Source of the DNA: Dendrobates tinctorius
Taxonomy: Eukaryota
Direction of reading: 5' to 3'
Assembly: GCF_039654945.1 (NCBI RefSeq)
Contig: NW_027361695.1
Span: 3,968,001 to 4,032,000 of the forward strand
Length of the DNA stretch: 64,000 nt
In this document: positions 1-64,000 of the stretch, one piece after another
Layout: each line of letters begins with the position of its first letter
Position numbering within the stretch: position 1 is the first letter of the stretch
Notes under the pieces: model-generated
The model's input: the letters and a program-made list of their open reading frames with translations, nothing else
Told to the model about the DNA's origin: nothing
Databases searched by the model: none
Program-made: the position numbers and the translations under genes

Positions 1-455
1 CTATTCTGCTGGTGCAGTCACTGTGTACATACATTACATTACTGATCCTGAGTTACATCCTGTATTATACCCCAGAGCTGCGCTCACTATTCTGCTGGTG
101 CAGTCACTGTGTACATACATTACATTACTGATCCTGAGTTACATCCTGTATTATACTCCAGAGCTGCGCTCACTATTCTGCTGGTGCAGTCACTGTGTAC
201 ATACATTACATTACTGATCCTGAGTTACATCCTGTATTATACCCCAGAGCTGCACTCACTATTCTGCTGGTGCAGTCACTGTGTACATACATTGCATTAC
301 TGATCCTGAGTTACATCCTGTATTATACCCCAGAGTTGCACTCACTATTCTGCTGGTGCAGTCACTGTGTACATACATTGCATTACTGATCCTGAGTTAC
401 ATCCTGTATTATACTCCAGAGCTGCACTCACTATTCTGCTGGTGGAGTTACTGTG
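1..455 (+). repeat. 86-bp satellite array, cut by window start
   Basis: Tandem unit CTGCACTCACTATTCTGCTGGTGCAGTCACTGTGTACATACATTACATTACTGATCCTGAGTTACATCCTGTATTATACTCCAGAG; track ORFs recur every 86 nt (23, 109, 195, 281). Confidence 0.95.
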
Positions 456-859
456 CTCTTACTTTGTCTATGCAGGTATAGGCTCAGCAGCAGAGGATAC
501 ATTGTAACACTGTACAAAAAGTGTAAAAGTTCTTATAAAATGTACATTCTACTAACAGGAGGTGAATATAGCTGAATAGCAAGAAACACTATTCAAAAAT
601 ATTCTTTGCTATTCTCCTAGTAAGTGAATATGACTGGTGAAAAATAAACCTTATATTCTGTGAGGCGATGGTAACATCCTGCTCACAATACCCTGATGTG
701 GAACCACTATAGTGCCACCTCTGGAGCCTTTCCTTCTGCATGCTATTTTGTGTCTCCATTCACATCACCATTTCAGCTGAAGAGGGGTGAACAGAAATGC
801 AATGAAACAACCTTGTAAACTCCTCAAAATTGTGACTTCTGCTGCTGATTTCTCTTACA

Positions 860-1065
860 ACCAACCAATGAACAGAAGAGCTGGAGCTAGTAGGTGTGGG
901 TGCGGAATTTACTGCTCGTCTCCTACTCTGTGATTGGTACCTACTACATCATTGTGCTGAGCTTTATCTTGCTCTCTCTGAGTCATGGAGGATGGTTTAA
1001 ATGGCAAGCCGAGCTTTATAACAGCTCAAGTAACTGGAGAAAGTGAGGGAGTCAGAACACACGTT
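860..1065 (+). promoter_or_regulatory. Putative PROK2 proximal promoter
   Basis: CCAAT near 865, ATTGG near 933, TTTATAA near 1016-1022 and CACGTT at 1060-1065, upstream of the ATG at 1218; motif matches only. Confidence 0.35.
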
Positions 1066-1217
1066 CTTCAGCTCTTGCAAAGCCACCAAGACTTCTCCTC
1101 AGACCCATCATCTCCTGGACATCGGTTCTTCTGTTGAGTACCTGGTCTCATACAGACATCCCCCCGAGGAGCTTCTCTGGGATATACATCATTCCCATCT
1201 CCGTCTTCATAGTTATT

Positions 1218-1298
1218 ATGAGAAAAGTACAGTCACTGTCACTCGTCTTTGGCGTTTTCCTACTCCTAACATCTGGAGAAACTGCAGTCATCACTGGG
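1218..1298 (+). CDS. PROK2: Prokineticin-2 coding exon 1 (signal peptide + AVITG)
   Basis: MRKVQSLSLVFGVFLLLTSGET-AVITG, then donor GTAAGT at 1299; hydrophobic signal peptide plus the invariant prokineticin AVITG. Confidence 0.93.
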
Positions 1299-4200
1299 GT
1301 AAGTACCAAAAAACTTCTCCAAAATAAAGAAACATTTTTAGAAGAAGACTGCTACCTAATCTAGACCAGGGTTTATTTTCACCATATATTATGCATACCA
1401 GCCACGTTCTTTGAGAAGAGCACTTTTTATTCTCGACAAGGTTTTCACCACCAATATTAGTTATCTTCTTTTAGAAGACAATGCTCCTAGAAGACAACTT
1501 TTCAAGGCAATTGTTAACGGTGGCTTCAAAGAGGTATTACCAAGACGTTCTATTAGACTCTTGTTGATCCTAAAAATAGTGTTTTTTTTCTAGAATGACC
1601 TGCCTTTGGTTGAGATCTTCTCTTGCACACTGGACACTTTCTTTGAGACAACCACCCCTAATCTAGACAAGGTTTTTAATTTCACTGTTTTTTTATGCAT
1701 AATGTCCATCATTTTCCAGGTTCCTATCCCGCTAGAAGAACACTTTTCAGTGCAATTGTTGATGGTCATCTTGTTGAGGTATTATTACGAAATTCTATTA
1801 AGTCTGTTAGACTCTTTGTGATCATACAAATAGTGTTTTTCTACAATGTCCTGTCTTTGGTCGAGGTCTTTTCTTTGGGTTTCACAGTGGTGGTGGTTTT
1901 CCCCTATAGTTCTTTGAGGTCCTTTTGTTTGTGTCTACTTGATACCAAAAGATCCATATATTGTTTGTAAAGTGCCAAGGGTATCATTTTTGGTCTAAGA
2001 ACAAGCAGTTTGTCATTATTAGAACTTTATGGGGGACTTTAAATTATCTATATACTTTATGGAACATTTTTCCACCCATTGTTCATTTGAAGAACTACTT
2101 CAAGCCTAAGCTTGTACTCGGAAGGCTTAGGGATTACCGAATGGATGAAGAATCCGTAACATCCTCTATCTCAACTAGAACAGGAGCATTATCTCATCCA
2201 ACAATCCTACCACTGATGTTTACTAAAAAGATGGATGACCAGGTCACCTGTAATTTTTGTGTCCCCTAGCTTTTTGTCTGGAAACCTAGATCTATAGGTC
2301 TTTTAGTTCCCCTATAGTTCTCCGATACCCAAATGCACTGGGATCCCATGCTTGCATGGCCTAGAAGCCAAGAATTTGGTGTTGACTCTGGTGCCAATTT
2401 TAATAATGTTCCCAAAACCCATATGGAAATCCATAATCACAGACTGGGGAAAACCAAAATGGTGTGACTGGTTTAATGGAAGACTGTAGATTAATTTGGG
2501 TCTTTCCTATTCTTACTAATTGGCTAAATGTAGGTACATAGACTTTATATCAACATTTTGGCTACCTAGTCTATATTTGGTTTACGAGACCTCTTGCTAC
2601 ATGTGTGTTCTGTTCTTTTTTGATTCTACTGGGATTTTACTCCTTGGATTTACCACTTTCTATGTAAACACTCAGCCTCTTGCTTGACTCGACTTCCACA
2701 ATTGAAGAGTCATTACATTCTCTGGGAGGGTTTTTAAAGCTAATTATGATTAATCATAGGCTTTGTGAAAATTGATCTAGACCGATATATTAAACCACAC
2801 ACAACAAAAAAAAAATCTAAAAACATCAATTAAAACAAAGAGGGCAATGAAAGAACATCATCCGGGTGAGCAAATGGACTAATATTGGTCACAAATCAAC
2901 TATATAATAGAATGGGTTACAAATGAAGGATCAGTTGAGAATTGATCATATCAGAGGTTCTATGCCATAGATCTCCATTACTATTTAATAAAGGATATTC
3001 TGCAAAATAAATATTTTGGTTACTAAAATATATCCAGATGTCTGTATCTCCGCTAAATCCTGGATTTAGGAAAATTTCGGGTCAGAGAACACAATGTTAC
3101 ATGGAGTGTAAAGCAATTATGGAGGGAGGACAAGTAATATTAACACATTAATGCATTCACTAAATAGCTATTAGTAAGGAGCTAAGGAATATTGTGATTT
3201 TACAGTAATAATTCAGTAAAATTCCTCCAATCCGGCATAACTAACTAGGACCCGAAAGATGCTGGGTTTTGGCTTGTCATAAAAAATAGAATAAAATACT
3301 AATCTAAAATATGATAGTATTTTTTTCATCAGTCTCATTTTTTTTTTGCTTCATATATTTGCTAGAATCAAGTTCCAGACTATTAGAATTTTTTAGCAAT
3401 TTCTGGGTAATTTGGTTATTTTACTTATTTTTTTATTCAATTGTTTTTATTTTTATTTTGTATTCTATTATTTATTTAATCATTATTATTACTTGTTATT
3501 TATCCATGGTAAGTGATGACACCTAGGACGAGCTATGACTGATTTTGTGCAACCATTATTTGGTCTGCAATAGACTATAACTGCTCATTATATAGTGGAT
3601 TAATATATATTATATAGGGGGGGGGGGTTCTATGAAAAGTCGGGAGACACCAGAAATGCGGGAAAGGTCAAGGAATAGGTAAGGAGAAAGTTTTCCACAA
3701 GAGGAGAACTTGGGGATAGTTTTGATTTTAAGACCAGCAATGAATGGGTAAATGGTCAAATCCACATGTCTGGGTTATTTGTGTAATCTGAGCGACCATT
3801 ACTTTAATATAATATGTGATGCAGGGAAGAAACATTGCATAGATAGGATAAAGTGTTCCCTGCATATTTATAGTGCTTGTTACAAGCTTCATTGGTTTCC
3901 TAGAAATCCACTTTACATATTGCGCTTGAGACAGTCTCAATGACACGTGCTGATGATATGTGCTGTTTAAAGAAAAGGCCAAGATGCCACATCTGTCCAT
4001 AGGTTCTGTCTAGTATTGCAGCTCTGCTCCATCAAAGGAATATTCTGGGATTTTTTAACATTTGCCCAGAAGCAAAGAATGATCTAAAATAAAGAAATAG
4101 GTATTACCTTGGAATCCCCTGCATCTCCAGCATTGCCACTCCTGTGGTACTGGAAGTGATGATGTCATGTACATCTATCATATGACCGCTGCTGTCAATC

Positions 4201-4489
4201 ACAGTCCTCAGAGGTCACATGCCGTACATGAAAACATGATTGGCTACAGCAGTCAGGTAACTTCATTTGCGGTGGCGCTAGAAACCAGAAAGGCTGATGA
4301 ATCAAAGAGTGAATGATGCTAATACATTTTACTTCTGGGCAAAATTTTACATTTTTTAGATAACACAGAATTCACCATTCACATTAGTCACGGCTCACCT
4401 CCTTCTCCTGTACAGACTAATAAAACCTCTATATACAGAAGATAACACAGAATCCAGTAATCACCATAGGTGATGACACAACTCAACTC

Positions 4490-5290
4490 GCCACAGTCCT
4501 CCATACAGTATAATGCACTCCCCACAGTCCTCCATATAGTGTAATGCACTCTCCACAGTCCTGCATACAGTGTAATGCACTCCCCACAGTCCTCCATATA
4601 GTATAATGCACTCTCCACAGTCCTGCATACAGTGTAATGCACTCCCCACAGTCCTCCATATAGTATAATGCACTCCCCACAGTCCTCCATACAGTGTAAT
4701 GCATTCTCCACAGTCCTCCATACAGTGTAATGCACTCCCCACACTCCTCCATACAGTATAATGCACTCCCAACAGTCCTCCATACAGTATAATGCACTCC
4801 CCACAGTCCTCCATATAGTATAATGCACTCCCCACAGTCCTCCATATAGTGTAATGCACTCTCCACAGTCCTGCATACAGTGTAATGCACTCCCCACACT
4901 CCTCCATACAGTATAATGCACTCCCCACAGTCCTCCATATAGTATAATGCACTCCCCACAGTCCTCCATATAGTGTAATGCACTCTCCACAGTCCTGCAT
5001 ACAGTGTAATGCACTCCCCACACTCCTCCATACAGTATAATACACTCTCCTCAGTCCTCCATACAGTATAATGCACTCCCCACACTCCTCCATACAGTAT
5101 AATGCACTCCCCACAGTCCTCCATATAGTATAATGCACTCCCCACAGTCCTCCATATAGTATAATGCACTCCCCACAGTCCTCCATATAGTGTAATGCAC
5201 TCTCCACAGTCCTGCATACAGTGTAATGCACTCCCCACACTCCTCCATACAGTATAATGCACTCCCCACAGTCCTCCACACAGTTTAATG
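4490..5290. repeat. 30-bp minisatellite in PROK2 intron 1
   Basis: Tandem CCACAGTCCTCCATACAGTATAATGCACTC variants; source of repetitive minus-strand ORFs. Confidence 0.93.
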
Positions 5291-5550
5291 CAGATTGTAA
5301 GCTTGCGAGCAGCGTGACCCTCATTCCTCTTGGTATCTGTTGATTTCATGGAATCATAGACTCATAGATTTATGTGATTATTGCTATGCTGTAATGTCTT
5401 TTGTCTGTAAAAGTCCCCTCTAAAATGTAAAATGCTATGGAATATGTTGGCGCTATAGAAATAAAATGATGATGATGATTATTATTATTATGCACTCGCC
5501 ATAGTCCTCTATACAGTATTACGGCCATCACAATTTTCTCATTGATGTAA

Positions 5551-6309
5551 AGGGAATCTGTCACCCACTGGAAGATTTTTACGCTGTTAATATGGGCATA
5601 CAGGTGATAGGACTATTTGGACAATTCTACCTGTATGCCTCATTGCTGTGGTCTTACTATTGAGAAATCATCTTATAATCCTGTATGTTAATGAGTTCTT
5701 CCAGGCTCCGGGGCGTGCGGTGCCTGAAATAAAATTCTGCCTCTGGTGTCCATTTCTGTGCCACCCCCTCCCATCAGTGTCACAGTGCCCTGTGACGTGT
5801 ACCGATAGTCCCTGAAACCCGCGCTTGCGCCCTGCAATAGTGCGATTTATACTTATCTTTTCTGCCCTTGGCATTGACTCAATTGTTCTTCTGCGCAGGT
5901 GCAAGTGAGTCACTGCTACTTCAGTTGCACTTCATTAGCAGTGACTCGCCGACACCTGCGCAGAATAACAATGGAGTCAATGCCAATAGAAGGGCAGAAA
6001 AGATAAGTATAAATCGCACTTTTGCAGGGCGCAAGCGCGGGATTCAGGGACCATCAGTACACGCCACAGGCCACTGTGGTGCTGATGGGAGGTGGGGTGG
6101 TACACAAATTGACACTGGAGGCAGAGTTTTCTTTCAGGCACCGTATGCCCTAGAGCCTGAAAGAACTCATTAACATACAGGAATAAAAGATGATTTCTCA
6201 ACAGCAAGACCGCAGCAATGAGGCATACAGGTATGAGTGGTTGAACAATTGTATCACCTGTATGTCCATATTTATAGCTTAAAACGTCCCAGTGGGTGAC
6301 AAATTCCAT
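5551..6309. mobile_element. Palindromic MITE, T2/Kolobok-like
   Basis: Ends AGGGAATCTGTCACCCACTGG / CCAGTGGGTGACAAATTCCAT, TTAA-like flanks, internally self-complementary around 5940. Confidence 0.75.
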
Positions 6310-7019
6310 TTAAAAAAAACAACAATACTCACCTGTCCTCTTCATTCCGGTTCCCCCGCTGCTCCTGTCTCTGCAGTGTGTGTTCTGAAGAACCCGCACA
6401 TCTCGGCACAGCGGGCACCATGTAGTGACGTCATCACACCTGCTGCACTGAAGCGCCAGATGCCAAGGAAGAATGATAGCGGAGGAAGCAGTTGATGCCC
6501 CCTCTCTCATCATTGCTTTCAATTGTATCGGTGCACAGGATGCCGATACAGTTGAATGAGCGATGACGGGTGGAGGACCCCGTTGCTGACGCTTACCCCG
6601 GCCACCCTGGGTTCGCAGGCCCTATAGTAATCGTGTGGCGTGCTGCTATTGCCGGTACGCCGCCGTTATAGTTTTGTTCAGGAGAGGAGTGTGAGTTTTA
6701 GGCATTGCAGCCGTACAATAAAAAAATAAAATCAAATGTGAAATCAACCTTACATAGCTTTGCTATATTTGTTGAATTGTATGGTATTTCTCTTTGTTTA
6801 TTTTTATTTTTTTTAACCTTTCTACAAAACTATTAATGGTTGATTAATAATATTATAAGCAACACATTCTCCATTCATCTTTTTCTGATCTGAATAGGTT
6901 TTTGTAGTTTGTTTTTTTTTGCCGCAGTACAAGGACTACGCACATAATGGCATCCCTTCAGACTTTTGTTTCATGATGCATTTTGTTTTTTCATTCTTTT
7001 TTTTTTTTTTTACTTTCAG

Positions 7020-7145
7020 GCATGTGAAAGGGATCTACAGTGCGGAGGAGGGATGTGCTGCGCTGTCAGCCTCTGGATAAGAAGCTTACGGATGTGCACT
7101 CCTCTTGGCAATGAAGGGGATGACTGTCATCCATTAAGTCATAAA
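7020..7145 (+). CDS. PROK2: Prokineticin-2 coding exon 2
   Basis: Polypyrimidine tract + TTTCAG acceptor; [42 protein letters not shown] (126 nt, phase 0); donor GTAAGT at 7146. Confidence 0.96.
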
Positions 7146-7552
7146 GTAAGTGCTCGTCGATAATTAATTGTCATCGCTACTAACTCTTCATAATTGAGGA
7201 TTGAAACACCAAACAAATTGACTTTATTGGCGGTGTACTCGAGCAATTGAAGGACTCGTGCTCACAAATGTATCACTGCTCAATATACGTGTATGGGGTA
7301 TATAGAACGATACTAATAGGTCTTATTTATTTCAAGAAAGAGCATAGGGGCTTCAGTCATCTCCAGCCTCTATGCACATGGCTATAGATGTGTATGGGGC
7401 CCAAAGGACCATACACAGACCAGGTCTAGAAATACATCACCATATGGCCCCTCAATATGGAGCAGTGCAGGTTCTATGAACCATAGTACATGTGCCATAA
7501 ATTGGAACAATATACGGTAGGTCCCATAACCCTCTATGGAAACCCCATATTA

Positions 7553-8108
7553 GGCTGGTTTCACATTTGCGCTTTTGTGCGCAGCGCATCGTGCGCACCC
7601 GTGCGCATGCGCACTGCGCACCTATGTTTAACATGACGTGCGCATGGTCTTGCGCACACTTGCGTTTTCGTGCGCATGCGTTTTTTTGTCTTTTGCGCCA
7701 GGCGCGCCAGACGCAACATGTTGCATTTTTTGGTGCGCCCTGTCTCGGCAAAAAAACGCATGCGCACGCTTGCGCACGGAATGCGCAAAAACAACACATT
7801 GAAGTCTATGGGAACACATGCGTGCGCATGGTCTTGCGCACGGTTGCGTTTTTTTGCGCATGCGTTTTTGAGTGAAACAAGTCTAGAATGTTCTCTAGAC
7901 AATGGAAAAAATGTCACACCTAAAAACGCATGTGCATAAAAAAACGCAAACGCATGCAAAAACGTATGTAAAACGCAAGCAACGCTGTGTTTTTTTGACG
8001 CATCAGCGTGCGCATGACGTAAAAAAAGCGCGTTTCTTTTGCGTTTTTTTTTTGCGTTTTTTATGCGCACGATGCGCTGCGCAAAAAAACGCTAATGTGA
8101 AACTAGCC
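7553..8108. mobile_element. PIF/Harbinger-type MITE
   Basis: TIRs GGCTGGTTTCACATT / AATGTGAAACTAGCC, TTA on both sides. Confidence 0.8.
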
Positions 8109-8527
8109 TTACATCAGCCAAGTACAGGAAATTCCCAGCCAGAACCCTCAGAATAGTATAGATATATACATATCAGGGGCTGACACTGACAGATTGGGGC
8201 CTCTGTGCAAAAAAAATGTCTGGGCCCCCCTCATTGCCCGGAATGTCGCTTATGATAAGGACATTCCGGCCATTGGACCTCCGGAGCCTCTGGCTCCGAG
8301 CAACAGGCCAGATTGCCCTCATTATCACCGCCCTGCAAGCCAGGATGTATATAGAGTTCACAGGGCACCATAGCAACAGTTCTATTTGGGCTCCCCGCAC
8401 CTCTAAGATATATACATTTATATTTTGTTCACTGAGATGGAGATATCTATCTCCGTTATGATATAACAGCGCAGAGGAAACACTGTAGTGACATCATACA
8501 TTGGTCCACACAGTATAATGAGCACTA

Positions 8528-10136
8528 CAGTGGGGAAAAAAAGTATTTAGTCAGCCACCAATTGTGCAAGTCCTCCCACTTAAAAAAATGAGCGACCTGT
8601 AATTGACATCATAGGTGGACCACAACTATGAGAGACAAAATGAGAAAACAAATCCAGAAAATCACCTTGTCTGATTTGGCAAGATTTATTTAGCAAATTA
8701 TGGTAGAAAATAAGTATTTGGTCACCTAAAAACATGCAAGATTTCTGGCTTTCACAGACCTGTAACTTCTTCTTTAAGAGGCTCCTCTGTCCTCCACTCA
8801 TTACCTGTAGTAATGGCACCTGTTTGAACTTGCTATCAGTATAAAGGACACCTGTCCACAACCTCAAACAGTCACACTCCAAACTCCACTATGGTGAAGA
8901 CCAAAGAGCTGTCAAAGGACACCAGAAACAAAATTGTAGCCCTGCACCAGGCTGGGAAGGCTGAATCTGCAATATGCAATAGGCATGCAGCTTAGTGTGA
9001 TGAAATCAACTGTGGGAGCAGTAATAAGAAAATGGAAGACATACAAGACCACTGATAATCTACCTCGATCTGGGGCTCCACGCAAGATCTCACCTCGAGG
9101 GGTCAAAATGATCACAAGAACAGTGAGCAAAAATCTCAGAACGACACGGGGGGGACTTAGTGAATGACTTGCATAGAGCTGGGATCACCGTAACAAATGC
9201 TACCATCAGTAACACACTACGCCGCCGGGACTAAGATCCTGCAGTGCCAGACGTGTCACCCTGCTTAAGCCAGTACATGTCCGGGCCTGTCTGAGGTTTG
9301 CTAGAGAGCATTTGGATTATCCAGAAGAGTTTTCGGACAATGTCATATGGACTGGTGAAACCAAAGTAGAACTGTTTGGTAGAAACAAAACTCGTCGTGT
9401 TTGGAGGAGAAAGAATGCTGAGTTGCATCCAAAGAACAACATACCTACTGTGAACCATGGGGGTGACAAATCATCCTTTGGAGCTGTTTCTCTGTAAAGA
9501 TACAGGATGACTGATCCATATACATGAAAGAATGAATGGGGCCATGTATCGTGAGATTTTGAGTGCAAACCTCCTTCCATCAGCAAGCGCATTGAAGATG
9601 AAACGTGGATGGGTCTTTTAGCATGATAATGATCCCAAGCACAACGCCAGGGCAAAGAAGTAGTGGCTTTGTAAGAAAAACGTATGAAGGTCCTGGAGTG
9701 GCCTAGCCAGTCTCCAGATCTCAACCCCATAGAAAACCTTTGGAGGGATTTGAAAGTCTGTGTTGCCCAGCGACAGGCCCAAAACATCACTGCTCTAGAG
9801 GAGATCTGCATTGAGGAATGGGCCAACATACCTGCAACAGTGTGTGCCAACCTTGTGAAGACTTACAGAAAACGTTTGACCTCTGTCATTACCATGTCCT
9901 TTATATATAACAAAATATTGAGATTAACTTTTGTTAATGACCAAATACTTATTTTCCACCATCATTTGAAAAATAAATCTTGCCAAATCAGACACGGTGA
10001 TTTTCTGGATTTGTTTTCTCATTTTGGCTCTCATAGTTGTGGTCTGTCTATGATGTCAGTTACAGGCCTCTCTCATCTTTTTAAGTGGGAGAACTTGCAC
10101 AATTAGTGGCTAACTAAATACTTTTTTTCTCTACTG
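8528..10136 (+). mobile_element. Tc1 transposon, degenerate full-length copy
   Basis: TA-CAGTGGGGAAAAAAAGTATTTAG...CTAAATACTTTTTTTCTCTACTG-TA; long TIRs; fragmented transposase ([25 protein letters not shown]) with stops and frameshifts. Confidence 0.93.
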
Positions 10137-10144
10137 TACATATT

Positions 10145-10660
10145 ACTCACAGTATGAGCCCCAAATATTGCTCCATACAGTATAATGAGCCCCATATAAT
10201 GCTCCATGCAGTAGAATGAGCCCCATATAATGCTCCATACAGTATAACGAGCCCCAGATATTGCTCCATACAGTATAATGAACTCAATATATAGCTCTAT
10301 ACAGTATAATGAGCCCCATATAATGTTCCATTCAAAGTGAGCCCCATATAGTGCTCCATACAGAATGGACCCAATATAGTGTTCCATACAGAATGGGCCC
10401 CATATAAAGCTCCATGCAGAATGAGCCCCATATAGTGCTCCATACACAATGGACCCCATTTAGTGCTCCATACAGAATGGGACCCATATTGTGCTCCATA
10501 CAGAATGAGCCCCATATAGTGCTCCATACAGAATGGGCCCCATATAGTGCTCCATACAGAATGGGCCCCATATAATGCTCCATTCAGAATGTTCTCCATA
10601 CAGAATGTGACCCAAACAAAATGAACCACACATAGTGCTCCATACAGAATGGGCCTCATA
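10145..10660. repeat. 28-30-bp minisatellite
   Basis: Tandem GCTCCATACAGAATGGGCCCCATATAGT variants. Confidence 0.85.
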
Positions 10661-10805
10661 CATTAAGAAAATAATCAAATACTTACCTCTCCCTTTTCCT
10701 GCTGTAGGGCCATCCTCCTCAGCATCTTTTGACTCCGTGCACTGCTCAGCGCAGAGGACACACTGTAGTGACATCATATTGCCCTCTGCCCTGAGACGTC
10801 AGAGA

Positions 10806-12352
10806 ATAAGATAAGATAAGATAATCCTTTAATCGTCCCACCATGGGGAAATTCAGAGCATTAAGGTACTGTCACACTTAGCGATGTACCAGCGATCCCG
10901 ACCAGTGATATGACGCGGTCAGGATCGCTGGTACATCGCTAAGTGGTCGCTAGTGAGCTGCCACACAGGCAGATCTCACTAGCGACATCGCTGGGGACGG
11001 TGGTCGCTACTTACCTGTCACACCAGGCGATCCTGCGTACTCCCGCCCGGCTCCACGCGTCGCTCGTCGTCACAGCAGGAAGCGCCGCAGGAAGCTGATG
11101 ACGAGAAACAGTCCTGGATGTTCTCGCACGATCAGCGATAACCAGCGGGGGAGCCGGTCGTAGGTAAGTATCAGACACAGCGATATCGCTAGCAATATCG
11201 CTATAACGTCACTAGTTATAGCGATATTGCTAGCGATATCGCTTAGTGTGACATGCCCTTTACAGCAGCAAGGCAGGAACAAGTACAGATACAGATGCAT
11301 AAAGGCATTACATGGACAGTAGGTAGGTACATATACGAAAGAAAAAAAAAAAAATGTAACCGGACTATCACAACTTTGGATCTATCAGTTCTCTGTTTGG
11401 GTCATTCTCCGTTTTGGACAGTGCTGGTTATACAGCCTAACTGCAGCAGGAAGGAAGGACTTTCGATAGCGCTCCCTCTCACATTTAGGATGAAGTAGCC
11501 GGTCACTGACAGTACTGCACATCTTTGTCACGGTCTCATTCATGGGATGGGAATCATTCTGCACCATGTAGCTCACCTTGGCCAGTATCCTCCTGTCGCC
11601 TACTTCCTGAACTGGGTCAAGGGGGCATCCCAGGACAGAGCTGGCCCTTCTAATCAGTTTGTCCAGCCTATTCCTGTCCCTGGTTGATATGCCACTACCC
11701 CAGCACGCCACACCAAAGAAGATGACTGATGCTACAACAGAGTTGAAGAAGGATGCAAGGAGTGCCCCTCTAACTCCGAAGGCTCTCAGCCTTCTGAGCA
11801 GATAAAGCCTGCTTTGGCCCTTCCTGTACACTGCATCCAAGTGATGGGCCCAGTCAAGCTTATTATTGAGGATCAAACCAAGGTACTTATAGGTGTCGAC
11901 TATCTCAATGTCATTTCCCTGAATGTTCACCACTACTGGTGGATTTTTGCCCTTGCGAAAGTCCACCACCAATTCCTTGGTCTTCCCGGAATTAATCCTA
12001 AGATGGTTCCTCTGACACCACTCCACAAAAGCTTGGTTAGTATCTCTGTACTCTCTTTCATCTCCTCCTGTGATGAGGCCTACTATTGCAGAGTCATCAG
12101 AATACTTCTGCAAGTAGCAGCTAGATGAGTTGCACCTAAAATCCGCAGTGTACAGTGTGAAGAGAAAAGGGGCAAGAACTGTACCTTGAGGTGCCCCTGT
12201 ATTGCAGATCACTGTGTCCACACCAATGCCCGGCCTGTAGGCAAACTGGAGAGGGTCCATATCCGAGCTCACTAGAGGACGGAGACGTGTGAGAACCAAT
12301 CTCTCTAATACCTTCATCAGGTGTGATGTCAATGCTACAGGTCTATAGTCAC
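10806..12352 (-). mobile_element. Rex1/Babar-like LINE, 5'-truncated
   Basis: Minus ORF with DYRPVALTS, QFAYRPG, GAPQGTVLAP, YSDD, YKYLG; 3' end in (CTTAT)n tail at about 10806-10823; interrupted by a MITE. Confidence 0.85.
10865..11258. mobile_element. Harbinger-type MITE in the LINE 3' UTR
   Basis: TIRs GGTACTGTCACACTTAGCGAT / ATCGCTTAGTGTGACATGCCC; same family as 24652-25496 and 54134-54479. Confidence 0.75.
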
Positions 12353-13214
12353 AAGATGCGTAAGCGATCGGACCTGTGGAGGAACAGGGGGAGGTAAGAA
12401 CATGGGGACATGGGGGGCCCGATGCCAGTGATAACCCATGGGCCCCGACACGCACCTGACGGTGATGCCAGCCCTGCCTGCAAGGGTCCCCCCTCTACCT
12501 CCGATGCAGCTGCAGTATGTCCGCCCCAATATATAGGTAGACAGACAATCAGGCTGGGAAGGGCCAGATAACCATGGAGCTTCCCAGTCTGATAAAATAA
12601 GCCCACAGCTGTCTGTTTTACCTTGGCTGGTTATGAAAAATACTGGGACCCCACGTCATTTTTTTAAAATTATTTATTTAATAGGTTTAATAAGGTTAAA
12701 CACCCTTTAGTGCAACATGAAAGGCATTAAAGAATGAAAGTTTATTATATGTAGGGGGCTTGTGAAATTATATATCTACAGAATATCTATCTATTTCTGT
12801 ATATAAGATTGCTGTATTAGTTTGTAAACTAGCTTTAAATTACATAGAGAATTATAATATGTAAAAGTTGATGTTAAAAATGCATGTCATACGGATGCAG
12901 GTGAGGGAAAAAAAATTGCACGCTCGCATGACATAAGTTGAACCATACAGATTCCACTCGTCCAACTTTTCTGGAGCAGAATCGGAGCTATTTTTTATAC
13001 GTTAATGTGAGTGAGCCCTTATGAACAGAGTTTGCTCCAATCATGGCAGTTTACACTCTTAGAAGCCGCTGTCAATCGTGACCGCGGCTTTAAAGAGGTT
13101 GGAAATGGTGCCCCTTCAGATGCCCCTAGATGCACTGTAATGTGATTTGCAAGGTGTGAATTTTATTGTCATTGCAAATGTGGGGCCTACTGAAAGTTCC
13201 TAGGTCTAGGTTCC

Positions 13215-13590
13215 TGATATGCATGGTCCCGTCACTCTCACCCCCCCTTTCCTGTTATGCATACAATACATATGCATGGTCCCCTCACCCCCTTTTGCTG
13301 GTATGAATGGTCACCGTCACCCCCTTTCCTGGTATGCATGGTCCCCCTCACCCCCTGTCCTGGTATGCATGGTCACCCTCACCCCCCTTTCCTGGTATGC
13401 ATGGTCACCCTCACCCCCTTTCCTGGTATGCATGGTCCCCCTCACCCCCCTTTGCTGGTATGCATGGTCCCCTCACCCCCCTTTTCTGGTATGCATGGTC
13501 CCCTCACCCCCCTTTGCTGGTATGCATGGTCCCCCTCACCCCCCTTTGCTGGTATGCATGGTCCCCTCACCCCCCTTTCCTGGTATGAAT
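13215..13590. repeat. About 32-bp C-rich minisatellite
   Basis: Tandem GGTATGCATGGTCCCCTCACCCCCTTTCCT variants. Confidence 0.88.
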
Positions 13591-15972
13591 ACAATACATA
13601 ATATATATCTACATAATAAATGCACACACATATAGTACATAATCTATATAAATACACACAGAGTACATAATATGCATTTGCACATGACACACGGCCATCC
13701 CTCCATGCTGTAGATACAGTATATTTCCCCGCACATAGGGCAGGGCCCGGGCCCCGGGCGTCTCACAGCTGCTGCTCCCTCCATCGCTCCCTCTCTTCAG
13801 GCTGGAGTTGCCGGTGGGTGTGGCGTGGGCGGGGTCTCCGGTGATTGATGGGTCCCATGTGAGAGTGTCGCCTGCCGCCCCTGCCCGTGCTTTAGGAATG
13901 TAGTGATCACATTTGCGGTGCTCAGCGCTGAGTGCAGAAGGCGGGGAGAGCTCCGTTTGCTCGGCCTGCGGCTCCGGGGCTCTCACACTGCACGGGCTGC
14001 TACTGGTGTACGCGGCGCGGATCGCTGCTCCGGAGACACCTGGACTTGCAGGAGGTCTCAGCGCTCTCCGTCCAGGAGGAGGGACATGCAGCATCTCTGG
14101 GGTGACTGACTGTGACACTGGATGGGAAAGTTTCACACTGGATGGGACAGACTGTCTGTCTGTCGACCAATCAGCAACGGGGATCGGCTGGGCTCGACCA
14201 ATCAGCGACGCGGGATTTCGGTTACAGACAGACATAATAAGACAATTATATATATAGATTGTAAAAGCGATTAAGTCACCTAGGAAAATTAATAAAAAAA
14301 ATGAGGAAAAAAAAAAGGAAAATATTTTAAAATTTAAATATATAAAATTAATTTCACTTCGTTTTTTCAAAATGTGAAACAAAAATTCTAAAATGCATAT
14401 TTAGTAATTCCACATACGTAACTATGTGAAACCATACAAAACAGGAAAAAAAAAAATTGCTGTTTTTTATTCACCTTTTTCCACCTCACCCCAAAAAAAT
14501 GGAATAAAAAGTGTATAAAAGTGGTATGAACCCTTAAATAATAATGAAATAAAATTCGAAATGATAAAAAAAAAAGGAAATTCTATTTACTTCACCTCAC
14601 AAAAAAAAAAATGGAATAAAAAGATCAGAAAGTTGTATGGTCCAGTGGTAACGGTAAATACTACAGCTGGTACCGCAAGAAAAAAAAAAAAGCCTCTTGT
14701 GGAGGAAAGGAAATCAAAAGTGAAAAGGGGCCCACTGGAACTCAACCACAGGAGAAAAAAATAAAAATTTGGAGCTGGCCCTAATTTTAAGTGTGTAAAA
14801 TGGAGGGTCTGGTCCTCATCTGGTAAAAGATAGTGTAGGCCTCGTTGTCAGTAGCAACCAATCAGTGCTCAGCTTTCATTTGACCAGAGCAAATAACTAG
14901 ATGAAAGCTGCACTGTGATTGGTTGCTATGGGCAACAAGGGCCACTTTACTGTATTAGACAGTTTAGATATTTTCCATTTTTGTCACCAAAATAAAGGCC
15001 TTCCAGTCATTGTAAAACCACAGCTCCCAGCATGGGCCTGACAGGAATGTGCTGGGAGTTGTAGCTTTCCAGAAGGTGGAGAGCTAGAGATGGCAGAGCA
15101 CCGTTTTCCACAGACATTTATAGATAATAATCGGCGTTATGTTGCATCATTTAGGGAGGTGACTTACAAGGGTTTCACACCAGATCATTTTTCCTGTCCT
15201 TGCCTTTCACATTTACGTCAATCGGCAGCTAATGGCGTCCCTATTTTTTTCAGAAGGAAGAGCAATGTCGGTGATATCACTAACTTAATTACTGTGATTT
15301 TTTTTATTTTTCCGTCAACATGAGGACATGTGTTATTTTTTTGTGGGTGTGGGACCCTTCATTTTACCATATAATTTACTGAAAACGGGAGGAAAATTTT
15401 CAAGTGCAACAAAAAAGTGAAAAAAAAAGCAATTCCGTAATTTTTTTTTTTTTAAATGACTTGGTATTATGATTCCCAAGATCAGTGTGATTAAGGCAAT
15501 ACCAATTTTGCATAGTTTTTTTTTTTTATTATTTAAAAGGTGACATAAATTCAGAAAAAAATAAAAAATGTTCACCATTTTCTGAGACCTGTAACTTCTT
15601 TACTTTTCTGTCTATGGAGATTGTCTATTTTTTGCATGGCGAGATGTAGTTTTTATTTGTATTATTTTGGGGTATGTCCAATTTTTTTTTATCGCTCTTA
15701 TTGCAAAATTTATCAAGCGAAAAAATGGCAATTTGTCATTTCAATCATTATACAGAAATGTGATATTTTTTTTTTTTTTTTTTTTTTAACCGTTCAACAA
15801 CAACAAAAAAAGTCACATTGGAAACTATTTTCAGACCCGCAGAATACAGCAATACCTTAGCATAACACAACCCGCACCTGCGATAGGATATAATTGGATG
15901 TCTTACATCGAGGAAGGGGTTAAACAGATACTGCAAGAGTAAATTTCTGCAAAGATTTGCAAGGACTGTTAA

Positions 15973-16437
15973 AGGGAATCTGTCACAGGAAGTTGGCGGG
16001 CCTATGTAAATGGCCTGTGTCCGGTCCGATGGGCGGTGTTTCTTCTTTTTTTCTCCACCCCATCCGTGGCCCCCGTCCGCAATCTTTTCCGGAATTCTAG
16101 TAGTTCTACTCCATAGTTCGTGCTTGCGCAAAGCAATCTTGATTCGCGCACGCGCAGTATGCTTTGCCTAACTGCGGGCAAAGCCGAAAATCATTACTGC
16201 GCATGCACCGGTAAACTATGTTCCGGAAGTATTTAGCTGTGTTCCGGGACATAGTGTACCAGGGCATGCACAGTAATGATTTTTGGCTTTGCCCGCAGTT
16301 GGGCAAAGCATACTGCGCGTGCGCGAATCAAGATTGCTTTGCACAAGCGCGAACTATGAAGTAGAACTACTAGAATTCCGGAAAAGATCGCAGACGGGGG
16401 CCACGGATGGGGTGGAGAAAAAAGAAGAAAGACCGCC
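15973..16437. mobile_element. Palindromic T2/Kolobok-like MITE, right end missing
   Basis: TTAA-AGGGAATCTGTCA left end; inverted arms about 16030-16215 and 16265-16437. Confidence 0.6.
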
Positions 16438-17216
16438 TCGCGTTTTTACAACACTTCATGAAAATCACGACAAAAAAAAAACCAAGGATCCATTGTGTGA
16501 ACATGGCTTTAGTTTATGCCCAGACTTTTTTTTAGAGGCATTCAAATATGACAAGAGGAAACAACTTCAGGATACACTCCTTTATTGGAAAATGTTTGGT
16601 TTCCTTTTTTTTTTTTTGCATCCTTTTGATATATGTAAAATTTGGAGAGAGGAATCCGCTTCAGAGAAGTGACATGCACTTCTTTTTTTTTTTGACTGGC
16701 GTTATTCAAAAACTGGAAGAGGAAAAAAAAAAAAAGCTGAAAAACCTGAACTTGTGAGCAGCAAAGTAGGAATTTTTAAGGTGTTTTTTTTTTAGCTGAT
16801 CCGCTGCAAAAAACAACTCTTCAAAGAACTCTATGTGAATATACCCTTAAAAGGAAGCAATCATCAGAAAATGATCTATTGATTAAATCAGGTTTTTGTG
16901 TTAAAAGTTTTTATTTTTTAAATTTGTCCATGTTTTATTTTTTGCATATCACAATCTGTATTAAAAATATTAAAGATAAATCTTGCAAATTTTCCCCCAG
17001 GGACTTTGTGTGATTGCTGGATCCTGTGTTGACAAATGTATATAGAGGTGTTTTCCTTTCATTGTAATCCTGTCTTTGATGATAATGAGACTGCTCAAAA
17101 CTTTTCTTGAAAAAGTTAAAAAGTATAAGTCTAAAATATCCCCATTTGGTAAAGTGAAATTTACAAAATTACTAATTTTGTTTTTATAATTTGCAAAAAC
17201 TTTTTAAAAGTACATA

Positions 17217-18821
17217 CAGTGGGGAAAAAAAGTATTTAGTCAGTCAGCAATAGTGCAAGTTCCACCACTTAAAAAGATGAGAGGCGTCTGTAATTTACAT
17301 CATAGGTAGACCTCAACTATGGGAGACAAACTGAGAAAAAAAAATCCAGAAAATCACATTGTCTGTTTTTTTTTCATTTTATTTGCATATTATGGTGGAA
17401 AATAAGTATTTGGTCAGAAACAAAATTTCATCTCAATACTTTGTGATATATCCTTTGTTGGCAATGACAGAGGTCAAACGTTTTCTGTAAGTCTTCACAA
17501 GGTTGCCACACACTGTTGTTGGTATGTTGGCCCATTCCTCCATGCAGATCTCCTCTAGAGCAGTGATGTTTTTGGCTTTTCGCTTGGCAACACGGACTTT
17601 CAACTCCCTCCAAAGGTTTTCTATAGGGTTGAGATCTGGAGACTAGCTAGGCCACTCCAGGACCTTGAAATGCTTCTTACGAAGCCACTCCTTCTTTGCC
17701 CTGGCGGTGTGCTTTGGATCATTGTCATGTTGAAAGACCCAGCCACGTTTCATCTTCAATGCCCTTGCTGATGGAAGGAGGTTTGCACTCAAAATCTCAC
17801 GATACATGGCCCCATTCATTCTTTCATGTACCCGGATCAGTCGTCCTGGCCCCTTTGCAGAGAAACAGCCCCAAAGCATGATGTTTCCACCACCATGCTT
17901 TACAGTAGGTATGGTGTTTGATGGATGCAACTCAGTATTCTTTTTCCTCCAAACACGACAAGTTGTGTTTCTACCAAACAGTTCCAGTTTGGTTTCATCA
18001 GACCATAGGACATTCTCCCAAAACTCCTCTGGATCATCCAAATGCTCTCTAGCAAACTTCAGATGGGCCCGGACATGTACAGGCTTAAGCAGTGGGACAC
18101 GTCTGGCACTGCAGGATCTGAGTCCATGGTGGCGTAGTGTGTTACTTATGGTAGGCCTTGTTACATTGGTCCCAGCTCTCTGCAGTTCATTCACTAGGTC
18201 CCCCCGCGTGGTTCTGGGATTTTTGCTCACCGTTCTTGTGATCATTCTGACCCCACGGGGTGGGATTTTGCGTGGAGCACCAGATCGAGGGAGATTATCA
18301 GTGGTCTTGTATGTCTTCCATTTTCTAATTATTGCTCCCACAGTTGATTTCTTCACTCCAAGTTGGTTGGCTATTGCAGATTCACTCTTCCCAGCCTGGT
18401 GCAGGGCTAAAATTTTGTTTCTGGTGTCCTTTGACAGCTCTTTGGTCTTCACCATAGTGGAGTTTGGAGTCAGACTGTTTGAGGGTGTGCACAGGTGTCT
18501 TTTTATACTGATAACAAGTTTAAACAGGTGCCATTACTACAGGTAATGAGTGGAGGAAAGAGGAGACTCTTAAAGAAGAAGTTACAGGTCTGTGAGAGCC
18601 AGAAATCTTGATTGCTTGTTTCTGACCAAATACTTATTTTCCACCATGATATGCAAATAAAATGAAAAAAAACAGACAATGTGATTTTCTGGATTTTTTT
18701 TTCTCAGTTTGTCTCCCATAGTTGAGGTCTACCTATGATGTAAATTACAGACGCCTCTCATCTTTTTAAGTGGTGGAACTTGCACTATTGCTGACTGACT
18801 AAATACTTTTTTTCCCCACTG
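17217..18821 (-). mobile_element. Tc1 transposon, young full-length copy
   Basis: TA flanks, near-identical TIRs of about 200 bp starting CAGTGGGGAAAAAAAGTATTTAGTCAG; same family as 8528-10136 in the opposite orientation. Confidence 0.96.
17433..18455 (-). pseudogene. Tc1 DD34E transposase (340 codons) with one premature stop
   Basis: [10 protein letters not shown]...WSDETK...QHDNDPKH...[17 protein letters not shown]...KGYITKY-TGA; TAG at 17643-17645 where the other copy has CAG. Confidence 0.92.
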
Positions 18822-19185
18822 TATAACACAACAACCTGATTTAAAGGGAACCTGTCGTGTCCCCAATTGCTATTAACCTGCAGATATAGAGTTAATCTGC
18901 AGGTTCATAGAATTTCAATGTTGTCCGGCCTCCTTACTGAAAGCGCAGCTACCGGGAGAAAATTAATTTTATTCCTCCAAGGAGGCGCTGGCTTTCAGCC
19001 CTTATCACCATGCCAAATTAGCTTCAGTCTCTGCTCATAAAGTGATTCCCAGTCGTATGCCATTACTTTATGAGATGGGACTGCCCCTTTGAATATGTCA
19101 TTTGTTGGGGATGGAGGGGGGGGTTAATTCTTGGAAGTTTTGCCATTAGTCCATAATGTCATCTGTGCCTTTTTTTTTCCCGCAG

Positions 19186-19311
19186 ACCCCATTTTTTGGG
19201 AAAAGAATGCACCACACCTGTCCATGTCTGCCAAACCTGGCCTGTACAAAGCTGGATGACGCCACGTATAAATGTTTGCCGTTCCTAAAGAGCAATGATA
19301 TATATTTTTAA
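19186..19311 (+). CDS. PROK2: Prokineticin-2 last coding exon
   Basis: Acceptor [59 protein letters not shown] completes the 10-Cys fold; PROK2 rather than PROK1 from [17 protein letters not shown] and adjacency to GPR27/EIF4E3. Confidence 0.94.
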   Translation, partial: [41 protein letters not shown]

Positions 19312-19799
19312 GAGGTTCCAGCGACGAAGGAAATGCGACTGTGAAGGATGGACTTCTGCTGCCAAAAGTTTTAAAGTTTTTTGCAAACTTTCCCCCCCCC
19401 ATGTCAAAAGCTAAAGACGCATTAAAATAGCGAGCCTTGGCTGACAGCAGCCAATCAGAGCTCAGCATTTCTGTCTGTTATTTGCACAGAATAGTGATAC
19501 CTGATTGGTTTCTGTTGGCATTAGAAGCACGGCAGTTTCACCCTAAATGTAGATGGGCACAAATGCAAAGAAAAAGGGTGTCCAATGAACTCGGTGGGCA
19601 ACATTGTATTCAATTGATGCCGATATTAGAGCCAAACTAGACGATACAGGGGTGTTCTATTCATGTTCAGGGGATCCATCACTACTCGTCATGTGTCCTA
19701 ATGATACATACAAAGTATACTAAGCGATATCTAGCCAAAATCAATGCCAAGAAGATGACATTGGTGAGATCTCCGCTGGTTCCCAGGATGAGAGAGCCG

Positions 19800-19805
19800 A
19801 ATAAA
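19800..19805 (+). terminator. Candidate PROK2 polyadenylation signal
   Basis: AATAAA about 490 nt after the stop codon. Confidence 0.4.
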
Positions 19806-20002
19806 GAAGTGTAATCTCTTTGGTATGGCACACAGATTCATGGTGAAACCTGACAGTCATTGATCTGCCTGGCCTTTAGCTTAAGCGGACCATACACATT
19901 AACCCCTTAAAGAGCAGGAGATTTTTCATTTTTTTGCTTTCGTTTTTTTCCCCTCCCTTTATTCCTAAAGCCATGACTTTTTTTTCTGTCCACATAGCAC
20001 AA

Positions 20003-20345
20003 GTTGCGGATTTTTCCGCGCGGATTCTGCAGAATCCGCAGGTAAAATGACCTAATTTTTTTACCTGCGGATTTATTGTGGGTTTGACCTGCGTTTTTAC
20101 ACCTGCGGATTCCTATAATGGAATGGGTGTAAAAACGCTGCGGAATCCGCACAAAGAATTGAAATGCTGTGAAATAATATTAAACCGCTGCGTTTCTGCG
20201 CTGAATTTTCCGCAGCATGTGCACAGCGGATTTTGTTTTCCATAGGTTTACATGGTACTGTACACCGCATGGAAAACTGCTGTGGATCCGCAGGGCCAAA
20301 TCCGCTGCGCATCCGCAGATAAATCCGTAATGTGTGCACATACCC
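20003..20345. mobile_element. Harbinger-type MITE fragment (CCGCAG-rich family)
   Basis: Right end GTGTGCACATACCC-TTA; similar to 48515-48851. Confidence 0.6.
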
Positions 20346-21134
20346 TTAAAGGGAATCCGTCACCAAAGTCACCCAATCATGTTTGGAAAACTATTGACAC
20401 CCCTGACAATGATCAGAATGAAGGTTGCTTGGGTTTCCGCACCAACTTTCTTCTACTTATGATGGTCTTATTAGGGTCTGTCTGATAACAGAAATCCTAC
20501 AATGTAGCAGAATCCATGACGATTGTATCAATGATTGTGAGCCAGTATTTATTTGTAAATATAGTGGATATTAGATTGTAGATTATGAATAGTATGGAAT
20601 TATTTTACATTGGTAAAGTCATGTATAAACCTCCGGTAATCCGCCATGTCGTGCTCTGTATTTCATCACTCTATGTTTATACTGCGGTGTAACAATTCTG
20701 TATCAGAATGACAACATCGTCCCTTCTTATGTCATCGTCCTGGATTCCTGTTTGGCGACATCCTTCTTTATTAAATGACTCGTGTAAGAGGCGACATCTT
20801 CTGTACGGCGCCGTGAAGTATGATGGCGCCATAGAAAGAAATAGTAATAAATTATAAGAACTGATTATTTAACAACTCCAATCAACTGGCATGTATTAAT
20901 TCTGCGTTGTAAAACAGAAACTTTGTGAAGATGAAGGAAAATGATTCGAAAGTATAAGATGAATTTATGTAAAAGTCGTTTTTAAAGCGAATGTCAACAT
21001 TTTAACTCTATGGCAACTTGTTGGATGAACGCTCTGTCAGAAGAACGAGCCTACATAGATCCACCAGGTTCTTCTCCGCCATTATCTTGATAGTATCAAG
21101 CCATCGGGTTGTTGGTCCCCCTCTTCCCCTAGTT

Positions 21135-23074
21135 CAGGGGTGGGCAATTAATTTTGCTATGGGGACGCATTAGAAATTGGGATGGTTTCAGAGGGCAGGA
21201 CTAATATATGTCATGGTCACGTGTGACTGGACACACCGCCTCCAGCAGGGCAAATTTATATGACACGCGTGACCCTGGATACACCGCCTCCAGCAGGGCG
21301 AATTTAAATAATAAAACGTGCAGCCGGATATACCGCAGGGCGAATTTCAGAATAAGGGGGAAAACCAGGAAAACAATTACAATGGTGGCTCTGCGATAGG
21401 GAACAGGGACGTGGAGACCTCCTGCACTCCCCTGAGTCAGTGTCTCTACACTCCTAACGATCCCTAGGCCGGTTCCGCACCGGGCGCCGATCAGGATACC
21501 TGAAATCCTTAGCTCACCCTAAACCAATCCCTTATTAGTAAAGTGGACGGTGCAGAAACTAATCCCACCACTGCACTAAAACACACATTGAGGAAAGTGA
21601 CAAACAGGGAAACACCACTTAGCTTTGCTCTTTTGCTAATGCTCCAAGCAACAGAGTCCGACACCTGAGTGCATCTTTTCCTCCAACCGAATCCAACACC
21701 TGAGTGCAGCTTTCCAGCAACAGAGTCCCGCATCTGAATGCAGCTCTCCAGCAACAGAGTCCAGCATCCGAGTGCAGCTTTCCAGCAACAGAGTCCAGCA
21801 TCTGAGTGCAGCTTTCCAGCAACAGAGTCCAGAATCTGAGTGCAGCTCTCTTCCAGCAACAGAGTCCAGCATCTGAGTGCAGCTTTCACCATAGCTGCCA
21901 CTCCACCAAGCTTTGCAAGAACTCCTCGCTGACACCATAGCTGCCACTCCACCAAGCTTTGCAAGAACTCCACACTGACACCATAGCTGCCACTCCTCCA
22001 AGCTTTCCAAGAACTCCTCGCTGACACCATAGCTGCCACTCCAGGATTCTGACTGGGCTGTTCGGGACTCTTCTCAAGTTCCTTCCATCACCAAGGATGG
22101 TTGGAAAAGACCAATATCACCAACAGTGAGTGAGAACACCTGGCACACATTTATAGTTAGGAGCCAGAGTCTCACACCTGTTAGAGATTCCCGTGCAATA
22201 ACGCTCACCACCACCGGGGGCAAACTAGATCAAAAGACACCACTGTGTAATAACCCTAATGGCCACCGGGGGCAAAACCAACTCTAAGCAACCAGCTCAA
22301 AGGGAAAAAGGGTTACTTAATCAAAACGTGTCATATCCAAACTGAATCATGACAATATAATTATCTCAGTTGTACCCAATACTATATATGTATATAATAT
22401 ATAGTATACATATGCTCTTTTCATAAACAAACAGTATGTTAAACAATGCAAAGATTTACAATACAATTTAAATATAGAGGACCTAATTACATCTTTATTT
22501 AATGATGAGATGATGAACTGCAACCAGCTTGTGATTGTTCACTTTAATTGTTAACTTTAACAGTGTTAAAGTTAACTCTACCCAGAGTCCCAGACCCTGG
22601 CCTGACGTAAACACCCAGTCCAGACCCAAACACCCAGTCCAGACCCAGTCTAAAGTAATTGGTGCTAGCCTTACGTTGCACCACAGTGTCACTGGTCTGC
22701 TTGCAGCAGTATAGATCACACCACGCCTCCACGCCCGCACGTTTTAGCAGAGTTGGAGGCGTGGTGTGATGTATAATGCTGCAAGCAGACGCCCCCAATG
22801 GCATCTACGCAGCCCTCTCTCAGACCACGCTCCCCTCCAGCCTCAACCAGTCAGCGCCGCAGGTCTGGTGTGTGGGCGGTGCGCTGGAGGCAATGTTTCT
22901 GTGCCGCTCTCAGGAGGTCGGGGTGCGCTCCGCTCACCGCCGCGTCTGCCGGGACTCCTCTGCTTTCTGCTTTCCTCTTGAATGATTCATGAGGAAAGCA
23001 GGAACCGGAGGAGTCTCGGACCCCTCCGCGGGCTGGTCACAGGCAGTGGGCAGGCCGCCCCTTACCCAGGTCTG
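21135..23074. mobile_element. Non-autonomous hAT element
   Basis: Ends CAGGGGTGGGCAA / TTACCCAGGTCTG; exact 8-bp TSD CCCTAGTT at 21127-21134 and 23075-23082. Confidence 0.85.
21209..22354. mobile_element. Solo LTR with internal 34-bp and 45-bp tandem repeats
   Basis: TGTCATG...CATGACA termini, 5-bp TSD ATATA at 21204-21208 and 22355-22359; tandem repeats at about 21650-22045. Confidence 0.8.
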
Positions 23075-23599
23075 CCCTAGTTCCTTCTATTCTTCTGACC
23101 ATGATGTCCTTCTGCAGTGATTGCTCTCTTCGCATGATGTGTCCAAAATAGACAAGTCGTAGCTTGGTGATCCTTGCTCCGAGTGACATCTTTGGCTTGA
23201 TTTGTCCCAAAATTGATTTATTTGTTCCCATCCATGGTATTGATAACATCCTTCTCCAGCACCACATTTCGAAAGCATCGACGCTGAATTATGACCACAG
23301 GCCACATCAAAGTTGAATGTGCAGGGAAATGTGCAAAAGCCTGCAAAAAGCCAAAAAAATGAAATACATGCATTTATCTAAAGAAAACTCCCTAAAGTCT
23401 AAAATTCTGCCCTTATTTTTATAACATATCTTACAGTGTAGAGCTCAGTTTTTTTCCTGATATACAGCTCCAAAATTGTATATTGCCTGTACCACTGCTA
23501 CAGAAAGTTCAAGAGCGGATTCACTAGTTGTCATACATCGGTTATTCATACCTTCTTTATCTAGGCTAACAGCTTCCTCCACCGTCCTGGAATGAATCG

Positions 23600-23830
23600 T
23601 CTTCAGGGGCCAGCGCTGGTATCACTCACCCTGCTTCTAGCACCGCTCCCTCATGACGATTCATTTCAGGGTGGTGATAGAAGCTGTGGGACGATGTTGC
23701 TATCCCTCACCCTGCTTCTAGCACTGCTCCTTCATGACGATTCATTTCAGGGTGGTGATAGAAGCTATGCGGTGATGATACTGTCACTCACCCTGCTTCT
23801 ATCACCGCCCCCTGATGATGTCTCGATGAC
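23600..23830. repeat. 81-bp tandem repeat, about 3 copies
   Basis: TCACTCACCCTGCTTCTA-like segment at 23622, 23703 and 23784. Confidence 0.8.
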
Positions 23831-24651
23831 GATAAGAGGTGGCAGTGTTAGAGGAAGGGACTGTGGTGGCAACTGAAAATGTGGGTGGTGAGGACAGATG
23901 AAGTGTGCCAGTGGCCAATGAAGATGTGGTCACTTCTCCATCACCATGTCTGAACCAGAAAGTCATCAGGTGACGGAGATGATGGAAACTGTGGTAAGTG
24001 ACTGTAGTGAGACCCGCTGATGATGTCCTGTTTCTGGATGGGCTGATAGAAGTTGCGGGAAGTGACTGCAGAGTCATCCTCCCATGATGTCCCTTTTGAA
24101 GCTGCCCTTAAATGTAACATTACAGGAAGTAAAAGTAGTAGAAGTGTAGAGTATTTTTTAATAATGCTTAGTGCAAATGTGGTTAGAGGATATAGAAAGG
24201 GCATTATAGATTTCAGACAACCCTTTTAAACTTTGGCAACATATGGCTTCTACAGTGCTTTTTTTTCCCAAAACATTACTGGCTGCAGAATGACTTAACT
24301 GAGAATTGATTAGTGAACTCCTCATGATGGTCAGTTTATATCTCCCCTACCTGTGTTTTCCTGAACGCCCCCGTTCTGATTTATGACCACAGATGATGTG
24401 AAAGTTGAGCTGAACTTTGATTTCATAAATCAGATCTCAACTAGATTGTCCTAATCTCCTCACTATATATTAATAGCAAAACCAAAAAATGAGCAAAGAG
24501 GTGCTACAAAAATTCTCATAGAAGGAAAATACTTTATTAAAATAACAAAAATAAATAAACATATTAGTAAAAGGCAGAGTAACTCACTGGGGGATACAAA
24601 AACATACTTGTTGTAGTATGTATCAATTACAGATTGCACCTATAGTCTAAA

Positions 24652-25496
24652 GGGCCTGTCACACTAAGCGATATCTCTAGCAATATCGCTATAGCGTCAC
24701 TGGTTTTTGTGAGGTTATAGCGATATCGCTAGCGATATTGCTATGTCTGATACTTACCTCCGACCGCTCCCCCGCTGGTTATCGCTGATCGCGCGAGAAC
24801 GTTCTGGACCGTTTCTCGTTGTCAGCTTCCTGCTGGGCTTCCTGTGGAGAGGCGAGCGACGAGCGTGGACACGGGCGGGAGGACGTCAGGATTGCCTAGT
24901 GTGACATGTTAGTAGCGACCCCCGTCCTCTGCGATGTCGCTGGTGAGATCTGCCTGTGTGGCAGCTCACTAGCGACCACTTAGTGATGCACCAGCGATCC
25001 TGACCGCGTCATATCGCTGGTCGGGATCGCTGGTGCATCGCTAAGGCTAGTTTCACACTAGCGTTTTTGAGCGCAGCGACGGCCTGCGCATGGCCGCCGC
25101 TAAGCCCCGCCCCCTGCCGCACCTCCGCCAGTAGCTCCGCCTACCGGCGCATGACGCTGCATGCGCCCCCTATCTTTATCACTGGGGGCACAGGCCGTGC
25201 GCAGTATGCGTTTGGCGGCGCATGCGTCCTTTTGACGGTGCGCCGACCTGCGCCAAACGCAACCTGCTGCAGTTTGGTTGCGCCGGCGCACCGTCAAAAA
25301 GGCGCATGCGCCGCCAAACGCATACTGCGCACGGCCTGCGCCCCCAGTGATAAAGATAGGGGACGCAGGGCACATGCCCCGGTAGGCGGAGCTACCGGCG
25401 GAGGCGCGGCAGGGGCGGGGCTTAGCGGCGGCCATGCGCAGGCCGTCGCTGCGCTCAAAAATGCTAGTGTGAAACTAGCCTTAGTGTGACAGTACC
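24652..25496. mobile_element. Harbinger-type MITE carrying a nested MITE
   Basis: TIRs GGGCCTGTCACACTAAGCGAT / GTGTGACAGTACC; right TIR interrupted at 25045. Confidence 0.75.
25045..25480. mobile_element. Near-perfect palindromic Harbinger-type MITE
   Basis: GGCTAGTTTCACACTAGC / GCTAGTGTGAAACTAGCC, TAA/TTA flanks; the 436 bp are self-complementary. Confidence 0.85.
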
Positions 25497-25590
25497 TTAA
25501 GTCCCAGTGAATAGAAAGGCAAGAAAATGATTGTTGGTATAACTTACACGATACTATAGTTGAGACCTGGTTTGTAGTGTAGCCCTTGCA

Positions 25591-25662
25591 CCCCAAAGCG
25601 CATTTCACCCAGCTTCATCAGGGGGGTAGGTCCCCCTGATGAAGCTGGGTGAAACGTGCGTT
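25591..25662. ncRNA. Inverted pair of Penelope-type minimal hammerhead ribozyme motifs
   Basis: Minus 25626-25591: CCCCC-CTGATGA-AGCTGGGT-GAAA-TGCGCTTT-GGGG; plus 25632-25662: CCCC-CTGATGA-AGCTGGGT-GAAA-CGTGCGTT. Confidence 0.6.
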
Positions 25663-26974
25663 ATTTTTGTTTGCGGCATGGATGAAATGTGCGTTGTTAT
25701 AGCTTGGCCATAAGAATTTGTTAAGTCCGCCATACACATCGATTGAACTTGCCCGACTGTCCCATACAGAGGAGTAATCTTTTTGTGTTCTCTATGAGAG
25801 AGGTGTCGCCAGACACGTCTAGTAGACGCTTATCTCCATTCGTCCAATATTTTACATGCTTGATTGATATTTCCCCCAACAACTAATTATCTAAGGCTCC
25901 TATACACATTAGACTGTAAACCAAACCCGTTGCTATCGGGGGGGCTTTACCCATCTCGATAATAGATCATTAAAAGGGTATTGCAAGAACTCAATAAATT
26001 AGACTAGTTTTTTTTTTTCAAAACATTTCATTCAGCTAATTTAATTTATTTACCTACCAGGCCACCCCTTCAAGGTATTTTAAAAAACAGACCTCTAGGT
26101 TCCAGCAGTGGGATTTGGCCCCCAATTTTCTATTTTACTCCACACACAAGACACTGAAACGTTGCTACTTATATAATAGGTTTATTGAAAACAGGTAGAT
26201 ATGAAATGAGCACGCCACAAGTAAAACGTAACAAGATTTCTTTATCGTGTTGCAAAAAAATGCGTTCCTTCTTTAAAATTGTAATTTTTTTTTTTAATTT
26301 TCCGAAAGTAATTGTCACTTTGTATTTTCCAAGTTCTTATAGAAAAGAGAGAGTTCGTTTTAAAAAAGGACTGTATAAAAGAGGGGAGGGAAATGAAGGG
26401 TGAATTCAGTATAACAATGCATAGAAGTGAAGAAAGTACACAAATATCCTCTGAAAAGAGCCGCCATGCTATTTACAAGTATTTACACAAGAGTTCAATC
26501 AGATTAATTCGATAAATCTGCCTAAAATGTCTTTACTAAAGAAATCCCACAATACCGTACAGATATCACCTCTAAATGTATCACAGGACACACAACAAAA
26601 TGATCAATTGTATCGTAATTTTTTTTTTTTTTTTACAAATATTTAGAATGGAGAATATCAAGGAGATAGACAAATTATAAATAAACAAATACATAAATAA
26701 AGCTGTAAATGTAATAAATAAAGCCTAAGATAGCCTATATCTCCGCATGTCCAGTAATGATCCTTTAGAACGGATCCAGTAGCAATCTGTTGCCCAAAAG
26801 GTGGTGCAAATACAACTTTTGTGTCTGTTTTAAAAAAAAAGGTGACTTCAGCTGGATCCGGAAACCGGATCCAGTAATTAGCTATCCGTGGTTTGTTTTT
26901 TTTTTTCATTTGAAATGGATCCATTTTTTGCTTCCAGGATCAGTTTCAAATGGAAGCTAAGGAATGGATTAAGG

Positions 26975-27136
26975 CAGGGTTCCCCAACTCCAGTCCTCAT
27001 GGCCCACCAACAGGTCATGTTTTCAGGATTTCCTTAGTATTGATCACGTGATAATTGCATCACCTGTACAATACAAGGGAAATCCTGAAAACATGATCTG
27101 TTGGTGGTCCTTGAGGACCAGATTTGGGGGACCCTG
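26975..27136. mobile_element. 162-bp hAT MITE
   Basis: CAGGGTTCCCCAA / TTGGGGGACCCTG; exact 8-bp TSD GATTAAGG. Confidence 0.88.
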
Positions 27137-28969
27137 GATTAAGGGATCCGTTGTCCATAGACTTCAATGTTAAAAAAAAAAAAAAAAATGGATCCAGCTG
27201 AAATCAGCTTTTTAAAAACGGACATTTTTGCCAACAGATTTCTGCTGGATCCGTTTTGACAGATTATTACTGGACATGATGTGAATATAGCATGAACCAG
27301 TGCAAAAAAAACTGGTCTTTATCTGCGAGTGACCAGCATGATAGAATATGTTCACCCTTCGCATTTTTTCATTACTTTCTATGGGTGAAAAAAACGCTGA
27401 AAGAACTGACATGCTGCAGATTTAAAAACCCGCAGAAGAAGCAAAAACAAAAGAGAAATGTGCATGAGATTTCAAAAAATCTTATAGCTTTTGCTGGTAC
27501 TGTAAAAAGCAGCATAAGAAAAAGCTGCAGCAAAAACGCAATGTATGAACATAGCCTTAATGTTGTAGTCAAACAGCGGCCCACAAGGGTTTTCCTTTCA
27601 TACCCCCAGCTTCAGGGCTCGGCCAAAGTGACCACAAGAGCCACTGATTGCTAGACATGTGGCAGCCATTTGTAAGCAAAGACTGGGGGGGGATTTCTGG
27701 GTAGACTATGATCCCATTGGAGGTTGGTTGAGCCAATCTTATGCTGAAGTCCTCTCCCCATTGGGCCTCTATGGGTACATTCACCTTTGACGTCTTAAAT
27801 AATATTGGTACAACGGGAGATCTCATAAAAGAAAATATAAATGGTAAAAAAAAACACCTAAAAGCTGCAGTACTATGATCAGCCACCAGGTGGTAAAGCC
27901 CTTCTCTATTTTACAGTATCATTTGTAAACTATACACAGTTCATATACATTATACCATAGAAAATGTCTGTATAAAGTCAGCTGTGTACATGCAGCGGAA
28001 TAGAAACACAGGCAGGCGGCAAAACTTATGGCACAATGAACTCAGTCAGTTATTTATATTTTTTGTCATTAATGCCATGCCTCCCTTTTACCCCCCCATT
28101 AGCACAACTAGAGGGAAATTTATAAAAGTTAGTGTAGAAAACAAGTGGAAAAGTCGCCCGAGACAATCATTCAGTTAATCTGATTGTTCGCTATGGCCAA
28201 TACCGCAGATTATATTTGCATGATTTGCAGACTCAGGGTTATAATAGCCCTAATATAGGATAGAAAACGTTTATATGTGTTCATAGATTATTTTCATGGT
28301 CTCCAAATTCTCAGTTTTGGTTATAGCACCACAGGCCCTAACATATTGTTTCCTTTCCGTGCTAAGCATGCCAGGTTAATATACGACTTGCAACACGTAA
28401 AGTACCCAAAGAAAGGATAAGAGTGTGTAGATGATATGAACATTAAAGAATAATGATGAGCATTGCAAATGCTTTTCTAGAGGGTAGGACAAAACGGTGA
28501 ATGGAAATGGCCATGACCTTTATGAAGGTTCTGTCCCTTTAAATATATGCTAAAAATGTACTAATATGCTTCCATAATACAGCATTGCTAAAAGAGGAGA
28601 AAATGGTGCCTCATGGAGGCACTATATAGCAGCGCACAGGGTTTCTATGGGCCTGTAATGCATAGTGACTCCATGTCAATGTAAAGGAGCCGAAACGTTG
28701 AACAAAGAATAGGTTAATAAATCACTTTCATTTTTTTTTATTACAATCTTGGAGTGCTACCGCTTTTTTGCATATCTGTGGAAGGAGACGGAATCGGTAC
28801 CCTAAGGCTTGTACCCTACATCTTGTATAGTGCTGCTTTCTTTACACAGATAAAGGAAGAAAGAGAGGAAGGAAGGAGAAATTTATCTAGATAGATGCAT
28901 GGAAGGAAGAAAAAGTTTGTCCAGACAGATCCAACCATTATGTTGCAATTACACAAACTGAGGAAACTG

Positions 28970-29100
28970 NNNNNNNNNNNNNNNNNNNNNNNNNNNNNNN
29001 NNNNNNNNNNNNNNNNNNNNNNNNNNNNNNNNNNNNNNNNNNNNNNNNNNNNNNNNNNNNNNNNNNNNNNNNNNNNNNNNNNNNNNNNNNNNNNNNNNNN
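28970..29100. other. N run (gap or masked sequence)
   Basis: 131 N flanked by copies of the same segment (CCAGACAGATCCAACCATTATGTT). Confidence 0.95.
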
Positions 29101-30001
29101 TCCAGACAGATCCAACCATTATGTTACAATTATGCAAATTTAGGAAATGGTGTGTTTCTGAAATATGTAAAATGTAGAAGAAAGGAAGGAAAAAGAAATG
29201 AAGAAAAAAGAGAGAGAATGAAATTTGGCCCCAAAAATATGAAAAAGAAATATGTAAAATGTGTTGCTAAGGAAGGAAGGAAAAGGAAATAAAGAAATAA
29301 ATGTGATGAGATAGATCCAACCATTATGTTGCAATTATACAAATTGAGGAAACTGTGTATTTTTGGAGGAAGAAATAAAGAAAGAAAGAAAGAAAGGAAG
29401 GAAGGAAGGAAGGAAGAAAGAAAGAAGGGTGTATGTCTGAAATAAGTGAAAACTTTGCAAAATTCTATTTAGACATCAAACTTCCAATTTCTACAAAGAG
29501 GCTATATAACAATAGTGTATGGTTGTATCCTCTATGAAATTTCAAAAAGCCCCCCCATCCCCCATAATTGTGAATGAGGAGATCCAGTGTTGTTATCATC
29601 TACCCTCTTTACATTAAGCCCAAGGCTATTAACATATAATGATGGATACAGTAAATGTATCGTGTTTCTATGGTTACCCACAATGTATCCAGCCTTCATG
29701 CTGATACCCTGTAACCCTCATCATAATGAGAAGCATTCCAGGAAAGCGATGATTGACAGCTTAGTCGCCTGCTGCACTGCAACAGCCTCAGTATCTGAAT
29801 GAATTAGTCTGGTAGTTAACCCCTTATGCTACCAGCCCCCAACACTGCACCCAGGCAACACAACATCATACCATCCAATAAATCACAAATGGAATATGCT
29901 GGAATAGTGGATGGTAAAATCTACCCCAAACCATCCCTGGCATAATGAAATAGAATTGCCCAACTGGTCAAACATTGCATCCTCCAGGGGTCACTGACAT
30001 A

Positions 30002-31114
30002 TTAGGTATCAATATAAGGCTCCCTTTGTGTTTGTGTGTTCCTGCAAGGTACATAAGATTTCAGACACAACCTGATTTCTTTGTTCAGCATGAAGCAGAC
30101 AATGGGATTTGCTCCAGCCTGAGCAAATGTCAACCACACTGCCACAGTCAGATACCCCTGAGGGAGAGCTGCAGACTTCATAAAGACCCTTAGATAGCAA
30201 GCCACTAGGTAAGGGGCCCAGAAGAGAAGAAATAAGAAGGTGATGACATAGAACATCTTGCTGAGCCTCTTCTCTTGCTTGAATTCCTCCAGCCCCAGAA
30301 GCCTCCTGATCTGGGTCTGAGTGGTCTGCCTCATGCCAACCAGAGTGGGAGGTGTTGGACCTCTCCCAAATCCTGCTATCCAGTTGGCAGCTGCTTGCCC
30401 GGCAGCTCCAGGTCCATGAAAGCTCCAGTTTTGGCTGATGGCTGGGGTTAACTGAGCTGGTTTCATCTTCCTGTGATCATATATAAAGAACAGCAGCTTC
30501 ATGTAGATAAAATGTGTGGCCCCCACAATGAAGGCCAGCATGAGGAGAAAGCCCAGGCTGTCATTGGCCTTGACATAACGGTGCTCAAAGGTGCATTGAT
30601 CCTCCTCCTTCATAAACTTGTAGGTGCCCACCTCAAAGACAGGTGGTAGGGCCATAGCCATGGACAGGATCCATGCCATAGCAATGATTAGGATGCAAGC
30701 CCAACCTGTCATTCTCTTGCAGTAGAACCTATGGTGGGCTATGGCCATGTACCTGGTCAAACTGATGGACAGCAGCATAAAGGCAGCATGGAAGCACAGC
30801 AGGACTGCTCCAAAGGCCACGATCCTGCAGCTCCTCTTGCTGTAGGTCCATTGGGATCCACTGCTGATGGATTTCAGCACCAGAGGGAAACAAAGCAAGG
30901 AACGGATGAGATCTCCAATGCACAGATCCAGCATCAGGTAATAGGGAGTCCTATGCAGGCTCTTGTCTCTCAGGGTAATGAATGCAAAGAGGAGATTACC
31001 CAGCAAGCTGACACAGGCGATGATACCCAGGGATGCCAGTTTAGCCACCGAGCCAGGGCTGATATCTGTGGGGAGAAGGGATGCATTGCTCTTCTGCAGC
31101 TCATGACCAGCCAT
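30002..31114 (-). CDS. GPR27: SREB-family orphan GPCR, SREB1/GPR27 (370 aa, intronless CDS)
   Basis: 7 hydrophobic segments; SREB motifs PYYLMLDLC, TRYMAIAHHRFY, FHGPGAAGQAAANWIAGFGRGPTPPTL, EEFKQEKRLSKMFY, WLTFAQAGANPIVCF; lies between PROK2 and EIF4E3 in the GPR27 orientation. Confidence 0.9.
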   Translation of the reverse strand: MAGHELQKSNASLLPTDISPGSVAKLASLGIIACVSLLGNLLFAFITLRDKSLHRTPYYLMLDLCIGDLIRSLLCFPLVLKSISSGSQWTYSKRSCRIVAFGAVLLCFHAAFMLLSISLTRYMAIAHHRFYCKRMTGWACILIIAMAWILSMAMALPPVFEVGTYKFMKEEDQCTFEHRYVKANDSLGFLLMLAFIVGATHFIYMKLLFFIYDHRKMKPAQLTPAISQNWSFHGPGAAGQAAANWIAGFGRGPTPPTLVGMRQTTQTQIRRLLGLEEFKQEKRLSKMFYVITFLFLLFWAPYLVACYLRVFMKSAALPQGYLTVAVWLTFAQAGANPIVCFMLNKEIRLCLKSYVPCRNTQTQREPYIDT

Positions 31115-31417
31115 GGAGACAGCTGCTGCCTGCGAGTCATGTGCAGATCGGGAGAATCATTAGGCGGCTCAGACTCGGCTATAATAGATATGCAAAGTGA
31201 AGGCACAACAGCAGGCACAGAGGCAGGCACAGCGGCAGGCACAGCGTGTCCTGGAGCCTCAAAGTGCCCACGTCTGATTGCAGGGCGACTGGCATCGCTG
31301 CAGATCGGTATAGCTGGATCCTCTGCCTCTCTGGTCCGGGCTGTCCATGGGGGCCAGGGGAAGCACAAATGCAGCAGGTACATTGATATCATCATCTCTA
31401 AATTGCTGCTATTTCCA

Positions 31418-31567
31418 NNNNNNNNNNNNNNNNNNNNNNNNNNNNNNNNNNNNNNNNNNNNNNNNNNNNNNNNNNNNNNNNNNNNNNNNNNNNNNNNNNN
31501 NNNNNNNNNNNNNNNNNNNNNNNNNNNNNNNNNNNNNNNNNNNNNNNNNNNNNNNNNNNNNNNNNNN
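31418..31567. other. N run (gap or masked sequence)
   Basis: 150 N, followed by GATA-like sequence. Confidence 0.95.
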
Positions 31568-31994
31568 ATAGGTGATAGATATATAGAAGGATAGATAAGA
31601 AATCAACATTATTGCACCCTTTATGCAAATGTGGTTTATTAGTAAAATGTCTTTCTGCTGTTTGAAATAAACTAATGAACCAAGAACAATGTAAATGACA
31701 GCACAATATAACAGAAGGTTCCTCTAAGTCTCAGAATTGTTCACCCCTTCGTGACAAGCGAAGTGCAGCCCATTCCTCACAGACAAAAGCCTCCAAGTCA
31801 CTAATATTTTTTATTTTGCCGTATTCACTTTGTTTAAGTTCCAACTAAGATTTCCTAAGGAGTTCAAGTTACATGACTATGAGAGCCGCACCAGAATCAT
31901 CCAGAACTTCTTCTGATACCATGCCTTTGTGGTCTGTGAGGTATGGTGGTATCATTGTCCTTGTTTGAAAATTCAATATCTGCCAAAGGTTCAG

Positions 31995-32440
31995 CTTCCT
32001 CACTGTAGGCATCACCAAGCCAAAACCATACTTCATTTTAGGTATCACTGAGCCACTGCCACGCTTCATTGCAATCATCACTGAGCCACCGCCATGCTTT
32101 ATTGTTTGCTTCACTGAGCCATCACCTTGCTTCATTGTAGGCATCACTGAGCAACCACTATGCTTCACTGTAGGCATCAAGGAGCCTCTGCCATGCTTCA
32201 CTGTAGGCATAGTGTTTTCAACATATGCTTAATTTTTCTTCCTCCAGACATACAGCTGATCTATAATCCCGAAAAGTTCCAGGTTTCGTTCATCACTTTA
32301 CAGAATCCCAGTGACTTATTTCTATGGCTTTGAACATATTGAAAACAACTTTTCTTGTGCTTTGGGGTCAGGAGAGATATTTAGTTTGCTCTTTACTGTT
32401 GAAGCTGAAATCTCAATACTTGCTGCCTCCAGATCTTTCT
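31995..32440 (-). mobile_element. Tc1 transposase remnant with a tandemly amplified 33-bp motif
   Basis: Minus frame repeats [11 protein letters not shown]-like 11-mers six or more times; adjacent DETKPGTF-like sequence. Confidence 0.7.
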
Positions 32441-32885
32441 GCAGTTTTTTTTTTTAAAGGGAATCTGTCACCCACTGAGACATATATGACCTATTAATTT
32501 GGGTGCACAGGTACTAGAAATGTTACATTAGTCCTATCTGTATGCCTTATATTAGCAGAATAGTTGCGAAATCTTAAATTCTTTTATAATATTTCTTCCA
32601 GGCTCCGGGGCGTGGAAGAAATCCCTGCCTCCTGTCCTCATTATAATACTACCCCCCCTCCCCTTCCCATGAACATCAGTCTTGGCGCAGGAATGCCGCT
32701 CCTGCGCCCTGCGATCCCTCCACAATACGTACCTTTTCCTCCCTTCTATGGTTGCTGCATTCACGGATCTTCTGCGCAGGCGAGTCACTGTGGCTCTGCA
32801 GCTCCGGCCAATTCCAGGAGCAGCTGATCGGCGGGTTGCTGGGTGTCGCACCCCCACTGATAAGACACTGGTCACCTATCCTAAA

Positions 32886-33252
32886 GGCCCCGTTACACAT
32901 AACGATGTCCCAGCGATCCCACCAACGATCCGACATGATGGGATCGCTGGGATATCGTTAGGCTGATCGCTGGTGAGCTGTCACAAGACAGCCCCTCCAG
33001 CGATCAGGACCAGCGACGCTGGTTTCTAATGTAAATATCGGGTATCCAGGAGCCGCGATACATTAGAAACCAGCGTCGCTGATCGCTGGTCTCGCTGCCA
33101 CACGCAGCGAAGCGTGCTGGTCAGCGGGAGACCAGCGATCGAAAAATGGCCCAGGCCGATCGAGCACGATCAGCGATAACCGGCAGCGATAGCCGCTGTG
33201 GCGTCACAAAATCAGCAATCTCGCTAGCGAGATCGCTGTGTGTGACCGGGCC
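32886..33252. mobile_element. Harbinger-type MITE (AGCGAT-rich)
   Basis: GGCCCCGTTACACA / TGTGTGACCGGGCC ends, TTA on the right. Confidence 0.7.
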
Positions 33253-33822
33253 TTAAGGATAGGCCATCATTGTTAATGTCTCAGACAACCCCTTTAAGGA
33301 CTGGGCCATTGTTCATTTTTTGCACTTAGTTTTTTTTAATTGCAACTGTAGATATAGAGACTGAATCTCAGGCCTCAGAAGTAAATATCAGAGGGGGTTA
33401 TGAGGTATGGCGGGTGGGGGAAGGGGGTTCCTGTGATCACTTGATAACTTTGGAGATAGAATTTGAGACCTTTCTCCTTGTATTTTCTTTTTGATTTGTT
33501 CATTGTAAACATTGTATAAATGTTTCCCAAACAAATTCCTTTGTTCTAAGTGAAAGTAACAAAGTTTCCTGTTTTACCCTCCAATAAGATAACAAGTGGC
33601 AAACTATTCCCATGTAAACATTTCTCTAAAAAACAATAAAATATACAGTTCTGGAAAAATTAAGAGACCACTGCCCAGTTTTATAAAAATCAGCTTCTCT
33701 CCATGTCTGACAGCCATTCCATTCCATTGTCAGTTGAATTCCAACCAGAGTACACCTCATTCTACTTAATGGGATTCTGATTAGGTGATCACCTGAACCA
33801 ATTCTTATTTAACGAAGGAAAG

Positions 33823-36630
33823 TGTTAGGAGTGGCGGAAGGCACTAAAACAATTAAATAATTAAAGTGCCTTCGCCACTCGGGGTCCACCGTGCGGTGGA
33901 TGACAAAACCGCTGTTGGGAGAGGCAGAGCACTAATATGCACAGGGTTTTAACTCACCCAGATGCAATAAGGCAAGCCCTGCTAAAGCACACAGAGCTGC
34001 AGGAAAAAATAACACAAAATAGTGTCGCTGAGCCTGTTAACAGCACAGGACCTCAGCGGCACACGTGCGGTAGCCGGAAACCGGAGTAGTTAAGGATAGT
34101 CACTACAACCGAGCGAACTTACCGTGTACACATGTGCTCGGCGTCGCAACTGCGCACACCTGGAAAGGCTGCAACAGCAAATATCACAAGCGCGATGCAG
34201 GACGCTAAGCTGCTGGAAGATGGAGCTTGTGCGCGTTGGCGTTAGCGCAGGTGCTGACAGAATACCACTCACTCACACAGACGTAATAACCAAGGGAAGG
34301 GGTTTCATAATGAGTCAGTCACCAGTCCAAGCATCCGTCACCATTCACACAGCAGCAGTATAAAAATACTAGCGCATGGCAGAGCGGCCATGCGCAATTT
34401 TTATAGCGTGCGGGACCTGCCGGAAATCTCCAGAGCCCTGAGCTAAGCCAATGAAATCAGGAGCAGGACCTGAGCACCTGACTCCTGAACTCCAATGGGA
34501 GCTTGTCCCGTGGGCATGCTCAGAAGCTGGGAAAAAGGACAGCCTCTGGAGACAAATGTGAGAATCTGGATTCCCGCATAGGCATCATAGAACCCAGATT
34601 CCTAACATTACCCCCCTCCTAGGGCCCCCTCCTCCCTGAACCTTCCGATCAGGGGAGACGAGATCGCAAGGTCTCAGGAGGGACATCCAGGAGACAATGG
34701 GAGTGGGAGTTTTAGGTGGAGGCTGCCGCGTAAAGGCGGGCGTAGCCACACTCCGTTCGGGAAGGCTATCCCGAGCACATAGGGTGCATGCCCGAATGAA
34801 CTTTTTTTCGTCCCGAGCCCTGTGCGGCCACCAATACGATCCGGCCAGAGACTTCGTGGTCTGCATATAGCCACGATGGCCGTCCGCATTGGGCGCATGT
34901 GCCCACGCGAGGACTTTAGGCCGCTGGCAAGGAGGGACAAAAGCATCGCCTACCGACTCACAGTCAGACCATTGCGGGGCGCTGTCTTCCGGAGAAGCAG
35001 CGGGTAGATGGTGACAACCGCATATGGACTGTTGAGCCGGACATGTCTCAGAAATGGCGCGAGACACTTCCATGGGCTCGGGGGGTGGAACCTCTGGCTC
35101 GGGCAGATCCAAAGGCTCAAAAAATTTGGGAGCCGGGGTACCTCTCCGTTTGGAGTGAGCTCGCTCCAAACTACGCTCCGAAAAACTGAGGTCAATCCGC
35201 GAGGAAATTGATATTAACTCCGAGACTGGTAGGAATTTCTCTCATGGAGAGAGCATCCTTTACATGCTCCGCTAATCCCTTCCAGAAGACAGGAGCCTTG
35301 TCGGACCACTCTAACTCAGACGCCAGTGTCCGAAAACGGACGGCGTATTGACTGACCGAGAGTGATCCTTGAGACAAGGAGAGCAGTTGGAGAGAGGTAT
35401 CGTGTATAACCCGTGGACCAAGAAACACCTGCCTGATAGCAGTTAGATTAGCGGCGGTCCGGATATCTGGGTCACCACGCTCCCATAGTGGCATAGCCCA
35501 TTCCAGCGCCTTGCCCGACAGTAGGGATATAAAGGCCACCTTGGCCCGCTCTGTAGGGAATTGCGCAGCCAGCAGCTCCAAGTGAATCGAGCACTGGCTG
35601 ATAAAACCTCTACAGGAGGCACCATCCCCAGAATATTTTTCGGGTAACGGGAGGCGGGTAACTGTCGGCGCAAGGGTGGACATGGACATATGCCCTACCA
35701 TGTCCGTGAGTGCTTGGACAGCAGCATCTGTGGCCTGCGAAGCTGCGAGAGCCCTCTCAAGGGTGGTCAAGCGAGTCTCGAGCTGTCGCACGCACTGCAA
35801 CAGTTGCTGCTGATCTGCCATCTCCAGCCAGACCCTGGCACTAGTATTATGTTAGGAGTGGCGAAAGGCACTAAAAAAAATAAATAATTAAAGTGCCTTC
35901 GCCACTCGGGGTCCACTGTGCGGTGGATGACAAAACCGCTGCTGGGAGAGGCAGAGCACTAATATGCACAGGGTTCTAACCCAGATGCAATAAGGCAAGC
36001 CCTGTTAAAGCACACAGAGCTGCAGGGAAAAATAACACAAAATAGTGTCGCTGAGCCTGTTAACAGCACAGGATCTCAGCGGCACACGTGCGGTAGCCGG
36101 AAACCGGAGTAGTTAAGGATAGTCACTACAACCGAGCGGACTTACCGTGTACACGTGTGCTCGGCGTCGCAACTGCGCACGCCTGGAAAGGCTGCAACAG
36201 CAAATATCGCAAGCACGATGCAGGACACTAAGCTGCTGGAAGATGGAGCTTGTGTGCGTTGGCATTAGCCCAGGTGCTGACAGAATACCACTCACTCACA
36301 CAGACATAATAACCAAGGGAAGGGGTTTCATAATGAGTCAGTCACCAGTACAAGCATCCGTCACCATTCACACAGCAGCAGTATAAAAATACTAGCGCAT
36401 GGCAGAACAGCCATGTGCACTTTTTATAGCGTGCGGGACCTGCCGGAAATCTCCAGAGCCCTGAGCTAAGCCAATGAAATCAGGAGCAGGACCTGAGCAC
36501 CTGACTCCTGAACTCCAATGGGAGCTTGTCCCGTGGGCATGCTCAGAAGCTGGAAAAAAGGACAGCCTCTGGAGACAAATGTGAGAATCTGGATTCCTGC
36601 ATAGGCATCATAGAACCCAGATTCCTAACA
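33823..36630 (-). mobile_element. Non-autonomous Ty3/Gypsy (sushi/Tf1-like) LTR retrotransposon
   Basis: LTRs 33823-34607 and 35850-36630 (TGTTAGGA...TCCTAACA); PPT AGGAGGGGGG next to the 3' LTR; direct repeat GGAAAG on both sides; gag plus integrase zinc-finger remnant, no RT. Confidence 0.93.
35192..35821 (-). CDS. Retrotransposon Gag (sushi/PEG10-type), 209 aa, probably frameshifted at the C-terminus
   Basis: Coiled-coil N-terminus, LPEKYSGD..CRGFISQC, LLSGKALEWA, LSQGSLSVSQYAVRFRTLA, FWKGL; the PEPMEV motif continues in ORF 34585-35169. Confidence 0.8.
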   Translation of the reverse strand: MADQQQLLQCVRQLETRLTTLERALAASQATDAAVQALTDMVGHMSMSTLAPTVTRLPLPEKYSGDGASCRGFISQCSIHLELLAAQFPTERAKVAFISLLSGKALEWAMPLWERGDPDIRTAANLTAIRQVFLGPRVIHDTSLQLLSLSQGSLSVSQYAVRFRTLASELEWSDKAPVFWKGLAEHVKDALSMREIPTSLGVNINFLAD

Positions 36631-38479
36631 GGAAAGTATAAAAACCCTGCTGTGGTGTTCACAATCCTCTTGCAATAGGACAAGCTGGATGGCAAAACAA
36701 GTGCTAGTGATAGCCCAAAAGTAATAGGATGAAAAAATAACTTTTAAGCATGCCAAAGGAGTTGAAAAGAAAAGTCTTGAGTGAGGAAAAGAAGGGCTCA
36801 ATTCTGGCTTTAATATCAGAGGGATACAGTGAGTGTCATGTTGCCTCCATCCTTAAATTTTCTAAGACGGCAGTCCATTACAACAAGGTCAAGCAGCAGA
36901 CATTGGGGACAACAAAGCTACAGACCGGCAGAGGGCGAGAACGACTCCACTGACCGGGAAGACTGTCATCTTATTCGAATGTCACTCAGCAACCGCAGGA
37001 TGACATCAAGTGACCTACAAAAGGAATGGCAAATGGCAGCTGGAGCGAAGTGCACTTTAAGAACAGTTTGTAACAGGCTCTTAGAGGCAGGGCTCAAGTA
37101 ATGTAAAGATAGAAAAAAGCCTTTCATAAATGAGAAGCAAAGGAGAGCCAGGCTGAAATTTGCCAGAGACCATAAGGATTGGCCCATAGAGGACTGGAGT
37201 AAGGTAATCTTCTCTGTTGAGTCTAATTTTCAGCTTTGCCCAACACCTGGTCGTCTAATGGTTAGAAGGAGACCTGGAGAGCCGTACAAGCCATAGTGTC
37301 TTGCACCCAGTGTGAAATTTGGTGGAGGATCGGTGATGATCTGGGGATGCTTCAGCAAGGCTGGAATTGGGCAGGTTTATCTTTGCAAAGGACGTATGAA
37401 ACAAGCCGCATACAAGGTTATCCTGGAAAACCAGTTGATTCCTTCTGCTCAGGCAATGTTCCCCAACTCTGAGGACCGGTTTTTCCAGCAGGAAAATGCA
37501 CCATGCCACACAGCTAGGTCATTCAATGTGTGGATGAAGGACCACCACATCAAAGCCCTGTCCTGGCCAGCCCAATCTCCAGACCTGAACCCCATTGAAA
37601 ACCTCTGGAATGTAATCAAGAGGAAGATGGATAGTCACAAGCCATCAGACAAAGAAGAACTGCTTACATTTGTGTACCAGGAGTGGCATAAGGTCTCCCA
37701 AAAGCCGTGAGAAAGACTGGTGGAAAGCAGCCAAGACGCATGAAAGCTGTGATTAACAATCATGGTTATTCCGCAAAATATTGATTTCTGAACTCTTCCT
37801 GAGGTAAAACATTAGTATTGTTGTTTCTAAAGGATTATGAACTTGTTTTCTTAGCATTATTTGAGGTCTGCATTTTTTTGTTATTTTGATCATTTCTCAT
37901 TTTCTGAAACTAAATACAAAGTTTATTGCTTGGAAATCCGGAGACATGTTGTCTGTAGTTTATAGACTAAAAGAGCAATTCACATTTAACTCAAAAATAT
38001 AAAGAGAAAAATCAGACTAAAGGAAAATTTGAGAGTGGTCTCTTAATTTTTGCCAGAGCTGTGTATATATATATGTTATTTTTGTTAGTATTGTTTCATT
38101 TTCTTTCTTTTTTACACCATTAAAAAAAAATGAACCCCTTTCTGACATCGGCTGTAATAGTACGCTGATGTCGGACTCCCACTGCTTGGTGTGGGCTCCG
38201 GCGCTTTCAGGGCACATGTCAGCTGATATATCCAGCTGACATGTGCCCTCAACAGCCATGGGTGGAATTGTGATTCACCCGCGGCTGTTAACTAGTTAAA
38301 AGCCGCTGTCAATTTCTGACAGTGGCATTAAGGGTGAGTGCACACAGTGCGGATTTGCAGGTAAAACTTGAGAAGAAAACCGTGGTGGTCGGTAAAGGGT
38401 TAACGAGCTGAACAACATTGTGTGACGGATTGTGAACGAAGATCGGATCGCATCGCATCCTGGACCCGACAAGTCTGAG

Positions 38480-38650
38480 CAATCTGCGCCGTGCGGTGAC
38501 GTCATCCGCGCCGACCTATCACGAGCCGCCCCGCCTCCCGTCCAAATAGGAGGCGGAAGCGGTGACGTCACGCGTGCCCGTTGCTATAGCAGCCGAGGCC
38601 GTGCGGCCTTGTCCAGGTGCCGTGAGTCAGCAGGGACGTAGGCAGTGACG
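38480..38650 (+). promoter_or_regulatory. CpG-island promoter of EIF4E3
   Basis: Two full CREs TGACGTCA (38497-38504, 38563-38570), GC box near 38529, ETS GCGGAAG near 38553, RFX-like GTTGCTATAGCAGC at 38580-38593. Confidence 0.7.
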
Positions 38651-38692
38651 ATGGCGGCCTGGGCGGGGCGTCAGCGGCGCGTCCACAGGAAG

Positions 38693-38862
38693 ATGGCGCT
38701 CCCCGCGGGTCCGGACCGGCGGCAGCAGCTGAAGTCTGACAGCGACGAGCAGCTGCACCTGAACCATCACCGGACCGAGCAGCTCACCGGCCTGGAGCTG
38801 CCGCAGCACCCGGACTCTGAGGGCGTCCCGCTCAGCTCCCCGTGGACCTTCTGGCTGGACAG
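38693..38862 (+). CDS. EIF4E3: eIF4E3 coding exon 1
   Basis: MALPAGPDRR...VPLSSPWTFWLD-AG|GTAC; strong Kozak context; alternative in-frame ATG at 38651. Confidence 0.9.
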
Positions 38863-39189
38863 GTACCGGGGGCCGCTGCTGTGGGGGCAGGGAGGGAGCG
38901 CGCCGCCGCCGCCGCCGCTCGTCTGTCCTGTCAGCCGGGGGTTCACCCCCTGGAGCCTGGACCCGCCGCCCTTCCCCCGGTATCTACATCCTCCCGCTCC
39001 CGGTCACCGGCTGCTGTTTCTGTTCTTGTGATTTTTTCAAGATCCCTTCCGTCTTGTTAGTTTTCATTTTCTCATTAACCCCTTCCTGCTGGGGTCACAA
39101 TGCGGCGTTGTCTTTTTCTCGGCTTGTGTTTTTGGTTCATTTTATTTATTTTTTAAATAATGAAGAGAGGGAGGGAAAAAAGTATACTG

Positions 39190-41535
39190 GAGGCGAGAGC
39201 GGCGGCCAGCGGGGTGGGCGTCTATCGAGAGGCGAGAGCGGCGGCCAGCGGGGTGGGCGTCTATCGAGAGGCGAGAGCGGCGGCCAGCGGGGTGGGCGTC
39301 TATCGAGCGGCGGCCAGCGGGGTGGGTGTCTATCGGGAGGCGAGAGCGGCGGCCAGCGGGGTGGGTGTCTATCGGGAGGCGAGAGCGGCGGCCAGCGGGG
39401 TGGGCGTCTATCGAGAGGCGAGAGCGGCGGCCAGCGGGGTGGGCGTCTATCGAGCGGCGGCCAGCGGGGTGGGCGTCTATCGAGCGGCGGCCAGCGGGGT
39501 GGGCGTCTATCGGGAGGCGAGAGCGGCGGCCAGCGGGGTGGGCATCTATCGAGAGGCGAGAGCGGCGGCCAGCGGGGTGGGCGTCTATCGAGAGGCGAGA
39601 GCGGCGGCCAGCGGGGTGGGCGTCTATCGAGAGGCGAGAGCGGCGGCCAGCGGGGTGGGCGTCTATCGAGAGGCGAGAGCGGCGGCCAGCGGGGTGGGCG
39701 TCTATCGAGAGGCGAGAGCGGCGGCCAGCGGGGTGGGCGTCTATTGAGAGGCGGCCAGCGGGGTGGGCGTCTATCGAGCGGCGGCCAGCGGGGTGGGTGT
39801 CTATCGGGAGGCGAGAGCGGCGGCCAGCGGGGTGGGTGTCTATCGGGAGGCGAGAGCGGCGGCCAGCGGGGTGGGTGTCTATCGGGAGGCGAGAGCGGCG
39901 GCGCGGGGGTGGGTGTCTATCGGGAGGCGAGAGCGGCGGCGCGGGGGTGGGTGTCTATCGGGAGGCGAGAGCGGCGGCGCGGGGGTGGGTGTCTATCGGG
40001 AGGCGAGAGCGACGGCGTGGGGGTCTATCGGGAGGCGAGAGCGACGGCGCGCGGGGGGGGGGGTCTATCGGGAGGCGAGAGCGGCGGCCAGTGGGGTGGG
40101 CGTCTATCGAGAGGCGAGAGCGGCGGCCAGCGGGGTGGGCGTCTATCGAGCGGCGGCCAGCGGGGTGGGCGTCTATCGAGAGGCGAGAGCGGCGGCCAGC
40201 GGGGTGGGTGTCTATCGGGAGGCGAGAGCGGCGGCCAGCGGGGTGGGTGTCTATCGGGAGGCGAGAGCGGCGGCGCGGGGGTGGGTGTCTATCGGGAGGC
40301 GAGAGCGGCGGCGCGGGGGTGGGTGTCTATCGGGAGGCGAGAGCGACGGCGTGGGGGTCTATCGGGAGGCGAGAGCGACGGCGCGCGGGGGTGGGTGTCT
40401 ATCGGGAGGCGAGAGCGGCGGCGCGCGGGGGTGGGTGTCTATCGGGAGGCGAGAGCGGCGGCGCGCGGGGGTGGGTGTCTATCGGGAGGCGAGAGCGGCG
40501 GGGGTGGGTGTCTATCGGGAGGCGAGAGCGGCGGCGCGCGGGGGTGGGTGTCTATCGGGAGGCGAGAGCGGCGGCGCGCGGGGGTGGGTGTCTATCGGGA
40601 GGCGAGAGCGGCGGCGCGCGGGGGTGGGTGTCTATCGGGAGGCGAGAGCGGCGGCCAGTGGGGTGGGCGTCTATCGAGAGGCGAGAGCGGCGGCCAGCGG
40701 GGTGGGCGTCTATCGAGAGGCGAGAGCGGCGGCCAGCGGGGTGGGCGTCTATCGAGCGGCGGCCAGCGGGGTGGGCGTCTATCGGGAGGCGAGAGCGGCG
40801 GCCAGCGGGGTGGGTGTCTATCGGGAGGCGAGAGCGGCGGCGCGGGGGTGGGTGTCTATCGGGAGGCGAGAGCGGCGGCGCGCGGGGGTGGGTGTCTATC
40901 GGGAGGCGAGAGCGGCGGCGCGCGGGGGTGGGTGTCTATCGGGAGGCGAGAGCGGCGGGGCGCGGGGGTGGGTGTCTATCGGGAGGCGAGAGCGGCGGCG
41001 CGCGGGGGTGGGTGTCTATCGGGAGGCGAGAGCGGCGGCGCGCGGGGGTGGGTGTCTATCGGGAGGCGAGAGCGGCGGCGCGCGGGGGTGGGTGTCTATC
41101 GGGAGGCGAGAGCGGCGGCGCGCGGGGGTGGGTGTCTATCGGGAGGCGAGAGCGGCGGCGCGCGGGGGTGGGTGTCTATCGGGAGGCGAGAGCGGCGGCG
41201 CGCGGGGGTGGGTGTCTATCGGGAGGCGAGAGCGGCCGTCCATGGGGGGGGTGTATCGAGAGGCGAGAGCGGCCGTCCATGGGGGGGGGTGTATCGAGAG
41301 GCGAGAGCGGCCGTCCATGGGGGGGGGTGTATCGAGAGGCGAGAGCGGCCGTCCATGGGGGGGGGTGTATCGAGAGGCGAGAGCGGCCGTCCATGGGGGG
41401 GGGGTGTATCGAGAGGCGAGAGCGGCCGTCCATGGGGGGGGGGTGTATCGAGAGGCGAGAGCGGCCGTCCATGGGGGGGGGGTGTATCGAGAGGCGAGAG
41501 CGGCCGTCCATGGGGGGGGTGTATCGAGAGGCGAG
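39190..41535. repeat. GC-rich 38-40-bp minisatellite in EIF4E3 intron 1
   Basis: Tandem GAGGCGAGAGCGGCGGCCAGCGGGGTGGGCGTCTATCG(A) and variants. Confidence 0.95.
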
Positions 41536-43242
41536 CTGTAGTGTCTGGGGTACATATAATGGTTTCATCACTTCTCATCGCATTTTTTTGGGAGAGGAGG
41601 GAATGTCACCCCCCCAATAAAGACTACATATTTTTTTTTGCCCCCTTTTAGATGACTTGCCTCTGCTTATAGTGTATAGTGAATTTGGCTTTCTTCCTTG
41701 TGCCTCGTAGGAGGATGGAGACGGTGGTGATGAAGCCTTCTATAGGCCCGCGGCATTTCTAATGTTCTCACTGCTCAGGGGGTACGTGCAGTAAGCGCTG
41801 CGGGTGGGACACTGTGTAACTTGTCCAGCCCGCAGCAGCCAAATGTTTCAGCGCAGTGGATGGGATTTCAAAGTGCTGTCACTTTCGGATACCCTTTAGA
41901 TCAATTTTTTTTTTTTTTTTTTCCCCTACTTGTATTGCGATCACTGGGCCTTGGTGACGCTTTATCCGTTGTCATGCGATTCTCCTGCCGTCGTTGGATG
42001 TCTCTTTATGGTTCCAGCACCTGAGTACGGGGCGGGGGGGGGGGGGGCGGTATTGTAGTCAGATGGCCAATAAGATGTCACAAAAATGGTGATTGTGTGA
42101 AGTTTGAGGATGATATGATGCAATTAAAATTCAAAAAGGTTTTCTTTAACTAGTGAGTTTTCACTTTTCTATGGTGAGTCCAGATCCCTTGGAAGGAGTG
42201 GGGGGGGGGGGGTGCGCTATGATAGGCCGACCTCATTGACCTAAACGTTCCCGCGCCCCTGACACGACCATTAGCCGAACTCCTCCCAGCCATTCTTCTT
42301 CTCTGATAGATATAACTGGGGCTCCTTACGGAGGGTCCGGTAATTCGTCCTCCCAGGATATTACTCTCATTGCATAATACTTTGAGGTTTTGAAAACCTT
42401 TATGACATATCCTGATCCGCAAAGTATAATTACAGACTGACTAGAAATAACCCACGCACCGCTGGCATCTCTCCAGCTGTACGTAGTCTCGGTGCCTGTG
42501 TGCTGCGTCACCCTGTGCCCATGCTCCGGAGCCTCGCACGGACCGTGCCTCGGTGATACCATCTTTTTATTTATTTATTTTTTTGTGGGGCAAGTTTTGA
42601 CCAGACGCTTGGAATTGGGCTTCTGTAGAGGAGACAAGTGACTTCTATTTGGTTTACCTGTCAGCCCCCTAAAAAGAGCATTGTGAAGTGTGGGTGGCGT
42701 TTTGTCATGTGGTAACTAGTCACAAAAAGCCCAACACTCGTCCCTGGAAGGTTCCTCCATGATTAATGGTGCGTGTAGGGTATTGGCACACAACGTATTG
42801 ATGCTGCTGTACCCGCTGAACTTTGCAAGCAGAAAACTTCTAGGGAACATGCTGACTGGGTTATTCCTGAAACGTCTTTATTTTTTGCTGTGGCCTCAAC
42901 ATTGTGGTGTTTGTCTTCTACCTGTATGAATCCAAGTGGAAGCCGCCTGAAGAATGGCCTATTTATTTAATTTCTTTTTACTTGCTTGTAGAACAGTTTT
43001 TTAACTTTGTGGTAACCTAGGATTCTAAACAAAGACCAGGTGCCACACAATGGTTCATCTCAATTTACAGTTTTATTAAATACAATACACAATGATACAT
43101 GATTAAAAAGAAGGTGCCGGACCAATGAAAGAGACCCATAATTAAGGAAGCACAACACTGAGAATATTTTGCAAAAAGGCATTTCCATATGAGAAGAAAT
43201 ATCCGATGTAAAACTAGGGAAGTGTTGCCTACTGTTAAATAA

Positions 43243-44554
43243 CACAGGTCAACGAAAAAAAATTTTTTTTCTGGTGTCCAAAATATTTTAATGAATTTGG
43301 GGTATTTTTGGGGTGCTGATTCTGAATATGTCATCAGTTTTGCCAGATTGGCTCAAGTTTTTGAGATTTTTGGTATCTTATTTATAGCACTTGTTGGTAA
43401 ATGCGACGCATCATCTCATTAATTTCTTTGGATTAGTACTTGAACTGAGCAGTTCTCAATATAGTTTTGTGTTAATTAGTGTTCTAAAAGTTTGTTCATA
43501 GCTTGATTTTTGCACTAACTTTATGTTGTTGTCTGTTTTCCAGTGAAAAGCATGAACTCATCATGAAGAAGTTGTCTTAACGATCCAGACTCATTCTGTT
43601 ACATTTGTGGTGAATATACACTGCCAAAACATAGAAGAAACATAACACACTTCGTAAAAAAAGTGTATTTTGCCTATTTTGGGGTTATGCTTGGGGACCA
43701 AGACAAGTTTTGGGCACCACACATAGTGTGCAAAGCATGTATCGAATTATTACGAAAATGGAGCAAAGGACAAAGAAAAAGCTTCAAATTTGGTGTTCCA
43801 ATGGTGTGGAGAGAGCCAAAAAATCATCATGATGACTGTTATTTCTGTGCAGTGCAAGTGCAAGGATTCAATAAGCATAAGAAACGAAAATGGGAGTAAC
43901 ATGGAATCTGCAAGAAGGCCTGTCCCTCATTGTGAAGATGTGCCTGTACCTGTGTTTACCATAAATAACAGTCATCATGATGATTTTTTGGCTCTCTCCA
44001 CACCATTGGAACACCAAATTTGAAGCTTTTTCTTTGTCCTTTGCTCCATTTTCGTAATAATTCGATACATGCTTTGCACACTATGTGTGGTGCCCAAAAC
44101 TTGTCTTGGTCCCCAAGCATAACCCCAAAATAGGCAAAATACACTTTTTTTACGAAGTCTGTTATGTTTTTTCTATGTTTTGGCAGTGTGTATTCACCAC
44201 AAATGTAACAGAATGAGTCTGGATCGTTAAGACAACTTCTTCATGATGAGTTCATGCTTTTCACTGGAAAACAGACAACAACATAAAGTTAGTGCAAAAA
44301 TCAAGCTATGAACAAACTTTTAGAACACTAATTAACACAAAACTATATTGAGAACTGCTCAGTTCAAGTACTAATCCAAAGAAATTAATGAGATGATGCG
44401 TCGCATTTACCAACAAGTGCTATAAATAAGATACCAAAAATCTCAAAAACTTGAGCCAATCTGGCAAAACTGATGACATATTCAGAATCAGCACCCCAAA
44501 AATACCCTAAATTCGATGAAATATCTTTGGCACCAAAAATGCTGTTGACCAGTG
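43243..44554. mobile_element. Fold-back non-autonomous Chapaev3-like (CMC) DNA transposon
   Basis: CAC(A/T)GGTCAAC termini, 3-bp TSD TAA; both arms encode the transposase N-terminus (NDPDSFCYICGEY, GDQDKFWAPHIVC, PMVWREPKNHHDDCY); family call is from recall, not a search. Confidence 0.8.
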
Positions 44555-44614
44555 TAATAGATCGCCTAAGTGGGGGGGGGGTTAATGCCAAGTGGGCATT
44601 CTTGTGAGGCTCAG

Positions 44615-44880
44615 ATTGCTTGTATAACACCATTAATTCTACAGCACGTTTCAGTCATTATCATCTCTGCCCCCATTGGGGCTCACAATCTAGACTCCCT
44701 ATCAGTAGGTCTCTGGAATGTGGGAGGAACCCGGAGGAAACCCCCGCAAACACGGGGAGAACATACAAACTCTTTGCAGATGTTGTCCTTGGTGGGATTT
44801 GAACCCAGGACTCCAGCGCTGCAAGGCTACAGTGTTAACCACCGAGCAACTGTGTGCTAACCGCTGAGCCGCTGTGGTGT
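44615..44880 (-). mobile_element. tRNA-derived SINE (V-SINE-like)
   Basis: Reverse complement of the SINE at 45066-45330; A/B boxes and GAGTTTGTATGTTCTCCC core. Confidence 0.8.
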
Positions 44881-45065
44881 TCTGACACCTATAACAGCTT
44901 CCTGTCTTTACAAATGTGAAGCTTTTACAAGAAGCTCTAAAGCCTGATCGTGTAAATGGCAAAGGCTCTACCCAAAAGATCCTTCTCGGCAGCAGTCTTG
45001 TGTAAACAGGACCTGTGCTGCTGAGAACAATAACAGGGTGCACGGTGCCAGGGATTATAGGTTAT

Positions 45066-45330
45066 GGTGGCACGGTGGCTCAGTGGTTAGCACTGCAGCG
45101 CTGGGGTCCTGGTTTCAAATCCCACCAAGGGCAACATCTGCAAGGAGTTTGTATGTTCTCCCTGTGTTTGCGGGGGTTTCCTCTGGGGTCTCCACTTTCT
45201 TCCCACATTCCAAAGACATCCTGATGGGGAATCTAGAGTGTGAGCCCCATCGGGACAGTGACAATAATGTCTGTAAAGCGCTGTGGAATTAATGGTGCTA
45301 TATAAATGAGTAAAATAAATAAATAGATTC
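45066..45330 (+). mobile_element. tRNA-derived SINE (V-SINE-like)
   Basis: A box TGGCTCAGTGG, B-box-like GGTTTCAAATCC, GGAGTTTGTATGTTCTCCC core, (TAAA)n tail. Confidence 0.85.
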
Positions 45331-45475
45331 AATGTTTGCTAAACAGTCAAGAAGCATTGCCTGGCTTAGAAGACCCCCTGCTTCTGTCTCCAGAAGGTGT
45401 GAAACAAGTGGTCCGTAGCCTACAGGTGTCATTATCTCCCATCACATGAGACTGATTTTGATTCTCTGTCAGTAA

Positions 45476-45893
45476 GGATTCCGTTACACTAAGCGACGCA
45501 CCAGCGATCCCGACAACGGTACGACCTGGTAAGGATCGCTGGTGGGTCGCTAGTGAGCTGACAAACAGGCAGATCTACTCAACGATGCGGCGATTCGTGT
45601 AACGACCTCAGCGGTTGTTGGAACCTTGTCACACAGCAGCTATTCTGACGACTCCCGCCTGCGTCCATGAGTTCTGCGTCGCCAACGAGGTCGCTCGTCG
45701 GCGTCATACGCAGCGATGCACGCTGGCCAGCGGGACACCAGCGATGGGGGGGGGAAATGGCCCAGGACATGCAAGCACGATCAGCGATATCCAGGGGGGG
45801 GGGGACGGTCGCCGCTATGTCACACGTAACGAGATCGCTGTTGCGTCACATAATCGGTGGCGCAACAGCGATCTCGCTATGTGAGACCGGGCC
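45476..45893. mobile_element. Harbinger-type MITE (AGCGAT-rich)
   Basis: GGATTCCGTTACACTAAGCGA / TCGCTATGTGAGACCGGGCC; inverted relative to 46867-47248. Confidence 0.7.
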
Positions 45894-46866
45894 TTTAGAG
45901 GAAGGGGTGCACAGTCACCTGCAAAGATCTTTTATAAAGCTGCAATGTAAATGTGGTAGTCTAGTGCTTTCCTCCGGTGCTTGACTGTAGTATTCATCTG
46001 GACCCCTCGGACAAGGGAGGAGCTCTTTAATCTTCAAATCTGGTACAGCATAGTGCACATAATGCCATAATTTGTCAGGTGTCTTCCCTGACCTGTGGCT
46101 ATTGCACCTGGTCACTACTGGCCCATCCTGTGACATCACCCTTCCTGTCTTCATTGCTCTGACCATAGAGGTGCAGCCCCCCCCCCCCCTTATCTTCAGT
46201 GCGGAGGTGGAAGACCTGTGTAATGGTAAAGCGGAGCAATCAGCTGGGTGACTGACTGCAGTGATAACCCAGGGAAGAAAGATGCGCCGCTTTGCAAAAT
46301 ATACCCCCTTGAAAATGGTGTTTAAGTGGGGAAGCTCTTCAAAGGTTTCCCTTGCAGTGCCCATCTGGTGAAGGTGGCCTTACAAGTAATGTTTCCTAGG
46401 AGAAACATTAGGAAGGAAGTCGTCCCTAGTGCTTTGTAGTAAGGAGAGCCACCCTGTCAGAGTCCACTGAAAAACTCTGAAATATGACGAAACCTGTCAG
46501 TCCGGCACTTGGCTGATTATATCCAGTTGTGTTTTAAGTCTGACATTCACGTATAGGGTAGAAACCTATAAGTGGTACAGGAGACGACGTCTTCCTTCTG
46601 GAGGAGAGCTAACTTGCGAAAGATGAAATAACGAAAGTTGTTTTTACGTCTAATCTAGTGAAGTTCAGAGGTTATATCCAAGAACAGAAGTTCTATTGTT
46701 GGGATAATATATTTTTGTATTTATTATTTTTTTAATACTTTGCACATTGCTGTGTTCCTCCTGGAAATGTAAACCTGAGTTGCTATCTAGGGAGCGGTCT
46801 TTTCACATTAATCAGAACTGACCCATAGCTTTGACTTGGGACTGTTAACACGCAGCTGCTATCTTA

Positions 46867-47248
46867 TGCCCCCGTCTCACATAGCGAGATCGCTGTTACA
46901 TCACTGATTTTGTGACGCAACAGCGATCTCGCTACGTGTGACAAATAGCAGTGATCGGGCCCCTGCTGCGATGTCGCTGATCGTGCTCGAATGTCTTGGG
47001 CCATTTTTTTGGATCGCTGGTGTCCCGCTGGCCAGCATGCATCGCTGTGTTTGACAGGGACAACGACGACCGACCTCAATACTACAGGTCCGAGACAGAG
47101 TCCCAACGACCGTCGTATCGTTCTGTATCATTGCTGTGTCGCTGTTGAGATCTGCCTGTTTGACATCTCACCAGCGACGTGCCAGCGATCCCTACTAGGT
47201 CGCATCGTTGTCGGGATCGCTGGTGCGTCGCCAAGTGTGACGGTACCC
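46867..47248. mobile_element. Harbinger-type MITE (AGCGAT-rich)
   Basis: TTA flanks; GCCCCCGTCTCACATAGCGA / TCGCCAAGTGTGACGGTACCC. Confidence 0.7.
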
Positions 47249-48069
47249 TTAGTCATGCTTTTTCCAGGAGGAACAATGGAGTAACCACACAATGCAAGAC
47301 GTTAAGCGCTGATCCAGAATCGGCATGGGAGGTATGCAAGTATGTCAGAAGAGGTGATGACTCCACTTTGTGTAATGACCTTGTTGATTACTTGGTGACC
47401 TTGTTGTACAGCAACATGTTCCTGGCAGCGTCCTCCGCAGGATTGTTTACTTGTCCTCTAGAGTGGTGTCACTCGCTCAGTGATGGGATGAATGCTGCTT
47501 CTCTTGTGCTGGCGTCACATTTTTTTTTTTTTTTTTCTTCTTACTTGAGGAGCTTTACCTCCGCTCCTTACAAGATCTGCTCATAGCAACTGCTTGAACT
47601 CGGAGCAGCTCCATGACCATCGTGGTCCTTCTGTACCGAGCCCCCACTGGGGGAAATGTTCCCATTACTTCGTACATTGCCCGGCTTATCTTTTGAAGGA
47701 TATGGATACTTCGAATCTGGAGGCAACCCCCTTTTTTTTTTTTTTTTTTTTTTTCCTGTCTTTCTGAATTGACCAAAGACCATATGGAAGTTGAGCTGAA
47801 CTTTGTTGTGGTCATAACTCTGCTGGGACGCTCAGTTATCAAGGTCTTTTCATAGCCCTCCTTATCTGTGATCTGTGTGTGAGGGACGTTGGGAGGGAAT
47901 CTCGCAAGACTGTCCGCAGAGCCCATAATCTGTTTGGTCTTGTGTCTCCTACCAGCATTGTCCCCGGCACTTATGGCGCTGATGTGAGGTTCAGCCAAGT
48001 CCAGGAGCTTAGTCTTTGCTGACCTGATACATTCCCATATACCTGTAATGTTTTGGCTTCTCTCCGCAG

Positions 48070-48142
48070 ATCTCTCCCCGGAACGACTGCCGCAGAATGC
48101 GAATCCAACCTGAAGAAAATCTACACCGTGCAGACAATCCAG
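48070..48142 (+). CDS. EIF4E3: eIF4E3 coding exon 2
   Basis: CCGCAG acceptor; [24 protein letters not shown]; GTAAC donor; carries the class III Cys in place of eIF4E1 Trp56. Confidence 0.96.
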
Positions 48143-48292
48143 GTAACATGGGCACGAGGGATAAGGGGGTATCAAGGGCACGCTGTCTGATACCTGTGAA
48201 GGAACATGGCGAAACCAATTTTGGGGTCTCGGGAGCTTCCGGTTGTACTTTTTCCTGGGACACAACGGTCTTCTCCTTTTGTTCTCTTGCAG

Positions 48293-48387
48293 AGTTTTTG
48301 GAGTGTGTATAACAATATCCCCCCAGTGACAAACCTACCTCTAAGATGTAGCTACCACTTAATGAGGGGCGAGCGGAAACCACTATG
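48293..48387 (+). CDS. EIF4E3: eIF4E3 coding exon 3
   Basis: TTGCAG acceptor; [31 protein letters not shown](W); GTAAGC donor. Confidence 0.96.
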
Positions 48388-48514
48388 GTAAGCTAGAACA
48401 AGCGGCATTTAAAGGGTTATTCCAGTGTTAACAGATGTTTAGAAAGTGCTTGAGACAATTAATCCTTACAGCTTGTTGCTTAGGTCACCAGCCACCCTGG
48501 AGGTGCCCGAATAA

Positions 48515-48851
48515 GGGTGTGTGCACACGCTGCGGATCCACAGCGGATTTGGCCCTGTGGATCCGCAGCAGTTCCACAGACTCGTGTTGTACAGTACAAT
48601 GTTAGCCAATGGGATTTCAAATCCGCTGTGCACATGCTGTGGACTTTTCTGCGGTTTTAAATCCGCAGCATGTCAATTCTTTCTGCGGATTCCGCAGCGG
48701 TTTGCCACCTGCTCCATTGTCCAGGTGTCAATCCGCAGGGGAACACCGCAGGCAAATCCGCAGGTAAACCGCAGGTCACTTTACTTGCGGTTTTACTTGC
48801 AAATCCGCGTGGAAAAATCCGCAGGTGAATCCCCAGCGTGTGCACTTGCCC
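48515..48851. mobile_element. Harbinger-type MITE in EIF4E3 intron 3
   Basis: GGGTGTGTGCACACGCTG / CAGCGTGTGCACTTGCCC; TAA on both sides. Confidence 0.8.
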
Positions 48852-49348
48852 TAAGTGCGCTGCTTGCAATCCCTTTTCTATTGACCTTGGCTGGGGTCAG
48901 TGGCATGCACCGTTGGCTCCCGATCCCAGCTAACTGCAGCGTCGCCTCTACAGCACCATTGGGAGAGCGCACAATTTTGGCCAGCTGTGCACTGACCTTG
49001 CTGGGTCAGGCAGTCGAAGCAGGAGCCCCTGAGCAAGCAGGAATCTGGGAGGCAGGGAAGCAGTGTGCCTCTGAATTGGATAAACATCACGGCTTTCTAC
49101 TGCTGATAGCGCCACCCCGTCATCAGGTGTTCTATGGTATTGCTTCTCACATCCATTCAAGTGAATTGAGCTCTGGTGCTAATGCATGTGGATGGGGGTG
49201 GTGCTAGTTCTGAAAGAAAATGGCCTTAATATAGTCACCCTTGTTTCTTTACAGTATTCATGAGAAGCTGGGGGAACTTCTGACTTCGTGGTCACTGTAA
49301 CCCCAAGGATTTGTGACAAATGTAAATGACCTGTTTCCTGTCTTTCAG

Positions 49349-49409
49349 GGAAGAAGAGAGTAACGCTAAAGGAGGAGTATGGAAAATGAAAGTCCCGAAA
49401 GAGAGCGCG
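49349..49409 (+). CDS. EIF4E3: eIF4E3 coding exon 4
   Basis: TTTCAG acceptor; EEESNAKGGVWKMKVPKESA; GTATAA donor. Confidence 0.95.
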
Positions 49410-50218
49410 GTATAAAGCTTGTGATATATAAGGGCTTTCACACTTCTGGGTACACTTAAAGGGGTTGTTTTTTTTTTTTTTAACAGCTTACCAGTCTAAG
49501 GTGACTTTTTTTTGTTCTTTGTGCTAGTGGGTGGAGGTTAGCTGCTATGATGTCTCCCATACACAGCACAGACAGACATGAGGGATCCCTGCTCTACTGT
49601 CTCTATGTAGCAAATGCTCAGAAGCGCCATCAGCTTGGTGGACATTATACAGCAGTACTGAGCAGTGTTGCTGTGAATTCTGCACAAACTAGAAAGCTAC
49701 CTGGTCTTTTCCACTCGCTGCTCCCTCTCAAGCTGTAATGTGATCTCTCAATGCGCTGTCAGTTTCTTTTGTCTTGACAAATATGGATTTTGGCCATTTT
49801 CTTTTCCCCTGAGTGAGTTCAGGAGGAGAATTGGAGAAAGAGGCAGACTTGTCTGATATGTTTTGCAAAGTTTCTTTAATTCTAATCACTCATTGCCATG
49901 AAAATTTCAGTTACCGACAGGATTGTGAGTGATCACTGGGGTTCATCCACTGGTACCCCAACTAATCGCCGATACTGGGGTCTGAGCGTTCTCTGTATGG
50001 CCGGAGTGGTAGCATGCATGCTCCTGCACTATGGAAGTGATGGTCATGCACTGTGTCCATTGCCGTAAGGGTCTTTAGGACCCCGTTATTGTGCATCTTG
50101 TGGGTATGTGACCAATGTTTATGGGGAGATGTCTATTCCTAATCCCAGATGACTGTAGGTCAGTAGTGCGGTGGAGGATCTGCGGGGGAACACACGTCAC
50201 TTTATATTTCTCTTCCAG

Positions 50219-50285
50219 GCCCTTGTTTGGAAAGAATTATTGCTAGCTACTATTGGTGAACAGTTTACAGACCGCTGTGCCGCAG
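50219..50285 (+). CDS. EIF4E3: eIF4E3 coding exon 5
   Basis: TTCCAG acceptor; ALVWKELLLATIGEQFTDRCAA; GTTAGT donor. Confidence 0.95.
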
Positions 50286-50380
50286 GTTAGTCTCCGGCTG
50301 TCGCGCCGCAGGCCAATGTCCACTCGCTTATTTTTATTTTTCCCCAATGCTATAACTTGTTTTCTTTCCCGTGGTCTCAG

Positions 50381-50536
50381 AGGATGAAGTGATCGGTGTC
50401 AGTGTGAGTGTACGTGACCGCGAAGATGTTGTCCAAGTCTGGAATGGAAACGCCTCCGTCGTCGGTGAAGCAACAGTTCTAGAAAAAATCTACGAACTTC
50501 TGCCAAACACGTCTTTTAAAGCTGTATTTTATAAGC
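50381..50536 (+). CDS. EIF4E3: eIF4E3 coding exon 6
   Basis: TCTCAG acceptor; [51 protein letters not shown]; GTAAGT donor. Confidence 0.96.
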
Positions 50537-51072
50537 GTAAGTGTCTGCACTCCTCCCCGGCATTCTCAGTTTATCAGCTCATACTTTGGTATAGTTCGTC
50601 CATATTGAATCTGAGGGGGGCTCCTGCAGTTTGCACCCCCTGCCGGTCAGCTGTGTTGGAGTCCTAGGTGTACGGCGGCTTCTTCAATGCTTGGACCTTC
50701 CTGGAGTTGTACTCTTGGCAGATGAGAAAAGTATTTGTATGAATAGGAGACAGATGCAGAGAAACTGCCACTAGAGGGGGCAGTGGATGCAGGCTGGCGC
50801 TGTGCAGCAGAGAATGGCATTGCCTTGTGGCATGTGGTGGTCAGGTGTTCCATAATGTAAAGGCTTTGTCTTGTGGAAGTAAATGGTTGCTTCAGCCTCA
50901 GATCGTCTCCAAACACAACACTCCCTTTAATATGATGCAATTATACTTATACTCAAAGGCCGAACTTCCTCCTAAGAACAGATGAGTAATTGCTCAGATC
51001 TATTTCAGTAATGAATGAGGTTATTATTTATTACATAACAGGTGAGTTCTGCAGTAATTACAAGGTGGTTTC

Positions 51073-51886
51073 CACCAGCAGAATAGTGAGTGCAGCTCTG
51101 GGGTATAATACAGGATGTAACTCAGGATCAGTAATGTAATGTATGTACACAGTCACTGCACTAGCAGAATAGTGAGTGCAGCTCTGGGGTATAATACAGG
51201 ATGTAACTAGGATCAGTAAGTAATGTATGTATACAGTGACTGCACCAGCAGATTAGTGAGTGCAGCTCTGGGGTATAATACAGGATGTAACTAGGATCAG
51301 TAAGTAATGTATGTATACAGTGACTGCACCAGCAGATTAGTGAGTGCAGCTCTGGGGTATTATACAGGAGGTAACTCAGGATCAGTAATGTATGTACACA
51401 GTGACTGCACCAGCAGAATAGTGAGAGCAGCTCTGGTGTATAATACTGGTGGTAACTCAGGATCTGTAATGTATGTACACAGTGACTGCACCAGCAGAAT
51501 AGTGAGTGCAGCTCTGGAGTATAATGTATGTACAGTGACTGCACCAGCAGAATAGTGAGTGCAGCTCTGAAGTATAATACTGGTGGAAACTCAGGATCTG
51601 TAATGTATGTACACAGTGACTGCACCAGCAGAATAGTGAGTGCAGCTCTGGAGTATAATGTATGTACAGTGACTGCACCAGCAGAATAGTGAGTGCAGCT
51701 CTGAAGTATAATACAGGAGGTAACTCAGGATCAGTAATGTAATATATGTACACAATGACTGCACCAGCAGAATAGTGAGTGCAGCTCTGGAGTATAATAC
51801 AGGAAGTAACTCAGGATCAGTAATGTAATATATGTACACAATGACTGCACCAGCAGAATAGTGAGTGCAGCTCTGGAGTATAATAC
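51073..51886 (-). repeat. 86-bp satellite family array (inverted) in EIF4E3 intron 6
   Basis: Reverse complement of the unit at 1-455, with shortened monomers. Confidence 0.92.
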
Positions 51887-51940
51887 ATGTTTATGTAGCT
51901 CTGATCACTTGGTCTTGACCACTGCCTTATCCTCTTGCAG

Positions 51941-51987
51941 CCCATGAAGAGCATCACGCGTTTGAGGGTGGACGCTCAAGACACTAG
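51941..51987 (+). CDS. EIF4E3: eIF4E3 last coding exon
   Basis: TTGCAG acceptor; (P)HEEHHAFEGGRSRH-TAG; exon lengths sum to 669 nt = 222 aa + stop with consistent phases. Confidence 0.95.
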
Positions 51988-53389
51988 TGCAGATCTCCCC
52001 CAGAATTCTTCTTTTCTGAACCCTTTCACTTCCGGATGGTTCTTTTCATATGCAGTGTTGCTGGGCCCCACCACGACCTCACTGAGGGTTAATGACTGAA
52101 CAGCATGAAGGCCGGGCGCGGGACTACTTTTCATTTTTTTTTTTTTTTTTTTTTTTTTCCTGCTGGACTGCACTGGTCATTTGTAGATTTTAATTTTTAA
52201 CAGCTTCAGAACTGAAAACTTCAAATACAAACTTTCTTCAATTTGTTTTTTCCTTCCTTCCCCATTTTATGCGCGTGGAAACTATATGAAGGCTTTTGCT
52301 GCTCTAAGATCAAACATTTCTGCCCTACACTAAACTGTTAGTCTGTCCAGTTAAGCAGAGGTGTTGCGCGACTCAGGGCGAACTCTGTACTGTGTGCGGC
52401 CGGCTGTCCTCACTGGCTACTCCTGGATTTTTTAACTTTTTTTTTTTGTCCAATTTTTCTGTATTGCAGTAATAGACAAAAGAAAGAAAGCGGATGGTGA
52501 TAATGCAGATGTCGGTATCCCAGAATGTGTTCAATTATATATGCAATTATTGACACCCCCATCCCCTTCTTTTCCTTTAGCACATTCCTATGAAGGACCC
52601 CCCCAGATGGGTCCCTGCACTGTATGTCAGCCGTGCAGGGACGGCACTGATACAACAGCTCATCAATAGCTGGAATCTGTACAGTCTGTCTCAAGCTGCC
52701 AATGTGATGGAGAGGGATGTTTGACGTGTTTTTTTTTTTTTTTTTGTTTGTTTTTGTTTTTTTTTTCTCCCAATTTTTTTTTTTTTTTTTTTTGGCTGTA
52801 TGTGACTAGATTTGGCTTTACAAGAGATCTCCTTGTGCAGTTGCCACCGCCCCTTCTCCGCTCTCCACCACTTCTGTTTGCCATCATTTTCACTTCTACC
52901 CCTTTTTAAAATTCACCTTTGATTTCTGTACTAGTTAACCCTTATGCTGGCTCGATAAACATTTTGAACGCCAGATCATGCACCAAGCCACACAATCGCT
53001 GTCACTATGACCTTTTAGTGCATTTTGTCCATCTCCTGGGGATTCAGACTTTTTAAATCTCGTGGAACCAAAGATGTAGTTTTTTTCCAATTTAAAGTGA
53101 GTGTCCACTTTTTAACTTTTTTTTTTTTTTTTTTCTTCGGTATTCTATGCCAATTAACTTTTTAATATCTTTTATAGCAGTCAGAGCTCCAAATTCCCCT
53201 AGGATAGTCATGAATGGAAAAGGATGTTCTTCCTGTAATGGCCACCAGAGGGAGCACTGTAGGTAAAGGAGTTCACTGTGCTGTTGGCTCTTGTGCCCCC
53301 TCTAGTGGCGTTACAAGATAAATGTTACCACATGAATTGTTTTGATGTTTTTTTTTTTTTCTTTCATAATGAGTTCAAAATCTGACCTC

Positions 53390-53930
53390 AATAAAAATGA
53401 ATTTAAGAAGTTATTCAGCGCAAGATTTTTATCTAAGAAATGTCCAGGGTGGGGGCATTCACTTTAAGGTTAGACTTGAATGTACATTAATACAGAAACC
53501 CAACATCATGGAAGTGTGACCACTGGTTATACAATGCGGTGGCATACACTACAGAAAGTGGGCTTATTCACTTTTTTTTTTTTTTTTTTTTCCTGCACTT
53601 GTAGACACATTCAAGTAAGAGTTGGATGGGGGGGAATTTTTTATTTTTTTTTATCCCCCTACTTTCAGGGCTGCCTGCTTAGTGTGTGAAGAGCGACCTG
53701 TTCTGTAATACAGATAAAATTGCACTGACATGCACCACACCGGCCATCAGATCATCAGATCTTACTTTATCTAATCCTTATGGAATCCAGTATTTTTATC
53801 CCCCCCCCCCAATATTTCCTTCCCTCTATATTTATAAACTGCCTATATGTGTATTCAGTTGTATTGTGAATAAAGATTTTCTTAATTCATAAAGTTGTCC
53901 TGTATTTTATTTGCCCTAAAAATTAATAAA
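53390..53930 (+). terminator. Candidate EIF4E3 polyadenylation signals ending a U-rich 3' UTR of up to about 1.9 kb
   Basis: AATAAA at 53390, 53869 and 53925; recognisable repeats resume only after about 54060. Confidence 0.55.
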
Positions 53931-54066
53931 AAATGAATTTATACCTTTTTTAGGTTCCCCTTAGAGGCCTTGATCTTGCAATTTTTTTTATATAGAAAAT
54001 GGCATTCACCAATGGACCAAGGGCAAGAGGGCGTTCAGTACTGGCAGATGCCTGCTATGTGGTGAC

Positions 54067-54689
54067 TAGTGATGAGCGAGTATACTCGTTGCTCGGGTGG
54101 TCTCTGAGTATTCTGGTGTGCTCGGAGATTTAAGGGCCTGTCACACTAAGCGATATCGCTATAACGTCACTGGTTTTTGTGACGTAGCAGCGATATCGCT
54201 GTGTCTGATACCTCCAACTGGCTCCCCGCTGGTTATAGCTGATCGCGCGAGAACGTCCTGGACCGTTTCTCGTCGGCCGCTTCCTGCTGTGGCAACGCCT
54301 GGACGCGGGCGGGAGGACGTCAGGATCGCTGCGTCTGACAGGTAAGTAGCGAACCCCGACCCATGATATGTCGCTGGTGAGATCTGCCTGTGTGGCAGCT
54401 CATTAGCGACCACTTAGCGATGCACCAGCGATCCTTGACCACGTCATATCGCTGGTGAGTCGCTAAGTGTGACACTACCATTAGTTTTCGTTGCCTCAGC
54501 TGCATGATTTGCGACTGCTAGACAGCCTGAATACATATGGAGGTTGCCTGTTTGTTAGGGAATCCCCACATGTATTCAGGCTGTCCAGCAGTCGCAAATC
54601 ATGCAGCTGAGACGACGAAAGCTAAATCTCCGAGCACGCCAAAATACTCGGGAGACCACCCGAGCAACGAGTATACTCGCTCATCACTA
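54067..54689. mobile_element. TIR element with TAGTGATG ends and a 5-bp TSD, carrying a nested MITE (54134-54479)
   Basis: TIRs TAGTGATGAGCGAGTATACTCGTTGCTCGGGTGGTCTC at both ends; GTGAC at 54062-54066 and 54690-54694. Confidence 0.8.
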
Positions 54690-57084
54690 GTGACAGTTTT
54701 CACACGTATCGGAGACCCTTACATACAGACACCCATTCAAGAGAATGGATCTGTGCACGTGTCACTGTTTCCACGGACCGTGTGTCCGTGGTTTTATTTA
54801 TTTTTTCTTTTTATTACCAGTCTGGGCTGCAAAACGTCCAGCACACTGACACATGGATGACTTCCGTGTGTCATCAGTGTGACACAAATCGGTGATACTA
54901 TTCGCACTATTTCCCAGTGCATGGTGCTGATGACAGCTAAATAATAAAAATTGACGCGGGGTTCCTCTGAAGTTTTGCCTGGCTGGTTATTAAAAATAAA
55001 CAGCTGTAGGGTGCAACCCTCAGCTGTAGGCTTAAGCAAGGCTGGTAATCAGGAATAGAGGGGTCCCCATGCTGTATTTTAAATTATAAATATAAGGGGG
55101 CCCCCCAATTTTTGACGACCAGCCAAGCTAAAGCAGACAGCTGAGGACTGGTAATCTCAGGCTGGTATGGGGCCATGGATATTACTGCCCTCCCCCTGCT
55201 TAAAAATAGTAGCCCGCAGCCTCCCAGAAAAGGTGCATCTATTAGATGGGCTAATTCTAATGCTTTGCCTGGCTCTTCCCACTGTAGCGGTGGCAAGTGG
55301 GGTTGGTGACTCCTTTGTATTGTCCGGTGACATCAAGCCCCACGGCTTGGTAACGGAGAGGCGTCTATCAGACACCTATGCATTAATAATCCTATAGTTA
55401 CATGGTAAATAAAGACAGCCAGACTAAAGTCCTTTAAAAAAAAAAAAACAAAAAAAAACCCAGATGCGACTGTCCAGGTTGAGAAAAAACTGGGGAATGA
55501 GCTGCTGGCAGGCAATGCTGACTGTTTCCAATGAGTCAAGCAAAACTAGAATTGTGTAAATTTCCTAAAAATGAGGATATTGCTTCTTCCGGTGGGTCGG
55601 ATCACTAGACCCGACCAGTGATAATAACAAAAAGGCTCCTAAATGGAACACAAGGTCCGTGTGCTTGACCAAAAGCACAAAGGTGAGCCCCAGTACAGTA
55701 CACCAAAATTACCCTGGTGCACTCACCCCCCCCCAGGGCACCCACTTTTCATCTAACCATTAAAAGGTAAAAGAAAAAAAAAACAGGCTTTTTTAATTGA
55801 ATAGATAATTGCTAAAATGGTACAAAGAACCATTTTTTAGTTTTTTTTTGCCCCCCCTCCAAATTTAAATTGATATTTATGACAAGGGTGCCCTCTAGTG
55901 TCCACACTTAGTACTGCAGGTAGGTTTGCAATTGCCTAGAACCATAAGAATCCGCTTAAAAATGTCAATTTTTTTGCCAAGTCCTGACACTGTAAGTTTG
56001 GTAATCCAGGGGAAAATGGTGCTAAAATCTAAATATATTTGTACATGTGCACTATATGGCAGTATGATTTCTGTTATGGGTAACGTTATATCGCACGATG
56101 ATCCTCCCTAAAAAGAAAATAGGGCACAATTTTTTTTATTTCTTTCTGTACGTTATATGGTAAAGTGAATGGTGTCAATAAAAACTAAAAGTTGCCCCAC
56201 TGGGAAAGAGCCCTATACAGTTATGTCAATGGAAAAATAAAAGTTATGACTCTTTGAAGGAGATGAAAAGACAAGCAGAAGAATGAAAATTGCTCATGAT
56301 GGGAATAATAATGTTACATGAGGCTGCATAAATAAACTGACCCTGTAAGAAATAAAATTGAAGCTTTGTGATATGGCGCGATGTCCAGCCTCCATTGAAA
56401 TGAAATGCAAGTGCTGCCACCCAGTGGATATCGCTGGCATAACACACAATGTCTGAGCAGTCCATAATAATACTCCCTGTTAGGTTTTTCCCAAGATTAT
56501 AATAGACTTTCGGCACAGTAATAATCTGCAGGAGGAAATCGGAGTATTTATTCAATGCCCATAGAGCTGTCTTATTTATGGACAGTTCTACTGTTAAGGG
56601 CTCTTACTGTGAAGTCTCATCATTTTCTAATCTATTATGGTAAATCTGAGAGCAGCGATCTCGGAGATGATGATGAATTAGTATATCAGCGGCGCCAGCA
56701 GGAAAGCAATTTATAAGCTTGTCCGACATCCAGAGTAGTTGCAGGAGGATATTGGTTTTAGCATTTCATTGTAATCTGGATCAGATTGGGATCTGTAGAA
56801 GATGGTGGAGAAGGTGGACAGGAAAGCAGCCAGTGCCAACATCAAGGCTAAATATGTGTCCAAAAGCTTCTCTATGCCATAGGGGAGATTAGTTGCACAA
56901 ACACCCATGGTACCCCCTTATCTCTGTCTCAATAAAAGAAAATCAAAGTCCCGGGCCCCAACAAGCGCCATCAAAGGGGCCCAATTATCCTCATTTGTCG
57001 TTAAAATTCTGCATCCCAATAGTGAAGACAAAGGGGCATGTAAATAGTTGGTGCCCATCCAGGACCCTCCTCCCAAACCCATTG

Positions 57085-60000
57085 TACATCCTGTATTATA
57101 CCCCAGAGCTGCACTCACTATTCTGCTGGTGCAGTCACTGTGAACATACATTACATTACTGATCCTGAGTTACATCCTGCATTATACCCCAGAGCTGCAC
57201 TCACTATTCTGCTGGTCCAGTCTCTGTGTACATACATTACATTACTGATCTTGTATTATACTCCAGAGCTGCACTCACTATTCTGCTGATGCAGTCACTG
57301 TACATACATTATACTCCAGAGCTGCACTCACTATTCTGCTGGTGCAGTCACTGTGTACATACATTACTGATCCTGAGATACATCTTGTATTATACTCCAG
57401 AGCTGCACTCACTATTCTGCTGGTGCAGTCACTGTGTACATACATTACTGATCCTCAGTTACATCTTGTATTATACTCCAGAGCTGCACTCACTATTCTG
57501 CTGGTGCAGTCACTGTGTACATACATTACATTTCCGATCCTGAGTTACATCCTGTATTATACTCCAGAGCTGCACTCACTATTCTGCTGGTGCAGTCACT
57601 GTGTACATACATTACCGATCCTGAGTTATATCCTGTATTATCCTCCAGAGCTGCACTCACTATTCTGCTGGTGCAGTCACTGTGTACATACATTACATTA
57701 CTGATCCTGAGTTACATCTTGTATTATCCTCCAGAGCTGCACTCACATTACTGATCCTGAGTTACATCCTGTATTATACTCCAAAGCTGCACTCACTATT
57801 CTGCTGGTGCAGTCACTGTGTACATACATTACATTCCTGATCCTGAGTTACATCTTGTATTATCCTCCAGAGCTGCACTCACTATTCTGCTGGTGCAGTC
57901 ACTGTGTACATACATTACTGATCCAGAGTTACATCCTGTATTATACTCCAGAGCTGCACTCACTATTCTGCTGGTGCAGTCACTGTGTACATACATTACA
58001 TTACCGATCTTGAGTTACATCCTGTATTATCCTCCAGAGCTGCACTCACTATTCTGCTGGTGCAGTCATTGTGTACATACTTTACATTACTGATCCTGAG
58101 TTAAATCCTGTATTATACGCCAGAGCTGCACTCACATTACTGATCCTGAGTTACATCCTGTATTATACTCCAAAGCTGCACTCACTATTCTGCTGGTGCA
58201 GTCACTGTGTACATACATTACATTACTGATCCTGAGTTACATCCTGTATTATACTCCAGAGCTGCACTCACTATTCTGCTGGTGCAGTCACAGTGTAATT
58301 ACATTACATTACCGATCCTGAGTTACATCCTGTATTATACTCCAGAGCTGCACTCACTATTCTGCTGGTGCAGTCACTGTGTACATACTTTACATTACTG
58401 ATCCTGAGTTAAATCCTGTATTATACGCCAGAGCTGCACTCACATTACTGATCCTGAGTTACATCCTGTATTATCCTCCAGAGCTGCACTCACTATTCTG
58501 CTGGTGCAGTCAGTGTGTACATACAGTACATTACTGATCCTGAATTACATCCTGTATTATACTCCAGAGCTGCACTCACTATTCTGCTGGTGCAGTCACT
58601 GTGTACATACATTACCTTCCTGATCCTGAGTTACATCCTGTATTATACTCCAAAGCTGCACTCACTATTCTGCTGGTGCAGTCACTGTGTACATACATTA
58701 CTGATCCTCAGTTACATCTTGTATTATACTCCAGAGCTGCACTCACTATTCTGCTGGTGCAGTCACTGTGTACATACATTACATTTCCGATCCTGAGTTA
58801 CATCCTGTATTATACTCCAGAGCTGCACTCACTATTCTGCTGGTGCAGTCACTGTGTACATACATTACCGATCCTGAGTTATATCCTGTATTATCCTCCA
58901 GAGCTGCACTCACTATTCTGCTGGTGCAGTCACTGTGTACATACATTACATTACTGATCCTGAGTTACATCTTGTATTATCCTCCAGAGCTGCACTCACA
59001 TTACTGATCCTGAGTTACATCCTGTATTATACTCCAAAGCTGCACTCACTATTCTGCTGGTGCAGTCACTGTGTACATACATTACATTCCTGATCCTGAG
59101 TTACATCTTGTATTATCCTCCAGAGCTGCACTCACTATTCTGCTGGTGCAGTCACTGTGTACATACATTACTGATCCAGAGTTACATCCTGTATTATACT
59201 CCAGAGCTGCACTCACTATTCTGCTGGTGCAGTCACTGTGTACATACATTACATTACCGATCTTGAGTTACATCCTGTATTATCCTCCAGAGCTGCACTC
59301 ACTATTCTGCTGGTGCAGTCATTGTGTACATACTTTACATTACTGATCCTGAGTTAAATCCTGTATTATACGCCAGAGCTGCACTCACATTACTGATCCT
59401 GAGTTACATCCTGTATTATACTCCAAAGCTGCACTCACTATTCTGCTGGTGCAGTCACTGTGTACATACATTACATTACTGATCCTGAGTTACATCCTGT
59501 ATTATACTCCAGAGCTGCACTCACTATTCTGCTGGTGCAGTCACAGTGTACATACATTACATTACCGATCCTGAGTTACATCCTGTATTATACTCCAGAG
59601 CTGCACTCACTATTCTGCTGGTGCAGTCACTGTGTACATACTTTACATTACTGATCCTGAGTTAAATCCTGTATTATACGCCAGAGCTGCACTCACATTA
59701 CTGATCCTGAGTTACATCCTGTATTATCCTCCAGAGCTGCACTCACTATTCTGCTGGTGCAGTCAGTGTGTACATACAGTACATTACTGATCCTGAATTA
59801 CATCCTGTATTATACTCCAGAGCTGCACTCACTATTCTGCTGGTGCAGTCACTGTGTACATACATTACCTTCCTGATCCTGAGTTACATCCTGTATTATA
59901 CTCCAAAGCTGCACTCACTATTCTGCTGGTGCAGTCAGTGTGTACATACAGTACATTACTGATCCTGAGTTACATCCTGTATAATACTCCAGAGCTGCAC

Positions 60001-61782
60001 TTACTATTCTGCTGGTGCAGTCACTGTGTACATACATTACATTCCAGATCCTGAGTTACATCCTGTATTATACCCCAGAGCTGCACTCACTATTCTGCTG
60101 GTGCAGTCACTGTGTACATACTTTACATTACTGATCCTGAGTTAAATCCTGTATTATACGCCAGAGCTGCACTCACATTACTGATCCTGAGTTACATCCT
60201 GTATTATCCTCCAGAGCTGCACTCACTATTCTGCTGGTGCAGTCAGTGTGTACATACAGTACATTACTGATCCTGAATTACATCCTGTATTATACTCCAG
60301 AGCTGCACTCACTATTCTGCTGGTGCAGTCAGTGTGTACATACATTACTGATCCTGAGTTACATCCTGTATAATACTCCAGAGCTGCACTCACTATTCTG
60401 CTGGTGCAGTCACTGTGTACATACATTACATTACTGATCCTGAGTTACATCCTGTATTATCCTCCAGAGCTGCACTCACTATTCTGCTGGTGCAGTCACT
60501 GTGTACATACATTACCTTCCTGATCCTGAGTTACATCCTGTATTATACTCCAAAGCTGCACTCACTATTCTGCTGGTGCAGTCACTGTGTACATACATTA
60601 CTGATCCTGAGTTACATCCTGTATTATACTCCAGAGCTGCACTCACTATTCTGCTGGTGCAGTCACTGTGTACATACATTACATTACTGATCCTGAGTTA
60701 CATCCTGTATTATACCCCAGAGCTGCACTCACTATCCTGCTGGTGCAGTCACTGTGTACATACATTACCTTCCTGATCCTGAGTTACATCCTGTATTATA
60801 CTCCAAAGCTGCACTCACTATTCTGCTGGTGCAGTCAGTGTGTACATACATTACTGATCCTGAGTTACATCCTGTATAATACTCCAGAGCTGCACTCACT
60901 ATTCTGCTAGTGCAGTCACTGTGTACATACATTACATTACTGATCCTGAGTTACATCCTGTATTATACTCCAAAGCTGCACTCACTATTCTGCTGGTGCA
61001 GTCACTGTGTACATACATTACATTCCTGATCCTGAGTTACATCCTGTATTATATTCCAGAGCTGTACTCAGTATTCTGCTGGTGCAATCACTGTGTAAAT
61101 ACATTACATTACTGATCCTGAGTTACATCCTGTATTATACCCCAGAGCTGCACTCACTATTCTGCTGGTGCAGTCACTGTGTACATACATTACCTTCCTG
61201 ATCCTGAGTTACATCCTGTATTATACTCCAAAGCTGCACTCACTATTCTGCTGGTGCAGTCAGTGTGTACATACATTACTGATCCTGAGTTACATCCTGT
61301 ATAATACTCCAGAGCTGCACTCACTATTCTGCTAGTGCAGTCACTGTGTACATACATTACATTACTGATCCTGAGTTACATCCTGTATTATACTCAAAAG
61401 CTGCACTCAATATTCTGCTGGTGCAGTCACTGTGTACATACATTACATTCCTGATCCTGAGTTACATCCTGTATTATATTCCAGAGCTGTACTCAGTATT
61501 CTGCTGGTGCAATCACTGTGTACATACATTACATTACTGATCCTGAGTTACATCCTGTATTATACCCCTGAGCTGCACTCACTATTCTGCTGGTGCTGTC
61601 ACTGTGTACATACATTACATTACTGATCCTGAGTTACATCCTGTATTATACCCCAGAGCTGCACTCACTATTCTGCTGGTGCAGTCACTGTGTACATACA
61701 TTACATTACTGATCCTGAGTTACATCCTGTATTATACTCCAGAGTCGCACTCGCAATTCTACTGCTGCAGTCACTGTGTACA
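57085..61782 (+). repeat. 4.7-kb array of the 86-bp satellite with higher-order periodicity
   Basis: Continuous monomers of 86 bp, 81 bp and shorter; diagnostic variants recur at a 1253-bp offset. Confidence 0.96.
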
Positions 61783-61784
61783 CA

Positions 61785-63291
<1,507 letters not shown>

Positions 63292-63744
63292 TACATGTAC
63301 TGGGAAAGTTGCTGATGCTTGCCACATGAGAGACACCCAGCTTTCCCAGAAGCAGAAATGGCTAAAGATGATATAAGATGGTCACCAGGATCTATAGTAT
63401 GAGAATCCATGAGATCCGCCCTGGGGGCTTCTGCTGGATGGGGGACATGTTGTATGTACTTGAATTAATTCTGTATGAGACGTTATAAAACTCTCTGTTC
63501 TGCTCACGAGCAAACAATCCCTCGATTCTCTGCTTGTGCCTCCAGCTAACAAAATCCATCCCTCAGTTATTTAATTAAACCAACAGAACACAGGTCATGG
63601 TATGTGACCCCCGAGAGTGGCTGCGAGTCTCGACATCTCCATCGTTGTGATCACACTGTACAAACACACACCTGTACCATGCTAGTCGTATAGGTTATAT
63701 GGAATGTGTCTGATGTGTAGCCTCCCCTGGCAAGACTAAATATA

Positions 63745-64000
63745 CAAGTGTTTCTCAAAAAATTAGAATATCATCAAAAAAGTTCATTTATTTCAGTTCT
63801 TCAATACATAAAGTGAAACTCATATTCTATAGAGTCATTACACACAGAGTGATCTATTCCACGTGTTTATTTCTGTTAATGTTGATGATTATGGCTTACA
63901 GCCAATGAAAACCCAAAAGTCATTATCTCAGTAAATTAGAATAATTAACAAAAAACACCTGTAAAGGCTCCTAAGAGTTTATAAAGGTCCCTTAGTCTGT
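63745..64000. mobile_element. Probable Tc1-family terminal repeat, cut by window end
   Basis: TA-CAAGTGTTTCTCAAAAAATTAGAATATCATC with an internal AAATTAGAATA direct repeat. Confidence 0.6.

Follow-up and report, generated by a model that had tools for sequence, protein, structure and literature searches.

The retrotransposons Tf1 and Tf2 of Schizosaccharomyces pombe and Tj1 of S. japonicus are self-primed Ty3/gypsy chromoviruses. In Tf1, the PBS pairs with the first 11 nt of the RNA, which RNase H cleaves between nt 11 and nt 12 (PMC7175516). Self-priming in the Tf1/sushi group is described or implicated from fungi to vertebrates in two papers (PMC6317226, PMC4600332), which cite Butler et al. 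2001 and Lin and Levin 1997; according to the same two papers, it was proposed for vertebrate Tf1/sushi elements by Butler et al. in 2001. Among the LTR elements of frogs, chromoviruses of the Amn-san type are the most abundant (PMC4131045).

The window, that is, the whole 64-kb stretch of Dendrobates tinctorius DNA that was analysed, contains an LTR retroelement of 2,808 nt on the minus strand (36630-33823). The initial annotation had read the LTR and leader of this element as carrying a Tf1-type self-primer/PBS pair. Six distant families, a base-pair swap in Ranitomeya, RNA folding and the sushi-group relatives support that reading, and the family, which its gag and its relatives place in the Tf1/sushi (chromovirus) lineage, probably uses Tf1-type self-priming for its minus-strand DNA, as judged from sequences and predicted structures. 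The features of the element are as follows.

36631..36636, minus strand: upstream target-site duplication CTTTCC; the identical hexamer abuts both element ends
35850..36630, minus strand: 5' LTR, 781 nt, TGTTAGG...CCTAACA, from the LTR-LTR alignment
36421..36428, minus strand: TATA box TATAAAAA, the sole TATAWA in the LTR, unchanged in the Ranitomeya homologue
36388..36398, minus strand: predicted first 11 nt of the transcript (putative self-primer) GCGCTAGTATT, located 30 nt past the TATA box and beginning with G (+1) after a T (-1); pairs with the PBS
35856..35907, minus strand: predicted 16-bp hairpin at the 3' end of U5, in MFE and centroid folds, 7 nt before the PBS
35838..35848, minus strand: PBS AATACTAGTGC, one base (T 35849) past the LTR end, complementary to 36398-36388, no TGG
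35192..35821, minus strand: gag ORF, 209 aa, ending before the zinc knuckle, from Pfam matches and alignment with relatives
34705..34950, minus strand: integrase H2C2 zinc-binding fragment, ~80 aa (Pfam Integrase_H2C2, E 9e-12)
34608..34620, minus strand: polypurine tract AGGAGGGGGGTAA, adjoining the 3' LTR; the Ranitomeya homologue has it in the same place
33823..34607, minus strand: 3' LTR, 785 nt, repeating the TATA box (34405-34398) and the 11-mer (34375-34365) of the 5' LTR, from the LTR-LTR alignment
33817..33822, minus strand: downstream target-site duplication CTTTCC, the same hexamer as in the upstream flank

With its TG..CA LTRs, 6-bp duplication and polypurine tract, the element is a genuine LTR insertion. 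Its general layout (LTR-PBS-gag...PPT-LTR, TG..CA ends, PBS 1-2 nt past U5) is that of tRNA-primed Ty3/gypsy elements and retroviruses; unlike theirs, its PBS does not start with TGG and matches the start of its own R rather than the 3' end of a tRNA.

The copy in the window is broken, pol-deleted, non-autonomous and decayed. The two LTRs are 96.7% alike, with 26 mismatches and 5 gap columns in the 785 columns of the alignment, and the 12 CpG transitions among the 26 mismatches indicate an old, methylation-decayed insertion. The internal region between the LTRs is only ~1.2 kb long. The gag ORF matches both Retrotrans_gag (PF03732; 32.5 bits against a cut-off of 24.1, E 1e-7) and DUF4939/RTL1-8_LDOC (PF16297; 32.2 bits against a cut-off of 29, E 1e-7) in Pfam, while alignment shows that its C-terminus is missing, including the zinc knuckle present in relatives. 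The integrase fragment at 34950-34705 aligns by tblastn, at 35-38% identity, with the integrase of relatives that carry a chromodomain, and a tblastn search of the element with the pol of relatives found no pol beyond this fragment. No protease, RT, RNase H, integrase core or chromodomain is left in the copy. Since it lacks pol, the copy could have moved only with proteins from autonomous relatives, and since it is both pol-deleted and decayed, the proposal of self-priming concerns the family, not an active element at this locus. No second copy of the family was found in the 64-kb window, and two pattern scans of metagenome contigs, which carry no information on the frog genome, gave no match.

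The element compares with LARD/TRIM-like non-autonomous derivatives, which are mobilised in trans: its LTRs, PBS, PPT and part of gag persist, most of its coding capacity for pol is gone, and its short-read k-mer depth is very high. It differs from them in that a 209-aa gag ORF is still present. With vertebrate sushi elements it shares gag domain PF16297, the Pfam family that includes the mammalian RTL/SIRH genes of sushi-ichi origin; it differs from them as a different family, as a pol-deleted derivative and in its high copy number in this frog.

The letters and coordinates given in the initial annotation for the three key segments are all correct: TAATACTAGTGC at 35849-35838, TATAAAAA at 36428-36421 and GCGCTAGTATT at 36398-36388, on the minus strand. 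The reported spacing of 30 nt also holds, counted from the first T of the TATA box to the first G of the 11-mer. The LTR-LTR alignment fixes the end of the 5' LTR at A 35850; the sequence that follows is TAATACTAGTGCCAGGGTC, and the PBS 11-mer (35848-35838) starts one base on. As had been noted, every position of the two 11-mers is paired (11/11), the only G-U being that of G 36396 and T 35840, and no PBS of the TGG type adjoins the LTR, the first 19 nt after the LTR being free of TGG. The start of transcription at 36398 is predicted from the TATA spacing and the T/G rule. Neither AATAAA nor ATTAAA occurs downstream of the predicted start in the window LTR, which leaves the R/U5 border undefined; R-U5 as a whole, measured from 36398, spans 549 nt.

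By analogy with Tf1, we infer the following path for minus-strand priming in the family. RNA polymerase II would start at G 36398, 30 nt past the TATA box. The 5'-terminal 11 nt of the RNA would then fold back across R-U5 (549 nt) and form a duplex with the 11-nt site one base past U5. RNase H of a helper element would cut after nt 11, as in Tf1, and the freed 3' OH would be extended into U5. Extension from nt 11 paired at the PBS would yield an LTR that ends 1 nt before the site.

RNA folding is consistent with such a fold-back. The 573-nt RNA from 36398 to 35826 folds far better than its shuffles (z = -6.6). When the R-U5-PBS region was folded, a check that the initial annotation had suggested, both the MFE and the centroid structures paired nt 3-11 with the PBS, corresponding to 9 of the 11 predicted pairs. 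In the ensemble for the window RNA, the pairing probability is 0.73-1.0 for nt 3-11 and 0.2-0.3 for the first two nt. The predicted hairpin at 35907-35856 stands in U5 beside the PBS. Tf1 requires a stem-loop, the U5-IR, which the predicted frog hairpin resembles; by analogy the hairpin may share its role. A search of Rfam returned only two far sub-threshold matches, to miRNA hairpins, and both fell on this U5 hairpin.

The closest homologue (L005) comes from Ranitomeya imitator, in which its gene carries the annotation 'LDOC1-like'. Its LTR promoter can be aligned with that of the window, with the same polypurine tract, the same TATAAAA box and the same spacing from TATA box to 11-mer. Specifically, its R starts with GCGCTAGTATA in the 3' LTR and with GCACTAGTATA in the 5' LTR, and its PBS, TACACTAGCGC, likewise lies one T past ...CTAACA. 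Pair 11 shows a compensatory swap, from U-A in the window to A-U in L005, with both sides changed. Pair 3 is G-C in L005 versus G-U in the window, so that T 35840 of the window is most simply explained by a CpG-to-TpG change. L005 is older, its two LTRs being 91-93% alike; it has one or two A.C mismatches in the duplex, including pair 9, and the duplex of 5' end and PBS is not predicted in the fold of its RNA. It is without the middle part of the window LTR, and its R-U5 is 160 nt long versus 549 nt.

More distant relatives were collected by a word search with the window gag, which returned LDOC1-like and gag proteins 32-54% identical to it, and the contigs encoding them were examined. The proteins closest to the window gag are 'LDOC1-like' proteins and the gag of chromodomain elements. 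The elements of the relatives are intact or near-intact with a gag of the RTL/LDOC1 type, and the pol of five of them (L001, L006, L012, L017 and L023) contains RVT_1, RNase H, Integrase_H2C2, rve, SH3_Tf2-1 and Chromo. This pol architecture, together with the gag domain, supports the placement of the frog family in the Tf1/sushi lineage: the relatives resemble Tf1 and Tf2 in an integrase bearing SH3_Tf2-1 and a chromodomain. Three contigs (L003, L004 and L023) are too short upstream and were left out of the comparison of primer and PBS. In L010, from Hemibagrus, no clear primer/PBS pair was found, and the element looks decayed. The segments of the six distant families are listed below.

L001/L002: R-start segment GCCGGATCTT; PBS AAGATCCGGC
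L006: R-start segment GTCTGGTCGTA; PBS TACGACCAGAC
L007: R-start segment GCCAGATTGT; PBS ACAATCTGGC
L008: R-start segment GTTCAGTCCT, taken from the 3' LTR; PBS AGGACTGAAC
L011: R-start segment GTTCATGCATG; PBS CATGCATGAAC
L017-19 and L022: R-start segment GTCAGATCGTT; PBS AACGATCTGAC

All six families have the same layout in other letters. The R-start segment of 10-11 nt begins with G, is preceded by T and lies ~28-31 nt past a TATA-like box. The PBS starts 1-2 nt after the terminal CA of the LTR, has different letters in each family and ends at most 16 nt before the ATG of gag; in L011 it overlaps the ATG. As in the window, no TGG adjoins the LTR. In a scan covering offsets of up to 40 nt on either side of the LTR end, the complement peaked at +2/+3 in all seven elements tested. 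Shuffle P values for the individual families range from 0.002 to 0.027, and Fisher's combined P over the six families tested is 2e-8. Over eight families (the window, L005 and the six distant ones), 85 of 88 cells are standard pairs, T(-1)/G(+1) occurs in 8/8, and pairs 2-9 are each represented by two to four pair types, indicating that the two segments covary. The length of R-U5 in the relatives varies from 160 to 700 nt, and the MFE structures of L001, L002, L006 and L007 hold every pair of the duplex between 5' end and PBS.

The best surviving alternative, which we regard as unlikely, is that the pairing of 5' end and PBS is real and selected but serves a different function, for instance to cyclise the leader in packaging, dimerisation or the control of translation, while another primer, for example an internal tRNA piece or fragment, starts the DNA. 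The evidence consists of sequence and predicted structure, the 64-kb window contains no tRNA gene, and the leader is strongly structured overall, as its z of -6.6 indicates; all this leaves room for such a function. The position of the complement argues against it. In 7/7 elements it lies 1-2 nt past the terminal CA, exactly where the first deoxynucleotide must be added if the LTR is to end where it does, and this placement at the point where DNA synthesis must begin argues for a role in priming rather than for merely structural pairing. The site lacks TGG, and pairing with a tRNA would not make it covary with the +1 region of each family. Moreover, the mechanism has been shown experimentally for Tf1, a member of the same lineage (PMC7175516).

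That the complementarity in the window is a functionless chance match is very unlikely and already disfavoured. Against dinucleotide-preserving shuffles of the LTR, in which a run was accepted anywhere in the LTR and at PBS offsets 0-6, an 11-nt run with at most one G-U arose in 22-45 of 2000-4000 shuffles (P ~0.011). Unlimited G-U raises the P value for an 11-nt run anywhere in the 781-nt LTR to 0.13, which leaves some room for chance, as does the decay of this dead copy, in which 12 CpG transitions separate the two LTRs. The match, however, starts exactly 30 nt past the sole TATAWA, an extra coincidence of ~1 in 70 that lies outside the shuffle test. Taken alone, the complementarity in the window is thus unlikely to be due to chance, yet inconclusive. 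What weighs further against chance is that the layout recurs in the other families with the combined P given above, and that the homologous sites of Ranitomeya align with those of the window.

An ordinary tRNA-primed Ty3/gypsy element with a misplaced PBS is the least probable reading: a TGG does occur within TCTGGCTGGAGATGG (about 35830-35816), 20 nt past the LTR end, but the LTR end is fixed at 35850 and a PBS 20 nt further on would imply a longer LTR, the stretch overlaps the gag start codon, and the relatives also lack TGG beside the LTR. Within a few nt of U5, where a tRNA-primed LTR element has a PBS starting with TGG, none is present. Rfam gave no tRNA-like match in the element.

Self-priming thus remains the preferred reading, and the frog family resembles Tf1, Tf2 and Tj1 in its PBS, which is ~11 nt long, stands right after U5, is complementary to the predicted 5' end of the element's own RNA and has no tRNA-like match in Rfam. 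Unlike Tf1, it resides in a vertebrate, its gag is of the LDOC1/RTL type, one of its pairs is G-U, and the fold-back would have to span a long structured leader. Cleavage and priming have been demonstrated by experiment for Tf1 only.

Because self-priming is already known for the Tf1/sushi group, the frog family is a well-supported but ordinary example of it, and knowledge of the mechanism is unchanged. The comparison does provide a clean data set of eight vertebrate families with full turnover of letters, in which pairing, position and promoter spacing are kept. It also suggests that the signals for self-priming can survive in a pol-less derivative that depends on helper elements. In practical terms, LTR finders that require a PBS of the tRNA type will miss or mis-score such abundant frog elements.

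The k-mer depth of short reads indicates that the family is present at high copy number in Dendrobates tinctorius. Contigs of short reads from several runs of this species, together with runs labelled as two other species, contain thousands of variant pieces over the element. The depth is very uneven: the block with promoter and +1 (36529-36290) and the block with U5 hairpin and PBS (35929-35810) reach 10-100x that of the mid-LTR. Among the rows listed, no majority variant falls inside either 11-mer, and there is a weak indication that G-U is the majority state of the family. It is conceivable, though we consider it doubtful, that the family is a very high-copy non-autonomous lineage in which only the promoter/+1 and U5 hairpin/PBS modules are selected and the G-U pair is stable in most copies. 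Should the wobble prove to hold throughout the family, the PBS would be passed on through the RNA template instead of being copied anew from the self-primer, and the wobble would then be natural-history evidence on plus-strand transfer in self-primed elements. Contig ends from Dendrobates tinctorius also reveal a subfamily in which R starts with GCGCTAGTGTA, the exact complement of the Ranitomeya PBS.

Loose ends of short-read contigs at 36374-36404 reveal a Dendrobates tinctorius subfamily (runs X19 and X15) in which the R start is GCGCTAGTGTA in place of GCGCTAGTATT. GCGCTAGTGTA is the exact complement of TACACTAGCGC, the PBS of the closest homologue of the element, in Ranitomeya imitator (locus L005, 9974-9984). 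The T at 35840, which gives rise to the G-U pair between primer and PBS, occupies a former CpG, and the Ranitomeya homologue carries C at this position. No majority variant at 35840 is present among the variants listed for the family contigs, and therefore, as far as the contig sequences indicate, the wobble may be family-wide rather than private to the window copy.

In one contig of the DNA run X1 (word depth 8; single contig), 35847 is joined to 36387 on opposite strands. At the joint, which coincides with the microhomology between primer and PBS, the gag leader and PBS, in reverse complement, run directly into R. The contig could stem from template switching or represent a subfamily that has been rearranged.

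The k-mer depth of the LTR middle (35930-36289) is 10-100 times below that of two other blocks, the one with promoter and primer and the one with the U5 hairpin and PBS. This middle segment is absent from the Ranitomeya homologue. The LTR middle contains consensus-like splice signals, namely CG|GTAAGT at 36145 and, 126 nt away, TTTTTCCCTGCAG|, whose end is at 36020. None of the contigs showed a spliced joint.

Copies of the L001-type family, a more distant gag relative with primer and PBS letters of its own, are also found in another frog, Hyla sarda (locus L024, 5758-6147 and 7982-8000). The PBS of these copies is AAGATCCGGC, and the LTR primer has decayed at a CpG to GCCAGATCTT. At this locus, other sequence truncates the 5' LTR belonging to the gene annotated as 'LDOC1-like'.

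Other features of the window.
30002-31114, minus strand: intact, single-exon rhodopsin-family 7TM receptor ORF, 370 aa (Pfam 7tm_1, E 5e-39)
17643-18455, minus strand: Tc1/Sleeping-Beauty-type transposase N-terminus, transposon remnant (HTH_SB, HTH_Tnp_Tc3_2)
11385-12455, minus strand: reverse-transcriptase fragment, transposon remnant (RVT_1)
4362-5436; 39128-41331; 56985-60400 and 40-511: long arrays of tandem repeats (repeat unit 31 nt; 39-40 nt; 81-86 nt)

The 7TM receptor ORF lies about 2.7 kb from the LTR element.
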